Source: Shigella phage vb_GEC_SH_GT | Sequence record: OR887633 | Length of the DNA: 64,000 nucleotides | Reading direction: 5' to 3' (one strand) | In this document: positions 1 to 64,000 of the stretch, one piece after another | How the letters are laid out: each line of letters starts with the position of its first letter | Position numbering within the stretch: position 1 is the first letter of the stretch | Translations under genes and position numbers: made by a program | Notes under the pieces: model-generated | Databases searched by the model: none | Seen by the model: the letters and a program-made list of their open reading frames with translations, nothing else | Told to the model about the DNA's origin: nothing

Positions 1-830
<830 letters not shown>

Positions 831-841
831 ATTATCTCCTA

Positions 842-1174
842 TTAAAAAGGATCAGGAACATATCCACTAGCTTTAATCATTTTAACTAATGTTACCATTC
901 CTTTGTTAACTGCTTGTGAGATTTCATCAAAAACTTCATCATTAAAAAGTTCTAGCACACCCTTCTGAACTTTTAATTTACAGCCAACAATTTCGTCATC
1001 GCCTATAGTAAATTCATTACCGCCAATTCCACCGAAAAACTTAATTACCCCAGTTAACTGTCTTCCACGAGAATATGGGTCATGTGATAAAGTAATATGA
1101 GTCACCCCAGGTACAGTTTTAAATTGACAGCGAATGTTTACTTGAGAAATTCCAGTTACATGAATGTCAGACAT
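842..1174 (-). CDS. hypothetical early protein
   Basis: 110-aa ORF, ATG start, tightly packed in minus-strand early cassette. Confidence 0.5.
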   Translation of the reverse strand: MSDIHVTGISQVNIRCQFKTVPGVTHITLSHDPYSRGRQLTGVIKFFGGIGGNEFTIGDDEIVGCKLKVQKGVLELFNDEVFDEISQAVNKGMVTLVKMIKASGYVPDPF

Positions 1175-1184
1175 AATATTTTCC

Positions 1185-1427
1185 TCAAACAGACTTTTTC
1201 ACAGTTTTCCAATCAGCTTTAAACTGATCAACATCAGAATGGTAAATCCAGAATCCTGCGCTTTCTCCATCTTCATAAAGAGGACATCCATCGCATTCAT
1301 CTTCCCATCCCATATCACGCAAAAGACGTTCAGCTTTTTCAACAAGTTCAGAATCTTTACCGATGATATTAAAATACCATTTACCCCTAACTTCTGAATC
1401 TTTAATGCTCTGACGTTGTAATCTCAT
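1185..1427 (-). CDS. hypothetical early protein
   Basis: 80-aa ORF, ATG start, GGAG SD, directly downstream of early promoter 1453-1482. Confidence 0.5.
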   Translation of the reverse strand: MRLQRQSIKDSEVRGKWYFNIIGKDSELVEKAERLLRDMGWEDECDGCPLYEDGESAGFWIYHSDVDQFKADWKTVKKSV

Positions 1428-1452
1428 TTTATTCTCCTTAGTTGATAGGGTA

Positions 1453-1482
1453 ATAGTATCACACTACTACCCTACTGTAAAC
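1453..1482 (-). promoter_or_regulatory. T4-type early promoter (GTTTAC -35, 18-bp spacer, TACTAT -10)
   Basis: minus-strand GTTTAC at 1482-1477 and TACTAT at 1458-1453, A/T-rich upstream. Confidence 0.55.
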
Positions 1483-1844
1483 TACTTTTTGAAAGTTTTT
1501 CGCAAAAGTTCAATGATTTCATCTACATTGTTTTCGTCAACAATGCAGTGAATTTTTGTTACGCCAGAAACCTTGTCTTCGACTTCATCTTCAGAAGTCG
1601 GTTCTTTATACTCACGAAAACAATGAAATTCATCTTCGCAGACGTTGAAGTAAAAATGCTTTCCATTGGCGCATTCTACGTGTTTTACTACTTTAAATCC
1701 ATCAGCAAAGAAAACTTCTTTAACTTCAAACCATCCGCCATTTTCTTGAATAGCTTTAACTATTAATGAATTAGAACGCGGGCGATAATTAATAAATGTA
1801 TCAATAAGTCTTGGAACAAGTTCGTACTTTTTATCAATATACAT
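1482..1844 (-). CDS. hypothetical early protein
   Basis: 120-aa ORF, ATG start. Confidence 0.5.
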   Translation of the reverse strand: MYIDKKYELVPRLIDTFINYRPRSNSLIVKAIQENGGWFEVKEVFFADGFKVVKHVECANGKHFYFNVCEDEFHCFREYKEPTSEDEVEDKVSGVTKIHCIVDENNVDEIIELLRKTFKK

Positions 1845-1888
1845 TATATTTTCCTCATTTTAATAGGGGCTTGATAGCCCCTCGATAA

Positions 1889-2119
1889 TTACTGTTCAAT
1901 CAATCCCATGTAAAATTCTGCATCTTCAGCATCCATACCATCACAGTATTCATTAGCCATAAATCGTTCAAGAACTTCTAAAGGACCTTCAATAACAATA
2001 GAAAAATTGCAATAATTGGGATCATCATGAATACTTGTGATACTAAGTTCAGGATAACGATTACGAATAATTTCTTCAATATATTCAAAATCAACGATGT
2101 CAATATCAACTTTAGCCAT
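1889..2119 (-). CDS. hypothetical acidic early protein
   Basis: ORF; ATG at 2119 preferred (AGAGGAAAA SD 6 nt upstream) over track start 2140. Confidence 0.45.
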
Positions 2120-2162
2120 ATTGTTTTCCTCTTTAATCATCAGCAGTATTGCCGATAGTTGT

Positions 2163-2192
2163 ATAGTACCACAGTATGCTTTGGTTGTAAAC
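2163..2192 (-). promoter_or_regulatory. T4-type early promoter
   Basis: GTTTAC (2192-2187), 18-bp spacer, TACTAT (2168-2163); near-identical to module at 19103-19132. Confidence 0.6.
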
Positions 2193-2211
2193 CGTTTTGT
2201 GAAAAAAAATT

Positions 2212-2242
2212 TGAAATAAAAAAGGGGACCTCTAGGGTCCCC
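2212..2242 (-). terminator. rho-independent terminator downstream of gene 32
   Basis: GGGGACC-TCTA-GGGTCCCC hairpin followed by U-run on minus strand. Confidence 0.6.
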
Positions 2243-2264
2243 AATTAATTAGTAATATAATCTA

Positions 2265-3170
2265 TTAAAGGTCATTCAAAAGGTCATCCAGGTCCGTGTC
2301 ATCAGCACTAGATGAACTGCCAGAGCTTGAGCTCATAAAATCATCTTCAGTTTTTGTTTTGAAGTCATCAACATTAAATGCATCCAAATCATCAGCAACT
2401 TTATCAGCTTTCTTAGCGGCAGTCGCTGCGGCACCGCCCATCACAGCAGTTCCCATAACTTGACCGAATTTAGTATTCAGTTCTTCAAATGATTTGAATT
2501 TATCTTTAGAAGTCATTTCAGAAAGGTCAACCATTTGTTCGAACAGTTCTTTCTGGAAAGATTCATCGTCAATGTTTGGAATCGCAGATTGATTCAGGAA
2601 TTTAGATTCATCGTAGTTACTAAATCCAGAAACCTGTTTAACTTTCAGTACAAAGTTAGCACCTTCCCACGGACAAGTTACATCAACCGGAGTTTCACCC
2701 ATTTCAACATCAACTGCAATCATTGCGTTGATTTTATCCCAGATTTTCTTACCGAAACGGTATTTAAATACTTTACCTTCATTTTCTGGAGCAGCTGGGT
2801 CTTTTACTACAAGAATGTTAGCCCAGTAAGAAGTTTTACGTTTAACAAGACTGTACTCTTTATTGTCAGTGTTGTACAAATCATTTTTACTGATGTACTG
2901 ACATACTGGGCAAGAATCGTAATCACCGTGGGTAGATGAACATGTTTCAATATACCATTTACCATTTTTCTTGAAACCGTGATTTACAAGAATTGCGAAT
3001 GGTGCTTGTTCATCATTTTTAGACGGAAGAAAACGAATTACTGCTTGACCGTTACCCGCATTATCGAGTTTCAGTTTCCACTCGCCTTTATCTTCAGAAG
3101 AAAAACCTTTATTGCCATTCAGTTTAGCCATTTGTGCAGCAAGTTCAGCAGTAGATTTACGTTTAAACAT
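2265..3170 (-). CDS. 32: single-stranded DNA-binding protein gp32
   Basis: 301 aa; zinc-binding cluster [10 protein letters not shown]; acidic Ser/Asp-rich C-terminal tail; synteny. Confidence 0.93.
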
Positions 3171-3219
3171 TTTATTTCCTTTTTAATTTAATTAACAGTT
3201 GGTGCTATGACACTTTACC
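3171..3219 (-). promoter_or_regulatory. A/U-rich gene 32 leader (candidate autogenous translational operator)
   Basis: unstructured A/U-rich leader TTAAATTAAAAAGGAAATAAAATG on minus strand; function inferred from T4 gp32 autoregulation. Confidence 0.35.
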
Positions 3220-3852
3220 TCATAGCTGGCATAATTTGCAATACTCTGGGTCTTCGAGAGGTATCCAACCTGAGTTGAAATACTTTACCATCGATTTAGC
3301 AGTTGTATCAGTTATATTTATATTACCTTTAACTCTTCGCCATCCAGGAGTTTTACCGTACAGATTAGAGGATAATAATAACACATAATTCTCGTAAGCA
3401 ATATGAGATAATTTCCAAGACTCTATATTAGCTCGTGATGTTTTCCAAGGTCTAAAATCGTCACGGTTCATATAATTAGCCAATCTCATATGCTCTCTAA
3501 CTTCCGGGTCTTTGGCTGGATGAGTTTCACCACTCACACCAAATCCACCACCAGCATATACCAGATTAAAATAGTCTGGATTATCTCTGGCATTTACTTC
3601 AAGTTGGTATTTTCGTTCTGCTTCAATAACATCCAAGTCATCATCAATTTGAATTATTTTAACGCTCGGTTTTTGAAGCATTAGCGCATTCAAAAATCTT
3701 TTTTGTTTACATGAGCTCCAGTATTCCTTTCCGGAAGAGTCATATATTATTCCGTTCTCAAATGAGCAATTTAATTTACTACCGATATAGTAGTATGGCG
3801 GAGTCTTATTTTTGACACGGTCTTCAAATGTAAACCAATATACTATATTCAT
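3220..3852 (-). mobile_element. segG: GIY-YIG family homing endonuclease (SegG-like)
   Basis: N-terminal VYW...(13 aa)...YYIGSK resembling GIY-(10-11)-YIG; 210 aa; sits between 32 and 59. Confidence 0.5.
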
Positions 3853-3853
3853 A

Positions 3854-4507
3854 TCAATACTTGCAAGATTTCACAGTTTCAATGAAAACACTTTTAGCTT
3901 TCTGTGAATCAATATTTAAAATTTTTCTATAAGCCTTTAACTTTATAGAATAATTATTCCAGACTAAATTATCAGTCTGTTCATCATGTTTATCAATTAT
4001 ATTTAAAAATGAATCAAGCAAGATAAACGTCTCAAACGAAATTATGTTCGATTGTAGAAGTTTAAAAATATAACTTGACTGAACCTTTGGATTATATTCA
4101 AAGATTTCTTTAAAAGCAGAAACTTCAACTTTTTTACTAAAATAATAAATGTTGCGAATATCTTCTTCAAACTTAAATTTAATTTGCTTTAAGCGTCCGA
4201 TATATTCACGATAAAACACAAGTGCATCAGCGTCAGAGATGTCACCAATCCAAGCATCTTGGTTAGCAACCAAATTGCTTATAAAGATTAAAGCAAGTTC
4301 CTTTAATTTATATTTTTCTGATAACTTCTGGAAAAAATACTTATCCCTTCGCTTTTGATAAGCGGCATCAGACACCCGCATGCACCAATTATACTTAATT
4401 ACATCATACTTTCCATTCATATGTTGTTTTATCATTAAGTATAATTTATAAACTGATTTACCATCAATGTATCTTTCACCACCAGCAGGCATGCGGAGTT
4501 TAATCAT
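3854..4507 (-). CDS. 59: helicase loader gp59
   Basis: 217-aa ORF; start overlaps gene 33 stop (ATGA); sequence and position match T4-type gp59. Confidence 0.85.
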   Translation of the reverse strand: MIKLRMPAGGERYIDGKSVYKLYLMIKQHMNGKYDVIKYNWCMRVSDAAYQKRRDKYFFQKLSEKYKLKELALIFISNLVANQDAWIGDISDADALVFYREYIGRLKQIKFKFEEDIRNIYYFSKKVEVSAFKEIFEYNPKVQSSYIFKLLQSNIISFETFILLDSFLNIIDKHDEQTDNLVWNNYSIKLKAYRKILNIDSQKAKSVFIETVKSCKY

Positions 4508-4842
4508 AGCAGAAAATCTAATGTATTAGTTTTTTCACAACGAACAACAGAAGGACGTAAAAGATTTTCGTCAATAGCTTCTGACTGAATTTTTTCAATT
4601 ATACCCGAAGGAATAAATTTAGCAAATTGAGTTTCAGGAATAGAATTTTCTTCCAAGAATGCTGTCGTAGCTTCAAGATAACTCATTCCAAACTCTTCTA
4701 CCATTTTTTCAATAATAAATCCATTTTCTTGACGATCAAGAAGCTTTGCTATTTCATCCTTTTCTTTCTTGATTGAAAGTTCTTTTTCTGAAAGACCGGT
4801 CTCATCGACCGGACGAATATCATTTAGAGAAAACTGTGTCAT
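4504..4842 (-). CDS. 33: late transcription co-activator gp33
   Basis: 112 aa from ATG at 4842 (track start 4851 is TTG); synteny. Confidence 0.8.
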   Translation of the reverse strand: MTQFSLNDIRPVDETGLSEKELSIKKEKDEIAKLLDRQENGFIIEKMVEEFGMSYLEATTAFLEENSIPETQFAKFIPSGIIEKIQSEAIDENLLRPSVVRCEKTNTLDFLL

Positions 4843-5089
4843 AAAGTTCAACTACCTCTTCAGTTTCAGCTTCAAACACATCACGGTTATCTTTATGATA
4901 CAAAGCTAATAGACGATTAAACATCTTACCGTCAACGCCAAGTTCATCTTTAGCACGAATTCGAATATCTTTAATCAGTTCATTATAACCGGAAATTTTC
5001 AGTTTATGATCAGATGCTTCTTTAATAAATTTAGCCAAGTCTTCGCCATGGATAGCTTCATCAAATTCAACCATTTCTTTTTTAGCCAT
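4820..5089 (-). CDS. dsbA: dsDNA-binding protein DsbA
   Basis: 89-aa ORF between 33 and rnh. Confidence 0.75.
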   Translation of the reverse strand: MAKKEMVEFDEAIHGEDLAKFIKEASDHKLKISGYNELIKDIRIRAKDELGVDGKMFNRLLALYHKDNRDVFEAETEEVVELYDTVFSK

Positions 5090-5097
5090 TATTCACC

Positions 5098-6015
5098 TCA
5101 AAATTCATTAATGCTATTAGTTAATTTAGAAAGACCCGCTTTTACAAAATATGAATAAATTTTGCCACGCGGTGGTAATTTATATGAATTATAGTAATTC
5201 ACAATGTTTGAAGCAATATTATCAGGAATATAATCAAAATCAATTAGAACTAAATTTTCTTTATAACGATTATATTCAGATTCTGTAAGAAGCACCTTAG
5301 CTTGCTCACGGTCATTAGCAATAGCTTCAACGATTGAAGTTTTCATTGAAGGAGTTCGTTCACCTTCAACTCTGGTAAACCAAAAGTCAGATCGTACTTT
5401 AACTGAAGCCACGTTATCCTTTTTGTCGCCTTTAAGGATTTTAGTCATACAGTCAATTTCAGCAGAACCGCTTTTAATTTTAACCCATTTCTTGTGCATC
5501 GGTGACCATTGCTTAACATTTGGGTATTTGTGAAGCTGTGTAAAGTCACCATCCGACGAAATGATTAAAATCTTATGTCCTTCTAAAGAGAACTTTTTAA
5601 CAAGAACAGCAATGTGGTCATCTGCTTCATACTTATCAATATCCATAACAATGTATGGCATATAAGCTTTCAATTCATCTATAACTTTATGACTGGATTC
5701 AAAATAACCTTCCCAGTCCCAAGTCGATTCTTCTCGTGCTTTTCCACGGTTTTTCTTATAATAATAAGCGAAATCACGACGCCAGTATCCAGATTTCGCG
5801 TTATCAATACACAGTACAATTTTAGTGTATCCAAGAGTTTTTGCTTTTTTGACATTAAACTTAATTGAGTTCAATATCAAATGACGAACCATTGATAAAT
5901 TAATTTTTTCTTTATCTGGGAAGTTTACTAAAGCAGTTGAAAGAGCAATTTGACTAAAGTCAATAAAGCAAATTCCTTCTTTGTAATCTTCATCCAGCAT
6001 CATTTCTAAATCCAT
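5098..6015 (-). CDS. rnh: RNase H (5'-3' exonuclease, FEN family)
   Basis: 305 aa from ATG at 6015 with GAGG SD (track start 6030 is TTG); FEN-like acidic motifs. Confidence 0.85.
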   Translation of the reverse strand: MDLEMMLDEDYKEGICFIDFSQIALSTALVNFPDKEKINLSMVRHLILNSIKFNVKKAKTLGYTKIVLCIDNAKSGYWRRDFAYYYKKNRGKAREESTWDWEGYFESSHKVIDELKAYMPYIVMDIDKYEADDHIAVLVKKFSLEGHKILIISSDGDFTQLHKYPNVKQWSPMHKKWVKIKSGSAEIDCMTKILKGDKKDNVASVKVRSDFWFTRVEGERTPSMKTSIVEAIANDREQAKVLLTESEYNRYKENLVLIDFDYIPDNIASNIVNYYNSYKLPPRGKIYSYFVKAGLSKLTNSINEF

Positions 6016-6044
6016 ATGAACCTCGTTCAATTAGTGAGATTTCT

Positions 6045-6074
6045 ATTATATACCATCCAAATCTTAAAGTAAAC
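6045..6074 (-). promoter_or_regulatory. early promoter for rnh
   Basis: GTTTAC (6074-6069), 18-bp spacer, TATAAT (6050-6045) on minus strand. Confidence 0.5.
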
Positions 6075-6077
6075 AAG

Positions 6078-6085
6078 TATAAATA
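6078..6085 (+). promoter_or_regulatory. late promoter TATAAATA for gene 34
   Basis: exact TATAAATA 35 nt upstream of gene 34 ATG. Confidence 0.7.
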
Positions 6086-6119
6086 CTTATTATTGAAAAC
6101 ACAATAGGAGCCCGGGAGA

Positions 6120-9100
6120 ATGGCCGAGATTAAAAGAAAGTTCAGAGCAGAAGATGGTCTGGACGCAGGTGGTGATAAAATAATCAACGTAGCTTTAGCT
6201 GATCGTGCCGTAGGAACTGACGGTGTTAACGTTGATTACTTAATTCAAGAAAACACAGTTCAACAATACGATCCAACTCGTGGATATTTAAAAGATTTTG
6301 TAATCATTTATGATAACCGCTTTTGGGCTGCTATAAATGATATTCCAAAACCAGCAGGAGCTTTTAATAGCGGACGCTGGAGAGCATTACGTACCGATGC
6401 TAACTGGATTACGGTTTCATCTGGTTCATATCAATTAAAATCCGGTGAAGCAATTTCGGTTAACACTGCAGCTGGAAATGACATCACGTTTACTTTACCA
6501 TCTTCTCCAATTGATGGTGATACTATCGTTCTCCAAGATATTGGAGGAAAACCTGGAGTTAACCAAGTTTTAATTGTAGCTCCAGTACAAAGTATTGTAA
6601 ACTTTAGAGGTGAACAGGTACGTTCAGTACTAATGACTCATCCAAAGTCACAGCTAGTTTTAATTTTTAGTAATCGTCTGTGGCAAATGTATGTTGCTGA
6701 TTATAGTAGAGAAGCTATAGTTGTAACACCAGCGAATACTTATCAAGCGCAATCCAACGATTTTATCGTGCGTAGATTTACTTCTGCTGCACCAATTAAT
6801 GTTAAACTTCCAAGATTTGCTAATCATGGCGATATTATTAATTTCGTCGATTTAGATAAACTAAATCCGCTTTATCATACAATTGTTACTACATACGATG
6901 AAACGACTTCAGTACAAGAAGTTGGAACTCATTCCATTGAAGGCCGTACAACGATTGACGGTTTCTTGATGTTTGATGATAATGAGAAATTGTGGAGATT
7001 GTTTGACGGGGATAGTAAAGCGCGTTTACGTATCATAACGACTAATTCTAATATTCGTCCAAATGAAGAAGTTATGGTATTTGGTGCGAATAACGGAACA
7101 GCTCAGACAATTGAGCTTAAGCTTCCAACTAATATTTCTGTTGGTGATACTGTTAAAATTTCCATGAATTACATGAGAAAAGGACAAACAGTTAAAATCA
7201 AAGCTGCTGATGAAGATAAAATTGCTTCTTCAGTTCAATTGCTGCAATTCCCAAAACGCTCAGAATATCCACCTGAAGCTGAATGGGTTACAGTTCAAGA
7301 ATTAGTTTTTAACGGTGAAACTAATTATGTTCCAGTTTTGGAACTTGCTTACATAGAAGATTCTGATGGAAAATATTGGGTTGTACAGCAAAACGTTCCA
7401 ACTGTAGAAAGAGTAGATTCTTTAAATGATTCTACTAGAGCAAGATTAGGCGTAATTGCTTTAGCTACACAAGCTCAAGCTAATGTCGATTTAGAAAATT
7501 CTCCACAAAAAGAATTAGCAATTACTCCAGAAACGTTAGCTAATCGTACTGCTACTGAAACTCGCAGAGGTATTGCAAGAATAGCAACTACTGCTCAAGT
7601 GAATCAGAACACCACATTCTCTTTTGCTGATGATATTATCATCACTCCTAAAAAGCTGAATGAAAGAACTGCTACAGAAACTCGCAGAGGTGTTGCTGAA
7701 ATTGCTACGCAGCAAGAAACTAATGCAGGAACCGATGACACTACAATCATCACTCCTAAAAAGCTTCAAGCTCGTCAAGGTTCTGAATCATTATCTGGTA
7801 TTGTAACTTTTGTATCTACTGCAGGTGCTACTCCAGCTTCTAGCCGTGAATTAAATGGTACGAATGTTTATAATAAAAACACTAATAATTTAGTTGTTTC
7901 ACCTAAAGCTTTGGATCAGTATAAAGCTACTCCAACACAGCAAGGTGCAGTAATTTTAGCAGTTGAAAGTGAAGTAATTGCTGGACAAAGTCAGGAAGGA
8001 TGGGCAAATGCTGTTGTAACGCCAGAAACGTTACATAAAAAGACATCAACTGATGGAAGAATTGGTTTAATTGAAATTGCTACGCAAAGTGAAGTTAATG
8101 CAGGAACTGATTATACTCGTGCAGTCACTCCTAAAACTTTAAATGACCGTAGAGCAACTGAAAGTTTAAGTGGTATAGCTGAAATTGCTACACAAGTTGA
8201 ATTCGACGCAGGCGTCGACGATACTCGTATCTCTACACCATTAAAAATTAAAACCAGATTTAATAGTACTGATCGTACTTCTGTTGTTGCTCTATCTGGA
8301 TTAGTTGAATCAGGAACTCTCTGGGACCATTATACCCTTAATATTCTTGAAGCAAATGAGACACAGCGTGGTACACTTCGTGTAGCTACACAGGTCGAAG
8401 CTGCTGCAGGAACATTAGATAATGTTTTAATAACTCCTAAAAAGCTTTTAGGTACTAAATCTACCGAATCGCAAGAAGGTGTTATTAAAGTTGCAACTCA
8501 GTCTGAAACTGTGACTGGAACGTCAGCAAATACTGCTGTATCTCCAAAAAATTTAAAATGGATTGTGCAGAGTGAACCTACTTGGGCAGCTACTACTGCG
8601 ATAAGAGGTTTTGTTAAAACTTCATCTGGTTCAATTACGTTCGTTGGTAATGATACGGTAGGTTCAACACAGCCATTAGAATCATACGAGAAAAATAGCT
8701 ATGCAGTATCACCATATGAATTAAACCGTGTATTAGCAAATTATTTGCCGTTAAAAGCAAAAGCGGTAGATAGTAATTTATTGGATGGTCTAGATTCATC
8801 TCAGTTCATTCGTAGGGATATTGCACAGACGGTTAATGGTTCACTAACCTTGACACAACAAACGAATCTGAGTGCCCCTCTTGTATCATCTAGTACTGGT
8901 GAATTTGGTGGTTCATTGGCCGCTAATAGAACATTTACCATCCGTAATACAGGAGCCCCGACCAGTATCGTTTTCGAAAAAGGTCCTGCATCCGGGGCAA
9001 ATCCTGCACAGTCAATGAGTATTCGTGTATGGGGTAACCAATTTGGCGGCGGTAGTGATACGACCCGTTCGACAGTGTTTGAAGTTGGCGATGACACATC

Positions 9101-9989
9101 TCATCACTTTTATTCTCAACGTAATAAAGACGGTAATATAGCGTTTAACATTAATGGTACTGTAATGCCAATAAACATTAATGCTTCCGGTTTGATGAAT
9201 GTGAATGGCACTGCAACATTCGGTCGTTCAGTTACAGCCAATGGTGAATTCATCAGCAAGTCTGCAAATGCTTTTAGAGCAATAAACGGTGATTACGGAT
9301 TCTTTATTCGTAATGATGCCTCTAATACCTATTTTTTGCTCACTGCAGCCGGTGATCAGACTGGTGGTTTTAATGGATTACGCCCATTATTAATTAATAA
9401 TCAATCCGGTCAGATTACAATTGGTGAAGGCTTAATCATTGCCAAAGGTGTTACTATAAATTCAGGCGGTTTAACTGTTAACTCGAGAATTCGTTCTCAG
9501 GGTACTAAAACATCTGATTTATATACCCGTGCGCCAACATCTGATACTGTAGGATTCTGGTCAATCGATATTAACGATTCAGCCACTTATAACCAATTCC
9601 CGGGTTATTTTAAAATGGTTGAAAAAACTAATGAAGTGACTGGGCTTCCATACTTAGAACGTGGCGAAGAAGTTAAATCTCCTGGTACACTGACTCAGTT
9701 TGGTAACACACTTGATTCGCTTTACCAAGATTGGATTACTTATCCAACGACGCCAGAAGCGCGTACCACTCGCTGGACACGTACATGGCAGAAAACCAAA
9801 AACTCTTGGTCAAGTTTTGTTCAGGTATTTGACGGAGGTAACCCTCCTCAACCGTCTGATATCGGTGCTTTACCATCTGATAATGCTACAATGGGGAATC
9901 TTACTATTCGTGATTTCTTACGAATTGGTAATGTTCGCATTATTCCTGACCCAGTGAATAAAACGGTTAAATTTGAATGGGTTGAATAA
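6120..9989 (+). CDS. 34: long tail fibre proximal subunit gp34
   Basis: 1289-aa ORF; repeated ~20-aa motifs (ATETRRG..EIATQ..AGTDDT..TPKKL); late promoter upstream. Confidence 0.9.
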   Translation: MAEIKRKFRAEDGLDAGGDKIINVALADRAVGTDGVNVDYLIQENTVQQYDPTRGYLKDFVIIYDNRFWAAINDIPKPAGAFNSGRWRALRTDANWITVSSGSYQLKSGEAISVNTAAGNDITFTLPSSPIDGDTIVLQDIGGKPGVNQVLIVAPVQSIVNFRGEQVRSVLMTHPKSQLVLIFSNRLWQMYVADYSREAIVVTPANTYQAQSNDFIVRRFTSAAPINVKLPRFANHGDIINFVDLDKLNPLYHTIVTTYDETTSVQEVGTHSIEGRTTIDGFLMFDDNEKLWRLFDGDSKARLRIITTNSNIRPNEEVMVFGANNGTAQTIELKLPTNISVGDTVKISMNYMRKGQTVKIKAADEDKIASSVQLLQFPKRSEYPPEAEWVTVQELVFNGETNYVPVLELAYIEDSDGKYWVVQQNVPTVERVDSLNDSTRARLGVIALATQAQANVDLENSPQKELAITPETLANRTATETRRGIARIATTAQVNQNTTFSFADDIIITPKKLNERTATETRRGVAEIATQQETNAGTDDTTIITPKKLQARQGSESLSGIVTFVSTAGATPASSRELNGTNVYNKNTNNLVVSPKALDQYKATPTQQGAVILAVESEVIAGQSQEGWANAVVTPETLHKKTSTDGRIGLIEIATQSEVNAGTDYTRAVTPKTLNDRRATESLSGIAEIATQVEFDAGVDDTRISTPLKIKTRFNSTDRTSVVALSGLVESGTLWDHYTLNILEANETQRGTLRVATQVEAAAGTLDNVLITPKKLLGTKSTESQEGVIKVATQSETVTGTSANTAVSPKNLKWIVQSEPTWAATTAIRGFVKTSSGSITFVGNDTVGSTQPLESYEKNSYAVSPYELNRVLANYLPLKAKAVDSNLLDGLDSSQFIRRDIAQTVNGSLTLTQQTNLSAPLVSSSTGEFGGSLAANRTFTIRNTGAPTSIVFEKGPASGANPAQSMSIRVWGNQFGGGSDTTRSTVFEVGDDTSHHFYSQRNKDGNIAFNINGTVMPININASGLMNVNGTATFGRSVTANGEFISKSANAFRAINGDYGFFIRNDASNTYFLLTAAGDQTGGFNGLRPLLINNQSGQITIGEGLIIAKGVTINSGGLTVNSRIRSQGTKTSDLYTRAPTSDTVGFWSIDINDSATYNQFPGYFKMVEKTNEVTGLPYLERGEEVKSPGTLTQFGNTLDSLYQDWITYPTTPEARTTRWTRTWQKTKNSWSSFVQVFDGGNPPQPSDIGALPSDNATMGNLTIRDFLRIGNVRIIPDPVNKTVKFEWVE

Positions 9990-9997
9990 GAGGTATT

Positions 9998-11113
9998 ATG
10001 GAAAAATTTATGGCAGAGTTTGGACAAGGATATGTCCAAACGCCATTTTTATCGGAAAGTAATTCAGTAAGATACAAAATAAGTATAGCGGGTTCTTGCC
10101 CGCTTTCTACTGCAGGACCATATGTTAAATTTCAGGATAATCCTGTAGGAAGTCAAACATTTAGCGCAGGACTTCATTTAAGAGTTTTTGACCCTTCTAC
10201 AGGAGCATTAGTTGATAGTAAGTCATATGCTTTTTCGACTTCAAATGATACTACATCAGCTGCTTTTGTTAGTTTCATGAATTCTTTGACGAATAATCGA
10301 ATTGTTGCTATATTAACTAGCGGAAAGGTTAATTTTCCTCCTGAAGTAGTATCTTGGTTAAGAACCGCCGAAACGTCTGCTTTTCCATCTGACTCTATAT
10401 TGTCAAGATTCGACGTATCATATGCTGCTTTTTATACTTCTTCTAAAAGAGCTATCGCATTAGAGCATGTTAAATTAAGTAATAGAAAAAGCACAGATGA
10501 TTATCAAACTATTTTAGATGTTGTATTTGACAGTTTAGAAGATGTAGGAGCTACTGGGTTTCCAAGAAGAACGTATGAAAGCGTTGAGCAATTCATGTCA
10601 GCGGTTGGTGGAACTAATAACGAAATTGCGCGTCTACCAACTTCAGCTGCTATAAGTAAATTATCTGATTATAATTTAATTCCTGGAGATGTTCTTTATC
10701 TTAAAGCTCAGTTATATGCTGATGCTGATTTACTTGCTCTTGGAACTACGAATATATCCATTCGATTTTATAATGCATCTAACGGATATATTTCTTCAAC
10801 ACAGGCTGAATTTACTGGGCAAGCTGGGTCATGGGAATTAAAGGAAGATTATGTAGTTGTTCCAGAAAACGCTGTAGGATTTACGATATATGCACAAAGA
10901 ACTGCACAAGCTGGCCAAGGTGGCATGAGAAATTTAAGCTTTTCTGAAGTATCAAGAAACGGCGGTATTTCAAAACCTGCTGAATTTGGCGTCAATGGTA
11001 TTCGTGTTAATTATATCTGTGAATCTGCTTCACCTCCGGATATAATGGTACTTCCTACACAAGCATCGTCTAAAACTGGTAAAGTGTTTGGGCAAGAATT
11101 TAGAGAAGTATAA
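9998..11113 (+). CDS. 35: long tail fibre hinge protein gp35
   Basis: 371-aa ORF with AAGAGG SD, immediately after 34. Confidence 0.85.
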   Translation: MEKFMAEFGQGYVQTPFLSESNSVRYKISIAGSCPLSTAGPYVKFQDNPVGSQTFSAGLHLRVFDPSTGALVDSKSYAFSTSNDTTSAAFVSFMNSLTNNRIVAILTSGKVNFPPEVVSWLRTAETSAFPSDSILSRFDVSYAAFYTSSKRAIALEHVKLSNRKSTDDYQTILDVVFDSLEDVGATGFPRRTYESVEQFMSAVGGTNNEIARLPTSAAISKLSDYNLIPGDVLYLKAQLYADADLLALGTTNISIRFYNASNGYISSTQAEFTGQAGSWELKEDYVVVPENAVGFTIYAQRTAQAGQGGMRNLSFSEVSRNGGISKPAEFGVNGIRVNYICESASPPDIMVLPTQASSKTGKVFGQEFREV

Positions 11114-11118
11114 ATTGA

Positions 11119-11145
11119 GGGAGCCTTCGGGTTCCCTTTTTCTTT
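11119..11145 (+). terminator. C(UUCG)G hairpin plus U-run after gene 35
   Basis: GGGAGCC-TTCG-GGTTCCC followed by TTTTTCTTT. Confidence 0.5.
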
Positions 11146-11152
11146 ATAAATA
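11145..11152 (+). promoter_or_regulatory. late promoter TATAAATA for gene 36
   Basis: exact TATAAATA 24 nt upstream of gene 36 ATG. Confidence 0.65.
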
Positions 11153-11175
11153 CTATTAAAATAAAGGGGCATACA

Positions 11176-11841
11176 ATGGCTGATTTAAAAGTAGGTTCAA
11201 CAACTGGAGGCTCTGTCATTTGGCATCAAGGAAATTTTCCATTGAATCCAGCCGGTGACGATGTACTCTATAAATCATTTAAAATATATTCAGAATATAA
11301 CAAACCGCAAGCTGCTGATAACGATTTCGTTTCTAAAGCTAATGGTGGTACTTATGCATCAAAGGTAACATTTAACGCTGGCATTCAAATCCCGTATGCT
11401 CCAAACATCATGAGCCCATGCGGTATTTATCCTGGCAATGGAGATGCAGCTACTTTTGTTACAGCAAATATTGATATTGTTTCATGGTATGGCGTAGGAT
11501 TTAAATCATCGCAAGGATCTGCCGGTAGAACTGTAGTAATCAATACACGTAATGGTGATATTAATACAAAAGGTGTTGTGTTGGCAGCTGGTCAAGTAAG
11601 AAGTGATGCGGCTGCTCCTATAGCAGCGAATGACCTTACTAGAAAGGACTATGTTGACGGAGCAATAAATACTGTTACGGCAAATGCGAACTCTAGAGTG
11701 TTACGATCTGGTGATACTATGACTGGAAACTTAACCGCACCAAACTTTTTCTCACAGAATCCTGCATCTCAACCTTCACATGTTCCACGATTTGACCAAA
11801 TCGTAATTAAGGATTCTGTTCAAGATTTCGGCTATTATTAA
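11176..11841 (+). CDS. 36: long tail fibre distal connector gp36
   Basis: 221-aa ORF; synteny. Confidence 0.85.
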
Positions 11842-11849
11842 GAGGACTT

Positions 11850-14800
11850 ATGGCTACTTTAAAACAAATACAATTTAAAAGAAGCAAAACCGCAGGTGCA
11901 CGTCCTGCTGCTTCAGTATTAGCCGAAGGTGAATTGGCTATAAACTTAAAAGATAGAACAATTTTTACTAAAGATGATTCAGGAAATATCATTGACTTAA
12001 GCATTTCCGCTGGTGGTAATATCAGTGGAAATGTAACTATTGATGGAACTTTACGCGTCAATGGACCAATAAACAATTTTGGAAATTTTTCCACAAGTGG
12101 CCAGATTACCGCTGGTAGTAGTATTTCAGCTCAAGTTTTTAGAGCATTGCAAGGTTCGTTTTATACAAGAGCTTCAGCCGGTGAAACAGCAAATGCCCAT
12201 TTATGGTTTGAAAATGCCGATGGCACTGAACGTGGCGTTATATATGCTCGTCCTCAAACTACAACTGCCGGTGAAATACGCCTTAGGGTTAGACAAGGAA
12301 CAGGAAGCACTACCAATAGTGAATTCTATTTCCGCTCTATAAATGGAGGCGAATTTCAGGCTAACCGTATTTTAGCTTCGGATGCATTAGTAACAAAACG
12401 CATTGCGGTTGATACTGTTATTCACGATGCCAAAACGTTTGGACAATATGATTCTCACTCTTTGGTCAACTATGTTTATCCTGGAACAGGTGAAACAAAC
12501 GGAATCAATTACCTTCGCAAATTCCGTGCTAAATCTGGTGGTACAATTTATCATGAATTAGCTTCTGCGCAAACCGGAAAAAGTGATGAACTTTCTTGGT
12601 GGACTGGTAATACAGCGGTTAATAAACAAATGGGCCTTCGCAATGATGGATCTTTAGTATTACGACGTTCACTTGCAATTGGTACAATTACAACAGATGA
12701 AAACATCAATAACTACGGTTCCACTGGAGCAATGGGTGAATGTTATATAGTTATTGGTGATGCATCAACAGGTTTATCATACAAAAAAACTGGGGTATAT
12801 GACTTAGTTGCTAGTGGTCTTTCTGTAGCATCTATTACTCCTGATAGTTTCCGTAGTACTCGTAAAGCATTATTTGGACGTTCAGAAGACCAAGGTGGTA
12901 CGTGGCTTCTTCCTGGTCAGAACGCAGCTCTTCTTTCAGTTCGTACTGAAGTTGACCAAAATAATAACGGAGATGGTCAGACACATATTGGCTATAATAG
13001 TAATGGTAAATTTTATCATTATTTTAGAGGCAGAGGAAGAATGGCCATTGGAATGGCCGAAGGACTTATTGTTGAACCAGGAATTTTAGATATTAAAACT
13101 AGTTCAAATACATTAAGTTTGCGTGCTGATGGTACCGTCGCTTCTGTTCAAACATTAAAGCTTAATAATGGATTATATTTTAATAGTGATGGAACTAACG
13201 CTTCTCTAATTTTTAAAGCAGCTTCAGGTATTGATGGTACTAAACAGATACTTTGGGAAGGTGGTACTCGTGCTGGGCAGAATAAGAGCTATGTAGCTGT
13301 TAAAGCATGGGGTAATTCATTTAACGCATCTGGCGATCGTAATCGTGAAACGGTTTTTGAAGTAGCTGATGGGCAAGGATATTATTTTTATTCACAGCGT
13401 GTGGCTCCAAGTGGCTCTGAAACTACTGGGCCTGTTGTAACCCAGTTCAATGGACAAGTTAATGCTAGAGGAAGTATTATTACTGACGGAAGTTTTAAAG
13501 TTAATGGATTAAGCACTTTAGTCGGTAATGTTACTATGTCTAATGGTTTGTTTGTCCAAGGTGGTTCTTCTATTACTGGACAGGTAAAAATTGGTGGAAC
13601 GGCTGATGCATTAAGAATTTGGAATGCTGAATACGGTGCTATTTTCCGCCGTTCAGAAGCGTCATTACATATTATCCCTACTCCTAAAGATGCCGGTGAA
13701 AGCGGTGGAATAAGTAATCTCCGCCCACTTAGTATTAGCCTTAATAATGGTATGGTGCAAATGCGTCATTCCGTTACATTAGGTGATGATGGCGCAGGCG
13801 GTAATATGGTGACGGTTGATAATGATTCTAAAGTTATGGTAATGACGACTAATAGCCGTATTAGTCCTAACTTCCGTATGCAAATTGGACAGTCGTCTTA
13901 TATTGATGTGGAATGTACTGATGCTGTGAGACCTGCTGGAGCCGGTTCTTTTGCTTCACAGAATAACGAAAACGTTCGCGCTCCGTTCTATATGAATATT
14001 GATAGAACAGATACAAGCACTTATGTTCCTATTGTGAAACAAAGATACGTTCAAAATAATAGTTGCTATTCTATTGGTACTTTAATTAATGGTGGTAACT
14101 TTAGAGTTCATTATCATGAAGGCGGTGACGGCGTTTCTACTGGTGCTATTATAAAGGATCTTGGATGGGAATTTAATAAAAACGGTGATTTTTATTCTCC
14201 TGGTAAATTAGGCGCTGGAAATATTAGAATAGGTACTGATGGTAATATTACTGGCGGAACTGGTAACTTTGCTAACTTGAACACAACTATCGAATCATTA
14301 AAAACCGATATTGTTTCAAGTTATCCTATTGGAGCTCCTATTCCATGGCCTACAGATACTCCTCCTAATGGTTACGCTATTATGGAAGGACAGACTTTTG
14401 ATAAGTCTGCATACCCAAAATTGGCTATAGCTTACCCATCTGGAGTAATTCCTGATATGCGCGGGCAAACTATCAAAGGTAAACCAAGCGGTCGTGCTGT
14501 GTTAAGTGCAGAAGCTGATGGTGTTAAGGCTCATAACCATAGTGCTTCAGCATCTAATACTGATTTAGGTACTAAAACTACATCAAGCTTTGATTATGGC
14601 ACTAAGACGACAAGTAGCTTTGATTATGGCACTAAGACTAGCAATACCACAGGTAACCACTCTCATACTGTAAGCGGTACTACGAGTTCTGCTGGTGCAC
14701 ACCAACATGCGCGCTCAGGTCCTCAGATACAAGCCGGCATACCCAATAACATATTCTATGACGGATATAATAGTGTAGGTGCAAACGCCAACGCTAAATT

Positions 14801-15077
14801 CACTGGAACCGTGAACGGTGCTACTGCAGGGTCGAATATAGCCAAAACTTCTTCAGACGGTGCTCATACTCATACTTGGTCTGGTACTACAAGCACTACA
14901 GGTAACCATGCTCACACAGTAGGTATTGGTGCTCATACCCATACTGTAGGTATCGGTGCTCATACCCACACGGTAGCAATTGGCTCGCATGGTCATACTA
15001 TCACTGTAAATAGTACAGGTAATACAGAAAACACGGTTAAAAACATTGCTTTTAACTATATCGTTCGTTTAGCATAA
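11850..15077 (+). CDS. 37: long tail fibre distal subunit / receptor-binding adhesin gp37
   Basis: 1075-aa ORF; C-terminal His-x-His boxes (GNHSHT, GAHTHT, GSHGHT); segment homologous to gp34 (WGNxF...TVFEV...YFYSQR). Confidence 0.9.
14568..14640 (+). repeat. in-frame 30-bp tandem repeat encoding [10 protein letters not shown] x2 plus partial third copy
   Basis: units 14568-14597 and 14598-14627 differ at 7 synonymous positions. Confidence 0.85.
14919..14999 (+). repeat. in-frame 27-bp tandem repeat x3 encoding His-box units VGIGAHTHT / VGIGAHTHT / VAIGSHGHT
   Basis: units 14919-14945, 14946-14972, 14973-14999; first two differ by 3 synonymous nt. Confidence 0.85.
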
Positions 15078-15107
15078 GGAGAGGGGCTTCGGCCCCTTCT
15101 AAATATG
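15077..15107 (+). promoter_or_regulatory. gene 38 translation initiation region with hairpin between SD and AUG
   Basis: AAGGAG at 15077-15082, GGGGC-TTCG-GCCCC hairpin 15084-15097, ATG at 15105; 22-nt linear SD-AUG spacing. Confidence 0.5.
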
Positions 15108-15656
15108 AAAATATATCATTATTATTTTGACACTAAAGAATTTTACAAAGAAGAAAATTACAAACCGGTTAAAGGCCTCGGTCTTCCTGCTCATTCAACA
15201 ATTAAAAAACCTTTAGAACCTAAAGAAGGATATGCAGTTGTATTTGATGAACGTACTCAGGATTGGATTTATGAAGAAGACCATCGCGGAAAACGAGCAT
15301 GGACTTTTAATAAAGAAGAAATTTTTATAAGTGAAATTGGAAGCCCGGTTGGTATAACTTTTGATGAGCCCGGCGAATTTGATATATGGACTGATGACGG
15401 TTGGAAAGAAGACGAAACATATAAGCGAGTTTTAATTCGTAATAGAAAAATTGAAGAATTATATAAAGAGTTCCAAGTTTTAAATAATATGATTGAAGCT
15501 TCTGTCGCCAATAAAAAGGAAAAATTTTATTATAAAAACCTTAAGCGGTTCTTTGCTCTTTTAGAAAAGCATGAGCATTTAGGTGGTGAATTCCCTTCAT
15601 GGCCTGAAAAAGAACGGAAACCTTGGTATAAGCGTTTATTCAAGCATTACGTATAA
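15105..15656 (+). CDS. 38: tail fibre assembly/adhesin chaperone gp38 (T4-type, 183 aa)
   Basis: 183-aa ORF immediately after 37. Confidence 0.8.
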   Translation: MKIYHYYFDTKEFYKEENYKPVKGLGLPAHSTIKKPLEPKEGYAVVFDERTQDWIYEEDHRGKRAWTFNKEEIFISEIGSPVGITFDEPGEFDIWTDDGWKEDETYKRVLIRNRKIEELYKEFQVLNNMIEASVANKKEKFYYKNLKRFFALLEKHEHLGGEFPSWPEKERKPWYKRLFKHYV

Positions 15657-15659
15657 ATA
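15652..15659 (+). promoter_or_regulatory. late promoter TATAAATA for holin t
   Basis: exact TATAAATA 18 nt upstream of t ATG, overlapping end of gene 38. Confidence 0.65.
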
Positions 15660-15676
15660 TCTTAAAAGGAGGGTCT

Positions 15677-16333
15677 ATGGCAGCACCTAGAATATCATTT
15701 TCACCCTCTGATATTCTATTTGGTGTTCTAGATCGCTTGTTCAAAGATAACGCTACCGGGAAAGTTCTTGCTTCCCGGGTAGCTGTCGTAATTCTTTTAT
15801 TTATGATGGCGATTGTTTGGTATAGGGGAGATAGTTTCTTTGAGTACTATAAGCAATCAAAGTATGAAACATACAGTGAAATTATTGAAAAGGAAAGAAA
15901 TGCACGCTTTGAATCTGTCGCCCTGGAACAACTCCAGATAGTTCATATATCATCTGAGGCAGACTTTAGTGCGGTGTATTCTTTCCGCCCTAAAAACTTA
16001 AACTATTTTGTTGATATTATAGCATATGAAGGAAGATTACCTTCAACAATAACTGAAAAATCACTTGGAGGATATCCTGTTGATAAAACTATGGATGAAT
16101 ACACAGTTCATTTAAATGGACGTCATTATTATTCCAACTCAAAATTTGCTTTTTTACCAACTAAAAAGCCTACTCCCGAAATAAACTACATGTACAGTTG
16201 TCCATATTTTAATTTGGATAATATCTATGCTGGAACAATAACCATGTACTGGTATAGAAATGATCATATAAGTAATGACCGCCTTGAATCAATATGTGCT
16301 CAGGCGGCCAGAATATTAGGAAGGGCTAAATAA
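15677..16333 (+). CDS. t: holin
   Basis: 218 aa; single N-terminal TM segment (VAVVILLFMMAIVWY) with large C-terminal domain; GGAGGG SD. Confidence 0.85.
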   Translation: MAAPRISFSPSDILFGVLDRLFKDNATGKVLASRVAVVILLFMMAIVWYRGDSFFEYYKQSKYETYSEIIEKERNARFESVALEQLQIVHISSEADFSAVYSFRPKNLNYFVDIIAYEGRLPSTITEKSLGGYPVDKTMDEYTVHLNGRHYYSNSKFAFLPTKKPTPEINYMYSCPYFNLDNIYAGTITMYWYRNDHISNDRLESICAQAARILGRAK

Positions 16334-16606
16334 TTATTTGTTCGTATACATCTCTAGATATCGATATACACCCTCAAAACCCTCGTTGAATTCGTCGATG
16401 AGGGTTTTCTTATCTTCTTGAGTTAATTCGGAAACAATTTTACGGAATGAATTCTGATTTAACTTTCTACCTTCATGCGTTACTCCAATCTCATTCAGAA
16501 ATGCAATAAAATTAGCACGATTCTCAACAATATCTTCTCTGGAAAATTTAATCAAAATAGACGCAACAGTAATAATTTCACGAACTGTATCAATGTTTTT
16601 ATTCAT
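16334..16606 (-). CDS. asiA: anti-sigma70 factor AsiA
   Basis: 90-aa ORF; sequence and position match T4 AsiA. Confidence 0.85.
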   Translation of the reverse strand: MNKNIDTVREIITVASILIKFSREDIVENRANFIAFLNEIGVTHEGRKLNQNSFRKIVSELTQEDKKTLIDEFNEGFEGVYRYLEMYTNK

Positions 16607-16618
16607 TAACTATACCAC

Positions 16619-16771
16619 TCAATTAGTTGACTTTGTTATAATATCATCAGACGCGTGATTTGTAAACTGGTCTGTGTTATTTTCTTCAAAAATTTTTTCT
16701 ACGAATTCCTTGAACGACTTACGTTCCTGAGCTACATTATGCTCGATTACCTTTTCAAGATTATGACTCAT
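16619..16771 (-). CDS. small hypothetical protein (asiA.1 position, 50 aa)
   Basis: ATG overlaps arn stop (ATGA); below ORF-track cutoff. Confidence 0.4.
   Translation of the reverse strand: MSHNLEKVIEHNVAQERKSFKEFVEKIFEENNTDQFTNHASDDIITKSTN
16638..16667 (-). promoter_or_regulatory. early promoter for asiA inside upstream small ORF
   Basis: GTTTAC (16667-16662), 18-bp spacer, TATTAT (16643-16638). Confidence 0.45.
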
Positions 16772-17046
16772 TCGAAATAATCTTCAATTTCATAATCATG
16801 GACATAAATCATTATAGTTTTTAATACATCATCAATACTTTTTCCTGGAGCTGGAATTACGTAAAAATATCCTGCTTTTGAGAGGTCTTTATAAGTTCCA
16901 ATCAAGAAATCATTATTCTCAAGATGTAGTTCTTCAACTAATTCATTAACAATTGAGTGGTATAAATTTGGTAGAAACTTATATAGCTTTTCTAGAATAT
17001 CAATTTTGATTGTGTATTGAACCACAGACTGAGAATCAATAATCAT
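16768..17046 (-). CDS. arn: anti-restriction nuclease Arn (McrBC inhibitor)
   Basis: 92-aa acidic ORF; sequence and position match T4 Arn. Confidence 0.75.
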   Translation of the reverse strand: MIIDSQSVVQYTIKIDILEKLYKFLPNLYHSIVNELVEELHLENNDFLIGTYKDLSKAGYFYVIPAPGKSIDDVLKTIMIYVHDYEIEDYFE

Positions 17047-17155
17047 AGACCTTCCCCTTATGTTTCTGTTTGCGATTAGATTCTTTAAACGCTTTCTTCT
17101 TATCTTTATGAACAGAAGCTTTATTAAAATTATGCTTTGCGACTAAATTGTTCAT
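17036..17155 (-). CDS. small highly basic hypothetical protein (39 aa)
   Basis: ATG ORF overlapping neighbours; speculative. Confidence 0.25.
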   Translation of the reverse strand: MNNLVAKHNFNKASVHKDKKKAFKESNRKQKHKGKVYDY

Positions 17156-17348
17156 AGTGCTGAATTACCTCTCTCAAGCATTTGCATGTGAATGAAAACT
17201 TTTTAGCTACACCACATTCAAATATATGTTCTCTTAAATCACGTGTATCGGTATATCCCATCTCAACAATAAAATGCCGTATTAAATTTTTATCTTTATC
17301 ATTGAGAGAATTAAAATAATCGGATTTTGAATTAATTTCCCTGGCCAA
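17130..17348 (-). CDS. hypothetical early protein
   Basis: 72-aa ORF; only TTG start available in frame. Confidence 0.35.
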   Translation of the reverse strand: MAREINSKSDYFNSLNDKDKNLIRHFIVEMGYTDTRDLREHIFECGVAKKFSFTCKCLREVIQHYEQFSRKA

Positions 17349-17628
17349 ATTGAATCACCTTCAGTTGACGTTTTAACTCTTTTATCATTTCTTCGTTCAT
17401 CGCAATATAAAGATCGCGTAAAGCAGGTTTTAACATTCCATTTACTGGAGAACTAAATGGACATACATAATCTTTTCCTACGAGCTTTTTAGTGAATTCC
17501 ATATCACAGAACTTAAATCCCGGCTCATTGGTATAAATTCCCCAATTAATTGACATCATTTTATTGGCATATTCCAGTGCCTGGATTTGATTCATAATTC
17601 CATCAATTTGAAACTTTTTAATATTCAT
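17332..17628 (-). CDS. hypothetical early protein
   Basis: 98-aa ORF, ATG start. Confidence 0.45.
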   Translation of the reverse strand: MNIKKFQIDGIMNQIQALEYANKMMSINWGIYTNEPGFKFCDMEFTKKLVGKDYVCPFSSPVNGMLKPALRDLYIAMNEEMIKELKRQLKVIQFGQGN

Positions 17629-18089
17629 TAGTAAAGGTCCTCAGAGTAAAGTTCTTTTTCACTACCACCGCGTTCAATACGTACTTGTCCAGCGTAAGTT
17701 GCAATAATCATTGCTTCTTCACGTGTCCAATAATTACTATATTGGTCAATAAACCCTTGGTCATCATCACAAACTTGCTGAGTAACCAATTGAGGTTTAA
17801 CTACATCTAAAACTTCTGCCATATCTTTAGAATAATGACGAGCACCTGGAATAATAAGAGTTCGTCCATCTTTTAATTTAAAACGGTTGGCTGCACAGAC
17901 AATTCGTCGTTGATACTTTTGGTTTTCATCCCAATATGCAGTCTGCCAACAAATTTCAGGAACTTCTTTCAGAATATCTTCTTCTGTGCATTTATAACCA
18001 TGCGCTTTAAATTTTTGAACAAGACTCTCCGGAGTCTCACGAGATAAAGACACATTCAGCATTTTTAAACGATTAATAAATGGGTTCAT
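17628..18089 (-). CDS. hypothetical early protein
   Basis: 153-aa ORF, ATG start. Confidence 0.5.
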
Positions 18090-18415
18090 TTAAACCATCC
18101 TTTAATACGTTGCCACAAAGTTTTCTGCTGAGCTTTGTTAACACCAATTGAACGAATAACCGGTTGAGATTCCTGGAATTCTTTATAATCGGCAAGGTAA
18201 ATTTCGTAAGCTGCATCCGTAAATGAACTTATCGCTGCCATAAAATTATTGCGAATACCTACTGGAGCATCTTTACTTTCACGAATAATCATGTATTTAC
18301 CAGTCTTAATCTTTACGATAGTTCCAAGATAAGCTCCATGGTACCAAATATCCCAACCCTCTTGAGTAGGTTCTGCGCAACGACGAAGTTCATTAACAAT
18401 TTCTAACTTGTTCAT
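18086..18415 (-). CDS. hypothetical early protein
   Basis: 109-aa ORF, ATG start. Confidence 0.5.
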
Positions 18416-18425
18416 TATTTATTCC

Positions 18426-19061
18426 TCACAGTTCAGATGCTACAGCGATTACAGCTTCAATGTTTTCTGCCGAGCGTTTAATGTCAAGATACACATTACC
18501 GTTTTTAGCGATTTTACATGACATTCCGATATCAGTAAATTTCTGAATATGATGTTCCATCATTTTGTATCCAAAAATTCGCATATTTCCATTGTTGTTA
18601 ATTTCAAAATTACGAATTCCGTGAGTGCGTTTTTCTAAAATAGCAAGATAGTTACTGCGATAAGTTTCAACCTTTTTAAGAACAAATCCATTTTCATCCA
18701 AAAGTTTTAACATGAGGTCTTTATCTTCTTCCATATCTGAAGTAATCTCGCGAGCTTTACGAGTTGCTCGTTTTTTAAGCAGTTCCGGAGCATTTTCCTG
18801 TGCGTATAAAGTTGCTGCATTTGAAATAATATCCTGGGCTTCACCAGTAATGATTAATCCATCACCAGATTTCTCCACCAGGCCTTTTTTAATCAACACC
18901 CCAATATTACTATTAACTACTGCATTACCTAAATCTGGATGCACCTCACGAACTTCTGCAGCTGTAATGAAATCTTTCTTAGCAATAGTAATTAAAATCG
19001 CAGCAGTTTTTTCATTCAGAACATCGTTAGAAGCTTTGATGATGTAAGTTACTTTAGACAT
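18426..19061 (-). CDS. motA: middle-promoter transcription activator MotA
   Basis: 211-aa ORF; sequence and position match T4 MotA. Confidence 0.85.
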   Translation of the reverse strand: MSKVTYIIKASNDVLNEKTAAILITIAKKDFITAAEVREVHPDLGNAVVNSNIGVLIKKGLVEKSGDGLIITGEAQDIISNAATLYAQENAPELLKKRATRKAREITSDMEEDKDLMLKLLDENGFVLKKVETYRSNYLAILEKRTHGIRNFEINNNGNMRIFGYKMMEHHIQKFTDIGMSCKIAKNGNVYLDIKRSAENIEAVIAVASEL

Positions 19062-19102
19062 TTTCTAATCTCCGTAATTCTGTATCAGTAGTTGATAGTT
19101 GT

Positions 19103-19132
19103 ATAGTACCATAGAATGCTTTGGTTGTAAAC
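19103..19132 (-). promoter_or_regulatory. T4-type early promoter for motA
   Basis: GTTTAC (19132-19127), 18-bp spacer, TACTAT (19108-19103). Confidence 0.6.
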
Positions 19133-19157
19133 AGTTTTGTGAAAAAATTTTTGAAAT

Positions 19158-19183
19158 AAAAAAGGGAGAGCCGAGGCTCTCCC
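19158..19183 (-). terminator. rho-independent terminator
   Basis: GGGAGAGCC/GGCTCTCCC hairpin followed by U-run on minus strand. Confidence 0.6.
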
Positions 19184-19188
19184 TAAAA

Positions 19189-19338
19189 TTACTGCATGAA
19201 TGTGATAACTATCATGATAACACGTTGAATTCCGAACGCAAGAAGACCTCCTGCTACGGCTGGAACAACGCCTAAACCCGCCAGTAAAATGCTACCAGAT
19301 ACTAATGCAGCGCTTGTAATACCAATGAATGGACTCAT
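19189..19338 (-). CDS. small membrane protein (49 aa)
   Basis: hydrophobic ORF; ATG overlaps gene 52 stop (ATGA); below track cutoff. Confidence 0.4.
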   Translation of the reverse strand: MSPFIGITSAALVSGSILLAGLGVVPAVAGGLLAFGIQRVIMIVITFMQ

Positions 19339-20663
19339 TTGATTTCCTCTAAATCTTTAGTGTATTCAGTAACTACATCAGTAGTTTTCCAATATTCGTT
19401 TTCTTCTTTTTTAGCTTTAGCTTCTTCAGCAAGTTTCTTCGCTTCATCGGAAGTCATATGAAAAATATTCATTCCAACTAGTTTATCAACATAAGAAGAA
19501 TACATCTCAATTTTAGAAAGTTCTTCGGTCAGTTCTTTACGAGTTTTACCCTGTACAACAATTTCACCTGAAATTACTTTCTTAATGAAATGTGCCTTGG
19601 CAAAGGCTAAACGAAAGGCTGACTCAGTTTCTTTAATTTTGTTATCAATTCGTTTTTGGACATAAGTTTTACGAACTTCAACGAAGTCTTTAATTAAATC
19701 AACTACGTTATCGTAAACTTGTAGTTTTCCTTTCTCATTAATAACCGTAATATTCTGAGAACGACGCTCAATCAACCCGAAGTCTTTCATAATTTTTGCA
19801 TGGCGTTCTTCTTCATTATCGCTCAAAGAATATTCTTTGCGGAATTTAACTTTGAATCCAAAACCGTGCTCACCGCAAGCATCATCCCATGTAATGAAGC
19901 CTTTATCTTCAAGTGGGTCTAAGATTTTACTCACATAAGTTTCACGATCATACTTATACGGAATCTCAGTGATATGCATTTGAGTTCGTGAAGTAAACTT
20001 ATATGTTCCACGAATTTCATATTGCCCATCAATTTCAACGACTTCACCACGAAATTCTGGGAATTCTACCTTCGGTTTAGTTACTTTCTTTCCTTGAAGA
20101 GCTTGCAGTACAGCTTTCTTGACAGAAGAAACACTATGAGGAAGAATGTAAGTTGCATAACCAGTTGCAATACCGGAAACGCCATTAAGAAGAACAGTAG
20201 GAATAATAGGCAAATAGAAAGCAGGCGGAATGTGTTCTTTATCTTGATGTACTGGAGCATATTCAGTATCTTTATATACGTTATAGAAATTTTTACTTAC
20301 ACGAGCAAAAATATAACGACTTGCCGCTGCCTTTTGGACAGTACGAGAACCAAAGTTTCCTTGACCATCTAACAGAGGAAAGTTATTATTCCAAGTGTTA
20401 GCCATCAAAGCGCCTGCGTCTTGCGCAGAGTTTTCACCATGATGATATCCAAGGTCCGCTACACCGCCTGCAATAGAAGCGAGTTTGTGAAACTTATCTT
20501 TATTTCCTCGTGCCAAATCAAGAGCTCGAGCAATAACAAATCGTTGAACTGGCTTAAATCCATCAATCATATTTGGAATAGCACGATTTTCAACCGTGTA
20601 CATAGCATAAGCCAATGCTTCATTATCAATGATACTTTTTAAATCGCGATTATTCAGTTGCAT
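19335..20663 (-). CDS. 52: DNA topoisomerase II medium subunit gp52 (GyrA-like)
   Basis: 442-aa ORF; GyrA-like cleavage/religation domain; synteny. Confidence 0.85.
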   Translation of the reverse strand: MQLNNRDLKSIIDNEALAYAMYTVENRAIPNMIDGFKPVQRFVIARALDLARGNKDKFHKLASIAGGVADLGYHHGENSAQDAGALMANTWNNNFPLLDGQGNFGSRTVQKAAASRYIFARVSKNFYNVYKDTEYAPVHQDKEHIPPAFYLPIIPTVLLNGVSGIATGYATYILPHSVSSVKKAVLQALQGKKVTKPKVEFPEFRGEVVEIDGQYEIRGTYKFTSRTQMHITEIPYKYDRETYVSKILDPLEDKGFITWDDACGEHGFGFKVKFRKEYSLSDNEEERHAKIMKDFGLIERRSQNITVINEKGKLQVYDNVVDLIKDFVEVRKTYVQKRIDNKIKETESAFRLAFAKAHFIKKVISGEIVVQGKTRKELTEELSKIEMYSSYVDKLVGMNIFHMTSDEAKKLAEEAKAKKEENEYWKTTDVVTEYTKDLEEIK

Positions 20664-20667
20664 AAAT

Positions 20668-20808
20668 TTACCATACTAGTGAATGTAGTGCCATAATAAC
20701 ATCAGAAATGAAAAGCACGACTTGAATTAATCCGAACATTACTCCATAATATAGTGCTACCAATAAAGTAGCAAGGGCTAGTGAATAGCCCAAGATTTTC
20801 TTAATCAT
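20668..20808 (-). CDS. small membrane protein (46 aa)
   Basis: hydrophobic ORF read manually. Confidence 0.3.
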   Translation of the reverse strand: MIKKILGYSLALATLLVALYYGVMFGLIQVVLFISDVIMALHSLVW

Positions 20809-20959
20809 TAGTAGATAACAACACAAATGTTAAATATGCACACATACCCTGGGCTAAAGCTTGTGAAAACACACTGCTAGCATCGATACAGATAGTTAAA
20901 ACACATGCTACTATCCAACAAATAAATGAAATAACTCCTAATAATTTTGCGATATTCAT
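20801..20959 (-). CDS. small membrane protein (52 aa)
   Basis: hydrophobic ORF with GAGGAAAA SD, downstream of stp. Confidence 0.35.
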   Translation of the reverse strand: MNIAKLLGVISFICWIVACVLTICIDASSVFSQALAQGMCAYLTFVLLSTND

Positions 20960-20966
20960 ATTTTCC

Positions 20967-21047
20967 TCACTGGCGTCCAAAGACGCCTTTAGTTTTAAGA
21001 TTATTACGATAGAACTGCATCACATGTTCGTTATGGAAATTACTCAT
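20967..21047 (-). CDS. stp: Stp peptide (26 aa; anticodon-nuclease PrrC activator / restriction alleviation)
   Basis: manual translation gives [26 protein letters not shown], matching T4 Stp as recalled. Confidence 0.75.
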
Positions 21048-21213
21048 ACACACCACACATTTTGCATAAACGTTCAAAACAGATAAATCCGCCACCTACA
21101 CACATCACGACAGCCACATTATCATTAAGAGGTAGACCTAAAGCCGTAAAGATTCCAGTCAATGTGAATAAGGCTAAAACTAATAGGTAACCCATTACAA
21201 ATAGAGCTTTCAT
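21040..21213 (-). CDS. small membrane protein (57 aa)
   Basis: hydrophobic ORF; stop overlaps stp start, start overlaps ndd stop. Confidence 0.35.
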
Positions 21214-21668
21214 TAGTATGCCTGCAAAACAAATTTAAAGTTATCAGCCAACATACGGTTCATTTCTTCAAGCGTTTGATACTCAGAATGATGATTACGA
21301 GTAAACGCTAAAGCTAACTGACCTTTTCCAAATCCTGTCGTCAGAGGTTTCATCTTAGAAGCAGGTAAATAAAATACTGCGTATGGAACATTATTATTTG
21401 CAATAGTACGCGCGAGTTGAGACCGGCGTTGACGAATATGACTTAGAACTGCACTGAACCCTTGCTTAGAACGCTGATTACCTACATAAAATCGTGCAGA
21501 TACACATGGACTATCAAATGGACCACCAAATTTGCTTACTAAAAAGTAAAATCCAGGGTTAGATAAAATATCTTTATGCGGAGTTCCAAAAACCCATTCA
21601 CCGCCCTTGATTGTACCAATAACAGTAGCACCTGCATTATTCAGATCAGTAACAGTCATGTATTTCAT
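21213..21668 (-). CDS. ndd: nucleoid disruption protein Ndd
   Basis: 151-aa ORF; sequence and position. Confidence 0.75.
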
Positions 21669-21727
21669 ATTAATTTCCTCTAATTATTTTCTACTCCAAG
21701 GCCGCATGAATACACACGGCCAATAAA

Positions 21728-21943
21728 TTAATCGTCGCAGTCGACGCTCAATTCCCAAAACTCTTCTACGGTATAAGTTTCAGTATCATTTTCAATACAG
21801 AAACGTTCATTACTGTTATTTACTAAAGTAGCGTTAACTGTCATTTTCTCACTAGTGCTCTTAAGAGGTGAAATACGAATTAACTGATCACCATTATCCA
21901 AGCAAAAAATTTCGCCAACTTTTACATCTTTAAAGATTTTCAT
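21728..21943 (-). CDS. hypothetical early protein
   Basis: 71-aa ORF. Confidence 0.45.
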   Translation of the reverse strand: MKIFKDVKVGEIFCLDNGDQLIRISPLKSTSEKMTVNATLVNNSNERFCIENDTETYTVEEFWELSVDCDD

Positions 21944-22058
21944 AATTCACCTCAAGGAGTATAAAATCCAAATGCAGTTGTTGACCATCCCATCCAATAT
22001 GGAAAATTTGCGCCAATGTAAAACATAAGAATATAAAACCAAATGTTTAGTAAATTCA

Positions 22059-22256
22059 TTATTTTACACCATTCCAAATTGTTTCAACCACAGATTTTAA
22101 ACCATTTTGATGAATATCAATTCCGACTACTGTCATCAAATAGATTCCAACTACAACTGAACCTAAGGCAAAAATCAGCATGAAAATGAATAAAGCCGGA
22201 AAAATATTATCGAAAAACCATTCAATAAATGTAAAAGCACTGCGTTTACGCTTCAT
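22059..22256 (-). CDS. small membrane protein (65 aa)
   Basis: ATG at 22256 with GAGGA SD preferred over track start; hydrophobic core. Confidence 0.4.
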   Translation of the reverse strand: MKRKRSAFTFIEWFFDNIFPALFIFMLIFALGSVVVGIYLMTVVGIDIHQNGLKSVVETIWNGVK

Positions 22257-22263
22257 ATTTTCC

Positions 22264-22377
22264 TCACATAAATCCAAAGTAAGCGTTTAATACATCAATC
22301 ATTAAAACGATTGGGAATATACTCAAAACTACTAATATTATAACTACATTCCATATAGCTTTAACAATCTTTTTCAT
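22264..22377 (-). CDS. small membrane protein (37 aa)
   Basis: MKKIVKAIWNVVIILVVLSIFPIVL...; GGAGG SD; directly downstream of early promoter 22406-22435. Confidence 0.4.
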   Translation of the reverse strand: MKKIVKAIWNVVIILVVLSIFPIVLMIDVLNAYFGFM

Positions 22378-22405
22378 TTTCTGTTCCTCCGTAGTTGATA
22401 GGGTA

Positions 22406-22435
22406 ATAATACCACAGAGGAACAGTCTTGTAAAC
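22406..22435 (-). promoter_or_regulatory. T4-type early promoter
   Basis: GTTTAC (22435-22430), 18-bp spacer, TATTAT (22411-22406). Confidence 0.55.
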
Positions 22436-22620
22436 AACTTTTTTAAAAATATTCGTAATAAATGTGAATACCAACTACTACCGCTGAAACTTGCGCAACC
22501 CACCACGCACAAGCAATAAGCACAGAATTCAAAATTTTCATAATAACCTCATCACAAAAGTAAATGTTAAACAAATTAATGGAATACTAATTAACCAAAT
22601 AAAACACCACCACAATGAAC

Positions 22621-22884
22621 TCATAGTTCAATCTCAGCGATTTTCATTTCATTACTATTAATAGCCGCTTTAAGACTATCTGAAAGAATTACACACCAGT
22701 GGTCATTCATATGACCATTAACTAAGCGTGTAATTTCTTCGGGAGTTGAAAAATAAGGCGTATCAGACTCCCAATGCGATAGTCCCAAGCGAGTATAAAT
22801 CATGCCTTCATCATCGCTAGAATATTCAACTGACACAAACTCATCAGTTATTTTATGTTTAGCGTAATAAAATTTAAATTTCAT
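22621..22884 (-). CDS. hypothetical early protein (87 aa)
   Basis: ATG at 22884 with GGAGGA SD; track's longer ORF runs through the promoter and into denB. Confidence 0.5.
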   Translation of the reverse strand: MKFKFYYAKHKITDEFVSVEYSSDDEGMIYTRLGLSHWESDTPYFSTPEEITRLVNGHMNDHWCVILSDSLKAAINSNEMKIAEIEL

Positions 22885-22911
22885 TTTTACTCCTCCGTAG
22901 CTGATAGTTGT

Positions 22912-22941
22912 ATAGTACCACAGTCCTTGTGGTATGTAAAC
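22912..22941 (-). promoter_or_regulatory. T4-type early promoter
   Basis: GTTTAC (22941-22936), 18-bp spacer, TACTAT (22917-22912). Confidence 0.55.
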
Positions 22942-22958
22942 CGTTTTGTGAAAATTTT

Positions 22959-23516
22959 TTAAATGGAAAGATACCATCCGTTGTAGTTGCTTTTTCTTAC
23001 AACCTTACGAAGGTCTTCTCTATCACCGATGAACTTCGGAGTGTACTGGATGACACCTGGGTGAATTTCTTTAGTGTTGAATATAATTATACAGTCAGCG
23101 ACCTGATGATTCAGAATGGGCCCTAGATTTATTCCAGAACCGTATGGATACTCTCCGCTGCATCCTGTTGTTACAGAAATCCAACGTGAGTCAGTTTGAT
23201 GTGTCTTAACTTCTACGCGAAGTCCGCAGTATCTTGGGTGCGCCAATACATCCCATGCATATGTATACGGGTCATTAACATCCTCTTGACCTTTGTTAAC
23301 ATACCCGCTTAGCCAATCTGCTACAAAAAACTCTGCGTACACCGCGATACGACATCTTTCAATAACTTCTGCTTTATCCTGGTTCGGGTTTTGTTTTAAA
23401 GAGTATCTTGCTGTATCAGCAATTTTGACCTTCATTTCACTAGTCAAGTCGCTGTTCGATAGGGTAAATGTCGGAATCTGAAATAGTCTCTGTAAACCCG
23501 GATTCGTTTTCTGCAT
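22959..23516 (-). CDS. denB: endonuclease IV DenB
   Basis: 185-aa ORF; sequence and position. Confidence 0.8.
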   Translation of the reverse strand: MQKTNPGLQRLFQIPTFTLSNSDLTSEMKVKIADTARYSLKQNPNQDKAEVIERCRIAVYAEFFVADWLSGYVNKGQEDVNDPYTYAWDVLAHPRYCGLRVEVKTHQTDSRWISVTTGCSGEYPYGSGINLGPILNHQVADCIIIFNTKEIHPGVIQYTPKFIGDREDLRKVVRKSNYNGWYLSI

Positions 23517-23579
23517 TTAGACTTTCCTTTATGTCGGAATCACTGATATTCATATAAATCATAATTTCTCTTAAAACAA

Positions 23580-23596
23580 AAGGGCCGAAGCCCCTT
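23580..23596 (-). other. C(UUCG)G intercistronic RNA hairpin
   Basis: GGGGC-UUCG-GCCC(C) on minus transcript. Confidence 0.5.
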
Positions 23597-23599
23597 ATT

Positions 23600-23794
23600 T
23601 TATTTGAATTGTGCAATTCTTTTCTCTAAGCATTCAGCATAAGATTTCATTGAAATAAACTGCGAAAGTAACAGTTCTTGCTCAACTGCACTAACTGTTA
23701 GAAACTTTGCGCTTTCTAAAAATTTACTCAGTGCATTAATTTTGAGCATTAATTGATCGTATTCTTCTTTTACTCGTGCTTGATAACCTAACAT
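23600..23794 (-). CDS. hypothetical protein (64 aa)
   Basis: ORF between rIIB and denB. Confidence 0.45.
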   Translation of the reverse strand: MLGYQARVKEEYDQLMLKINALSKFLESAKFLTVSAVEQELLLSQFISMKSYAECLEKRIAQFK

Positions 23795-23808
23795 AATTTT
23801 CCTTAGTT

Positions 23809-23824
23809 AAGGGCCGAAGCCCTT
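23809..23824 (-). other. C(UUCG)G intercistronic RNA hairpin
   Basis: AAGGGC-UUCG-GCCCUU immediately after rIIB stop. Confidence 0.5.
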
Positions 23825-24761
23825 ATTTAAATTGTTCAGTAACGTCTTCAACTACTTCGTATTGGCAGGTACGCATTTTAGCATCGTTGTAATCAATCGG
23901 AATTGATACTACATCGCGAGGATGAACTTTAACTTTTACAACTCGGCTGGTTGAACTACCAAAGTGACGAATATAAGATTTAGAACACACATGCAGACCG
24001 CGAGAACAAGTCTGTGTATCATCGTCATTCACACGAGTACGTGGCATTTTAACTACTTTACCCGGACTGTTATCAAAGGTGTTTGAGTGACAGTCAAAGT
24101 AATTGCTGCGAACTACTTTCCAAGCATAGAAGTAACCATCTTCTGTAATTTCAATATCGTTTGCTACTAAGAAATCAAAGAGTCGAGATACCGCTTTTTG
24201 GCTTGGGTTTTCCAGCAGATTTTCCAAGAACGGGAAATAAAATTCAAAGTTTTCGCCTTTTTCCATCGAGTCAAGAATACGATCAACTAAACCAGACCGC
24301 AATTCAATATTTTGATAGAACAAGCTTCCACCTTCAATTCGAACATCGCCGGAAATATATTTTTCAACAGCGCGACGAACATTAATTTTTTGTGCCGCTT
24401 CTTCCAACTTATCTGCTACAAGCAGATTAAGAATTTCCTGGAAGTTTGAATGAGTATTAGGAGTTGCGTTATAAGTTACACCGTCAACAGTAATTGAAAT
24501 GAATTTTTTAGATGCATTCCAAATAATGTCAGATTTAGCAACTGGAGCAATAACTGCATCGCTATTAACTTTAACTGTAATATCACCGCTAATAGTAACT
24601 TTAGGGCGTTTAGCTTCTTCAGCATTTTTCAAAACACGACGGATTGTGTCAACCGATACATCCTTCCAATAAGCTAATTCCTGCTGGGTGTAATTACCAC
24701 TTGAATACAGTTTGACAATTTCAGCTTGTTCGTTTTTGGTCAGGCATTTAATATTGTACAT
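23823..24761 (-). CDS. rIIB: rIIB membrane-associated protein
   Basis: 312-aa ORF; sequence and position. Confidence 0.85.
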   Translation of the reverse strand: MYNIKCLTKNEQAEIVKLYSSGNYTQQELAYWKDVSVDTIRRVLKNAEEAKRPKVTISGDITVKVNSDAVIAPVAKSDIIWNASKKFISITVDGVTYNATPNTHSNFQEILNLLVADKLEEAAQKINVRRAVEKYISGDVRIEGGSLFYQNIELRSGLVDRILDSMEKGENFEFYFPFLENLLENPSQKAVSRLFDFLVANDIEITEDGYFYAWKVVRSNYFDCHSNTFDNSPGKVVKMPRTRVNDDDTQTCSRGLHVCSKSYIRHFGSSTSRVVKVKVHPRDVVSIPIDYNDAKMRTCQYEVVEDVTEQFK

Positions 24762-24772
24762 AATTTTCCTTA

Positions 24773-26950
24773 TTAGGCTGCAAGGGCCTTCATAGTTTTA
24801 GCGATTTGGGAAACTTCATCATCACTTAAAGAGTTGCGATAACCGATGAAGTCGGAAACGATACGGAATTTCTTGGTAAACTCAGCAACCATTTTATCAC
24901 TATTTTTTGAAGCATTATTTGATAATACATCAAAAAGATTAGTTACTGTCCAGATGTCATGACCGATGGTACCTTTTCCACCGTTGAAATATATACCCTG
25001 CAATGAACTAACCATATTACCAAGGCGAGTATATTCTTCAGAAACTTCATCTACACTGAAGTACTTCATCATAAAATCGAGTTCAGGATACTTAATAATT
25101 TTATCAATATATCGTTTAGCTGAACTTGAATAACCTACATACTTATCATAATCTACAGCATCAAAAGCATCTACATATAAATCACGCAGAGTTTCAAAAA
25201 TACATTGGCACTGACCAAGTTCTTTTACCTTTTTCTGTAAAAGTGGACGAATAACATAAAATTCATTAATGCCAATAAGATTAGCCATACGAGTCAAAAT
25301 ACTCGTAGATGGATTACAAAGCGATGTAGTACCATCCATAGAGAAAATATCAGAACGATGCATGTATGCTACGTAACCAGTAATTTCATCTGCTTCTGAT
25401 GTGAGCGTAAACAGTTCCTCTTTTTCCCAACGCCCGTCTTTAATTTCAAACTTAAATGCAGTAGCAGCTTTAGGACGAGGAGCTTTACTTTTAACTGCCT
25501 TTGGAATATAACTTTTAACTAAAGCTTCAATTTCTGACAAATAATGAATGTTAACTTCATCACTTTCAAACATTGCCATAATATCAGGAAGTAAATCAAT
25601 CTGCGATTCTACTTCCGGATTAATAAACAGAAGACGCTCATTATGATGAATATTCAAAGTGTTATTAAATTCACTATCATCTAACGCATGCGCTAATCCA
25701 CGGACAATATTAACACGATTTTTAATATTATCAATAACGATATTAATTTTTGTTGTATTAATACCGAACAGACGATAACTTGATGCAATGGCTGAAGTTT
25801 CATGACTTTGCTTAATGCGTTTCAGTCGAGGGTCAAGATTTACTTCATACACAACTCCTGCATTGCATAACTTACTATCAGGTTCAAACATGCTTTGCAT
25901 CTTCTTATATGACAGATTTTTAGTCGTGAATTTGACTGAATTACTAATCATATAATCTCGAGCAGAATATCCCATCTTCATCAATTCACGATATGTATGA
26001 CGGGGAGATGTGGATTCTTTAAATCGTTTTACATCTTCATTGAATGCCTTCTCACTAAGCTCTTTAACACGCTCAATAATATTTTTACGAGTACGATCAT
26101 CTAGTGAAAGAGCCTCACGAGATGGAGCAATATCAAGTGAACCCATTGGAAACTTAATGTAATTCACTTCATTGCGAATGCTTAGCCAGTTACGATCTCT
26201 AATAACACCATCGATAGGATAAACAATACCGCCATAGATAGCATATAATCCACCACGATCTGACCAGTATCTTTCTGGATTTACGCCATAATAATCATCA
26301 AAATCCGGAAAATAATCAATTTCGCGGTCAAGACCATTAATGATAGCCAAATCTTTGAATGGTCGCATGATATAAGAAACTTCATAAGCAAAGTTTCTAA
26401 AGTCTTTTTCTTCAACTGGAACCACGATTTCAATACCAGTTTTATCATCTGGACCCATTTCTTTTACGAATGTAGGTTTAATCTGTGGACCATCACCATC
26501 CATGTAAGCTACATAACCACGAATTTCACCTTTATGATACGAAGTAATACTAAACGTATCAGTATAACTAAATGGAGATTTAGAACCTAAACCAAATCCG
26601 CCAATAAAGTCATTAGATTCAGCTTTAGATGAACTGAAGTATGAATTATACAACCCAGGAGAATTATCATCACCTTGAATATCAAAATCACTCATACCCG
26701 GACCAAAATCTCGACAAACAAATCGTGGGTCTAAACGTCCAGGAACTTGTATGATAAATTTTTCAGGATTTCCATTGAGAGCATGGGCATCAATCATGTT
26801 TGTAATCAATTCACGGACTACTGCGCGAATCTTGTTTGTATACAAATCAGATGACAGAATTTTAAATACTTTAGGATTTGCTGCGATGCTAAATGCTTTT
26901 GATTTAGAACCATTACCAAGAATTGTTTCTTTTTCAGTGGTGATAATCAT
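24773..26950 (-). CDS. rIIA: rIIA protein (GHKL-type ATPase domain)
   Basis: 725-aa ORF; N-terminal GHKL motifs ([24 protein letters not shown]). Confidence 0.85.
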
Positions 26951-26960
26951 AATTTCCTCA

Positions 26961-27164
26961 TTAATTCATATTACGCTTAATAACTTCAGCAACTTCTAGT
27001 AGTTCATCTTTAGTTGCAGTGTCGGATTGAATTTTATCTCTAATATCTTTAAAGCGGTTTTTAAATTCTTCGGCTTCTCCCATATCGAAAAAGCGTTGAA
27101 TGATTCTATATTCTCGATGAACTGCTTTATCAAAAAGTTCTAAATTTACTTTATATGATTTCAT
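26961..27164 (-). CDS. hypothetical protein (rIIA.1 position)
   Basis: 67-aa ORF. Confidence 0.5.
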
Positions 27165-27189
27165 TTCAATATCCTCATTTGCCCAATTA

Positions 27190-27219
27190 ATTATACCACA
27201 TCCTTGTGGTAAAGTAAAC
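27190..27219 (-). promoter_or_regulatory. T4-type early promoter
   Basis: GTTTAC (27219-27214) overlapping gene 39 stop, 18-bp spacer, TATAAT (27195-27190). Confidence 0.55.
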
Positions 27220-29036
27220 TACTGGCTCATCCATTCTTTACGAAGGTCAGCATTATCTCCCATGAGCATTTCAAAAAGCTCTTTCCAGTTCTCAGGAAGT
27301 TTAACAACATCATATACTGGGTTTTGAATCATCTCACGATATTCAGATTTTTCCAAAGAGCCAAGTCCCTTAATATAACGGATGCTATGTTTAGGTAGAG
27401 CATCTTTAGCACTCTCATATTCAGCGACTGTATAAAACCATTCTTGTTTTTTACCGACCTGAGCGATGATTACAGGAGTTTTGACAAAGCGAATTCTTCC
27501 TTGCTCAAACAGTTCTGGCCAATTACTAAAAAATCCGAGCAGAGAAGGATAAATGCTTCCTAGACCATCATGGTCAGCATCAGTCATAATAGCAATATTA
27601 TGATAATTCAAGTTTTCAGCTTTTTCACCGAGAACTAGACCAGTGATTGCGCAAATATCAAATAGTTCTTTGTTTTTAAGCATATCTGCATAAGACATAC
27701 CCCAACTGTTGAGAACTTTACCGCGTAATGGATAACCACCATGAAGTTCTTTATCGCGAACATCAATAAGATATCCGATAGCAGAATCACCCTCAGTCAA
27801 GAAAAGAGTAGTATCAGCATCTTTACCACAAAGATTCGCTTTAATATGTTTATGAACCTTAGCTTTAGAAGCCTTTTTAGCTGCTTTAGTTTCTGCTGCT
27901 TTTTCTGCCGCCAATTTACGAGCCAAGGCAGCTTCAATAATTGGCATTAAAATTGCTTCATTGTTTAAAATAGCGCGTGAAATCTTTTTAGCATCAAGTT
28001 GAATATGACTACGGATTTCACCAAATGGAGAAGTCAAACGCTCTTTAGTTTGAGAGTCAAATCGCATGTTTTTCATATCGCGAACAAACATAACGATAGT
28101 CAAACATTCTTTAACACGTGCTTTAGTTACATCAATTTTGAATTTACGTTTGATTTGTGGAATAAGGTCTTCACAAATATCATCCATAACACAGTCAATA
28201 TGATGGCCACCATTCTTAGTATGAATGTTATTGACGTACGTCAACTGACGAAAACCATCCGGTGAACGACCAACCGCAATAGAACAATTTTCTTGTTCTT
28301 GAACGATAGCATGTTCATCATACTGTCGTGCATATTTCTTAAAATTGCCCTGAACCTTTTTACCATTAAAGGTAAATTGAATATCAGGATAAACAACAGC
28401 AAGTGTCTGGAGACGATCTAATGTAATGTCAAGATAAACTTGGGACAGCTCATTAGTTTCAAATGACATAAAATCAGGAATGAAAGTAACACGAGTTCCT
28501 TTCCATTTTCCAGGAATATCTTCCCATGATTTATTTTCCATGCCATTTGAACAACGAACTACAATATTATTTTGACCATCGCCAGTTTCACCAACAAACA
28601 TCACAGAAAAAATGTTTGTCAAACTAGAACCAACACCATTCATACCGCCAGTGACGCGTTCTTTATCATCACCGAAGTTACCACCTGCTTTTGGAATAGT
28701 CCATGCAGCAACAGGACCAGGAATTTCTTCACCGGTAGGTGTTTTAACCATCGCCTGTGGAATACCACGACCGTTATCTTCAACTGTTACTTGATTGTTT
28801 TTAATAGTAACATTAATTTTATTTGCGAATTTAAACTTAGTACGAATACCTTCATCTACTGAGTTATCAATAATTTCATCAATAAGCTTAACAAGACCAG
28901 GTACATACTGAACACTTTCCCATTTACCAAACAGAAAGCGCTCATGCATTTCATTAGCAGAAGAGCCAATATACATGCCGCTACGCTTTTTGATATGTTC
29001 AATATCGCTCAGAATTTTAATTTCATTCTTAATCAT
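27219..29036 (-). CDS. 39: DNA topoisomerase II large subunit gp39, unsplit (GyrB-like ATPase + TOPRIM)
   Basis: 605 aa from ATG at 29036 (track start 29039 is GTG); ATPase and TOPRIM regions contiguous in one ORF. Confidence 0.9.
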   Translation of the reverse strand: MIKNEIKILSDIEHIKKRSGMYIGSSANEMHERFLFGKWESVQYVPGLVKLIDEIIDNSVDEGIRTKFKFANKINVTIKNNQVTVEDNGRGIPQAMVKTPTGEEIPGPVAAWTIPKAGGNFGDDKERVTGGMNGVGSSLTNIFSVMFVGETGDGQNNIVVRCSNGMENKSWEDIPGKWKGTRVTFIPDFMSFETNELSQVYLDITLDRLQTLAVVYPDIQFTFNGKKVQGNFKKYARQYDEHAIVQEQENCSIAVGRSPDGFRQLTYVNNIHTKNGGHHIDCVMDDICEDLIPQIKRKFKIDVTKARVKECLTIVMFVRDMKNMRFDSQTKERLTSPFGEIRSHIQLDAKKISRAILNNEAILMPIIEAALARKLAAEKAAETKAAKKASKAKVHKHIKANLCGKDADTTLFLTEGDSAIGYLIDVRDKELHGGYPLRGKVLNSWGMSYADMLKNKELFDICAITGLVLGEKAENLNYHNIAIMTDADHDGLGSIYPSLLGFFSNWPELFEQGRIRFVKTPVIIAQVGKKQEWFYTVAEYESAKDALPKHSIRYIKGLGSLEKSEYREMIQNPVYDVVKLPENWKELFEMLMGDNADLRKEWMSQ

Positions 29037-29088
29037 CACTTATCCTCGTTTGGTTTCGGGAATATTATACTCCAGTAATCATAAAGCT

Positions 29089-29106
29089 AAAGGCCCGAAG
29101 GCCTTT
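29089..29106 (-). other. C(UUCG)G RNA hairpin upstream of gene 39
   Basis: AAAGGCC-UUCG-GGCCUUU on minus transcript. Confidence 0.45.
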
Positions 29107-29366
29107 TATTTAAAACGAATAGTCGAATCCTTGAAGAATAGTCCAGAACATACTGTTCCTTCTACTTTCTGCCCAGTAGGTCCAATAGCACGAAATCCAG
29201 TATGCTGGAAATCATTTTCAGAGCAACCGAACCAATTATATCCAGTGATTTCAATATTAGTAAAACCACTTGAAGACAAAACTTTGGTTGCATTATCAGC
29301 ATCAGTACATCCTATTAAAGATACTGCTAATACTAATGCTGCGATAGAACGATTAACATATTTCAT
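29106..29366 (-). CDS. putative lipoprotein
   Basis: signal peptide with lipobox (LAVSLIGC); ATG at 29366 (track start is GTG). Confidence 0.5.
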   Translation of the reverse strand: MKYVNRSIAALVLAVSLIGCTDADNATKVLSSSGFTNIEITGYNWFGCSENDFQHTGFRAIGPTGQKVEGTVCSGLFFKDSTIRFK

Positions 29367-29371
29367 AATTT

Positions 29372-29743
29372 TCACTTAAATTTAATGGCTTGAAGGAGAC
29401 TAATAACTCTCAAGCGACTTCTTTCATCTTTAACTGTAAAGGAAAGGGGGTCACCGGATTTCATAGTGATAGTGCATCCAAAATCAAAATTTTCGGGAAC
29501 TTCTTCGAAGAAGTCAAATTCTTCAGCATAAATTAGAATATTACTCTGCATACTGTGAAGAATTTTTCCGTCATTTCCAGATGCTGTACTAATCATCGTA
29601 ACATTATGACCTTTCATATCTTCAACGATAAATTCGCTTGTAGATATTACAGCATTAATAGAACCATTCCTATAAATAGCAGACATTAGATATTTCTTTT
29701 CTTCGCCTTCGCGAATACGATATTTCTTACCGATTTTAAACAT
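29372..29743 (-). CDS. hypothetical protein
   Basis: ORF; ATG at 29743 (track start is GTG). Confidence 0.45.
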   Translation of the reverse strand: MFKIGKKYRIREGEEKKYLMSAIYRNGSINAVISTSEFIVEDMKGHNVTMISTASGNDGKILHSMQSNILIYAEEFDFFEEVPENFDFGCTITMKSGDPLSFTVKDERSRLRVISLLQAIKFK

Positions 29744-29745
29744 AA

Positions 29746-29922
29746 TCACCCTTTAAGTAAGTCGTAAAATCCACCATTCACATGCTTAGGAGCGGAAACT
29801 AACCGAATAGCAATCCGATGACAATCAGGACATACATCAGTATCCCTTTCAGAAATTTTCTTGATTTTTTCGTATTCTTTTGCGCAGTCTTTGGATTGAC
29901 ATTTATAATCATAAAGAGGCAT
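29746..29922 (-). CDS. small zinc-ribbon protein (58 aa, FmdB-like CxxC...CxxC)
   Basis: manual read MPLYDYKCQSKDC...CPDCH; below track cutoff. Confidence 0.4.
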   Translation of the reverse strand: MPLYDYKCQSKDCAKEYEKIKKISERDTDVCPDCHRIAIRLVSAPKHVNGGFYDLLKG

Positions 29923-29924
29923 AA

Positions 29925-30344
29925 TTATTCCTTAAAGTGAGCTTTCAACATCTGATACAAGGACCATGCTTGTTCATTATTTTCAATAGTAACTTTCATT
30001 ACCGGGAATTCTGTGAAATCTTCTATTTGTTCTTGCTCTTCCTGCTCTTGTTCTTCAGCAGCCTGATATGGATTTTCCACTTCATCAAAGAACCCAGCTT
30101 CGTTAGTAGAAAGCCAGATAAAGTTTTCGTCAAGGATATCGCCATGTTTTGCATATCCAATTGTGCCAGTAGATAACATAATTTTAGTAGGACGCCCAAG
30201 ATAATCAGCATCTAAAATTTTAAAAGGTTCCATACCTAAACGTCGTGCATAGATTCCGTTATCAGTATGGTCTTTAATAAAATTTTCTTGAGCTTGTTTA
30301 TTTTTAAATTGATACCATTTATTAACTTCAAATCTAATAGCCAT
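29925..30344 (-). CDS. hypothetical protein (goF position)
   Basis: 139-aa ORF with acidic [10 protein letters not shown] stretch. Confidence 0.4.
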
Positions 30345-30559
30345 TAATAAATTTCCTTCCAGTAAGTTGTGCCATCTTCAGTAATTTCACGAAATACACC
30401 GTAAATTGGTTGTTTATCACCAACCTTTTCATACACATAAACCGAAGTCAAGTGGGTAAACTTAATGGTGTGTTCCTTTTGAACTACTACCAAATCTGGA
30501 TCGAATAATACATCTTCAAATTCGTCATTGGTGCAGTTCTGAACAATTTTACGTTTCAT
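30344..30559 (-). CDS. hypothetical protein (cef position)
   Basis: 71-aa ORF. Confidence 0.4.
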
Positions 30560-30572
30560 TACAATTTCCTCA

Positions 30573-30842
30573 TTAATTGAACAGTGGAGCGATGCGTTTC
30601 AGAAGAGTAGCAGCACCTTTGGCGAATTTTACATCATGAAAAACAGTTTCTTCTTCTGTAACAACACGAACTTTAATGTTTTCACAATCCCAATTTTTAC
30701 GAACAATCTTCAAAAGCTGCAGTAAATCTTTACATTCAGCAATATCGATAACACATCCACGAGAATCTTCCATTATCGCACGATAACCGTAAGCCATACC
30801 ATAATCGTTGAAAGATTGCTCGATGATAATTAAGTTTTCCAT
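30573..30842 (-). CDS. hypothetical protein
   Basis: ATG at 30842 (track start is TTG). Confidence 0.4.
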   Translation of the reverse strand: MENLIIIEQSFNDYGMAYGYRAIMEDSRGCVIDIAECKDLLQLLKIVRKNWDCENIKVRVVTEEETVFHDVKFAKGAATLLKRIAPLFN

Positions 30843-30885
30843 TTTATTCTCCAAGTTGTTTTCTGTATCAGTAGTTGATATTGAT

Positions 30886-30891
30886 ATAGTA
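30886..30891 (-). promoter_or_regulatory. early-promoter-like -10 (TACTAT) inside 13-bp inverted repeat; weak -35
   Basis: ATCAGTAGTTGAT...ATCAACTACTGAT palindrome surrounds the -10. Confidence 0.3.
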
Positions 30892-30939
30892 CCATAATCA
30901 ACTACTGATGTATATAGTTTTATGAAAAAATTTTAAACT

Positions 30940-31437
30940 TTATGCACAGCGAGCTTTGCTATAGTGTTTAATCCAACTTTCAGGAATGACTTTGTATGTT
31001 CCTAAAAATACCGCGTTGTACAACTTAACGCCATCTTCTACCCATTGATCGGTAATGTATGCACACATAGCACGAGTACGACGTTTTTGAACAACCCCTT
31101 CCTCATCTTCGGTAAATTCGAATTCATAAGGAGCAATGAACTTAATAGCCTGACCGAGTTTCCACTTAAAGTCTACACCTACATGCGAAGTATCAATCGT
31201 TTCAATTCCTTTAGCAGGAACAGCTTTCAAAAACGCAGATTCAAGAAATTTCGCACGAACATAGCCAAACTGAGGTTTAGACTTTCCATCTTTAGGAATG
31301 ATACGCACTTTTACTTCAGAATCTTCATCTTTAACGCCATGTTTAAGCTGAATGCTTACAATTTCGACCAATTTTCCTGCTGCTTTAGAACGGGATTTAT
31401 CAGATACACGAGCTAATTCACCAATATTAATAATCAT
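30940..31437 (-). CDS. hypothetical protein, paralog of 31514-32056 (motB region)
   Basis: 165-aa ORF; shared C-terminal TDQW(V/I)EDGV(K/E)L domain. Confidence 0.45.
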   Translation of the reverse strand: MIINIGELARVSDKSRSKAAGKLVEIVSIQLKHGVKDEDSEVKVRIIPKDGKSKPQFGYVRAKFLESAFLKAVPAKGIETIDTSHVGVDFKWKLGQAIKFIAPYEFEFTEDEEGVVQKRRTRAMCAYITDQWVEDGVKLYNAVFLGTYKVIPESWIKHYSKARCA

Positions 31438-31513
31438 AGTTATCTCTCACTTGTTAAAAAGATTTTATACTCCACGGGACCATTATACTCTGGTCCCAAG
31501 AGTTTGTAAACTA

Positions 31514-32056
31514 TTAATTTAAAATAGCTACCACCGCACTACGAGGTACTACACTAAAATCACCTGCATGAACAACGTTCAGAAGTTCAACACCATCTTC
31601 AATCCACTGGTCTGTTACCCAACCACAGACCGAAATAAATGGAGTCTTGATAGCTACAGCACGAGTTAGAAGGTCTGTAGGGTCTTGTTCTTCAACTTCT
31701 TGGAACAGGATGAACTCTGCTTCATAAACCAGGATTTTCTCTATTTTGTTATTGTCTAAACGACGACCGTGGACAATATAAGATTTAGTAAACCATTTAC
31801 TTTTTCCAAAGTCTTCAACAGTAAATTCGCCTTCGCCAAAAACATCAGTCAAAGTTTTATAGCCGGAAATCAAGGCATTTGTTTTAATTTCAGGTTCAAC
31901 TAGTTTGTAGGTTTTGCCGATTTCAATAGCGGTAGTCATAGTAGATTCCTTAATTTCCAGTGGTTTAACAGGGCATACATAAGTGCTTACAACATCAAAA
32001 TCAATCAGTTTAGCTACCGGATTTGGTGTATATTCAGGATTATAATTAAATTTCAT
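31514..32056 (-). CDS. hypothetical protein, paralog of 30940-31437
   Basis: 180-aa ORF; shared C-terminal domain. Confidence 0.45.
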   Translation of the reverse strand: MKFNYNPEYTPNPVAKLIDFDVVSTYVCPVKPLEIKESTMTTAIEIGKTYKLVEPEIKTNALISGYKTLTDVFGEGEFTVEDFGKSKWFTKSYIVHGRRLDNNKIEKILVYEAEFILFQEVEEQDPTDLLTRAVAIKTPFISVCGWVTDQWIEDGVELLNVVHAGDFSVVPRSAVVAILN

Positions 32057-32058
32057 AA

Positions 32059-32559
32059 TTATCTCATTTCAATAAAATCTACGAGTTCAGCATGGGATTT
32101 ACGGAACATTACTTGGTGCCCGCCAATGATAACTTCATCTTCAGGAACTTCGTATACAGCGAGATAAAATCCTTTAGAAGATAATTCTTCCCGCTCTTCT
32201 CGTGTGAACCATCTCATCATATCATATTCACTAGCGAAAGCAAAATGATAAAGAGCTATAAACCATCCTGGAATATGATATTCTACTCCAACATAATCTT
32301 TCTTGAACTTAGTATTAATTACTATATTAGCGTTTTTAACTAATAGTTTATCTTCGTGTGGTAAAGGAATTCTTTTATTATTATCGCTATGATGCATAAA
32401 ATTAGGTCTGTCATAACCTACGTGTAATAGCCACTCTTCGCTCCATGAATCTATTATACTCCTGTACGGTGTTATTTGAACACAAAGATTTCGACGTATT
32501 GTTATAGCATCTTCATAATCAAGAATACTAAACGATGATTCAACACGATAAATTTTCAT
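32059..32559 (-). CDS. hypothetical protein
   Basis: ATG at 32559 with GAGGA SD (track start is TTG); downstream of early promoter 32587-32616. Confidence 0.45.
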   Translation of the reverse strand: MKIYRVESSFSILDYEDAITIRRNLCVQITPYRSIIDSWSEEWLLHVGYDRPNFMHHSDNNKRIPLPHEDKLLVKNANIVINTKFKKDYVGVEYHIPGWFIALYHFAFASEYDMMRWFTREEREELSSKGFYLAVYEVPEDEVIIGGHQVMFRKSHAELVDFIEMR

Positions 32560-32586
32560 TTTATTATCCTCAGTAGCTATGGTGTT

Positions 32587-32616
32587 ATAATACCACAACT
32601 AACCGAGGAAGTAAAC
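32587..32616 (-). promoter_or_regulatory. T4-type early promoter
   Basis: GTTTAC (32616-32611), 18-bp spacer, TATTAT (32592-32587). Confidence 0.5.
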
Positions 32617-32622
32617 AACTTT

Positions 32623-33306
32623 TTATCGTTTTGTTGGAAGAGATAGAGGATCGCACTCTTCTTCTGACGGAGCATCTTCAAGACCCATAGCATATCGCAA
32701 AGCATACTTCATCATCAGGATGTCTTTCGCACAGTCATGAATAGAATCATGCGCAACGAATCCATCTAAAGTTCCCTTTGGAAGAGGACACGTGGTCATA
32801 TCACGAACAAGGAGAAGTGCTTCAATTCTGGTACGAATATCACGCTGATTCCAGAATTTACATGGTTCTAACTTAAATGTGTCAAGTTCATTCTCAGAAA
32901 CGCCATTAAGACGTTGAATATCGCGAATGAGATCGACTAAAATTGGAAAATCAAACGACATTCCACGGCACCAGCCTTGAGATTTCCAAGGATCGATATT
33001 ATGTGCATTGATGTAATCATTAAATTTTACAATACCATCGATGGTGCTTACATCTTCATCTGATGGTGCAATATTTTTTCGAGCTTCAGGAGACTGATTT
33101 TTCCACCATTCGATAGTGCTTTTAGTAAAAAGACGATGTCCTTTTTGGCTTTTTAAATCAAATTTGATTTTAATGCCACGTGAAACTAATTCATCGAACG
33201 TTTCAACCACTTCTGGATTAGGGTCAAAGGCAATAACAGCCAAATCAATAACAGCTGCCTTTTCACCGCTTCCCATTGTTTCAAAATCTATAATAAAATC
33301 AAACAT
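32623..33306 (-). CDS. dexA: exonuclease A DexA (DEDDh 3'-5' exonuclease)
   Basis: 227-aa ORF; DFETMG exonuclease motif. Confidence 0.8.
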   Translation of the reverse strand: MFDFIIDFETMGSGEKAAVIDLAVIAFDPNPEVVETFDELVSRGIKIKFDLKSQKGHRLFTKSTIEWWKNQSPEARKNIAPSDEDVSTIDGIVKFNDYINAHNIDPWKSQGWCRGMSFDFPILVDLIRDIQRLNGVSENELDTFKLEPCKFWNQRDIRTRIEALLLVRDMTTCPLPKGTLDGFVAHDSIHDCAKDILMMKYALRYAMGLEDAPSEEECDPLSLPTKR

Positions 33307-33548
33307 TAAATTTTCCTCGCTAAATCGCGAATTTGACCTACAGTATAATCTTGGATATAAACTTTATTAATGGGCTCATCAATAAATTTTTCCATAGATT
33401 CAATATCTTTTTGTATCTCTTCAAGACTGTATACTATCTTTGAAGCTTTTTCGCGAATAGTAACATTATCAGGTCCTGGATTTTCCTCAATGACAGCTTT
33501 AACATTTGTCATAAGAGATTTAAACTGATGCAAACTTAATTCAATCAT
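33306..33548 (-). CDS. hypothetical protein
   Basis: ATG at 33548 (track start is GTG). Confidence 0.4.
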   Translation of the reverse strand: MIELSLHQFKSLMTNVKAVIEENPGPDNVTIREKASKIVYSLEEIQKDIESMEKFIDEPINKVYIQDYTVGQIRDLARKI

Positions 33549-33786
33549 TAATAATCGCCTTATAAAGATGACTAATTTCACCTAAAACATAATCACTGAT
33601 TGTAACAGTTTTCACTTCACCACAAAAGAATTCTAACGCAATCAAATCTCGTTCAATTTCTTCTAGTTGAAGCATTAACTTGCCTGATTTAATTTTTACA
33701 TTTGTACAATTTTTACTATAAGCTATTTCATAAATTTCACTCACTTTATCTTGAAGCAGATAAAACTGGTCTTTAGTTATTTCCAC
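33541..33786 (-). CDS. hypothetical protein
   Basis: no ATG start; GTG at 33786 with GAGGAAG SD, or TTG at 33801. Confidence 0.3.
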   Translation of the reverse strand: MEITKDQFYLLQDKVSEIYEIAYSKNCTNVKIKSGKLMLQLEEIERDLIALEFFCGEVKTVTISDYVLGEISHLYKAIIND

Positions 33787-34033
33787 AAATAGCTTCCTCA
33801 AATTTAATCAGCAGCTTACAGACACTTTCATCTAGCGTAATTACCGTATCTGTATTACTGTGATATGATTGTTTTTCAATTCGTTTAATTGCTAGTATAG
33901 TATCACTTATAAGATTAAGCTTATAAAGGAGCTCAGCTCCTGTTACCATAACACTGAGGTTATCTTGCTTATCAGTATGCTTCTTTATACCATCTATTAG
34001 ACGATTTAAATATTTTGAATTGATGTTAATCAT
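33773..34033 (-). CDS. hypothetical protein
   Basis: 86-aa ORF, ATG start. Confidence 0.45.
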   Translation of the reverse strand: MININSKYLNRLIDGIKKHTDKQDNLSVMVTGAELLYKLNLISDTILAIKRIEKQSYHSNTDTVITLDESVCKLLIKFEEAICGNN

Positions 34034-34039
34034 ATATCC

Positions 34040-35359
34040 TCACACATAAAACACATCATAACGACCACGAGTGACACCAACATAAAGAAGCTGCTGAGCT
34101 AGTTCAGCATCTGCATAATGAATACAAGGCGTATAAATGAAAGCACGGTCTACAGACATGCCCTGCGCTTTATGGAATGTTGATGCAGGAAGTGCTTTCA
34201 CTTTACTAAACTGTGATTTAGCATCCCAAAAATCACTCCATGGAGCTTTTCCGCCTTTATTCCAATTTTTGTAAGTTTCTGCAGTTTTACCTAAAAATAG
34301 GTTAAACTTATATAGCTCTTCATCAGATGAAATTATTTTAATCTTTTCACGATAATATTCATCATCGCCGTAAGTTTCTACTGTTAAATCCCAATGACGA
34401 ATTAGATATTCTCCAGAAACACCACGAGCTTTAACAAATGTTGATGTATACTCTGCTTCTATAATACGAACTAATTGTCCGTTATTAAAAATAATTTCTG
34501 ACACAGGCTTTCCATCAATTTTATATGTTTTAATTAATGGTTCCTGCATTACAATAATTTCACCAACGATAAAATCTTTATCAGTTTCAAAAATCTTTTT
34601 ACGAATAATGCTATTTAACTTATCAACAGATTTATTCGTAAATGCCATTACGCGATTTTCAAACAAATCATCTAGTGATTTTACGATTGAAAAATAATTT
34701 ACCATAAAATCGCGTAAAGCGGTATCACCAGTAAATCCACGTACTCCATGTCCGTCAACAACTTTATCATAAATCCACTTACCGTTACGAACATCAGTAG
34801 CTACATCAATAATAGGAGCATTACTGCGTTTAACTTCAGTGAGTTCACACTGATAAAAATCTTTGTGCGTAAAGAATGGACTGATATAAGCAGTGTTTTC
34901 TCCTGGGTCAACAGGTCTAATTTGCTTATTATCGCCTATTCCAATTATAGTACACCATGGCGGGATAGTTGAAAGCAGAATTTTAAATAGCTTTCTATCA
35001 TACATTGACACTTCGTCGCAGATTAATACTCTGCATTTAGCCAAATCTGGTACTTCTTTTTGTTCAAAAAGAACGTTTTCTTCGTATGTTACCGGGTTAA
35101 TTTTAAGAATACTGTGAATAGTACTCGCTTCTTTCCCTGATAGTTTTGAAAGAATCTTTTTAGCTGCATGTGTAGGAGCTGCTAAAATAATTCCAGTTTC
35201 GCCTGTAGATATTAAGGCTTCAATGATGAACTTAGTAAGAGTAGTCTTACCAGTACCAGCAGGTCCATTAATAGTTACATGATGTTTCTTTTCTTTGATA
35301 GCCCTCATAACAATGTTAAAGGCATTTTTCTGGCCTTCGGTCAAATCATCAAATGTCAT
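34040..35359 (-). CDS. dda: SF1B DNA helicase Dda
   Basis: 439 aa; Walker A GPAGTGKT, Walker B LICDEVSM. Confidence 0.9.
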   Translation of the reverse strand: MTFDDLTEGQKNAFNIVMRAIKEKKHHVTINGPAGTGKTTLTKFIIEALISTGETGIILAAPTHAAKKILSKLSGKEASTIHSILKINPVTYEENVLFEQKEVPDLAKCRVLICDEVSMYDRKLFKILLSTIPPWCTIIGIGDNKQIRPVDPGENTAYISPFFTHKDFYQCELTEVKRSNAPIIDVATDVRNGKWIYDKVVDGHGVRGFTGDTALRDFMVNYFSIVKSLDDLFENRVMAFTNKSVDKLNSIIRKKIFETDKDFIVGEIIVMQEPLIKTYKIDGKPVSEIIFNNGQLVRIIEAEYTSTFVKARGVSGEYLIRHWDLTVETYGDDEYYREKIKIISSDEELYKFNLFLGKTAETYKNWNKGGKAPWSDFWDAKSQFSKVKALPASTFHKAQGMSVDRAFIYTPCIHYADAELAQQLLYVGVTRGRYDVFYV

Positions 35360-35667
35360 CGTAAATTCCCTGCAATTGGTATACTAACAATACGCCCAGT
35401 ATCTAAAATTCGCCGATATAATCTTTGTGTGTCTACATCAGGCTTAACATGTTTAACTTCTATTTTATTAAACCAAAACTTGCGTGGAGTCTCAACTAAT
35501 CTCGGAATTCCCATACCTAAAGCTAGTTGATACTGCTCTTTAAGAGTAGTAAATACTTTATCAGCAATCTCCCTTTCAAAAAATACAGCAGGACGATGTT
35601 CATCAAGAGGAACAGGCACCGCAAATCCATCTTTATCTCTATACACTATCGCATATACATAAAACAT
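35356..35667 (-). CDS. hypothetical protein
   Basis: 103-aa ORF. Confidence 0.45.
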   Translation of the reverse strand: MFYVYAIVYRDKDGFAVPVPLDEHRPAVFFEREIADKVFTTLKEQYQLALGMGIPRLVETPRKFWFNKIEVKHVKPDVDTQRLYRRILDTGRIVSIPIAGNLR

Positions 35668-35668
35668 A

Positions 35669-36415
35669 TTATCCTCGGATAAGTTTAAAAATTGAACAAT
35701 TTAGCGGGTATCCTCTTTTCAGTTTAAGTTTATCAATAAAAGACAAGTTTTGATACCGCTCTACACCTTGAATAATTTTATCACACATATCATATTGCAT
35801 TTCTGCTTCTGACAACTTTTTCACGGTTTTCCAATCTGAGCCTTTAAGAAGAACATTCAATTTAACAACTTCAGCGCCTTCTGCTATACGAGAACCATCA
35901 ATACGAGCTTTAAGTGCTATAATCGTTAGCTTAACGTCAGAGGTTTGTTTTGATTTAGAAAGCTGAGAAATGTGCTCAATTCGGTTTTCGCGTTTTTTCT
36001 GTATAGCTTTAATTTGATTATAAGTCTTTTTGATTTTAGCCCATTTCTTTTCATCTAAATTTAGTTTATGAACTTTTTTCGCAGATGAACGACCAATTCG
36101 CAAAGCAAATAAATCACGCTTTTCAATCAACTCTTCTAAAGTATAATCAGAACGAAATGTATTATACTTTTTCTTTACAGCAATAACATTCCCTTTAATG
36201 TATCCAACGTTATTATCAAAACGTTCTAATGATAATTTCTCTCCTTCAATACGATTATCAAAAGGTTCTCCCGAGTAAGCACAAACTTTCTGATCTAAAA
36301 TGTTCTTAATGTAATTGAAGTCTAAGTTAAAATCTTTAGAACGTCTTTTAGCAGATGCCTGAGTATGCTCTAGACGACGTGTAATTTTACGAATTTGATT
36401 TTTAGACAGTTTCAT
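35669..36415 (-). CDS. hypothetical basic protein (possibly Srd)
   Basis: 248-aa lysine-rich ORF at the srd position; identity from recollection only. Confidence 0.4.
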   Translation of the reverse strand: MKLSKNQIRKITRRLEHTQASAKRRSKDFNLDFNYIKNILDQKVCAYSGEPFDNRIEGEKLSLERFDNNVGYIKGNVIAVKKKYNTFRSDYTLEELIEKRDLFALRIGRSSAKKVHKLNLDEKKWAKIKKTYNQIKAIQKKRENRIEHISQLSKSKQTSDVKLTIIALKARIDGSRIAEGAEVVKLNVLLKGSDWKTVKKLSEAEMQYDMCDKIIQGVERYQNLSFIDKLKLKRGYPLNCSIFKLIRG

Positions 36416-36444
36416 ATTTTTCTCACGGACGGTTAACTACTTAT

Positions 36445-36474
36445 ACTATATCATTTTTACTTCAGCTTGTAAAC
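36445..36474 (-). promoter_or_regulatory. T4-type early promoter
   Basis: GTTTAC (36474-36469), 18-bp spacer, TATAGT (36450-36445). Confidence 0.5.
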
Positions 36475-36530
36475 AACTTTATGAAAAATGCTTTAAAACT
36501 TTCATGGTATAATGAATCTAAGTCCTTCCA

Positions 36531-37133
36531 TTATAGATTAAATCCTTCAAAGTCAAGAGTATAGATAGTGTATGTTGAATACTTTTTATACTCGTATCTA
36601 TCCGCAATTCTAAATACACTTCCAGCTGGTATCATTACTTCTTGTTCATCTGAAACTAATTCCATATTACGATAGCGATGGCTATCTGGAAACTTAAAAC
36701 TTGGACTATATTCTTTACAACGTAGAGCTTTTATAGCATACTCCTGAAAATTAAATACCATAGGAGCTTTGAATTCAAAAATAACTTGTGTATTGTATTC
36801 TAATCCAGAAGCAAAATGCAGAGCTATATTTTTATCATATGAAGCTGATACTACTTTATCGAATGTAATAATATCAATTCCTTGATTTAACGCCTGCTTA
36901 GTCTCAACTGGAACACCTCTCCAAAGAGGTTTATCGTTTGGAACCAAACGAGATTTGATTATTTCATTTAACCAAGAATGATCGTCTGGCTTATTAGTAA
37001 TACAATGAATTAAAAGTTCAATTTCAGATAAATTAAATCCTTCAGAAAGTAATTCTTCGCGAATAGAAGCACGCACCGATGCATCCATTGATTTGATTTT
37101 AAAATCTTTTAATTGCATTGCTGAATATTTCAT
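36531..37133 (-). CDS. modA: ADP-ribosyltransferase ModA
   Basis: 200-aa ORF; tandem paralog of ModB. Confidence 0.75.
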   Translation of the reverse strand: MKYSAMQLKDFKIKSMDASVRASIREELLSEGFNLSEIELLIHCITNKPDDHSWLNEIIKSRLVPNDKPLWRGVPVETKQALNQGIDIITFDKVVSASYDKNIALHFASGLEYNTQVIFEFKAPMVFNFQEYAIKALRCKEYSPSFKFPDSHRYRNMELVSDEQEVMIPAGSVFRIADRYEYKKYSTYTIYTLDFEGFNL

Positions 37134-37765
37134 TCAACTACCTCAATATCATACACTTTAAATGTTCCAAATGAATCGTGTAATTTTTCTTTTGAAATAG
37201 AAGTTATTTTATACTTTCCAATTGGAATCATCCATTCTTGTTCATGTACAATCATCATTAAGTTATCAGTACGTTCTGAATCTAATCCATCGGTATCTTC
37301 ATATGTATACTTAAACTCAGTATTAGGAGAAGAAAGTATAATATCGCTGATATGGTCAGAGTAATTAAAAGCTTTATCAGTTTTTAAGCGAAATATTATT
37401 TCAGTGAAATATTCAGCATAAGAAAAAGAACACGCTGTATGCAAACTAGTAGTAAATGAATCTACTCTGTTCGTTGAAAACACTTCTCCAACTTGTAAAT
37501 CTTTAATGAGTTCTTTTGTCGATTTTGATATACCACGATATAACTGATAAGGTGATTCAGTTAAATGCTTTTTAATGATTTTATTCAACTGCCGATGAAG
37601 AGCTTCATTCTTTTTGGCTTCCATACATTGCCAAAGAACTGACTGTTCAAAGTCAGTAAATTTTTCACAGACCTTTTTATACATATCATATTGAAAATCG
37701 ACACTTTCAGCTTTTATAGATAACTGTTCAACATCTGCAGGATTAATAATCATGATAGCCTCCAT
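37130..37765 (-). CDS. modB: ADP-ribosyltransferase ModB
   Basis: 211-aa ORF overlapping modA start. Confidence 0.75.
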   Translation of the reverse strand: MEAIMIINPADVEQLSIKAESVDFQYDMYKKVCEKFTDFEQSVLWQCMEAKKNEALHRQLNKIIKKHLTESPYQLYRGISKSTKELIKDLQVGEVFSTNRVDSFTTSLHTACSFSYAEYFTEIIFRLKTDKAFNYSDHISDIILSSPNTEFKYTYEDTDGLDSERTDNLMMIVHEQEWMIPIGKYKITSISKEKLHDSFGTFKVYDIEVVE

Positions 37766-37820
37766 ATACTTCAGAAGCTATCATATCATCGTTAGAAAGG
37801 AAAGTAAACAACTTTTTGAA

Positions 37821-38003
37821 TTATTTTGCCCAGGGAGCCCAGGGCGGAGGGTCAAGATGGTATGAAGCTAGTTCTTCTAGAAGAGCATCTGGGGCTTCAA
37901 TTCCATAATTCTGTAATACTATACGGTACTCTTTCTTATAATCACTAGAATCATTCTGGATATTCGTAGAATGATTATCTTCTAACATCTCAAATAAATC
38001 CAT
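37821..38003 (-). CDS. hypothetical protein
   Basis: 60-aa ORF. Confidence 0.4.
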   Translation of the reverse strand: MDLFEMLEDNHSTNIQNDSSDYKKEYRIVLQNYGIEAPDALLEELASYHLDPPPWAPWAK

Positions 38004-38011
38004 ATTAATTC

Positions 38012-38494
38012 CTAGCGATAAAAACCAAATTGACGATTAGCTTCAATAATCTTTCTTTCTTCTTCGGACATTCTCCAGCGTAGTCCAACATCAAAATGAG
38101 CCCAGACCATCTTAATGAATGCATTTATATCTTTAATATCTTCAATAATGAATGTTTTACTTTTAGAAGGTTGACCTGCTAAATTAAGTGCTAATTTAAC
38201 TTTATCGTCTTCAAACAGGTCAAAAAGACCATATTCATGAGCTCTTTTATAGCCTTTAATAGTTAAAGCTTCAGAAGAAGAAAATGGTGAATCAGTATTC
38301 TGCAAAATATCTTCAGTATGCTTTATAATTAGAATAACATTTTCTGGATATTTTCTTTCTTTTATATCTTTAATTAAAAGATTCGGATTTTCTGCTAAAG
38401 GAATAATTAATGAGCACTTTTTGTCAAGCGTATTTACTGATTTACCTTCTTTAGACATAAATTCTATTGAATATAGTTTTGCTACTTCAATCAT
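38012..38494 (-). CDS. hypothetical protein (mrh position)
   Basis: 160-aa ORF. Confidence 0.4.
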
Positions 38495-38651
38495 ATGATT
38501 TCCTCTTGCCTACTAATGGACCGTCAGGAATTTTGTTTTCCTGGATATATTTCTCATTTTCTTCCATCATTTTACTGCCAATTTTAAGAAGCAAATCCAA
38601 TGCTTCATTTGCTTTAGCCTTGGCCTCTTCTAACGTCATATCTTTATTCAT
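38487..38651 (-). CDS. small hypothetical protein (54 aa)
   Basis: manual ORF. Confidence 0.3.
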
Positions 38652-38851
38652 GATTTATCCCCATAGATGTCTCTCATCAATTTAAGCGCTGAGCGTTCTA
38701 ATTTCTTTTCTTTCTCAACGCTAATCATTGATTTCATCCATTCTTCTGATTCGTTCTGCATTTCTTTATTTGCTTGTTCAACCCAACCATCATCAATGTA
38801 CATTGAGTTTGGTCTACTGAACCATTCAAACATTTTCTTCAGAACTTTCAT
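38648..38851 (-). CDS. hypothetical protein
   Basis: 67-aa ORF. Confidence 0.4.
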
Positions 38852-39311
38852 TTATTTTACCTAAAACAACAGTAGGAGCATCGTCAAATTTATGAATTTT
38901 GAGTAAATTTGGATTTAAATTATTCCATAAAGAGGTAATAAAATATGATAGCGCATTTTCTTCCGTAATTATAAATTTATTTCCCTTATCTATTTTCCAG
39001 TCATATATTGAATCATATGAATATAATGGCAGCGGTTTATTGTTATAATATGCTTCAGCAACATCAATATAGTTAGATTTAGTAAATGCTTGAATTGACA
39101 TAAATGGAGAATTTCGTACAGTTTCAATAATTCCGATCTTTTTAAGTTTTATTTCAACATCTTCTGGAACTGGCATTGAAATAAAATCTTCTACTAGATA
39201 CATGCTATTATCATATCTTTTATCAATCATTACTGCTACTGTAATTGGAACGTCTTTAGCAAACGACATACTATTACTGCTAATATACATTTCAAACAAA
39301 ATCGCTTCCAT
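38826..39311 (-). CDS. hypothetical protein
   Basis: ATG at 39311 with GAGGA SD (track start is TTG). Confidence 0.45.
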
Positions 39312-39319
39312 AATTTTCC

Positions 39320-39661
39320 TCAATCACAAGATGTAGATGAACAATTAGAATCACAAGAACTTCCACATGAATCGCCCGTCCATACATGAACAGGAACATT
39401 AGTGTCATATGAATCAGAACTAGACTGTGTATTCTGTGTATTAGATGATGTAGTAGGTGTTGACCAGCGCCAAGGATTTTTATAATATTCCTGGGCTTCT
39501 TCATAAGTCATAGTAACTGCTTCTACTGTTCCATCTCCCATATAAACGTATTCAACTACAGTTAAAGGAAGGTAGTCATTTGAAATAGGAACTACACCTT
39601 CTCCGGGAGTTGTAGAGAAAAAATCCGTAAAGAAACTTTTAAACCAATTAAAGATAAACAT
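39320..39661 (-). CDS. hypothetical protein with Ser/Thr-rich linker and Cys-rich C-terminus
   Basis: 113 aa; hydrophobic N-terminus; C-terminal [17 protein letters not shown]. Confidence 0.45.
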
Positions 39662-39867
39662 TACAAAAAGCCTCTCTTGAATTCGACTTGCTTCTCGCCA
39701 TAATCATATCGAATCTCTGCATTAAATTCGACAGAACCATCTGCGTACATCATAAATGAATGCACAACAACTTCTGTAGACCATGGCTGCAGTTCATATT
39801 TCTTCATTACATGCCGTGAAATGATAATATCTAAATCTTCGTTTGGTTTAATCCAGCGATTTAACAT
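39661..39867 (-). CDS. hypothetical protein
   Basis: 68-aa ORF. Confidence 0.4.
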   Translation of the reverse strand: MLNRWIKPNEDLDIIISRHVMKKYELQPWSTEVVVHSFMMYADGSVEFNAEIRYDYGEKQVEFKRGFL

Positions 39868-39933
39868 AGTGCTCTCCTCTATAAGATAATTCTATTATAC
39901 CATACTCATTTTAGAAAGTAAACCGGTAAAATG

Positions 39934-39958
39934 AAAAAAGGACTCCCGAAGGAGTCCT
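39934..39958 (-). terminator. rho-independent terminator after soc
   Basis: GGACUCC-UUCG-GGAGUCC hairpin plus UUUUUU on minus strand. Confidence 0.65.
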
Positions 39959-39965
39959 TGAATTA

Positions 39966-40202
39966 TTAACCACCTATTTGTGTAGGCGTAAACATTGCAG
40001 CATTCTTAGTTTTCCAGTCAGCTGCATCAGAAACTACAGTAGAATATGCCGCCTTTTCAGAAGGAAAGGTCTGATAATGAGAATCTGCAATACGGTGTTC
40101 ATTTGAATATACATCAAATGCTACAGAAACTTCCATACCTTTAACTTCTTTGCCTTCACCCGCTGGATGAGTAAAGGTCTTGATGTTAACGAAACCACCC
40201 AT
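39966..40202 (-). CDS. soc: small outer capsid protein Soc (divergent variant)
   Basis: 78 aa; conserved core VNIKTF...VSVAF...HYQTFPSEKAAYSTV; late promoter 32 nt upstream. Confidence 0.75.
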   Translation of the reverse strand: MGGFVNIKTFTHPAGEGKEVKGMEVSVAFDVYSNEHRIADSHYQTFPSEKAAYSTVVSDAADWKTKNAAMFTPTQIGG

Positions 40203-40233
40203 AATAAACTCCTTTATTGTTTAATTACAAGTG

Positions 40234-40241
40234 TATTTATA
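40234..40241 (-). promoter_or_regulatory. late promoter TATAAATA for soc
   Basis: exact TATAAATA on minus strand inside the 3' end of the HNH ORF. Confidence 0.6.
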
Positions 40242-41073
40242 AACCATTTTCAAACCTCTTTATCATATTTATATAGTTTTCATCGGGATAACCTAGACTA
40301 ACTGCTAACTTTCTAAAATTGACATATTTAGGTTTGTTGTTATTAATCCATAATTCTCTAAGCTCTTTTTCATAATTCCATTTAAGTTGATTTCTGCGTG
40401 CAGTTTTGCTTAAAGTTTTTCCTTTAGCTTTTAAAGCTTTTTCGGATGATTGTTTTAATTTTTGAATATTTAAAACTTCTTCTATAGATAAATTATTTTC
40501 CTTTGAATACCTTATGCAAAAATCTTTTACTACGGCTATTAGGCAATTTTTGTGAGTACCTAAAATTTCTGGATTATTTTCTTCAACTAAAATTCCCCAA
40601 TATCTTCTGTAGCGAGGCATATCCCTTGAAATCCAGTCATTATACCAAAAATCAAAGTTGGAATACATGAAAGATTTTCTTTTGCGAAGAGTATCTTGGT
40701 TTATCCATTGCTCACGTTTATCAGCCCATAACTTAATAGTAAAGTCTTTCTCTAAGTCAGAAAGCTTCTTAAATTGCGAGCTATTTACTGAGGTCATTCT
40801 CTGGAATGCATTTAGCAATCCAAATCTTCCAGTTGAACATAAGAGATAGTGAACATATATGTGTTGATATATTGGGAGATATACTCTATTCCAAGGATAT
40901 ATTTTAAAATCACTATACTCAGGAAATGCGCATTTAGGAAGTATATGATGGGCTTCTGTTTTAGATTTAATGTGAGTGTTTAACTTATACTTATCTATAA
41001 TTTTTAAGTACTCATCTAAAAGTTCCCATTGCGGGAACTTTTCTTTAAGAGCAGATTTGAAATTAATATCCAT
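40237..41073 (-). mobile_element. putative HNH-family homing endonuclease
   Basis: 278 aa from ATG at 41073 (track start is TTG); TEAHHILPKC motif; basic C-terminal half. Confidence 0.45.
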
Positions 41074-41581
41074 TATCTTGACGTTCAAAATTATGTTTGT
41101 TCTTCAGGTAATAAAGTTTAAAGATTTCTTCAGCTGTAAGACCAAGACCCTGGAACATATTCAGAACGAAATGAAGAATATCAATCATTTCAAATTTAAT
41201 TTCTAACTGGTCTTGCGGAGACAAATCAGTAATTAGAGTTTCACGGCGTTCACCATGTTGAGCTTTCCAAGGCTTCCATACAGCAGATGCATCTTTTTCG
41301 CCATTGCTCATACCGCCAAGAGAAGTTAGAAGTTCGCGGAATTCATCATCAATATAATCTTTCTGATTGCGCAGCCAATCAACAACTTCACCTGCGGTAG
41401 CCAAATCATCAGGATGACGGTTATATTCAGGTTTATCTTTAGCTAAACGAACCTGTAGAGATTTCTGCATATCAAGCATAACCTGCAGCGGGTCTTTTTC
41501 ATCACCAAGAATATCCCAGTATTCATTTTGAGCTTTATCAACACCTTCGATCAAATGAGCGCATTCATTAAAATATGCCAT
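41063..41581 (-). CDS. 56: dCTP pyrophosphatase gp56 (MazG-like)
   Basis: ATG at 41581 (MAYFNEC...); sequence and position. Confidence 0.8.
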   Translation of the reverse strand: MAYFNECAHLIEGVDKAQNEYWDILGDEKDPLQVMLDMQKSLQVRLAKDKPEYNRHPDDLATAGEVVDWLRNQKDYIDDEFRELLTSLGGMSNGEKDASAVWKPWKAQHGERRETLITDLSPQDQLEIKFEMIDILHFVLNMFQGLGLTAEEIFKLYYLKNKHNFERQDNGY

Positions 41582-41641
41582 TATTTTTCCTTTCAATTCA
41601 TCAATAAGTTAAATAATTATATCATTTGAATATGTAAGCAA

Positions 41642-42430
<789 letters not shown>

Positions 42431-42434
42431 TCAT

Positions 42435-42463
42435 TTATTGCAGCAAAAAACGAATTATATAAT
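42435..42463 (+). promoter_or_regulatory. sigma70-like promoter for plus-strand small ORF
   Basis: TTATTG, 17-bp spacer, TATAAT (42458-42463). Confidence 0.4.
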
Positions 42464-42532
42464 TCTTCATCATATGTATTTGATAGTAATACTAACACGT
42501 TTTGCGATAAATATTAATTTAAAGGAGGACAT

Positions 42533-42733
42533 ATGGTACAAAAATTAATGGCACTTGTTAATGCCATCAAAGGTAATAAGAAACGTATAGCTTTTACTAT
42601 TTCTGCTATGATAGGAATTTTACTTTGGAATTTTGTTTTATCGCCAGTTGCTATTGCTCATGGCGTTAGTATTCCAGTAGTTACTCTTGATACATTCGTA
42701 GATTTAGCATTTGCTTTAGTTGGGTTAATTTAA
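42533..42733 (+). CDS. small two-TM membrane protein, function unknown
   Basis: 66-aa ORF; AAAGGAGG SD 5 nt before ATG; basic N-terminus then two hydrophobic helices; convergent with gene 61. Confidence 0.5.
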   Translation: MVQKLMALVNAIKGNKKRIAFTISAMIGILLWNFVLSPVAIAHGVSIPVVTLDTFVDLAFALVGLI

Positions 42734-43758
42734 ATCTTAGCATATTTAGATAGCCGCATTTTAGCCATTAACCCCTGGGCAATATTATTTTTCATATATT
42801 CCATAATTTGTTCAGGGGTTGCACCTTCCTTTCTAATCATATCATTAACATCTTTTGATTTCCAGGGAGATTTATCCCAAAACATAACCCTTTCTCCTGC
42901 ATCAACTAATTTAGTCATTCGTTTAATAGTGTCAGGGTGACGAGGTTCATTATCTAAAACCCACACTCGTCTATCTTTAAATGGAACAACTTCTAGGTCT
43001 AATTGACCACCCGTAATAGCTATACCATTTTCAATAAAAAGTGAATCTATAGGTCCTTCTAGAACATATACATCACCATCTTTAACTCGTTCGACTCCAT
43101 AGATTTTTGTTGCTTCAGGATAAGCTTTGATGGTGATATATTTTTGAGGAGCATCTTTCTTTAATGCGCGTCCTTGAAAAGACTCAGCTTTTCCATTAGC
43201 ATTATAAATTGGAATAACAAGACGAGGCTCGGGTATTTCCTTTTTATATGTTCCTGGTGCTATACTATTAACTAATTTAGGCCATTCAGTTGTAAACCAA
43301 AGATATTTCCATTTATCCTTTGGAATACAACGAGCTTTTACGTATTTTATAATTGGATGGTCTTCCGCCAGTTTATCCAATCTAATGCATGACGGAAGAG
43401 ATTTAATTATTTTCTTCTCGGGTTGTTTAGGAAGTTCTTTAGGTTTTTCTACTGGACGACTTTTACCTTTTTCTTTTCTTATTTCAAAGATATACTCACG
43501 ATATAAATCAGGTTCAAACTCCTTTAAATATATTCCGATTGGTGCATGATAGTTACAGTTATAACAATGAATATTTCCTTCATTATTATCACCATAATAC
43601 CATCCACGGGCTTTATTTTGGTCGGTTTTTGAATCTCCACAAACAGGGCATCTAAACCGTAATTTAAAAGTTGAACTATTATTTACTTGTGTGAATTTAG
43701 GTAAATGAGCTAATGCACGATATGCAAACTCATTATCAATCCAAGGTATTGATGACAT
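42730..43758 (-). CDS. 61: DNA primase gp61
   Basis: 342 aa; zinc ribbon (CPVCGDS...CYNC) and TOPRIM region. Confidence 0.85.
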   Translation of the reverse strand: MSSIPWIDNEFAYRALAHLPKFTQVNNSSTFKLRFRCPVCGDSKTDQNKARGWYYGDNNEGNIHCYNCNYHAPIGIYLKEFEPDLYREYIFEIRKEKGKSRPVEKPKELPKQPEKKIIKSLPSCIRLDKLAEDHPIIKYVKARCIPKDKWKYLWFTTEWPKLVNSIAPGTYKKEIPEPRLVIPIYNANGKAESFQGRALKKDAPQKYITIKAYPEATKIYGVERVKDGDVYVLEGPIDSLFIENGIAITGGQLDLEVVPFKDRRVWVLDNEPRHPDTIKRMTKLVDAGERVMFWDKSPWKSKDVNDMIRKEGATPEQIMEYMKNNIAQGLMAKMRLSKYAKI

Positions 43759-43760
43759 TT

Positions 43761-43925
43761 TTACTCTTCTTTTTCTTTAGATTCCTCTTTTTTCTTTTTA
43801 GGAATCTGTTCAGGACCTTTATTTACTACAGCGCCTGACGTTGTTCCAGTAGAGATATTTTCAGGATTACCACCTGAATCTCCAGCGACCATATCTTCTT
43901 TAATAAATTCTTTATATGTTTTCAT
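43761..43925 (-). CDS. small hypothetical protein (54 aa)
   Basis: manual ORF with lysine-rich tail. Confidence 0.35.
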   Translation of the reverse strand: MKTYKEFIKEDMVAGDSGGNPENISTGTTSGAVVNKGPEQIPKKKKEESKEKEE

Positions 43926-43926
43926 A

Positions 43927-44283
43927 TTAACCTCTATTCATAAAAGCATTAAAAATTTGGTCATCAATTGATGGAACAGCAACCTTTTCTACATCATTTA
44001 ACAAATCATTAATTTCATCAGATAGCATAACGCATGTACCTTTATTTCCTGTAATTGTTACTGCGCAATTACGAACGTTTTCTTTATCAAATTTTAGGTT
44101 AATATTTTCGTAGTGAAAATCCTTTAATGCCGAATATATTTTTAAAATGAAATTGTCTTTTACTACAATAAACCCAACCTCACTATTAAAACGAGGTTCA
44201 TGGAAGCTGTAATAAACCTTTTCATCTATAAAATCGTATGAAATTTTTTCCATTTTTAAATATGAAAATTCAGAACTATACAT
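43927..44283 (-). CDS. hypothetical protein
   Basis: 118-aa ORF. Confidence 0.45.
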   Translation of the reverse strand: MYSSEFSYLKMEKISYDFIDEKVYYSFHEPRFNSEVGFIVVKDNFILKIYSALKDFHYENINLKFDKENVRNCAVTITGNKGTCVMLSDEINDLLNDVEKVAVPSIDDQIFNAFMNRG

Positions 44284-44295
44284 ATTAACCTCTAA

Positions 44296-44589
44296 TTACT
44301 CACCTACCACTTCAGCGATGATATTTTTATTATTAAAGTTTTTATCGCAATACAAAACGTAATTATACTGCATTACACCACCAGACTTAAGCTGTTTTTG
44401 CACTTCAGCTTTCATTTCAGGACGATCACGCTCAACGATATTCATAATATCTGCTTCAATTTGAGTTTCAACTTCAGTCTGATCTGCAGTCATAGACCAT
44501 TCACACAAGTCTTTATCATAACCCGCCATAGCAGGCTGAGCAGCGCAAGAAGATAAAGCAAAAATTGCAGCAAAGATAAATTTTTTCAT
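44296..44589 (-). CDS. sp: periplasmic spackle protein Sp
   Basis: 97 aa; N-terminal signal peptide; sequence and position. Confidence 0.75.
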   Translation of the reverse strand: MKKFIFAAIFALSSCAAQPAMAGYDKDLCEWSMTADQTEVETQIEADIMNIVERDRPEMKAEVQKQLKSGGVMQYNYVLYCDKNFNNKNIIAEVVGE

Positions 44590-44617
44590 GATAATCTCCT
44601 CAGTAGTTTATGTTTAT

Positions 44618-44647
44618 ATAGTATCTCAATTTTCAACAAAAGTAAAC
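44618..44647 (-). promoter_or_regulatory. T4-type early promoter for sp
   Basis: GTTTAC (44647-44642), 18-bp spacer, TACTAT (44623-44618). Confidence 0.5.
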
Positions 44648-44694
44648 ACTAGTAGAAGCAAACAGACAAATTGCAATAATTGGTGATTTCAGTT

Positions 44695-44877
44695 TCATTC
44701 TTCTCCTCCTTCATGTTGATGAACATATTCTTTTTCAAGTCTAGAGCACAAGTTTTCATATTCAACTAATAAGAGTGAATCAAGTGCGTTATTTCTATGC
44801 TGACACCGTTCTTGTAAAGAATCCATCTCTGAACGTTGTTCTTGTGTTAATAATTGATAACCTGATACTTTAGACAT
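44695..44877 (-). CDS. hypothetical early protein (60 aa)
   Basis: ATG at 44877 with GGAGA SD; own early promoter. Confidence 0.45.
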   Translation of the reverse strand: MSKVSGYQLLTQEQRSEMDSLQERCQHRNNALDSLLLVEYENLCSRLEKEYVHQHEGGEE

Positions 44878-44913
44878 TTTGTTCTCCATTTACTCGTTTG
44901 TTTTGATAGGTCT

Positions 44914-44942
44914 ATAATAACATGTTTAAAACAAAAGTAAAC
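44914..44942 (-). promoter_or_regulatory. T4-type early promoter
   Basis: GTTTAC (44942-44937), 17-bp spacer, TATTAT (44919-44914). Confidence 0.5.
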
Positions 44943-45196
44943 TATTTTATTTCCTCAAGTTCGTTAATCAATAAAAGTTCTCTGACACTAAAAACAAAGA
45001 AAAATGTGTTCCCATCAACCAGAGCATGACCGCTAATAGAACACCCTCTGCGGAATTTAGAAACTTCACAATCTAGAACTGTAAAGGGTTTTAATCCTAT
45101 GACTTTAGCTGTGCGTCTATTCAGTTCACAACCACTTGCGAATTTTTCCAAATCTTCTTCTGATTTAAACTGATATTCTCTATTAACTAGCATCAT
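44942..45196 (-). CDS. hypothetical early protein (84 aa)
   Basis: ATG start; own early promoter. Confidence 0.45.
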   Translation of the reverse strand: MMLVNREYQFKSEEDLEKFASGCELNRRTAKVIGLKPFTVLDCEVSKFRRGCSISGHALVDGNTFFFVFSVRELLLINELEEIK

Positions 45197-45227
45197 TTTC
45201 TTTTCTCCGCGATTAGCTGATAGAATT

Positions 45228-45257
45228 ACTATAACACAACTCTATCAGCTTGTAAAC
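45228..45257 (-). promoter_or_regulatory. T4-type early promoter
   Basis: GTTTAC (45257-45252), 18-bp spacer, TATAGT (45233-45228); -10 embedded in inverted repeat. Confidence 0.55.
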
Positions 45258-45259
45258 TA

Positions 45260-45502
45260 CTATTTTACTAGCACCAATAACTGTTTCTCTAACTTGACGA
45301 TTTTACGAAAGTATCTTTTGCATTGGCGAATCTGTCGCTTCGTAGGGCGCACAGCAAACTTAATAAATTCCACTCGACCAAATGGAGGACTTTCTTCTGC
45401 TGGAATATCTAACACCAATTCCCACGTATCTGCAACAAGTGCTTTGAATTGAGTATTTTTCCTGACATTATACGGAGTAGGTTTAAATAAAACAATGTGC
45501 AT
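45260..45502 (-). CDS. hypothetical early protein adjacent to dmd (80 aa; possible TifA-like)
   Basis: ATG at 45502 with GAGGA SD; longer track ORF starts at TTG inside dmd. Confidence 0.4.
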   Translation of the reverse strand: MHIVLFKPTPYNVRKNTQFKALVADTWELVLDIPAEESPPFGRVEFIKFAVRPTKRQIRQCKRYFRKIVKLEKQLLVLVK

Positions 45503-45503
45503 A

Positions 45504-45686
45504 TTATCCTCGGCAATCCACTTCGCATACTTTCTTGTCATCAATGAAAGCTTTAACTAGTGCTTTATTAACTTCAGCATATTGAGTAGTAGCCCATTGA
45601 ACGTCATCTTTCATCATTGTGATTTCTTTAGTAAACATGCTTTCATTCTTAAACCACCCCATAAAAACTACCTTTACCAATTCCAT
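45504..45686 (-). CDS. dmd: Dmd antitoxin (inhibitor of RnlA/LsoA-type toxins)
   Basis: 60-aa ORF immediately downstream of gene 41. Confidence 0.7.
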   Translation of the reverse strand: MELVKVVFMGWFKNESMFTKEITMMKDDVQWATTQYAEVNKALVKAFIDDKKVCEVDCRG

Positions 45687-45715
45687 AACAATCTCCCCAT
45701 TTAACCAACAAGACT

Positions 45716-45745
45716 ACTATACCATAGTCTTGTCAGCTTGTAAAC
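45716..45745 (-). promoter_or_regulatory. T4-type early promoter for dmd
   Basis: GTTTAC (45745-45740) overlapping gene 41 stop, 18-bp spacer, TATAGT (45721-45716). Confidence 0.55.
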
Positions 45746-47172
45746 TAAAATTTTAATTCATTTGCCAAAGCATCTAACTGAGCTCGAGCCGATTCATTTC
45801 TTTGATAGCGATTCTGCTCAGCTTGAATCTGCTGTGAACCTGCCACTTCGTTCACTTCAGTTGGAGTAGAATCTTGTTCAATTTCTACCCATTTCTGATT
45901 TCCTTTTTGAACACCCATCAAAAACTTATTCCATTTATTCTTATCACCATATCGTGATTTGATTTGCTTAATTAGTTGTTGTTCAGCAGCTGCTAACTCC
46001 TCGGTTTCAATGACCGCAAGCATAAAATCGGCTGTTGCTGGAAGACCGGCAGATTCTGCAATATCGCTCATGTTAACATCAGAAGAATCCCAAGCTTGCT
46101 TACCAACCTGTGCTGCAGTCCAAAGAACAGTTTCGGTTTCAACAGCCAGAGCACGCAATTCTTCTGCGATGGCTTTAACAGTTGTGTAACTATTTTCCGA
46201 ATAAACTCTGATGCGGCAAGATTTACAAATACCCAGATAGTCAACAATAATGATTGTTGGAACAAAATTCTTCTTGAGCTTCAATTCGTTTAAAAGAGAT
46301 CGAAATGTATTAGCGTCTGCTCCACCAGTAGGATACTGTTTAACGATTAAACGACCGAGAGTAGATTTCTCACGCCATTTTTCCATTTTTCCTTTATACT
46401 CAGCATAAGAAATATGCCCATCATCAATGTCATCAAGAGAAACATCAAGCATATTAGCATCAATACGCTTAGCACAAACTTCTTCTGCCATTTCCATGGA
46501 AATGTAAAGAACATTATGTCCGAGCTGCAAATAATCTGCTGCCAATGAACACAGACCTAATGACTTACCAACGTTAACACCAGCCATTAAAACGTTCAGT
46601 GTTCCAGTTTCAGCTCCGCCTTTAGTAATTTTATTTAGAATTTTGAGTTTAAATGGAACCTTACGAGCTTTATTCATATAAGATAGCCAACGTGCTTCGT
46701 AGTCATCCATCCAATCATGACCAACGTAGCTATCAAATGAAATTGATAATGCTTGGCGCATGATGTCAGGAATAGCACCTACATCTGGCATTTTCTTATT
46801 TCGTTTTTCCGGAGGAAGCTCAGCATTAGTTTGAATTTCAATTATTTTAGATGTGGCGTTAAACATCGCCCTTTGCTGAACATATTTTTCTGTTTCTTTT
46901 ACTAACCAGCTGTGGTCTTCCGGAGAATCGGTTAGTTTTGAAATAAGTGTTTTTACACCAGAATATTCTGTTTCAGTAAATGAACTATTTTCTAATGCAA
47001 CATTTAACGCATTAATAGATGGAACGCTATGATACTCGTTAACATGAGATTTAATTAATTTGAATGTATTTTTAGCTGGACCACTTTCAAAATATTCTGA
47101 ATCCATATATGGCCAAACTTTTGAAAAATAAGCTTGATCAAATATGAGATGAGAAAGAATAATTTCTACCAC
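45745..47172 (-). CDS. 41: replicative DNA helicase gp41 (DnaB-like)
   Basis: 475 aa; Walker A GVNVGKS; GTG start. Confidence 0.9.
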   Translation of the reverse strand: MVEIILSHLIFDQAYFSKVWPYMDSEYFESGPAKNTFKLIKSHVNEYHSVPSINALNVALENSSFTETEYSGVKTLISKLTDSPEDHSWLVKETEKYVQQRAMFNATSKIIEIQTNAELPPEKRNKKMPDVGAIPDIMRQALSISFDSYVGHDWMDDYEARWLSYMNKARKVPFKLKILNKITKGGAETGTLNVLMAGVNVGKSLGLCSLAADYLQLGHNVLYISMEMAEEVCAKRIDANMLDVSLDDIDDGHISYAEYKGKMEKWREKSTLGRLIVKQYPTGGADANTFRSLLNELKLKKNFVPTIIIVDYLGICKSCRIRVYSENSYTTVKAIAEELRALAVETETVLWTAAQVGKQAWDSSDVNMSDIAESAGLPATADFMLAVIETEELAAAEQQLIKQIKSRYGDKNKWNKFLMGVQKGNQKWVEIEQDSTPTEVNEVAGSQQIQAEQNRYQRNESARAQLDALANELKF

Positions 47173-47181
47173 ACTTACTCC

Positions 47182-47526
47182 TTAAAAGAATTTAAATTTT
47201 TTCTTTGACCTTTTATTAAATGCATCTTGTAGTTGCATTGTAATACATTTTTCTACATGAGGAGCTAACTCAGCTTTTCTTTCTTGGTCAAGAACAGCAA
47301 AGTCCATTACGACTTTTCCATCAACCCAATCTAATTTTGTCACATACACAATGTGTGTAGAACCGTCTTCTAGTTTAATGACAATCTCCTGGATAACATT
47401 TTCCATGGCAGATTTAATTATCTTAAGAGATTCATTAAAAAGACGTTCTTTTCTTTCTTCTTCCCCCTCCGAAGAGGGGGATTCGTCGATAATTTCTAGA
47501 TCTAAATCTAAATCATCTTTATTCAT
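47182..47526 (-). CDS. 40: gp40-position protein
   Basis: ATG at 47526 (track start 47544 is GTG); acidic N-terminus. Confidence 0.5.
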   Translation of the reverse strand: MNKDDLDLDLEIIDESPSSEGEEERKERLFNESLKIIKSAMENVIQEIVIKLEDGSTHIVYVTKLDWVDGKVVMDFAVLDQERKAELAPHVEKCITMQLQDAFNKRSKKKFKFF

Positions 47527-48700
47527 TAAATTCTTCCATATCACTTAACTGATCTAGGTCAGTTTCTAAATCAGCCGCTGATTTACTTTTACTTTCTGGA
47601 GATTTAAATTTTTCAACCTTTGAGTTAATCAATTCATCAACTTCAGCTTCAACAATTTCATTACTATCAATAGCACCTAACTGATAAGCACGTTTAATAG
47701 CATCTCGGAATGGCTGATGCTTAAATAAAGGACCCCAGAATGTAGTGCAATTGGTATCTTTTGCACGCCAAGATTTTTCTTCGCGAATCATCTCACCGGT
47801 TTCTTCATCAAGAAATTCACGAGCATACCAACCATTTTTAGGTTTTACCACAAATCCTAATTCAAGAGCCATATCTAACAATCCAGAATAAGGATCGATA
47901 CCACCGTCAAATTTAACATCAATAAAGAATTTACTTTTTTCTTTGACGGTACGAGATTTTTCTACATTTAGAACAAATTGATACCCCTGAAGATCAGAAC
48001 CATCTTTAATCTGGCGCTTACCGATAATGAATACAGTATCAGCCGAATACATTACGCCTGTACCACCTGTCATCACGGTTTTACTAAACATTTCAATTGT
48101 TTCAATTGTATGGTTAACCGCAACACATGGAATGTTTTTAATACTAAAATAAGGAGTAACAATACGGAATAATGACTTCAGCGATTTAGCACGAGTCATA
48201 TCTGCCACAGATTTTTCATTCAAGGCATCTTCCGTTTCTTTCTTAGAAGCCATATTACCGATTGAGTCGATGAATACAATAACCTTTTCACCACGCTCAA
48301 TAGCTTCAAGCTGATTCACCATATCAATTTTCAGCTGTTCAACTGACTGGATTGGTGTATGAATTACTCGTTCCGGGTCAACTCCCATAGATCGCAAATA
48401 AGCTGGAGTAATACCAAATTCGCTATCATAGAATAAACAAACCGCATCAGGATATTTGTTCAAATACGCCGCAACCATAGTCAAAGACATATTTGATTTA
48501 AAGTGTTTAGAAGGACCTGCAAAAATGGTTAAACCAGACTGCATACCACCGTCAATCGCGCCGGAAATAGCGATATTGAGCATTGGAATTTTTGTACGAA
48601 TTACATCCTTTTCGTTAAAGAATTTAGATGTAGTCAGTTCAGCAGTCATTTTAGAAGTGGAAGCTTTAATCAAACGGGATTTTAAATCTGCAATAGACAT
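47519..48700 (-). CDS. uvsX: RecA-like recombinase UvsX
   Basis: 393 aa; RecA-fold Walker A GPSKHFKS. Confidence 0.9.
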   Translation of the reverse strand: MSIADLKSRLIKASTSKMTAELTTSKFFNEKDVIRTKIPMLNIAISGAIDGGMQSGLTIFAGPSKHFKSNMSLTMVAAYLNKYPDAVCLFYDSEFGITPAYLRSMGVDPERVIHTPIQSVEQLKIDMVNQLEAIERGEKVIVFIDSIGNMASKKETEDALNEKSVADMTRAKSLKSLFRIVTPYFSIKNIPCVAVNHTIETIEMFSKTVMTGGTGVMYSADTVFIIGKRQIKDGSDLQGYQFVLNVEKSRTVKEKSKFFIDVKFDGGIDPYSGLLDMALELGFVVKPKNGWYAREFLDEETGEMIREEKSWRAKDTNCTTFWGPLFKHQPFRDAIKRAYQLGAIDSNEIVEAEVDELINSKVEKFKSPESKSKSAADLETDLDQLSDMEEFNE

Positions 48701-48777
48701 TCATTTTTTCCATAGGCATCATTATATTTTCCTCACTGGTTAAAGATAGAGTAATTATAACACAATAAATTTAGGCA

Positions 48778-49620
48778 TTAATCAACTGCTATTGGATGAA
48801 TAGCATTAAACTTATGAAACGCTTCTGATTTTTCTTTGCGCGAAACACACATGCGAAGAACCTTTAATGGCTCGTCTTCTTCACCTAATGATTTTCGTTT
48901 TTCAATATTAGAAGTTTTCCAACGAGCTTGCTCTGGAAATTCTCTATTGATTTGCTCAAGAGCTCTATTATGTTTTGAATTACTACGAATTGAACTACAT
49001 CCACCCGGAGCCTGCGCTTTTCCAGACACAACCAGATATTTGAACAAGGCCAAATGCGGATAACCTTGATTAATTAAATTGAGAAATGCATACATATCTT
49101 CGCATAAATCAATTTTTCCATACCCAATTTGTTCTGTTGTAAGTTTTCCAAGGTCATACCATGTATTCGTGAATCCATATGAATTTTCACGATAATTACC
49201 CCAAGATGAAGTAATTTTAAAAATTGGTAAACGAGCATGACCATGATAATACCCGCAATCCATGGCATCTTCAACGTATTGAATCAATTCATAGAACTGT
49301 TCACCAGTTAACTGATTAATTTTATCTACGCAGCGACGATCATCTTTCTTTCGCATTGAACTCATACGAATAGTAGTATCATCATCAATCATCCAAATTC
49401 GCTGACCTGCATACATATCAGTAATCGCTTTACGAGTACCAGCAATTCCATTGACATCATCAGGAATAGTTATAATTTTAGCTCTAGACCCATAAGCATC
49501 ATAATAAGCTTTTTCTTCGTGTTCACGTACTACAATATGTGGTTCATAATCAGATGGAAACATATCAAGGGCAGAAACTGCCCCTACGCGTTGATAGCTT
49601 GGAATTACAAATTGAATCAT
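48778..49620 (-). CDS. GT-A fold glycosyltransferase (candidate beta-glucosyl-HMC alpha-glucosyltransferase)
   Basis: 280 aa; N-terminal VIPSYQR and DDD motif; occupies the slot between uvsX and 42. Confidence 0.5.
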   Translation of the reverse strand: MIQFVIPSYQRVGAVSALDMFPSDYEPHIVVREHEEKAYYDAYGSRAKIITIPDDVNGIAGTRKAITDMYAGQRIWMIDDDTTIRMSSMRKKDDRRCVDKINQLTGEQFYELIQYVEDAMDCGYYHGHARLPIFKITSSWGNYRENSYGFTNTWYDLGKLTTEQIGYGKIDLCEDMYAFLNLINQGYPHLALFKYLVVSGKAQAPGGCSSIRSNSKHNRALEQINREFPEQARWKTSNIEKRKSLGEEDEPLKVLRMCVSRKEKSEAFHKFNAIHPIAVD

Positions 49621-50357
49621 TTCCACTCACCGTTATAATCTTTTTTCGCAATATGAGTTTCGCCAGTTTTCCACCAATGGTCAACCAAATAAAAATGACG
49701 AGAATACACATGAAGGCTTCCGACATTCCATATAATGGAACCTGCTTTATACTGACGAGTTGAATCACCTGCATTCAAATCAGATACTAATTTATCTAGT
49801 ACGTATTTTTGCCATGCATAATCATTACGGAATCCGAAGACCACGTCATTTGAACGCATGTTTACTACTGCATTGACTTTCTTGTCACGAATCAGGTACT
49901 GTACTGTATTCGTACACATGAAATCTGACATACCATCTTTGTTGTAGTCAAACTGCATGGATGGACGAGTATAAATCATGATACCACGTCGAGAATCAGG
50001 ATTTTGACCAAGTTCAGCTAAACACATATCATACTGAGCATAGTTATCTTCTGACCAGATGGCCCAACCATAATTTGAGTTAATTTCGCCTTTAGAAGAT
50101 GCTACCTGCTGCCAAATCTTGGGTGTTTCACCTGGAATATCTTTAACAAACAGACTTTGAGACTTATACCATTCAAGTTCACGCTGAATGTATTCATCAT
50201 TAAGAGCGCCAAAAATAAAATGTTCATCTGCTACAAATGATGCACCAATAATTTCAATAGTTTTAACACCGGTTTTATCAATTACGAAATCTTTTTCCTT
50301 TAATGCAAGACCCAAATCAAGACGGATTTCTTCAACTGTCATATAATCGTTAATCAT
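49617..50357 (-). CDS. 42: dCMP hydroxymethylase gp42
   Basis: 246 aa; thymidylate-synthase-like fold. Confidence 0.85.
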   Translation of the reverse strand: MINDYMTVEEIRLDLGLALKEKDFVIDKTGVKTIEIIGASFVADEHFIFGALNDEYIQRELEWYKSQSLFVKDIPGETPKIWQQVASSKGEINSNYGWAIWSEDNYAQYDMCLAELGQNPDSRRGIMIYTRPSMQFDYNKDGMSDFMCTNTVQYLIRDKKVNAVVNMRSNDVVFGFRNDYAWQKYVLDKLVSDLNAGDSTRQYKAGSIIWNVGSLHVYSRHFYLVDHWWKTGETHIAKKDYNGEWK

Positions 50358-50364
50358 TTAAACC

Positions 50365-50514
50365 TCAATTGATGCATTCATATTTAATTTGTAACAGTAA
50401 TAAACTCCAACCTATAATAAGTGGCGGAATCATAAGAGGAACTGTTACGCTATAGTATATACTTATTATAATCATCAAGATTAAAAGCAATACTGCTAAA
50501 ATTTTGCTTTTCAT
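50365..50514 (-). CDS. small membrane protein (49 aa, imm.1 position)
   Basis: manual ORF; ATG overlaps imm stop. Confidence 0.35.
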   Translation of the reverse strand: MKSKILAVLLLILMIIISIYYSVTVPLMIPPLIIGWSLLLLQIKYECIN

Positions 50515-50762
50515 TCCTTCTCTCTGATGATAATTACTTGATTTTGCTGTACAGATTTTTTAGTTTCACCCGCAATTGACCAAATAAATGTAATAAACCA
50601 ACCAATGATTGACCAGTTAAACAGTAAAGATGTGAAAAAGATTCCTACTGTCGATTTTGACCCACGCATCAAGGCGATGAACCATGGAAGCATGTATATA
50701 ATAATAGCCAACACGCCTGAAACTAAAACCATAAAAATTGAACCTGCTACTAAAGTTTCCAT
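50511..50762 (-). CDS. imm: superinfection immunity protein Imm
   Basis: 83 aa; two TM helices. Confidence 0.8.
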   Translation of the reverse strand: METLVAGSIFMVLVSGVLAIIIYMLPWFIALMRGSKSTVGIFFTSLLFNWSIIGWFITFIWSIAGETKKSVQQNQVIIIREKE

Positions 50763-50769
50763 GTTTTCC

Positions 50770-51150
50770 TCACTTAGTCAAATTTTTTACACATGAATTA
50801 TAAGAATTCACTACATACTCCATCGGAGCATTTTTACCAGTACGCCATTGGTAATTATTAGCCCAATTTGCCCAAAGTTCAGCGCAGTAGCTTTCAATTT
50901 TTTCTTCGCGTGTAATTACATCTGAATTACGATATGCTTGGGCAGATTCATCTGGACGAATAGCTTCGTCAAAATTCGCCTGCATTTGTTCTACTGTCTG
51001 TTTTGGAGCCTCTTTATAGCACTTGACGTTAGGATTATAAAATTTGCTTGAACAGTTTACAATTTTTCCTACATCAGACTGATTTACTACCGGTCCTTGA
51101 GCTACACACCCAGTAAGACCCAATGCAATAACCAAAATAGCGATTTTCAT
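50770..51150 (-). CDS. putative lipoprotein
   Basis: signal peptide with lipobox LGLTGC. Confidence 0.5.
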   Translation of the reverse strand: MKIAILVIALGLTGCVAQGPVVNQSDVGKIVNCSSKFYNPNVKCYKEAPKQTVEQMQANFDEAIRPDESAQAYRNSDVITREEKIESYCAELWANWANNYQWRTGKNAPMEYVVNSYNSCVKNLTK

Positions 51151-51160
51151 AACAATTTCC

Positions 51161-51391
51161 TCAAATACAAGTAGTAATTACTCCAGTAGTGCTTACACAG
51201 GTATTACCTAATTGAACACCCAACGTTCCATTAGTATTCATATGAAGATTATCATCAATTTTTGTTGATACTTTACCATTCATGTGAATAACAGTATTAG
51301 ATTCAATCACATTCTGAGTGCCATTTTCAATAAATGGAACAGTTGCTAATGCAACTAAACACACTGCTAAACATCCATAAACAATTTTCAT
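51161..51391 (-). CDS. small secreted protein
   Basis: ATG at 51391 (track start is TTG); signal peptide MKIVYGCLAVCLVALA. Confidence 0.45.
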   Translation of the reverse strand: MKIVYGCLAVCLVALATVPFIENGTQNVIESNTVIHMNGKVSTKIDDNLHMNTNGTLGVQLGNTCVSTTGVITTCI

Positions 51392-51425
51392 TTTATTCTC
51401 CAAATCCGTATCAGTTGATAGTTAT

Positions 51426-51455
51426 ATAGTACCACGGAAGAACAGGGATGTAAAC
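51426..51455 (-). promoter_or_regulatory. T4-type early promoter
   Basis: GTTTAC (51455-51450), 18-bp spacer, TACTAT (51431-51426). Confidence 0.55.
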
Positions 51456-51538
51456 AGTTTTGTGAAAAAATTTTTAATGAATTCCAGAGGTCCAGAATCA
51501 TCTATTTTTCCTAAGTATAGATTTATATTACTTGTATG

Positions 51539-51559
51539 AAAAAGGGACCCGGAGGTCCC
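51539..51559 (-). terminator. rho-independent terminator after gene 43
   Basis: GGGACC-UCCG-GGUCCC hairpin plus U-run on minus strand. Confidence 0.55.
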
Positions 51560-51572
51560 TAGATTTATTCTA

Positions 51573-54269
51573 TCAGCCAAACAGGAAGTCTAACGAAGCT
51601 TTTTCTTCATAGTCCATACCCGCCGATTCACACATACCCGCAAGCGGTTTAACAAACGATTTTTGGAACAAAGTTGAGTAGTCAATCCAAGATAGTACGT
51701 CAGAGCGAATTTCTTTTGGAAGCTCCGTCCCCGATGGCCAAGCAATGCACTTGTCACCAAATGGATTTCCCTCACGTAACGGAAGAACCATTACCTTATT
51801 TCCATCCAAAATTGGAGCTACACCTAAACCGCTAACAGCTCGACGATAAGTTAGTACACCACGAATATGGAACGGGCATTTAAACCCTGGCCAACCTTTA
51901 TCATCATATTTCGCTATATCGTTCGCGGTTTTTACTTCAGCAATAACTTTATAATCAAGTTGACGATATTCTTTCTCAAAGTTCTTATAGTATTCTTGGA
52001 CAGACTCTTCGCCTTCCTGAAGAATACGACGAATACTTTCTTCGAGAGCTTCTTGTACTGCTTTTGGTGTTGAACTCTGCTGAGTTTCCATACCCATGAT
52101 TTTTAGATGTGGTTCAGCAAATCGCTTATCTTCCATATCATAAACGTTCAGAGCATAACGTTTTTTCGCTTTCCAAAATCCACCAACACCCTTTGAACCA
52201 AGCGGAGGACAAGAAATAGCTTCACGGTCCATATGCATCAGATGCTCGCGGTTATTCATATAATCACATAACTCACGATATGCAACATCAATCATAGGTT
52301 CCATCTTTTTCTTACCAAACTGATTCATGAATTCAACTAAATCATTTTGTTCTTTAAAGCGGTCAAGACCTACTTTTTCAATTACTTTATCTACACAAAC
52401 ATATACCGAATCAGTATCACCCGCGGCGATGAAATCTTCACCATCAGTTCCACATACTTTATTCAGATATTCATTAATTTTACGAGCAATCCACTGAATA
52501 CCAACTTGACCGAAAATTGTGATAGCAGTAGCATTTCGCAAATCATAGTAACGGAAATGAATATTACCAAGAGCACCATAAAGACTGTTGATAAGAATTT
52601 TACGGTTTAGCTGATTTGTGTTAGCAAGTGTAGCTGCTTTTTCACATTCTTCGATCAGACTATTAAGAACAGATTCAGTGTAATTCGATAATTCATTTAA
52701 GAAATCATCATTGAACTTAACATATCGTTCAACTTCTGGTTTAGTTGAACAAGACCCTGCGCCTTTCATAATAATCTTTTTAATAGCTTCGGCATTCATT
52801 TCTTCGGCGAACATTTTCTTTTTCCAATCTTTACGCTGGAAAAATACTTTAGCGATTTCCTTTGGAATGATACCTTCTTGGTGCTTATCATACATCCATC
52901 CATTCGGAGAACAAGAATATTCATCACTTGGTTTAGGAGCTGTTCCTGCGATGTATTCATGAATTGGATGAACTTTGAACTGTCCGCGAATAGTCTCAGG
53001 ACTAATGTTAACCTGACGAATAATGCTAGGATACAGAGACGTCAGGTCAAAACTCATAATGTATCGACGGGCAATCGCTTTAGGTTCAAACACAAATGCA
53101 CCTGGAAAACTTTGTTTAACGTGCGAACCTTGTTGAGGAATAACCTTATGTTCACCTTTCAGTGAGTTAAAAATAATAGCGTCCCAAGTTTTAATAGGAC
53201 TCATTACACCAGAAAAAGGCATTTTAGCGTAATAAGACATACTTAAAACTAGATCAATAAACCCACGAATTTTATCAATTGCTTGAACTGATTCTACGTC
53301 AATGATGTTATAACTAATGTATCGTTGATGATTATTCTCACGAAGTTTATTAATAGGACCATCGTACGGCAATTTACCTTTTTTGGTTTCGTGCTGAGCA
53401 ACTGATTCCAAAGAGAACGATGGCAAATTAGTAAATGCGAATTTCTTGTACAAATCTAAATAATCAAGAATAGATACGCCATCAATAGAATAAATTTCTT
53501 TGCTACCGTACATATTTTGAATTAGTTTAGATTTTACTCGACCGATTGGAGAGAAGCGTTTCATACTACGTTCGCCGAGAACCATTTTAATACGATTCAT
53601 GATATACGGAACGTCAAATCCCTCAATATTCCAACCGGTAAAAATAGCAGGTCGTTTCTGTTCCCAGAGATTAATATATTCCATGAGCATATCACGCTCA
53701 TTATCGAATGGCATATAAATTACTCGGTCAAGAATTTCTTGAGGAACTTCATCACCACCTTCACAGTCAAGTTTAGCAGCTAACTTTGCATCCCATTTTG
53801 ATACTGAACCGTACATTGAATTCAACAAATCAAAGACGTAAAAACGGTCGTCAATTGAATCATAATGAGTGATAGCATCAATTTCATATTCTGCTTTCAT
53901 TGGGTCAGGAAATTTATCACCAGTAACCTCAATGTCGCAGTTAGCTACACGAACAAATTTTCGGTCATAAACAATTTCTGAACCATATGTATCACTGATA
54001 TAAGCGAGTTTAAAATCGTTCATACCGAGAGCTTCGAGACCGATGTCTTCCATTCGTTTCATCCAATCTCGTGCATCTTTCATTGATGGAAATTTTTGAG
54101 GAGCACAGTTTTTACCATAAATGTCTTTGTATTTTGACTCTTCCTTACAGTGCCTAAACATAGTCGGAAGATATTCTACTTCACGAGTACGTTCCTTTCC
54201 GTTTTCATCAATATAACGCTCAACAATATTATTTCCGACTGTTTCGATAGAGATATAAAATTCTTTCAT
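51573..54269 (-). CDS. 43: DNA polymerase gp43 (family B)
   Basis: 898 aa; exonuclease and polymerase motifs (DIE, YGDTDS). Confidence 0.95.
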   Translation of the reverse strand: MKEFYISIETVGNNIVERYIDENGKERTREVEYLPTMFRHCKEESKYKDIYGKNCAPQKFPSMKDARDWMKRMEDIGLEALGMNDFKLAYISDTYGSEIVYDRKFVRVANCDIEVTGDKFPDPMKAEYEIDAITHYDSIDDRFYVFDLLNSMYGSVSKWDAKLAAKLDCEGGDEVPQEILDRVIYMPFDNERDMLMEYINLWEQKRPAIFTGWNIEGFDVPYIMNRIKMVLGERSMKRFSPIGRVKSKLIQNMYGSKEIYSIDGVSILDYLDLYKKFAFTNLPSFSLESVAQHETKKGKLPYDGPINKLRENNHQRYISYNIIDVESVQAIDKIRGFIDLVLSMSYYAKMPFSGVMSPIKTWDAIIFNSLKGEHKVIPQQGSHVKQSFPGAFVFEPKAIARRYIMSFDLTSLYPSIIRQVNISPETIRGQFKVHPIHEYIAGTAPKPSDEYSCSPNGWMYDKHQEGIIPKEIAKVFFQRKDWKKKMFAEEMNAEAIKKIIMKGAGSCSTKPEVERYVKFNDDFLNELSNYTESVLNSLIEECEKAATLANTNQLNRKILINSLYGALGNIHFRYYDLRNATAITIFGQVGIQWIARKINEYLNKVCGTDGEDFIAAGDTDSVYVCVDKVIEKVGLDRFKEQNDLVEFMNQFGKKKMEPMIDVAYRELCDYMNNREHLMHMDREAISCPPLGSKGVGGFWKAKKRYALNVYDMEDKRFAEPHLKIMGMETQQSSTPKAVQEALEESIRRILQEGEESVQEYYKNFEKEYRQLDYKVIAEVKTANDIAKYDDKGWPGFKCPFHIRGVLTYRRAVSGLGVAPILDGNKVMVLPLREGNPFGDKCIAWPSGTELPKEIRSDVLSWIDYSTLFQKSFVKPLAGMCESAGMDYEEKASLDFLFG

Positions 54270-54306
54270 AGATATTCCTTAGTTTATAGCCCGAGTTATT
54301 AGGCTC
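54270..54306 (-). promoter_or_regulatory. gene 43 leader hairpin adjacent to SD (candidate translational operator)
   Basis: minus-strand AGCC-UAAUAACUCG-GGCU hairpin then AAGGAA SD and AUG; function inferred from T4 gp43 autoregulation. Confidence 0.45.
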
Positions 54307-54327
54307 TTGATATATTATACTCCAAAT

Positions 54328-54345
54328 AAGGGGCCGAAGCCCCTT
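54328..54345 (-). other. C(UUCG)G RNA hairpin between regA and 43
   Basis: AAGGGGC-UUCG-GCCCCUU. Confidence 0.5.
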
Positions 54346-54347
54346 GC

Positions 54348-54716
54348 TTAATTGCCAATCGTATATTTAGGAACGAGTTTCCATTCATGTTTTTGTTTAA
54401 AAGAAATAACTCGGAAGTTATTGGTTAAATCTTTCATAAAAGTTCTTTGACCAGGAACGATTTCAATCAGTCCCCAATCTTCTAACAGCCATGCAATCGA
54501 ATCACGACGAACTTCATCTTCTTCTGTCATTTCAACCTGGCGACCATCCATACGAAGCATTTCTTTAAAATGAACGATATAGTATAGTCCTTTTTTCTGA
54601 AGAATATGACAGGACTGATACAGAACTTTATCTTTATTATTAGCAATTCCCATACGAGTCAAAGTTTCTTTTACTTTCAGAAAATCTTCAGGTTTTTTAA
54701 GAGTAATTTCAATCAT
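54348..54716 (-). CDS. regA: translational repressor RegA
   Basis: 122-aa ORF; sequence and position. Confidence 0.85.
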   Translation of the reverse strand: MIEITLKKPEDFLKVKETLTRMGIANNKDKVLYQSCHILQKKGLYYIVHFKEMLRMDGRQVEMTEEDEVRRDSIAWLLEDWGLIEIVPGQRTFMKDLTNNFRVISFKQKHEWKLVPKYTIGN

Positions 54717-54717
54717 T

Positions 54718-55281
54718 TTACCATTCCAATGCTAGTTTTTTGAGTTGTTTCTGTTCTTTTACATTCTTAGTCACTTCTTTCAAAAAATCATCCGTGACTA
54801 AACCTTTTAGTTCTTTTAATACTAAAGGAAGTTTTCCATTTTTAGTAAGAATTGATTTATAGTTAATTGCATCATTTGTATTAACTTGATACCGCTTAGC
54901 AAGTAACTTAATAATCAATACTTCGGTAGAATCTTCGACCAGTTTTGCCCATTTACCATATCTTTTACCCCGAGGAACAGCAGCCATCAGATAATTAAAA
55001 TGGGCTTCATCGCTTAAACCTGATCCAATTAAATTCATAGCATATACAGCTGGCATGCACTCCGGAAATTGTGATAATGCATTCTCAACCATGTATTTTG
55101 AATAATCTTTTTGAGCAATAGAGCATTTAGTTTTATTATTGATAGCTCCAATTATTTCAAAAAATTCATTTTCAGCTTTTTCTTTAAAAGAATCAGCAGC
55201 GGATTGGACCGCTGTCCAATCTTTTGAATACCAAGCAACTTGATGCTCGTTTAATTGAATATCATCTTCAAATAAGCTCAT
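54718..55281 (-). CDS. 62: clamp loader small subunit gp62
   Basis: 187-aa ORF; synteny. Confidence 0.8.
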
Positions 55282-55282
55282 A

Positions 55283-56242
55283 TCACTTCCACTGCATTTC
55301 GCATGCTAATTGAATGAAAAGATATGCTAAATGTAATTCCGTATTAGCCGCAATTCCATGATACTGGTTATTTTCACCAACAATTTCATACATACGAATA
55401 ATACTTTGTGGAGTTACGCGTGTATAGATTTCTTCGGCAAGTTTACCAACGAACCACGAATAATCAGCCGCATATTTTGGTGCTAAAGCTCTGAGTTGTT
55501 TAACATCTTTATTTTTGAGAGACTCAAGAACATCATCAATAGCACCACGATCGTTAGTAACCAGTGATAAAATACCAGCATCCAAAACACCTTTAGACGA
55601 ATAACTATCGAGCTCGCCAATAGTTTTACGAAAATCAGGAAAATTCTTTTTAACCAAAGCTGCTACAACTTTCATATCAGCTATAGCAATTCCTTCATGC
55701 TTACAGATTTCAGTCAATCGACGAATCATCTGCTTCATCATTTCAATTTTATCTTCATCGGTTGGTTGACCGAATGTAATAACTCGACAGCGTGACTGAA
55801 GCGGTTTAATAATACCATCAATATTGTTAGCAGTAATAATAATACTACAGTTTGAACTATAAGCTTCCATAAAGGAACGAAGATGTCGCTGAGACTCTGC
55901 TAACCCTGAACGGTCAAATTCATCAATAACGATTACTTTTTGACGACCATCAAATGAAGCTGCACTAGCAAAATTAGTCAAAGGACCACGAACGAAATCG
56001 ATTTTACAATCTGACCCATTTACAAACATCATATCAGCATTTACATCATGACACAATGCTTTTGCTACAGTTGTTTTACCTGTTCCCGGAGAAGGAGAAT
56101 GAAGAATAATATGTGGAATTTTACCTTTACTTGTAATAGATTTAAAGGTTTCTTTATCAAAGGCGGGAAGAATACATTCATCGATAGTAGATGGACGATA
56201 TTTCTGTTCAAGAATGTGTTCTTTTTCATTTACAGTAATCAT
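55283..56242 (-). CDS. 44: clamp loader ATPase gp44 (AAA+)
   Basis: 319 aa from ATG at 56242; Walker [11 protein letters not shown]. Confidence 0.9.
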
Positions 56243-56274
56243 AATTTCCTCATTCAAGTTTTAGTGTAAATTAT

Positions 56275-56292
56275 AAAGGGCCGAAGCCCTTT
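56275..56292 (-). other. C(UUCG)G RNA hairpin between 45 and 44
   Basis: AAAGGGC-UUCG-GCCCUUU. Confidence 0.5.
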
Positions 56293-56293
56293 A

Positions 56294-56980
56294 TTAAAAA
56301 TCGTGGGTAGAATCAGCTTCAAGAGCTACTACATAATTCGCGTGTTCACCTTCAAATTTAGCAGCACCTTGTTTACCTTTTGCCCAGAGCAGAAGTTTAT
56401 AATTTCCTGGTTGCATTTTCATATTTGCCATATTGATAATGAAATTAAATGTATTTTCACCATCATAATCACCAAGAGTCAAAGAATATTTAACACGAGT
56501 CAAAGCAGAATCTTCTACTTTATTAAAACCGTTAATTACGATTTTACCTTCTTTTACTGTGATAGCAATTGTATCAATCTGCAGACCACGAGATACACGC
56601 AACAGCTGTTGAAGGTCTTCAGCTTTAATTTCAGTAACAACAGATGCTACCGGGAATGGAATTGGTTTATTAGGAGCAACTACTGTACTCGGATCGGCTG
56701 CTGGCCAAAAAATTGTTGAACGGGCATCAGCAATTTTAATATTACCATCTTCTGACTGGGAAATTTCTGCATCATCATTAACGAGAGACAGAATACCAAG
56801 AAAACCGTTCAAATCGTAAATCGCTACATCAAAATCAATAGTGTCAGAAATATTTGCTTCTGCATAAGTTGTACCATTAACCGCGCGAGTCATAATAAAT
56901 TGACCGGATTTAAGCATAATACCAGAGTTAATAGTAGCGAAATTTTTGAGCAGAGCAGTAGTATCTTTAGACAGTTTCAT
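56294..56980 (-). CDS. 45: sliding clamp gp45
   Basis: 228-aa ORF; synteny. Confidence 0.85.
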   Translation of the reverse strand: MKLSKDTTALLKNFATINSGIMLKSGQFIMTRAVNGTTYAEANISDTIDFDVAIYDLNGFLGILSLVNDDAEISQSEDGNIKIADARSTIFWPAADPSTVVAPNKPIPFPVASVVTEIKAEDLQQLLRVSRGLQIDTIAITVKEGKIVINGFNKVEDSALTRVKYSLTLGDYDGENTFNFIINMANMKMQPGNYKLLLWAKGKQGAAKFEGEHANYVVALEADSTHDF

Positions 56981-57009
56981 GTAATTTCCTTCAATTCAAA
57001 TGAGATTTA

Positions 57010-57036
57010 ATTTTATAACTAATTTAATAAAGCAAT
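57010..57036 (-). promoter_or_regulatory. candidate MotA-dependent middle promoter for gene 45
   Basis: minus-strand ATTGCTTTA (MotA box) about 12 bp upstream of TATAAAAT. Confidence 0.4.
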
Positions 57037-57425
57037 TAACGATTAAAATCAGCAGCAATTGTTTCCGCAACAATTTGAGCAGCAACAATTAGACGTTCAT
57101 CTGCATTACCGCAATAATCATCTTCAAGGCGTTCACCGCATGAAGTCATAATAAATTTAGCACCAGCATTTAGAGATTCTGCCGTATGTTTGCGCATCAG
57201 TTCGATCCATTTATCACTCACTTCACGATCGATAGCTTCATAATACGCATGACGAGCAGGTGCAGATTTAATTTTGCTTTGAATAACTTCCATTGCGTTA
57301 TTAGAAAGAGACAAAACCCATGCTCGACGAATTTTATTTTGGTTTTGTGGATTTGAATCAGAACGCACGTGTTTTGGCTGAATATCTTTTACGTCAACAG
57401 TATAATTCACAGTAATTTTAGTCAT
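57036..57425 (-). CDS. rpbA: RNA polymerase-binding protein RpbA
   Basis: 129-aa ORF; position. Confidence 0.7.
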
Positions 57426-57434
57426 AATACACCT

Positions 57435-57626
57435 TTAGTCATAGTAATCAGTAACAGTCCAAGCTTCATTTCTGTTGGACATTATTTTCGTATATTCTGC
57501 TTTAAATGCATTCTTAAGCATAGATTCAGTAACTATATGCTCTTCATTAGAAAAATTATTTCTCAGAATATATCGTTTTATTTCAGGAATAGTTAATAGA
57601 TGCTGTCCAGTTGAATATTCTGCCAC
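57435..57626 (-). CDS. hypothetical protein (45.2 position)
   Basis: 63-aa ORF, GTG start with GGAGG SD. Confidence 0.4.
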   Translation of the reverse strand: MAEYSTGQHLLTIPEIKRYILRNNFSNEEHIVTESMLKNAFKAEYTKIMSNRNEAWTVTDYYD

Positions 57627-57636
57627 AGTTCCTCCG

Positions 57637-57644
57637 TATAAATA
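57637..57644 (+). promoter_or_regulatory. late promoter TATAAATA for plus-strand HNH ORF
   Basis: exact TATAAATA 34 nt upstream of ATG at 57678. Confidence 0.55.
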
Positions 57645-57677
57645 TATTTATCACTCGCTGTATCAAAAGGATATGTT

Positions 57678-58394
57678 ATGAATTATAAACTAATTTATGA
57701 AAAGTTAATCTCTAATGCTAAATCTCGAAAACTTGATTGCTATACTGAATCTCATCACATTATACCACGCTGTTTAAATGGCAGCGATGATGCTTCAAAC
57801 TTAGTAGATTTAACACCAGAAGAGCACTATGTAGCTCATCAACTTTTAGTAAAAATTTATCCTTCTGAACCAAAATTAGTCTATGCTGCTAACATGATGA
57901 CAGTTTCCACGAAATACGCTAAACGCAACAATAAAACTTTCGGTTGGATTCGTCGTAAACTCTGGGAAATAGAAAAGAATAAAGAATTCTCCCAGGAGAC
58001 ACGAAAGAAAATGTCTAATGCAGTAGCTAATAAAGCAAGACTAACTTGTCCTCATTGCGGTAAATCTGGATTAAGCGGGAATATGAATCGATGGCATTTT
58101 GATAACTGCCCTAATCACCCTAATCCTAAAGTTAGACCACCGATGTCTAAAGAACACAGAAATAATATCTCAAACGGACTTAAAGCAATCGTTCTTGAAG
58201 AAACATCCTGCGAATTCTGCGGAATGATAGGCAAGAAATGCGTTATCGCAGCGCATAGAAATTTCTGCAAGAAAAATCCAAATGGACGCAAGAAAACTGA
58301 AAAGACTGGTACTTGCGTCCATTGTGGTAAAGTTACCACTTTCGGAAATTTATCAAGGTGGCATAATGATAACTGTAAATATAAACCTAGCTAA
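57678..58394 (+). mobile_element. HNH homing endonuclease with C-terminal zinc-finger-like repeats
   Basis: 238 aa; HNH motif ESHHIIPRCLNGSDDASNLVDLTPEEHYVAH; three CxxCG...WHxDNC units; opposite strand to flanking genes. Confidence 0.7.
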
Positions 58395-60075
58395 TCTTAG
58401 CTAAACTAAATCTACCAACTTTTTCCATCTGAATATGCTGACCATATTCTTGTGGGTCATGGTCTTTATGCGAAATTATGAAGAAGTTGGTATCCTTCAA
58501 ACCATCTAAAATTTTAGCTACATTTTTAATACCTTCAGCATCAAATGCGCCGTCATACACTTCATCAAGAAATAAACAACTTATTTTAACACCTGAAACT
58601 TTTTCAGCAATATCACGCCAAGTAAATAAAAGAGCAATATCAATTCGTGCTTTTTCACCTTGACTAAATGAAGCATAACTAAAATCTTCACGACCACGGG
58701 ATTTAATTGTCTCATTAAATTCTTCATCTAATGTAAACACATAATCCGCTTCCATTATTTTAAGATAATGGTTAATCTGCTTATTAAATAATGGAATGTA
58801 CTTTTTAATAATAGCACCTTTAATACCAGAATCTTTGAGCATATCAGTCAAAATTCCTCTGTGGTATTTTTCCATTACTAAATTAGTTTTTGTCTTAACA
58901 ATTTTATCAAGTTCTTCTTGAAGCAGTGCTATTTCATCGGCATGGTCAATAAACTCAGATGATGCTTTTTCTATAGCCGCTTTAACTTTTTTAGCTTTAT
59001 CTACCGTCGTGATTAAGGATTGCTTTTTATTGCGAATATCATTTGCCAATGACTGTTGGGTTTTAATATTATCTCGGTATTCATCAACAAGAACTTTTAA
59101 ATTATCACGATGTGTTGAAAGCTGTTCAAACGAATGCGTGCATTCAGAAACTTTATCTTTAATTTTAGAAACAACTTTATCACCGGAACTTAATTGTGAC
59201 AAACAGGTTGGACATAATCCACCTTCGTGATACATATTAATGACTTTATTATACGAGTCAATTTTTGATTTAATCAAAACTGCTTCTTGACCGATTTTAT
59301 TAAATGCATCAGTCGGATCTTCATCTAAAACAATATTAACTAATCTTTCATTAGCTTCTTCTATTTCCGATTTTAGCGTTCTAGCTTCCTTTGCCAAATC
59401 ATCATACATATTCTGCAGACGAGTAAGATTGTCACCAGATAATTTTTTCTGACGTTCAACATTATCATTATATATTTTAATTTGTTGGATAATACTATCT
59501 TTTTTAACATCAAGCACTTGGTTTTGTGAATTTAATTCACGTATTAGTGCTTTATTAAGCTTATCCATTTCAGCTAATGTTCCTACTTCGAGCAGGTCTT
59601 CGACAAGCTTTCTTCTTGCAGGAGTGGATAGGCCCATGAAAGGGGTATATCCAGCCGTGCCGAGTACGACGATCTGTTTGAAACTGGCGTATGACATTCC
59701 GATAAGCTGTTCAAATTCTGCTTGGAAATCTTTACTGCTGGCAGATTCATTAAGACGTGTACCGTTAACGGTGATTTCGAAAACATTTGGTTTTTGTCCT
59801 CTTTTGATATAGTACTTTTTCTCATCATATTCCATCCACAGTTCAACTAAAAGCTCTTTCTTATTTGTACTGTTTATTAATTGACCTTTCTTTACATCAC
59901 GAAATGGCTTGCCAAAAAGCCCAAATGTGATGGCTTCTAACATAGTAGACTTACCGCCGCCATTTCGCCCAGTAATAAGAGTTTTTTGAACCTTATCTAG
60001 TTGAATGTCAATAGGATTTCCACCTACTGACATTATATTTTGATACCTAACTCGGTTTAGTTTAAAATTCTTCAC
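58387..60075 (-). CDS. 46: recombination endonuclease subunit gp46 (Rad50/SbcC-like ATPase)
   Basis: 562 aa; Walker A GRNGGGKST; central coiled coil with CPTC zinc hook; GTG start with AAGGAA SD. Confidence 0.85.
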   Translation of the reverse strand: MKNFKLNRVRYQNIMSVGGNPIDIQLDKVQKTLITGRNGGGKSTMLEAITFGLFGKPFRDVKKGQLINSTNKKELLVELWMEYDEKKYYIKRGQKPNVFEITVNGTRLNESASSKDFQAEFEQLIGMSYASFKQIVVLGTAGYTPFMGLSTPARRKLVEDLLEVGTLAEMDKLNKALIRELNSQNQVLDVKKDSIIQQIKIYNDNVERQKKLSGDNLTRLQNMYDDLAKEARTLKSEIEEANERLVNIVLDEDPTDAFNKIGQEAVLIKSKIDSYNKVINMYHEGGLCPTCLSQLSSGDKVVSKIKDKVSECTHSFEQLSTHRDNLKVLVDEYRDNIKTQQSLANDIRNKKQSLITTVDKAKKVKAAIEKASSEFIDHADEIALLQEELDKIVKTKTNLVMEKYHRGILTDMLKDSGIKGAIIKKYIPLFNKQINHYLKIMEADYVFTLDEEFNETIKSRGREDFSYASFSQGEKARIDIALLFTWRDIAEKVSGVKISCLFLDEVYDGAFDAEGIKNVAKILDGLKDTNFFIISHKDHDPQEYGQHIQMEKVGRFSLAKIS

Positions 60076-60335
60076 AAAAGATTCCTTTTAATGTATCTTT
60101 TAGACCATTCTATCATATCATCATAATCTAAAAAGTATTCATCAAATTCAGCCATGCAAACAACGCCTTGTGCTGCTTTTGATGTGATATAAATTATTCC
60201 AACATATCTAGAATCTTCTTCGGTATAATCAATATTTGCTATGAATTCATCGTTAATGTCAAATGTCGAAAACTTCACAATATGCATCCTTAATACAAGA
60301 TACAGCCATATCTTGTAATGATTTAGGTGTGTCAT
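60072..60335 (-). CDS. hypothetical protein (46.1 position)
   Basis: 87-aa ORF. Confidence 0.45.
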   Translation of the reverse strand: MTHLNHYKIWLYLVLRMHIVKFSTFDINDEFIANIDYTEEDSRYVGIIYITSKAAQGVVCMAEFDEYFLDYDDMIEWSKRYIKRNLL

Positions 60336-60522
60336 TATCTAAAATGTTGAAGTTAAAAGATACAGCCCAGTCAGTGCAGACCGTAACCTTTTTAATGCAA
60401 TTATCTTCAACCTCTAACGGTTCAAACCAATATTCAATAATTTCTTTATGCCCAATATCATCTTTTACTTCGCATTCAAAATGCTGACTCATCATAACAT
60501 TTTTAAATTCATCAAAAGTCAT
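60259..60522 (-). CDS. hypothetical protein (46.2 position)
   Basis: 87-aa ORF overlapping neighbour. Confidence 0.4.
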   Translation of the reverse strand: MTFDEFKNVMMSQHFECEVKDDIGHKEIIEYWFEPLEVEDNCIKKVTVCTDWAVSFNFNILDNDTPKSLQDMAVSCIKDAYCEVFDI

Positions 60523-61538
60523 TGTGTTGCCTCTACATATAACTGATTTGCATATTGAATAAGTGCTTCACGATCAGAATCAGTGATGTCTGGAATTGCA
60601 TTAATGTATTCTTCCATCAACGTCTGAAGAGATTGAACTTCAACTTCTTCACTATCATCTGACTCGACAGAGTTATCAATCTTTGACACAACTCGTAATG
60701 AATGCACAACTTTTTCTAGTTCAGATTCGAACTTCGTCAGATTTTTGTCTACTTCAGTTACTATAACACGCACTGACAGATTTGTAAAATCTTTATAGTC
60801 AATTTTTCCCTTAAATGGATATTGAATTCGACGATGCCAGGTAGTGTTGTTTGGAATAAATTCCATTCGTTCTGTTTCTGTATCAAACATCCAGAACCCG
60901 CGAGGGTCATTCTCGTCACCTGCAGTTAATGTCCATGGTGTCCCAATATATTTGACATTAGCAGCCTCAGAGATAGTATGGAAGTGACCAGACCACACTT
61001 CTTTGTAAGTCTTAAGGAAATCAGGTTCAAGACCGTGAGATTTCATTCCTTTATAAAAATAAAATCCATTCAGTTCCCAGTGACCAACACAAAAAGAAGC
61101 AGATGAAGTTTTGATGTGTTCAAGAATTTCACCGGTATTTTCTTCGCACATCCAAGGAATTAAATCAATCAAACATCCGTCAAAATCTACTGTAGTAGGC
61201 TTATCATATACTTTAACATTAGGATATTTAGCCAAAAGCTCAGTAGAAGCATTTGGAGTTAAAGTATTTTTAAAGTGCATATCATGGTTTCCTACAACAG
61301 TATGTAGGGTAATACCAGCATCATCAAGCATTTGAACTATTTCACGGGCGAACTCCATAGTTTTATGCGTGATTGCTTTTCGCACATCAAAAATATCACC
61401 GTATTGAATCCATGTAGTAATTCTGTTTTTCTTAGAATATTCTATCGCTTGCTTAATTCCATCCAGCTGAATAGATTGAACCCACTCATCATCAGCTTTA
61501 ACGCCTAAATGCCAATCACCTAAATTTAAAATTTTCAT
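60519..61538 (-). CDS. 47: recombination endonuclease subunit gp47 (Mre11/SbcD-like)
   Basis: 339 aa; calcineurin-like phosphoesterase motifs (GDWHLG, GNHD). Confidence 0.85.
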   Translation of the reverse strand: MKILNLGDWHLGVKADDEWVQSIQLDGIKQAIEYSKKNRITTWIQYGDIFDVRKAITHKTMEFAREIVQMLDDAGITLHTVVGNHDMHFKNTLTPNASTELLAKYPNVKVYDKPTTVDFDGCLIDLIPWMCEENTGEILEHIKTSSASFCVGHWELNGFYFYKGMKSHGLEPDFLKTYKEVWSGHFHTISEAANVKYIGTPWTLTAGDENDPRGFWMFDTETERMEFIPNNTTWHRRIQYPFKGKIDYKDFTNLSVRVIVTEVDKNLTKFESELEKVVHSLRVVSKIDNSVESDDSEEVEVQSLQTLMEEYINAIPDITDSDREALIQYANQLYVEATQ

Positions 61539-61675
61539 ATATCAAGAACCGTCATTGAAATGCAAAATAAAATTATTGAAATAAATCCATCTGGAGTACT
61601 AAAGAACCCAATCCAACACGCTCTGGTGAACAAATAAAACGCTAGAAAAAGTATCACATATCCAAGAAATATCAT
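61535..61675 (-). CDS. small membrane protein (46 aa)
   Basis: manual ORF; stop overlaps gene 47 start. Confidence 0.3.
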   Translation of the reverse strand: MIFLGYVILFLAFYLFTRACWIGFFSTPDGFISIILFCISMTVLDI

Positions 61676-61698
61676 TATATCAAACTCCGTATAAAGCT

Positions 61699-61716
61699 AA
61701 AGGGCCGAAGCCCTTT
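61699..61716 (-). other. C(UUCG)G RNA hairpin after a-gt
   Basis: AAAGGGC-UUCG-GCCCUUU. Confidence 0.5.
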
Positions 61717-62917
61717 ATTTTGTAATAATGTCAAACTGTTCTTTAAAGCAGAAGCTTGAATCTTGGTGCTGATACAAAAATTCATAAGCTTTTTCACGTT
61801 CACGGTCATAAAGAGCTCGGTCAGATGACAGTTCTTTAATACGTTCAAATGTTGATTCCATGTCATTTTCATCAAACCAAACGATACCGCTATCATGAGA
61901 AATTAACGGAGTGTTATCAACACGGAATTTTAAATTTTCACCAGTAGATTTCCAAAATACTGGAATTGTTCCACATGCGCCAAGCTCGAGATGAGTATAT
62001 TCTAAAGAACGCTGCAGATATTTTTTGTCCAACTTGCTCAGCTGATAACCAAATCCGGATTTACTCATGCGTTCAAGCATTTCGCTATTTACATAACGGT
62101 CGAGAATTTGCGTTGGCAAATTAGGAGCAATTTTAATTTGGTCTACCTGATGAAGACGATAATACTCATATGGAATTCCTTTTTCTTTAATAGGAATGAA
62201 CGCTGGAGAACGTTCCAGACCTTCCATAATAGTACTTAGTCCTGCAGGTTTAAGATGTTTTTCGTGAAAATCAAACATCTGATAAAATCCTTTCCATGTA
62301 GTAGTACGACCAATCCAACGGTTGATATTCATGTTAATTTCAGAAACATCTTTCCAGTAGGTTGATCGAACCTTCGCAATATCCATAGGAGGCTGAAAGT
62401 TATATACGGTCGGTGCTTCTTCAATATCATCAAACAAAGAAACAGTTTCCGGATACCATTCTTTCATTAAAACTTTATTAAAATCACCATTATCAGAATG
62501 GCTAAAAATAACATCAGCCCGACGAACAGTTTCTTCTAATCCCAAATTTCGACGCAAAGAAAGAGAAGAATGGTCATGTTGATAAACTACAACACGAACC
62601 GAAGGTTTAATGTTATCAATAATTTTTTTATAGTTATTAATAGTGTCTTCTTCGACTGAAGTAGCAGGAACTGAATTGATAACTAGAATATCACAATCAT
62701 TTACCAGCTTAAGTGTTTTATCGTATTCTTTTGCCAATAAAACCGGAATTGAAAATGACTTATAATCATGCGCGCAATTACGGGTAAATGATTTATCTTT
62801 AGCATAAACCAAAGTTACTTCATGACCATTTTTAATAAACCAATCACGCTGCTCAAGAGAAAATTTAGTTACACCGCAACCTTCAAGACCTCGAGCCATA
62901 AAAATGCATACTTTCAT
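61715..62917 (-). CDS. a-gt: DNA alpha-glucosyltransferase
   Basis: 400-aa ORF; sequence and position. Confidence 0.8.
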   Translation of the reverse strand: MKVCIFMARGLEGCGVTKFSLEQRDWFIKNGHEVTLVYAKDKSFTRNCAHDYKSFSIPVLLAKEYDKTLKLVNDCDILVINSVPATSVEEDTINNYKKIIDNIKPSVRVVVYQHDHSSLSLRRNLGLEETVRRADVIFSHSDNGDFNKVLMKEWYPETVSLFDDIEEAPTVYNFQPPMDIAKVRSTYWKDVSEINMNINRWIGRTTTWKGFYQMFDFHEKHLKPAGLSTIMEGLERSPAFIPIKEKGIPYEYYRLHQVDQIKIAPNLPTQILDRYVNSEMLERMSKSGFGYQLSKLDKKYLQRSLEYTHLELGACGTIPVFWKSTGENLKFRVDNTPLISHDSGIVWFDENDMESTFERIKELSSDRALYDREREKAYEFLYQHQDSSFCFKEQFDIITK

Positions 62918-62967
62918 TTAATATCCTCATTGTTTTGGTTTATTTTACCAAAAATTTATAAAGCAAT

Positions 62968-62987
62968 ATAGGAGCCGAAGCTCCTAT
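62968..62987 (-). other. C(UUCG)G RNA hairpin in a-gt 5' region
   Basis: AUAGGAGC-UUCG-GCUCCUAU. Confidence 0.45.
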
Positions 62988-63160
62988 CCACATAATACAC
63001 CATACAGAGGCTCATTAGAGCTTCTAAATTTTATGCGCTTATATGTTATAGTTCCTTCTGCTTTAGCTTTATCATGAGACTCTTTAAAGCGTCTCATCAT
63101 TTCTACTTTAGAGGAACGAATTTTATTATAATCTATTTCAGAAGTCTGGGTGTTCATCTT

Positions 63161-63364
63161 TCACAGTTGCCACCATTTTTTGACTTGGTAAGAATCAACC
63201 CACACTTTCATATTAGGGTCTGCTCTTACAATAGGAGGATTAACTTCTTTAATTGAACTATCATGGTATTCTTTTTCAGAAATTTTCACACAAAGATGAC
63301 CGTTCAAAGATTCAGTAAATCCTGCATTAATTTTAAGACGCTTGAATTTTACGTGTGTAAGCAT
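63161..63364 (-). CDS. hypothetical protein
   Basis: ATG at 63364 (track start is TTG). Confidence 0.4.
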   Translation of the reverse strand: MLTHVKFKRLKINAGFTESLNGHLCVKISEKEYHDSSIKEVNPPIVRADPNMKVWVDSYQVKKWWQL

Positions 63365-63650
63365 CAATCATATCCTCAATCTGTGATCTAGTAGTCTTCC
63401 AAAGAATACTAATGAGTTCATCGTTATATGGCTGTTTTAGAATATCCCGACTTTTCTTGATAGCATATTCGTATTGAGCAAAATTATTGTTTTCAGCTGC
63501 AATCTGAGCGTGTTTATAAAGACGGTTCAGTTCGCGTTTGTTTTTAGACAATAACTTATTTGCTTTTCTTTCTGCTTCAAGACGGTTCTTTTCTTCAATA
63601 GAAGAAATAAGCTTTTCCACTTCATCATTAATTTCGGGTTTATCAGTCAT
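63333..63650 (-). CDS. hypothetical protein
   Basis: 105-aa ORF. Confidence 0.45.
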   Translation of the reverse strand: MTDKPEINDEVEKLISSIEEKNRLEAERKANKLLSKNKRELNRLYKHAQIAAENNNFAQYEYAIKKSRDILKQPYNDELISILWKTTRSQIEDMIDAYTRKIQAS

Positions 63651-63651
63651 A

Positions 63652-63870
63652 TTATTTCTCTAATATAAAATAAAAATCATCATCTGTTAAATGATACCGA
63701 TAGTTTAATTCTACACCATTAGATTTAAAAGCGGTATCATACGGATTTTCTGGATCAATATCAATGTCAAGAGCTAAAACTTCCCTGAGATACATTTTAA
63801 GTAAATAGGGAATAGCTTCAACTTCAGGTATTTCTTCCAAGAATCCGGAGAGGTTAATCGTTAGCCTCAT
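63652..63870 (-). CDS. hypothetical protein
   Basis: 72-aa ORF. Confidence 0.45.
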
Positions 63871-64000
63871 ATAAAAAATCCAAACTAGGAGAATCGTCTA
63901 CAACACTTTTCTTTTCAGCCCCCGGTGTTCTATAGGTTGATTCTTCGTAATGCGTCATTTTATCGTAGATGTCTTGAATAAAAGTTTCATCTACTAACGC
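63854..64000 (-). CDS. hypothetical protein, 5'-truncated by window edge
   Basis: open frame from the window edge to TAA at 63854-63856. Confidence 0.3.

Follow-up and report, generated by a model that had tools for sequence, protein, structure and literature searches.

Two accessory early genes beside the dmd-tifA operon in the anti-TA island of Shigella phage vb_GEC_SH_GT

The interval at positions 44590-45745 was analyzed within a window of 64,000 nucleotides from Shigella phage vb_GEC_SH_GT (record OR887633), the window being the whole stretch of DNA under study. Between sp and dmd it contains three real genes on the minus strand, and their coordinates agree with those of the original prediction. 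The genes, their flanks and the predicted control elements are listed below.

44296..44589, minus strand: sp (spackle), flank of the interval; Pfam T4_Spackle, E = 2.8e-45
44618..44647, minus strand: P-sp, predicted early promoter with the downstream copy of the GTTTACTTTTGTT repeat (D3)
44695..44877, minus strand: ORF1, 60 aa, orphan family phrog_37915
44914..44942, minus strand: P-ORF1, predicted early promoter (GTTTAC, 17-nt spacer, TGTTATTAT), hairpin-free
44925..44942, minus strand: upstream copy of the GTTTACTTTTGTT direct repeat (D3), -35 box; bounds the 295-bp ORF1 cassette
44942..45196, minus strand: ORF2, 84 aa, predicted stand-alone GoF-type LSm/SH3-like beta-barrel
45205..45257, minus strand: P-ORF2, predicted early promoter (GTTTAC, 18-nt spacer, TGTTATAGT), then a GGAGAA ribosome-binding site
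45260..45502, minus strand: ORF3 = tifA (61.4), 80 aa
45504..45686, minus strand: dmd (61.5), antitoxin-like inhibitor of RnlA/LsoA; Pfam Dmd PF17587, E = 1.6e-46; PHROG 2102
45693..45745, minus strand: P-dmd, predicted T4-type early promoter (GTTTAC, 18-nt spacer, TGGTATAGT), then a GGAG ribosome-binding site

In T4, 61.4 is the sole gene between sp and dmd, and this gene encodes TifA, as stated in the original prediction and borne out by comparison with T4 and by the literature (PMC9391042). ORF1 and ORF2, the two genes that the window has in addition, are real coding genes judging from their substitution patterns: against divergent homologues pS is saturated (0.75-0.80) and pN is 0.13-0.38, indicating that both families are under purifying selection. 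Scanning 43700-46000 against Rfam at E values up to 1 gave no match and no known RNA element. All three ORFs were also without matches in NCBIfam and PADLOC, and the silence of PADLOC means little because its library is composed of defence rather than anti-defence proteins.

ORF3 is 95% identical to T4 gp61.4 across 77 aa and matches Pfam DUF7279 (PF23945) with 71.5 bits (cut-off 24.5). Its ATG at 45502 lies one base past the dmd stop codon (45504-45506), a spacing identical to that of 61.4 and dmd in T4, and the dmd-ORF3 junction holds no GTTTAC-type promoter; ORF3 is therefore co-operonic with dmd and directly downstream of it as in T4, which agrees with the predicted coupling of the third ORF to dmd. 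A basic C-terminal helix with a Pro-Thr cap (P53, T54, K55, R56, R59) is required for RNA binding and ToxN inhibition by TifA (PMC10853763), and ORF3 residues F41, R52, P53, T54, K55, R56 and R59 (..AVRPTKRQIRQ..), as read from the sequence, match the functional residues of TifA, whose identity as a ToxN inhibitor and mechanism have been described (PMC9391042, PMC10853763). The C-terminal tail is unlike that of T4, giving a protein of 80 aa instead of 85 aa. By sequence ORF3 is the TifA/61.4 orthologue, presumably an RNA-binding inhibitor of the ToxN endoribonuclease, and is not a new gene. A longer call for ORF3 (94 aa) was dropped for the shorter ATG start. Neither of the other two ORFs could be regarded as a TifA paralogue, since BLASTP with ORF2 gave E = 12 and ORF1 gave no alignment whatever.

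ORF2 is homologous to the N-terminal domain of GoF (PHROG 2980, E = 3e-20), and the goF gene of the window was itself found with ORF2 as the query (E = 1.5e-5). Identity to this domain is 29-37%, and 29% across the whole domain. The predicted fold is a bent five-stranded antiparallel beta-sheet of SH3/LSm-like topology; the AF2 model is of moderate quality (pLDDT 75.6), and the other models reached 46-65. ORF2 is accordingly a member of the published GoF/MotB.1/Frd.2 LSm-like family and not an unknown. This SH3-type family was described in 2025 and is suspected of acting in the metabolism of phage mRNA, not in the inhibition of defence; goF and motB.1 knockouts had no phenotype in laboratory conditions, and wild-type GoF had little effect on RNA, which was stabilised by the D25Y mutant only (Kim et al. 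2025, PMC12152347). Like GoF, ORF2 is a predicted barrel of five strands encoded by an early gene of a T4-like phage, and its best PDB neighbours (FeoA and IdeR-type SH3-like domains) coincide with the ones that GoF is reported to have.

Several features set ORF2 apart from GoF. The protein stops after the barrel, with 84 aa compared with 139 aa for the GoF of the window, so that it consists of the barrel domain alone, whereas GoF has an N-terminal barrel, a linker and a C-terminal domain. A glycine replaces GoF D25, and C23, C43, C52 and H57, which are absent from GoF, are invariant throughout the ORF2 subfamily and could form a metal site. The gene sits in the interval between gene 41 and sp instead of at the goF locus, and it is accessory, whereas GoF is reported to be conserved throughout Tevenvirinae (PMC12152347). 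ORF2 had no match in Pfam or NCBIfam, a PDB fold search matched no inhibitor, and its relatives in IMG/VR come from one locus.

The start of ORF1 was placed at the ATG at 44877 (60 aa), with GGAG 6 nt upstream, and not at the ATG at 44889. The longer call (64 aa) was dropped in favour of the shorter start because the PHROG profile covers residues 5-64 of the longer form and phage Ec_MI-02 is without the upstream ATG. ORF1 is acidic (pI 4.9, net charge -6), and AF2 modelled it confidently as two helices (pLDDT 88.5). Its family is tiny and uncharacterised, with one near-identical cluster and 9 remote homologues that share the conserved motif GYxLLTxEQRxEMDxLxERxTH...EYExLCxRLExEY. No match was found in Pfam, NCBIfam or the PDB sequences. 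Among solved structures only generic helical hairpins were recovered (best Foldseek E = 2.4, best profile E = 0.31), and no inference was drawn from them. The structure predictions did yield a helical hairpin for ORF1 and a barrel for ORF2, and a fold match to an inhibitor for neither.

No relatives of ORF1 were found in a scan of 185,579 bacterial and archaeal species genomes, IMG/VR holds one locus, and among cultured phages only about 20 near-identical Tequatrovirus records carry the gene. Pfam revealed no domain fusions in two longer relatives (115 and 169 aa), the neighbours on metagenomic contigs are almost all unannotated, and a relative on a linear plasmid of Vibrio fluvialis is surrounded by hypothetical genes. 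Small acidic proteins are a familiar type of phage inhibitor, including many anti-CRISPRs and Dmd-like antitoxin mimics. ORF1 resembles these in being 60 aa long, acidic, predicted to be all-helical and preceded by a predicted immediate-early promoter, and in its patchy distribution and anti-defence neighbourhood; the resemblance is one of type only, and no characterised inhibitor is similar to ORF1 in sequence or fold.

To locate early promoters, the 64-kb window was scanned with the pattern GTTTAC-N16-18-TANNNT. The 19 occurrences all lie on the minus (early) strand, compared with 2.9 +/- 1.4 in shuffled sequences, and four of them fall within 44618-45745, upstream of dmd (45745), ORF2 (45257), ORF1 (44942) and sp (44647). 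The claim that two of the ORFs have their own early promoter was thus upheld, with GTTTAC-type promoters upstream of ORF1 and ORF2; promoter activity, transcript ends and protein expression throughout the interval are predicted ones. At P-dmd the spacer can pair with bases just past the -10 box to form a hairpin of 14-15 bp (-18.9 kcal/mol, z = -4.7), and at P-ORF2, which starts 3 nt past the tifA stop codon, a predicted hairpin of 14 bp encloses the -10 box (-18.0 kcal/mol, z = -3.5; repeats D1 and I8). The two promoters share the 64-nt repeat D1. Their stem sequences differ while the hairpin architecture is preserved, and the same architecture with different stem sequences was found in a phage with 88% identity in gp41. 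The P-dmd element is also present in T4, Shfl2 and Ec_MI-02. P-ORF1 and P-sp lack the hairpin, and the fold of P-ORF1 is indistinguishable from that of shuffled sequences. A terminator scan at the promoter hairpins of the interval found no intrinsic terminator, the stems being without a trailing U-tract. The sequence GTTTACAAGCTGA, common to P-dmd and P-ORF2, was considered as a special repeat and rejected; at its third exact copy (36462-36474) lies an ordinary early promoter for which no hairpin is predicted.

Comparison among phages identified ORF1 and ORF2 as accessory genes. The dmd-tifA DNA is present in 502 phage records, of which 70-74 carry the ORF2 cassette, 20 the ORF1 cassette and 16 both, counts that take in GenBank/RefSeq duplicates and closely related isolates. 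The counter-case to the original prediction, that all three ORFs are core T-even genes, does not apply, since about 14% of the related phage records contain ORF2 and about 4% contain ORF1. All four combinations of presence and absence exist, represented by T4, by Shfl2 and RB3, by ime09, PP01 and the window, and by Ec_MI-02 and IsaacDaniel. The slot between sp and dmd is occupied by imm and imm.1 in RB69, in SP18 an ORF2 homologue separates gene 41 from dmd, and on the T4-like contigs L014-L016 an ORF2 homologue lies directly upstream of a TifA-like gene with no dmd seen in that interval.

The cassette junctions coincide with GTTTAC -35 boxes and a GGAGAA ribosome-binding site. Alignment with Shfl2 and T4, which are free of the ORF1 cassette, revealed that its 295 bp are bounded by the GTTTACTTTTGTT repeats, and in Ec_MI-02 the fusion of an ORF2-type hairpin promoter to ORF1 falls precisely on GGAGAA. 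Such an arrangement recalls the promoter-early stem-loop (PeSL) cassettes through which T4-type phages shuffle their modules (Arbiol et al. 2010; Comeau et al. 2014). In RB49 and phi1, crossovers between the -10 box and the Shine-Dalgarno sequence of flanking PeSLs have been shown experimentally (PMC2839356), and the PeSLs of T4 and PST consist of TTTACW-N17-TAYWAT with a stem-loop (PMC4122927). The predicted strong sigma-70-like early promoters of the sp-dmd interval match this T4/PST consensus; promoter and ribosome-binding site, accompanied by a stem-loop at P-dmd and P-ORF2, likewise border small non-essential ORFs of a variable region, and the indel junctions between close relatives fall in promoter and Shine-Dalgarno elements. 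Unlike a typical PeSL, however, the stem-loop of P-dmd and P-ORF2 encloses the -10 box instead of forming a separate terminator and is followed by no U-tract, and the hairpin is confined to these two promoters out of the four.

The variable region of T-even phages between gene 41 and gene 61 has been named the 'anti-TA island', where an anti-defence role was already proposed (Srikant et al. 2022). The window shares with the T4 dmd-tifA operon and island (Srikant, Guegler and Laub 2022; Guegler et al. 2023; LeRoux et al. 2022) the gene order 41, dmd, tifA, sp, a TifA that is 95% identical with its RNA-binding helix residues kept, one predicted early promoter common to dmd and tifA, and a homologue of the C-terminal half of AdfA just beyond sp. 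It differs in the TifA tail (80 aa versus 85 aa), in the two added self-promoted genes between tifA and sp, which are missing from T2, T4 and T6-type genomes, and in adfA (61.2), which is not present at full length but is represented by a 118-aa protein only, 35% identical to the C-terminal half of AdfA.

The idea of an anti-defence island is thus already published for the region. For ORF1 and ORF2 it is the gene neighbourhood that suggests such a role, and neither homology, fold match nor domain fusion linked either protein to a toxin-antitoxin or abortive-infection target. The expectation of three candidate new inhibitors is likewise reduced to the two extra genes, ORF3 being TifA itself. 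ORF1 and ORF2 are reasonable counter-defence candidates within a published anti-toxin island, and the sp-dmd interval is a genuine and tidy instance of an already known type.

The explanation that we favour, and consider rather probable, is that the interval is a plug-in slot in which a fixed dmd-tifA operon is accompanied by swappable self-promoted cassettes that likely serve host takeover or counter-defence. Within the gene 41-gene 61 variable region, the slot would hold three units, namely the dmd-tifA operon, an optional ORF2 cassette and an optional ORF1 cassette, each cassette combining a putative immediate-early promoter of its own with a GGAG ribosome-binding site and a single small ORF. 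Gain and loss of cassettes would proceed by recombination between short repeated regulatory motifs (the GTTTAC -35 boxes and GGAGAA ribosome-binding sites), leaving related phages with neither, either or both. Judging from the promoter type, their transcription would fall to the host RNA polymerase with sigma-70, within the first minutes after infection. The most likely target of ORF2 is RNA or a host protein that handles RNA, and ORF1 most likely binds a host protein stoichiometrically; a role in host-specific takeover or counter-defence seems most likely for both, judging from the neighbourhood, the predicted early expression, the small size of the proteins and their patchy occurrence. More doubtful is the stronger proposal that one or both proteins represent a new class of inhibitor against an RNA-targeting toxin or abortive-infection system. 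In a specific version of it, the ORF2 barrel, possibly metal-binding through C23, C43, C52 and H57, would shield phage mRNA from a host endoribonuclease, working with the RNA-binding TifA or replacing Dmd, for which the position of the homologues on L014-L016, next to a TifA-like gene where no dmd was seen, is a hint; the acidic hairpin of ORF1 would block a different host effector.

The homology of ORF2 to the GoF N-terminal domain also raises the possibility that ORF2, and perhaps ORF1, modulates phage gene expression instead of inhibiting defence. Being a GoF paralogue, ORF2 would in this case target phage transcripts of the early or middle class, such as those around gene 41 and dmd, and tune their stability or Rho-dependent termination in particular hosts. 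With GoF(D25Y), gene 41 mRNA is more abundant and a reporter carrying the gene 41 5' UTR is more stable (PMC12152347), ORF2 homologues follow gene 41 directly in several genera, and the LSm/SH3-like fold of the family is often associated with RNA. Wild-type GoF and MotB.1, however, barely affect the reporter, so that the effect may be a gain of function, and ORF2 has a glycine at the D25 position and no GoF C-terminal domain. A presence in about 14% of close relatives is unexpectedly low for a housekeeping regulator, and the proposal is silent on ORF1; we regard it as unlikely.

Two other explanations appeared weaker still. The cassettes might be largely passengers of PeSL-type shuffling modules and make little or no difference to fitness in most hosts, as their patchy distribution, the free assortment of ORF1 and ORF2, the junctions at regulatory motifs and the restriction of ORF1 to some 20 near-identical Tequatrovirus records among cultured phages would allow, PeSL-flanked ORFans being common in T4-type variable regions. 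The strong purifying selection across divergent members of both families, the invariant residue sets in both, and the retention of ORF2 homologues in this interval by at least three lineages of Tevenvirinae make this improbable. That the extra genes belong with spackle, in superinfection exclusion or envelope functions rather than anti-toxin activity, is suggested by ORF1 lying immediately upstream of sp and by the superinfection immunity genes imm and imm.1 in the RB69 slot. Sp and Imm are periplasmic or membrane proteins, whereas ORF1 and ORF2, read from their sequences, have no N-terminal hydrophobic signal or membrane-spanning stretch and are modelled as a soluble acidic hairpin and a soluble barrel; as each also has a predicted promoter of its own, there is no operon link to sp, and we consider this reading very improbable.

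ORF1 and ORF2 are candidates at a locus already known to encode three countermeasures against toxin-antitoxin systems that are proven by experiment (Dmd, TifA and AdfA), which makes it one of the best places to seek further small inhibitors. The occurrence of neither, one or both cassettes among close relatives provides a natural comparison set, with which host ranges can readily be compared and cassettes swapped. The exact junctions at -35 boxes and a ribosome-binding site provide a clean natural example of the exchange of self-expressing modules in T-even phages, and a phenotype for ORF2, if found, would be the first wild-type function for the GoF-type LSm-like family.

The window is a segment of a Tequatrovirus genome, with REP4, IME339, ime09 and PP01 as its nearest records (98-99% identity across the interval), and every gene in the region reads on the minus strand:

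45745-47172, minus strand, gene 41 helicase
45504-45686, minus strand, dmd
45260-45502, minus strand, ORF3
44942-45196, minus strand, ORF2
44695-44877, minus strand, ORF1
44296-44589, minus strand, sp (spackle)
43927-44283, minus strand, 118-aa ORF
43761-43925, minus strand, 61.1
42730-43758, minus strand, gene 61 primase

Gene calling confirmed the coordinates originally predicted for the three small ORFs between sp and dmd, all of which are already annotated in deposited genomes as hypothetical or 'goF'-like proteins. The start of ORF1 was assigned to the ATG at 44877, which has a GGAG 6 nt upstream and coincides with the first residue of the PHROG profile; Ec_MI-02 lacks the in-frame ATG further upstream. 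For ORF3 the start is the ATG at 45502, a single base past the dmd stop, with spacing identical to that of dmd and 61.4 in T4. T4 itself has a single ORF in this interval, 61.4/TifA, in the arrangement dmd-tifA-sp.

By its sequence, ORF3 is identified as TifA, being 95% identical to T4 gp61.4 and matching Pfam DUF7279 (71.5 bits). It keeps F41, R52, P53, T54, K55, R56 and R59, of which F41 tunes inhibition and the others are required for RNA binding and ToxN neutralisation (PMC10853763). Srikant et al. 2022 gave gene 61.4 the name tifA, showing that its product inhibits ToxN and that the gene shares a transcript with dmd (PMC9391042); Guegler et al. 2023 showed TifA to trap ToxN on RNA (PMC10853763).

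A pattern scan of the window for the T4-type early promoter GTTTAC-N16-18-TANNNT returned 19 matches, every one of them on the minus strand; dinucleotide shuffles give an expectation of 2.9 +/- 1.4 for both strands together. Four of them fall inside the 1.1 kb of interest, 5′ of dmd, ORF2, ORF1 and sp, and the scan found no GTTTAC-type promoter in front of ORF3. The prediction that ORF1 and ORF2 have their own promoters while ORF3 is coupled to dmd was thus borne out, by a promoter pattern well above chance. GGAG is present in all four ribosome-binding sites. In T4, GGAG is the RegB cleavage motif and is typical of early messages; its occurrence here may represent the same motif, and the genes of the two cassettes (promoter, GGAG ribosome-binding site and one small ORF) would be expressed immediate-early.

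The dmd and ORF2 promoters are both included in a 64-nt direct repeat, D1. In each, the spacer pairs with bases just past the -10 to form a 14-15-bp hairpin (-18.9 kcal/mol, z = -4.7 for dmd; -18.0 kcal/mol, z = -3.5 for ORF2); the two stem sequences are unlike, yet the architecture is conserved, and a Tevenvirinae contig with 88% identity in gp41 has it too, with other stems. RNA folding of the ORF1 and sp promoters revealed no hairpin at either site. Hairpins of -15 to -24 kcal/mol were also observed at GTTTAC-type promoters starting at 32616, 31511, 22435 and 1482 on the minus strand, enclosing the -10 hexamer at the first three, as at dmd and ORF2, and overlapping it only partially at 1482. 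Such a hairpin accompanies about six of the 19 window promoters, with stem sequences that vary from site to site, and a TATCAACTAC-like downstream motif recurs 5′ of GGAG.

Among phage records, the dmd-tifA DNA was found in 502, the ORF2 cassette in 70-74, ORF1 in 20 and the full arrangement with both cassettes in 16. The two cassettes are accessory and freely assorting, all four combinations being found: dmd-tifA-sp (T4, T6), dmd-tifA-ORF2-sp (Shfl2, RB3), dmd-tifA-ORF2-ORF1-sp (the window, ime09) and dmd-tifA-ORF1-sp (Ec_MI-02, IsaacDaniel). The 295-bp ORF1 cassette has a copy of the -35 sequence GTTTACTTTTGTT at each end, and in ORF1-only phages the fusion of an ORF2-type hairpin promoter to ORF1 lies precisely inside GGAGAA, which serves ORF1 and ORF2 alike as ribosome-binding site. 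The left border of the ORF2 cassette lies within the last codons of tifA, which explains the 80-aa and 85-aa TifA tails. These junctions match published modular shuffling mediated by promoter-early stem-loops (PeSLs), in which crossovers fall in the stretch that separates the -10 from the Shine-Dalgarno sequence (Arbiol et al. 2010, PMC2839356) and for which a T4/PST consensus is available (Comeau et al. 2014, PMC4122927); microhomology-driven recombination at the same locus was reported by Srikant et al. (PMC9391042).

The shorter tail, ...KQLLVLVK, occurs in the window and Ec_MI-02, and the longer, ...KQFVTCDYAEILK, in T4 and IsaacDaniel; the switch point (45260-45290, the tifA 3′ end) coincides with the left border of the promoter cassette, and tail type assorts independently of the downstream cassette. 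Across the ORF2 cassette (44942-45259), identity is 99% or higher in 73 of the 74 carriers, and across dmd-tifA (45260-45745) it is mostly 95-99% over 502 records; the near-identity of the cassette could reflect recent spread, or its carriers could simply be one clade.

The slot is filled differently in other genera. In RB69 (L008), the superinfection-immunity genes imm and imm.1 occupy the tifA-sp slot (2512-3190), and the stretch from dmd to gene 41 (3653-4399) contains two more unannotated ORFs. SP18 (Gaprivervirus) encodes an ORF2 homologue (57% identical) directly after gene 41. Two T4-like Logan metagenome contigs (L014, 2179-3640; L016, 2179-3483), with gp41 88% identical to that of the window, share the order 41, a 253-aa ORF, an ORF2 homologue, a 50-aa ORF (L014 only), a TifA-like gene (45% identity) and sp. 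The 253-aa ORF gave a weak, sub-threshold GIY-YIG match and is possibly a Seg-like homing endonuclease. In L016 the stop codon of the ORF2 homologue is immediately followed by the ATG of the TifA-like gene, and no dmd was called in the 41-sp interval of these contigs.

Compared with divergent homologues, ORF1 and ORF2 show pN of 0.13-0.38 with synonymous sites saturated (pS 0.75-0.80), and are therefore true genes. ORF2 (84 aa) matches PHROG 2980, labelled 'goF' (E = 3e-20). Searched by itself against the window, it recovers goF (29925-30344, E = 1.5e-5), and its alignment spans the entire N-terminal domain of GoF with 29% identity, which places it by sequence in the GoF family. [quoted passage not shown] Unlike GoF, ORF2 consists of the barrel alone and has C23, C43, C52 and H57, residues that are shared throughout the ORF2 subfamily and that GoF lacks. 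ORF2 was also compared with TifA and found unrelated, so a TifA relationship was rejected. The family to which ORF2 belongs and its repeated occurrence next to tifA and dmd suggest an RNA-related or RNase-related activity. In the main rival to defence blocking, ORF2 would adjust phage mRNA metabolism, the role proposed for GoF. In the data of Kim et al. (PMC12152347), goF and motB.1 knockouts have no laboratory phenotype, and RNA was stabilised only by GoF(D25Y).

ORF1 encodes a 60-aa protein (pI 4.9, net charge -6) whose sole profile match is PHROG 37915 (function unannotated), and direct comparison detected no similarity to ORF3. A word-indexed search of 5.8 billion proteins returned one near-identical cluster, and an exhaustive HMMER search nine remote relatives (47-69% identity) sharing the motif GYxLLTxEQRxEMDxLxERxTH...EYExLCxRLExEY; compared with these relatives, the window's ORF1 has a 4-residue deletion. 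AlphaFold2 on the family alignment predicted a confident two-helix hairpin (pLDDT 88.5). Neither fold nor sequence gave a meaningful match in the PDB, and no Pfam domain was found in the family, two longer relatives included. Size, charge and predicted fold suggest that ORF1 may be a protein-binding inhibitor.

Among cultured phage genomes the ORF1 family is confined to 20 Tequatrovirus records; the remote relatives, surrounded by unannotated small genes, come from contigs of uncultured viral or metagenomic origin and from a 103-kb linear Vibrio fluvialis 'plasmid'. On this non-mobilisable replicon (pIDH5335-2, L017), which may be a phage-plasmid, the ORF1-type ORF (6001-6171, unannotated, 68% identical to ORF1-family protein P0122) lies within a run of small hypothetical genes; an integrase is nearby, and a RelE/ParE toxin-HTH pair has its HTH gene about 0.8 kb away.

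On the other side of sp, the 118-aa ORF corresponds to just the C-terminal half of AdfA, the anti-DarT factor: it matches positions 113-211 of Pfam PF23813 and is 35% identical to residues 109-208 of T4 gp61.2, with the common C-terminal end ...SIDDQIFNAFMNRG. Full-length adfA is absent between 61.1 and sp in the window; Shfl2 has both the full-length and the short form, T4 the full-length form only, and IsaacDaniel neither.

The original prediction of three candidate new inhibitors stood in part: ORF3 is TifA and ORF2 belongs to a described family, leaving ORF1 as a near-orphan. Gene content, promoter signals and cassette junctions are shown, and it is the gene neighbourhood that suggests a counter-defence function for ORF1 or ORF2. 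The argument has a reasonable basis, since about 2 kb of DNA encodes Dmd, TifA and AdfA together. Srikant et al. had, however, already put it forward, naming this stretch an anti-TA island and pointing to its remaining genes as candidates (PMC9391042). ORF1 and ORF2 are two clean, easily testable candidates.

Follow-up and report, generated by a model that had tools for sequence, protein, structure and literature searches.

A T2/T6-type DNA glucosyltransferase gene between gene 42 and uvsX in Shigella phage vb_GEC_SH_GT

In phage T4, the slot downstream of gene 42 holds the beta-glucosyltransferase gene b-gt (351 aa, the length given in an earlier note on this DNA), then the homing endonuclease gene segA (GIY-YIG), and then uvsX. 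We analyzed a 64,000-nucleotide stretch of the genome of Shigella phage vb_GEC_SH_GT (OR887633; hereafter, the window), in which the same slot is occupied by a single ORF of about 280 codons. This arrangement raises two questions: which enzyme the ORF encodes, and what that enzyme would do to the hydroxymethylcytosine (hmC) of the phage DNA. We put at roughly nine in ten the probability that the ORF is an orthologue of ba-gt of T2 and T6 (also g-gt or TAGT; glucosyl-DNA beta-glucosyltransferase), the enzyme that adds a second glucose to alpha-glucosyl-hmC. The slot and its flanks comprise the following features.

47519–48700, minus strand: uvsX, the downstream flank of the slot, outside the modification pathway (PHROG 97, UvsX-like recombinase, E=1e-109)
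48778–49620, minus strand: ba-gt (g-gt, TAGT), placed by its ORF, sequence, homology to T2/T6, Pfam, PHROG, fold model, and invariant residues
49617–49620, minus strand: a shared ATGA in which the stop of gene 42 (TGA) and the start of ba-gt (ATG) overlap, read from the sequence (...GAG TGG AAA TGA)
49617–50357, minus strand: gene 42, dCMP hydroxymethylase, the source of the hm-dCMP precursor (T4 gp42 homology; PHROG 160)

The gene between gene 42 and uvsX

The listed minus-strand ORF starts at a GTG and spans 48778–49626 (282 aa). An ATG two codons inside it (position 49620) gives an intact protein of 280 aa that ends at a TAA stop (48780–48778), and this start agrees with the 843-nt CDS annotation of the closest relatives. 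Upstream lies a 246-aa ORF with 96% identity to T4 gp42 over 245 aa, and downstream a spacer of only 77 bases (48701–48777) leads to uvsX, with the segA of T4 absent. The ORF map and these two flanking matches thus bear out the position given in the earlier note, a 280-aa protein between uvsX and gene 42. The four-base overlap with gene 42 is annotated likewise in phage Killian and T2; as read from the sequence, it implies that ba-gt would be co-transcribed with the hydroxymethylase gene, and translation of the two genes is probably coupled. A scan of positions 48600–50600 for promoters and terminators returned counts near those of shuffled sequences and nothing useful.

The window protein shares 98% amino acid identity with the T2 protein annotated as "beta-glucosyl-HMC-alpha-glucosyl-transferase" (over 280 aa) and 98% with its T6 orthologue (over the 261 aa of the annotated T6 CDS), and its identity to the phage Killian protein rounds to 100%. 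All three genomes (T6: MH550421; T2: LC348380; Killian) have a gene so annotated in the slot between gene 42 and uvsX. This search result and the shared slot uphold the earlier suggestion of a T2/T6-type glucosyltransferase. PHROG 842 ("beta-glucosyl-HMC-alpha-glucosyltransferase") matches residues 1–275 (E=1e-88), and Pfam PF20691 (TET-associated glycosyltransferase, TAGT) matches at 37.8 bits (gathering cut-off: 27.5 bits) over profile positions 2–205 of 205. The 280-aa length, the slot between gene 42 and uvsX, the ATGA junction, and the partner alpha-gt are all common to the window and to T2/T6. The window copy differs by substitutions at R11 (H in T2), S23 (T), K92 (R), I101 (V), G106 (R/H), and P251 (S in T2), and none of the separating substitutions falls in an invariant column of the family alignment. 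Our analysis of this genome directly shows orthology and synteny of the gene, the fold class and conserved motifs of its product, and an accompanying alpha-gt.

The relationship to the T4 enzyme is of a different kind. A BLASTP comparison of the window protein with T4 b-gt gave a best value of only E=3.3, that is, no similarity, and a tblastn search of the whole 64-kb window with T4 b-gt found no homologue (best E=0.88), as expected from the earlier claim that the protein differs from the T4 GT-B enzyme. Both enzymes share the genomic slot downstream of gene 42, and T4 beta-gt (GT-B, PDB 1JG7) is likewise a UDP-glucose-dependent inverting transferase that acts on phage hmC DNA. However, T4 beta-gt has a GT-B fold, whereas a GT-A fold is assigned to the window enzyme (PMC13216743; fold matches below). 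The acceptor of the T4 enzyme is naked hmC, whereas that of the T2/T6-type enzyme is alpha-glucosyl-hmC, and only T4 carries segA between b-gt and uvsX.

Fold and candidate catalytic residues

A sequence search against PDB chains found no solved relative of the window protein (best E=1.4), so the fold class was drawn from a model. A word-indexed homologue search of a large protein database returned 12 proteins, down to ~30% identity, and the query with ten relatives formed a shallow alignment of 11 rows for AlphaFold2. The resulting model has a mean pLDDT of 80.8 and a pTM of 0.82, with one disordered stretch (residues 131–149, pLDDT below 50). The best Foldseek matches in the PDB were L. monocytogenes RmlT, S. 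aureus TarS and TarP, WrtF, and the E. coli chondroitin polymerase K4CP, followed by nucleotidyltransferases of the same superfold. The matches to these GT-A/GT2-type enzymes (probability 1.00, TM about 0.5) support the fold class and not close kinship. In common with the window protein, the GT2-like GT-A enzymes have the fold and a DXD after a hydrophobic strand, and would share an acidic pair that starts a helix; they differ in sequence (11–15% identity only) and in substrate, which is teichoic acid or polysaccharide and not DNA. For the T6 protein, an AlphaFold3 model gave a GT-A fold in a sister group of GT2 (PMC13216743). The model matches, with PF20691 above its cut-off, agree with the GT-A-like character first read from the sequence.

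The two motifs reported earlier were recovered in the window protein: VIPSYQR at residues 5–11 and DDD at residues 79–81. In the model, strand 74–77 (I-W-M-I) runs directly into D79-D80-D81, an hhhhDXD arrangement (I75-W-M-I-D79-D80-D81), and C173-E174-D175, a candidate xED motif, stands at the start of helix 174–184. Among homologues with as little as 31% identity, no change is seen at D79, D80, D81, or D175, and E174 is nearly invariant. Transfer of glucose from UDP-alpha-glucose to give a beta-glucoside requires an inverting mechanism. In inverting GT-A enzymes, the catalytic base is usually the Asp of an xED motif with which helix alphaF begins (PMC7185993). Based on position and conservation, we infer the DXD and xED assignments, in which the DDD would hold a divalent metal and the UDP diphosphate, and D175 would be the catalytic base.

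Distribution and annotation across phages

A megablast search of 50,697 phage records found the ba-gt ORF in 490 of them, mainly Escherichia, Shigella, Salmonella, and Yersinia phages. Nearly all of the 474 records that cover at least 80% of the ORF do so at 90–99% nucleotide identity. Judged by this conservation across phage records, which excludes a chance ORF, ba-gt of the window is a real conserved gene. DNA of the T4-type b-gt was present in 29 phage records, namely T4, its laboratory derivatives, and a few RB phages. Because b-gt occurs in 29 records and the TAGT-type gene in 490, T4 is the exception in its genus at this locus, and most Tequatrovirus genomes have the T2/T6-type gene. The earlier note had implied that a GT-A gene in this slot is unusual, and these counts contradict that part of its reading. 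The same picture holds across 753 phages that encode one or more T-even-type glucosyltransferases: alpha-GT and beta-GT occur together in only a handful, and in the vast majority either alpha-GT or beta-GT is accompanied by a TAGT (PMC13216743). The gene and its slot are the ordinary T2/T6-type textbook arrangement, which was described in 2024–2026 with its GT-A fold, the slot shared with T4 beta-GT, gentiobiosyl-hmC detected by mass spectrometry, and T6 deletion phenotypes (PMC13216743, PMC13390438, PMC11078745). Positions 40000–64000 of the window share ~96–97% identity with many Tequatrovirus genomes but match none of them exactly.

Where the records with the ba-gt ORF name its product, the name is usually "beta-glucosyl-HMC-alpha-glucosyl-transferase" or "glucosyl transferase", and product names at the ba-gt/b-gt locus are unreliable. 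In RB55 (KM607002.1) and RB59 (KM607003.1), the gene at 24364–25419 is a T4-type GT-B b-gt (100% identical to T4) mislabelled "beta-glucosyl-HMC-alpha-glucosyl-transferase", and the T2 TAGT gene bears the gene symbol "b-gt". The ba-gt gene is damaged in two public T6 records, differently in each. In MH550421.1, a TAG is found at codon 10 (about 7951–7953), which is why the CDS is annotated from M20 (261 aa), and in AP018814.1 (2135–2974), one Asp of the invariant DDD is gone (WMIDDTTI, 279 aa). These lesions are either sequencing errors or laboratory-stock mutations, and they are worth knowing because T6 serves as the reference for high gentiobiosylation.

Two other parts of the window were recorded in passing. 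A plus-strand ORF of 238 aa (57678–58394) matches homing endonucleases (PHROG 655, E=9e-69); it sits between the rpbA/45.2 region and gene 46 (58387–60075, minus strand), the start of which it overlaps with its end, and neither T2 nor T6 has a gene annotated there. Plus-strand ORFs at 11850–15077 (1075 aa) and 15105–15656 (183 aa) lie at the expected place of the long tail-fibre genes 37 and 38, as judged from their sizes. A gp38 of 183 aa would correspond to the chaperone of T4 rather than to the longer adhesin of the T2/T6 type; if this reading of ORF sizes is true, the phage would have a fibre tip like that of T4 together with DNA glucosylation like that of T2/T6.

Expected modification of the phage DNA

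Apart from gene 42 and ba-gt, the window holds the following genes that bear on DNA modification.

41063–41596, minus strand: gene 56, dCTPase, start codon uncertain (Pfam dUTPase_2 C-terminal match; annotation in relatives)
41642–42421: dam (Pfam MethyltransfD12)
61715–62917, minus strand: a-gt, DNA alpha-glucosyltransferase, which makes the ba-gt acceptor alpha-glucosyl-hmC (Pfam PF11440 AGT; PHROG 2888)

The a-gt gene, which the earlier note had also placed in this phage, is full length (PF11440: E=5e-236 over the full profile; PHROG 2888: E=9e-222). Relatives annotate the gene 56 stretch as dCTPase or dCTP pyrophosphatase. Between soc and gene 56 is a minus-strand ORF of 283 aa (40237–41088) that has no Pfam match and is named an HNH/homing endonuclease in relatives; a query of this ORF with gene 56 (40200–41620) was covered to at least 80% in only about 30 of the 731 matching phage records. 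The ORFs beside dam (40237–41596) are thus gene 56 and a homing/HNH endonuclease, and are uninformative for the Durham modification groups.

We infer the modification pattern of this phage from the T2/T6 scheme, and the chemistry and knockout phenotype would be those published for the T6 orthologue. In that pathway, gp56 and gp42 would swap dCTP for hm-dCTP, with gp56 keeping unmodified dCTP out of the precursor pool, and replication would then incorporate 5-hmC. Alpha-gt would add an alpha-linked glucose to about three quarters (~75%) of the hmC residues, and the GT-A enzyme, an inverting transferase with UDP-glucose as donor, would add a second glucose beta-1,6 onto the first to give gentiobiosyl-hmC, as described for T2 and T6 (PMC6024577, PMC11078745, PMC13216743). 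For the T6 orthologue, the evidence for this transfer comes from deletion mutants and analysis of phage DNA (PMC11078745, 10.64898/2026.02.25.707755, PMC13390438). About a quarter of hmC would remain unglucosylated, as in T2 and T6. Beta-glucosyl-hmC would not be expected, because no T4-type beta-gt lies within the window; this absence applies to 64 kb of the genome, which include the ba-gt slot that beta-gt occupies in T4. Ten natural Tequatrovirus isolates from Durham that carry alpha-GT and TAGT without beta-GT contain hmC, alpha-glucosyl-hmC, and alpha-gentiobiosyl-hmC, and no beta-glucosyl-hmC (HPLC/MS, PMC13390438).

The extent of the second glucosylation cannot be predicted from sequence, because the share of gentiobiosyl-hmC is ~5% in T2 and 72% in T6 although their enzymes are near-identical (PMC11078745, PMC6024577). 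The gene could therefore be intact and contribute little, as does the 98% identical T2 gene, leaving DNA that is essentially mono-alpha-glucosylated with a few per cent gentiobiosyl-hmC. We consider this unlikely, although it is the best of the alternatives. Natural isolates vary in their ratios of hmC to alpha-glucosyl-hmC to alpha-gentiobiosyl-hmC (about 1:2:2 to about 1:0:2) and form at least two ratio classes (PMC13390438), in line with a variable contribution. However, gentiobiosyl-hmC is substantial in all ten Durham isolates (from about 40% up to about two thirds; PMC13390438), which makes T2 the apparent low outlier, and a low contribution would be a quantitative variant of second-step glucosylation and not a contradiction of it. 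There is a slim chance that G106, R11, K92, and other substitutions, or the genomic context, set an unusual mono- to di-glucosyl ratio in this phage. If true, such substitutions could help explain the 5% and 72% obtained from 98%-identical enzymes, but the sequence holds no pointer to such an effect.

It is highly improbable that the protein is a primary glycosyltransferase acting directly on hmC, or one that transfers a sugar other than glucose (e.g., arabinose), instead of a second-step enzyme. The TAGT family is broader than ba-gt, with distant members in phages that have neither alpha-GT nor beta-GT (PMC13216743), PF20691 is a general family, and arabinose is the sugar of other T-even relatives, among them RB69 and NP (PMC6024577, PMC13390438). 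Nevertheless, at 98% identity to the T2/T6 enzyme a switch of donor or acceptor is unlikely, alpha-gt is intact in the window, T6 deletion data put the orthologue after alpha-gt (PMC11078745), and the precursor enzyme is the T4-type hydroxymethylase (96%) and not the 5-hydroxy-dCMP synthase of arabinosylating phages. An RB69-type arabinosyltransferase was rejected on the T4-type gp42, the presence of alpha-gt, and the 98% identity to T2/T6. We give almost no credence to a decayed or non-functional remnant: the T6 records with ba-gt lesions (amber codon 10; one DDD Asp lost) indicate that the gene is dispensable in the laboratory, but the window copy is full length, keeps every family-invariant column and the ATGA coupling to gene 42, and has 97–98% nucleotide identity to many independent isolates.

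The preferred reading, second-step glucosylation by a T2/T6-type enzyme, met no contradicting observation; it bears only on the annotation of the gene and on the prediction of phenotype. That a second glucose alters sensitivity to modification-dependent defence, as the earlier note anticipated, is documented for T6 (PMC11078745, 10.64898/2026.02.25.707755). Without ba-gt, T6 has DNA with alpha-glucosyl-hmC only and is more sensitive to the Brig1 glycosylase; in vitro, Brig1 degrades the DNA of the T6 ba-gt deletion and not that of wild-type T6, and gentiobiosyl-hmC DNA resists (PMC11078745). Similarly, the BapA hydrolase cannot take glucose off gentiobiosyl-hmC, and it frees glucose from the DNA of T6 without g-gt and not from wild-type T6 DNA (bioRxiv 10.64898/2026.02.25.707755). 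Brig3 takes advantage of the naked hmC (~25%) in T2 and T6 (10.64898/2026.02.25.707755), and GmrSD still targets gentiobiosyl-hmC (PMC13216743). Based on this published T2/T6 work, the DNA of vb_GEC_SH_GT would be expected to contain roughly 25% naked hmC together with alpha-glucosyl-hmC and gentiobiosyl-hmC, and no beta-glucosyl-hmC. The phage would thus be susceptible to GmrSD-type enzymes and to glycosylases directed at hmC (e.g., Brig3), and the second glucose would partially shield it from Brig1 and make its DNA resistant to de-glucosylation by BapA.

Follow-up and report, generated by a model that had tools for sequence, protein, structure and literature searches.

The T4 replication/recombination block of Shigella phage vb_GEC_SH_GT (record OR887633) is made up of minus-strand genes, and a plus-strand ORF separates 44, 45, rpbA and 45.2 from 46, 46.1, 46.2 and 47. 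This arrangement raises the question of whether the ORF is a mobile endonuclease gene that entered a conserved gene block, as an earlier note made from the letters of the sequence had proposed, and of where in the neighbouring DNA a target for such an enzyme should be sought. In this work we analysed the ORF, its product and its flanks. All positions are those of the window, by which we mean the whole stretch of 64,000 nucleotides; the features discussed are collected in Table 1.

The gene and its setting

The 238-codon plus-strand ORF described in the earlier note lies where it was placed, between 45.2 and gene 46, and it does share its last 8 bp with the stop region of gene 46. This overlap is real, yet it is not a conserved feature, as its length varies among carriers: it is 4 nt in phage ESH35 and absent in IME281. 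A scan for intrinsic terminators found none between the endonuclease gene and gene 46, and the scan for sigma-70 promoters and intrinsic terminators returned nothing exceeding shuffled sequences. RNA folding gave no significant structure for the 5' leader (z -0.94) or for the convergent 3' junction (z -0.48).

Table 1. Features of the endonuclease locus (positions in the window) and orthologues found at the same site in other phages
Feature	Position	Strand	Remarks
Left cassette edge: altered 45.2 start and GGAGGAA ribosome site	57621..57636	-	Back to back with the late promoter
TATAAATA, predicted T4-type late promoter -10 element for the endonuclease gene	57637..57644	+	Exact match; 33 nt before the ATG
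5' leader with Shine-Dalgarno AAGGA (57667-57671)	57645..57677	+
Endonuclease ORF, 238 aa and stop	57678..58394	+	ATG start; free-standing HNH homing endonuclease gene
N-terminal nuclease domain, aa 1-100	57678..57977	+	Homology, profile, model
HNH motif, E24 to H54	57747-57839	+
NUMOD3-like helix, aa 103-115, FSQETRKKMS	57984..58022	+	Weak Pfam match
Putative zinc finger 1, C124-x2-C127-x12-H140-x3-C144	58047..58109	+	Ligands nearly invariant
Putative zinc finger 2 (degenerate), C178-x2-C181-x11-H193-x3-C197	58209..58268	+
Putative zinc finger 3, C213-x2-C216-x12-H229-x3-C233	58314..58376	+	Ligands invariant
Convergent stop/stop overlap of the endonuclease gene and gene 46, 8 bp, CTAGCTAA	58387..58394	both
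Gene 46	58387..60075	-	Converges on the endonuclease ORF
Endonuclease-linked allele of the gene 46 3' end	58395..58605	-	Encodes gp46 Walker B / D-loop / H-loop
Dhakavirus orthologue (IME281)			64% identity; same site as the gene at 57678
Mosigvirus orthologue			58% identity; same site, same strand
Slopekvirus orthologue (phT4A)			42% identity; same site, same strand
Klebsiella phage Roth67 orthologue	locus L052, 1501-2235		64% identity; same site; pseudogene

An already annotated gene

Judged by its sequence and position, the ORF is the same gene as RB32ORF054w of phage RB32 (DQ904452), which already stands in GenBank as a homing endonuclease: the two proteins are 99% identical, the genes occupy the same site with the same neighbours and the same 8-bp overlap, and nothing of substance differs between them. 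RB32ORF054w is annotated as a 'putative site-specific intron-like DNA endonuclease, similar to mobB', and copies are labelled 'homing endonuclease' in about 58 other Tequatrovirus records; over the surrounding 2 kb, many Tequatrovirus genomes match the window with 98-99% identity. A 2010 review credits RB32 with two mob-like HNH genes (PMC2993671). Among the papers searched, our look for work on the RB32ORF054w gene found no paper and no experimental study. By these comparisons there is nothing unusual about the ORF: it is a Mob-like homing endonuclease gene of the free-standing HNH kind that had been annotated before. Its annotation as a putative homing endonuclease dates from the RB32 genome, its behaviour is that of the textbook model, and its significance is in this respect small.

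The protein has 2294 homologues at E <= 1e-5 and matches the PHROG 655 family ('homing endonuclease') with an E value of 8.6e-69. That it might be an antisense ORF arisen by chance in an AT-rich genome, or an artefact of annotation, is hardly credible: this would agree with the fact that TATAAATA is no more frequent in the window than chance predicts, but it is refuted by the homologues, the PHROG 655 match, the conservation of the motifs and the purifying selection described below.

Another ORF for a Mob-like HNH homing endonuclease, 283 aa long and with an EAHHILPKC motif, is present in the window at 40237-41088 on the minus strand. It matches PHROG 655 (E 9.1e-34) and, weakly, the ORF at 57678 (25% identity over 184 aa), and two minus-strand copies of TATAAATA lie at its 3' end (40234-40241 and 40266-40273).

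Sporadic distribution and orthologues at the same site

Whether the ORF is universally present at this site had been named in the earlier note as decisive for its reading, and the comparison across the 45.2-46 junction shows that it is not, as the insert is spanned by 59 of the 655 phage records that match window positions 57000-59000. The ORF itself is found at 95% identity or more in 58-59 records, so carriers make up about 12% of Tequatrovirus (about one in eight; 59 of roughly 500 records), with roughly 445 records lacking the gene. T4, RB7, RB14, HY03, ime09 and others have instead a 55-bp spacer between 45.2 and 46. When the T4 empty site was used as a query, 504 records matched, most of them across the junction, and the carrier records that were sampled matched the left flank only. 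Similarly, 29 of the 30 IMG/VR relatives with the junction are empty, and the remaining one, IME281, has the 64% orthologue. The gene thus has conserved genes on both sides and is found in some close relatives and not in others, as is characteristic of Mob-type genes. Together with the homology, this sporadic distribution supports the proposal that a free-standing homing endonuclease gene is inserted in a conserved gene block.

At least five groups of T4-like phages have an orthologue at this site (Table 1), on the same strand in Mosigvirus, Roth67 and Slopekvirus, and matches in Enterobacter and other Klebsiella phages likewise overlap gene 46. In Roth67 a stop codon replaces W90 and the copy is annotated as two 'homing endonuclease' CDSs; on this evidence the copy at this site is in decay. 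The gene of the window belongs to a set of 10 Tequatrovirus alleles, all 10 of them full length, in which 29 synonymous and 8 non-synonymous variable sites were counted for 143 synonymous and 568 non-synonymous sites, a ratio of about 0.07 that indicates purifying selection on the protein. One and the same endonuclease lineage, at one site in at least five phage groups, therefore offers a natural series for the homing cycle, with predicted active, diverged and pseudogenised copies.

These data bear on the possibility that the gene is defunct or decaying and persists only by hitch-hiking on a gene 46 allele or on embedded regulatory signals, like I-TevIII in T4. The low proportion of carriers, the split Roth67 orthologue and an extended -10 element that runs antisense inside the ORF (see below), and that might make the cassette hard to lose, would all fit such a history. 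Nevertheless, we consider it very unlikely for the Tequatrovirus copies, given their uniform full length, their excess of synonymous changes and, across 26 homologues, the invariance of the catalytic residues and zinc ligands (nearly so for finger 1, and among close homologues only for finger 2).

An HNH head and a predicted modular DNA-binding tail

The earlier note had read a clear HNH motif in the ORF. The alignment bears this out, as six residues (E24, H26, H27, N41, H50 and H54) are invariant among 26 homologues, but Pfam does not: the HNH model (PF01844) gave 16.9 bits (E 0.007), under its gathering score of 21.4, a cut-off that the divergent Mob-type motif does not reach. Taken with the profile alignment, the invariant residues match the HH..N..N..H catalytic motif of the HNH superfamily, in which a histidine is the general base, an asparagine is structural and His/Asn is a metal ligand. 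The profile built from the 26-homologue alignment matches the HNH motifs of McrA (E 0.0021) and of a group II maturase (E 0.0016), and it also lines up with those of IscB and Cas8-HNH (E range 0.002-0.08 overall). Searches with the single protein sequence were less productive, a marginal maturase match (E 0.31) being the only one in the PDB and a sub-threshold IscB match the only one in NCBIfam. The AlphaFold (AF2) model of the 238-aa protein has a mean pLDDT of 87.4 and a pTM of 0.50, and in it the nuclease core is predicted to fold as a beta-beta-alpha unit (strands E24-27 and E42-45, helix H47-60). An inactive HNH motif, which the earlier note had named as grounds for abandoning its reading, was not found; the residues of the motif are all in place and do not vary, and selection on the protein is purifying. 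The N-terminal domain also has relatives in the Vibrio phage ICP1.

The nuclease domain is followed by a stretch that resembles NUMOD3. The NUMOD3 model (PF07460) does not pass on amino acids 103-115 (E 0.19; 12.2 bits against a cut-off of 20.4) and is carried by many homologues, which suggests that this stretch is a degenerate copy at best. A second NUMOD3-like helix lies at about amino acids 156-170, and the AF2 model places helices at both stretches (H106-117 and H158-169).

The remainder of the tail carries the three CxxCG..WHxDNC repeats reported in the earlier note, of which fingers 1 and 3 are exact. The middle one departs from this formula: it reads CEFCG..AHRNFC, which keeps the C-x2-C..H-x3-C logic in degenerate form, and its ligands are kept in close full-length homologues only. 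All three fingers are predicted by the AF2 model to adopt a beta-beta-alpha fold (E121-123, E130-132 and H133-143 for finger 1; E175-177, E184-186 and H187-196 for finger 2). The C-x2-C-x12-H-x3-C spacing would fit a classical TFIIIA-like finger, but the last ligand is a cysteine. The best Foldseek matches are CTCF finger arrays, with an E value of 0.03 only, and no Pfam zinc-finger model passes on the fingers, nor does any Pfam model cover them. The plan that best explains these observations is an N-terminal HNH (beta-beta-alpha-metal) head joined to a modular tail for DNA binding, in which NUMOD3-like helices are combined with three CCHC fingers. A MobA-E-like N-terminal nuclease followed by a variable C-terminal DNA-binding region is the organization of Mob-type enzymes, and the matches to MobB, MobE and PHROG 655 place the protein among them.

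A predicted late promoter

The exact TATAAATA that the earlier note placed ahead of the ORF is present there and is identical in all nine aligned carrier loci. The window contains 8 copies of TATAAATA for 10.35 expected by chance, so that the mere presence of this element is no evidence; the weight of the promoter prediction rests on position and conservation, not on the count. The position is that expected of the -10 element of a T4 late (gp55-dependent) promoter, suitably upstream of the gene. As to conservation, TATAAATA is kept in four of the five distant orthologue groups, 33-46 nt upstream of the ATG, including Dhakavirus, Mosigvirus and Roth67, where it still precedes the split copy; the phT4A orthologue has TCTTAAATA in its place. 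In addition, the leader motif TTTATC..TCGCTGTATCAAA..AGGA is common to orthologues with just 57-65% protein identity. Late transcription would start at the gene's own TATAAATA promoter, on the strand opposite to that of the early replication/recombination genes.

A conserved predicted promoter and leader could also be expected of a domesticated nuclease or DNA-binding protein that serves the phage and for which self-propagation is not the main function. Such a protein could exclude co-infecting relatives or satellites, or act in late regulation, for instance by antisense or convergent transcription into gene 46, with which the gene converges without a terminator between them; the purifying selection on the protein and the ICP1 relatives of its N-terminal domain agree with such a role. 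However, the patchy distribution of the gene among near-identical phages speaks against a needed function, and the exclusion of competitors' markers is what homing endonucleases do anyway. Domestication is for this last reason hard to separate from homing, and we regard it as distinctly unlikely.

A bounded cassette linked to an allele of gene 46

The borders of the insert were defined by a junction comparison of 9 carrier and 14 non-carrier loci, using anchored flank alignments. The cassette measures about 985 bp (57621-58605) and takes the place of the 55-bp spacer ATAGAGATTATACTCTAATAAATTAAAGCATAATCTCTTATAAAT. At its left edge, the 45.2 start in carriers is GTG with an extra Ala codon, compared with ATG in non-carriers. 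At its right edge the cassette includes the 3' end of gene 46, so that gp46 ends in ..RFSLAKIS in carriers and in ..RFTVMV in the others. gp46 is the Rad50-like subunit of the nuclease that resects breaks.

Within the gene 46 tract (58395-58605) carriers and non-carriers are 16-26% apart, with 46 fixed differences of which the last is at 58578, whereas carriers differ among themselves by about 1%; the strongly diverged part covers the last 185-210 bp or so of the gene. Divergence between the two groups equals that within them, with zero fixed differences, both in the left flank and in the part of gene 46 that is more than about 210 bp away from the stop. The nearest neighbour of five to six of the nine carriers is a non-carrier in both flanks, while the two classes are at least 20% apart in the tract; on these alignments carriers and non-carriers intermix in both flanks. 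The last 200 bp or so of gene 46 exist in Tequatrovirus as three alleles that are 20-26% apart in nucleotides, with many amino-acid changes, compared with 1-3% in the remainder of the gene; non-carriers have the two other alleles, T4-type and RB14-type.

The third allele is as frequent as the endonuclease gene in the records searched. Database-wide, the linked allele is found at 95% identity or more in 59 records, the same number as carrier records, and the next best match is at 81% or less; one atypical case, ESH35, was checked and carries the gene. No genome with the linked ('immune') allele and without the endonuclease gene was seen among them, and the loss phase of the homing cycle is consequently documented by the Roth67 pseudogene only.

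A second genus provides a replicate. In Dhakavirus, gene 46 of the carrier IME281 was compared with that of a JS98-like phage that lacks the endonuclease gene: identity is 74%, 65% and 88% in the three successive 100-nt intervals counted from the stop, and 98-100% at distances greater than 300 nt. What is new here is the delimitation of the cassette and its linkage, in 59 records, to a gene 46 end of about 200 bp that is diverged by about 20%; this narrows the search for the target, and the Dhakavirus replicate backs the narrowing.

The source of the linked tract was sought among sequenced non-carriers and no donor was identified, the best non-carrier match being 81%. The protein encoded by the tract resembles that of Roth67 (CLFLDEVYDGAFDAEGIKNV), with only 71% nucleotide identity. 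DEV(Y/F)DGA is common to the endonuclease-linked gp46 alleles of four groups; DEVFDSA or DEVFDGS is found in most non-carriers, and one non-carrier (L008) also has DEVFDGA.

The same footprint could be read without recourse to a target site. The linked gene 46 tract could be a non-homologous block that was acquired by a single ancestral introgression and spread by general recombination; being too diverged to recombine, it would then simply travel with the endonuclease gene. The alternative that we favour, homing, is developed below.

Two further elements were noted at the junction. The 55-bp spacer between 46 and 45.2 (1448-1502 of the T4 locus L003, with an equivalent in 14 of 14 non-carrier loci) has TGCTTTA-N11-TATAAT on its minus strand, a sequence similar to a MotA-box middle promoter and placed inside the inverted repeat AGAGATTAT/ATAATCTCT; the cassette deletes this MotA-box-like element. 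Within the cassette, an extended -10 element, TGGTATAAT, lies at 57759-57767 on the minus strand, antisense in the HHIIP codons of the endonuclease and about 135 nt upstream of 45.2. The orthologues of Dhakavirus, Mosigvirus and Roth67 have kept this nonamer at synonymous positions, and that of phT4A has not. The nonamer may serve 45.2-rpbA-45 as a replacement promoter embedded in the endonuclease gene; its conservation could also be a by-product of codon usage.

In the carrier phage Aplg8, another annotated homing endonuclease (L039 4592-5001) occupies the 46.1 position, just upstream of gene 46, so that in this phage gene 46 is flanked by two endonuclease genes.

A proposed model for homing at gene 46

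Intact, under purifying selection, related to mobB and mobE, sporadic in its distribution and carried, as the alignments indicate, by a bounded cassette on differing flanks, the gene most likely encodes an active, late-expressed Mob-type homing endonuclease, with a putative target that probably lies in the 3' end of gene 46 or in the spacer. A cleavage site in neighbouring DNA of relatives lacking the gene was implied by the earlier note, and the sharply bounded, endonuclease-linked gene 46 tract, with its replicate in Dhakavirus, makes a target there plausible.

The steps that we propose are drawn by analogy from MobE (PMC2790892) and from the T4 homing pathway in general (PMC2988022). When carrier and non-carrier infect together, the helix-and-finger tail would bind a long asymmetric site in the endonuclease-free allele, most likely in the 3'-terminal 200 bp or so of gene 46 or in the 45.2/46 spacer, and the HNH head would nick or cut this allele at the bound site. 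The break would be resected and repaired by recombination-dependent replication with the endonuclease-carrying genome as the template, and repair would copy into the recipient both the endonuclease gene and the linked gene 46 end. The carrier allele would be immune, because it has lost the spacer and its gene 46 end is about 20% different. The footprint seen at the population level is consistent with super-Mendelian inheritance and co-conversion of flanking markers.

A more elaborate version of this model can be envisaged, although we think it rather unlikely. The candidate target would be the part of gene 46 that codes for the Walker B, D-loop and H-loop motifs, read by three TFIIIA-like fingers for which there is no curated model, and the element would carry a functional replacement ATPase module as its immunity determinant. 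It may in addition supply, through the antisense extended -10 element in the HHIIP codons, a promoter that replaces the displaced 45.2 promoter, and would hence be hard to lose.

Comparison with known endonucleases

The closest nuclease domain is that of T4 MobB, with 47% identity over the first 130 amino acids. The C-terminal DNA-binding half of MobB is unrelated to that of the protein studied here and its gene lies at a different locus, between a-gt and a-gt.2; MobB has no known target (PMC2988022).

MobE, from phages of the T4 species, is related over its full length (35% identity, E 3e-34). The two proteins share the N-terminal HNH domain, the NUMOD3-like repeats and a terminal CxxC..WHxDxC finger, and mobE, located between nrdA and nrdB, is also free-standing and sporadic. 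The two genes differ in their expression. mobE is promoterless and is co-transcribed with nrdA on the same strand, this expression being limited by an internal terminator (PMC2790892), whereas the gene at 57678 lies on the strand opposite to its neighbours and has its own predicted late promoter; it also encodes three fingers instead of one and occupies another locus. MobE nicks nrdB of T2 in a strand-specific manner and the flanks are co-converted (PMC2790892).

The general plan of an HNH head with an extended DNA-binding domain is, by its description in the literature, similar to that of I-HmuI from the Bacillus phage SPO1, which is cited in work on MobE as a monomeric HNH nicking enzyme (PMC2790892). 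I-HmuI is intron-encoded, unlike the free-standing gene studied here, and our searches gave no significant sequence or fold match between the two proteins.

Finally, I-TevI and its relatives have a late promoter directly upstream of the ORF (PMC2988022), as is predicted for the gene at 57678. They belong, however, to the GIY-YIG family and are embedded in introns, in contrast with this HNH gene. Autorepression of the I-TevI type acts through an operator that resembles the homing site; such an operator was rejected for the leader described here, which has no such similarity to the empty site of T4 (best score 9, for a shuffle mean of 9.8).
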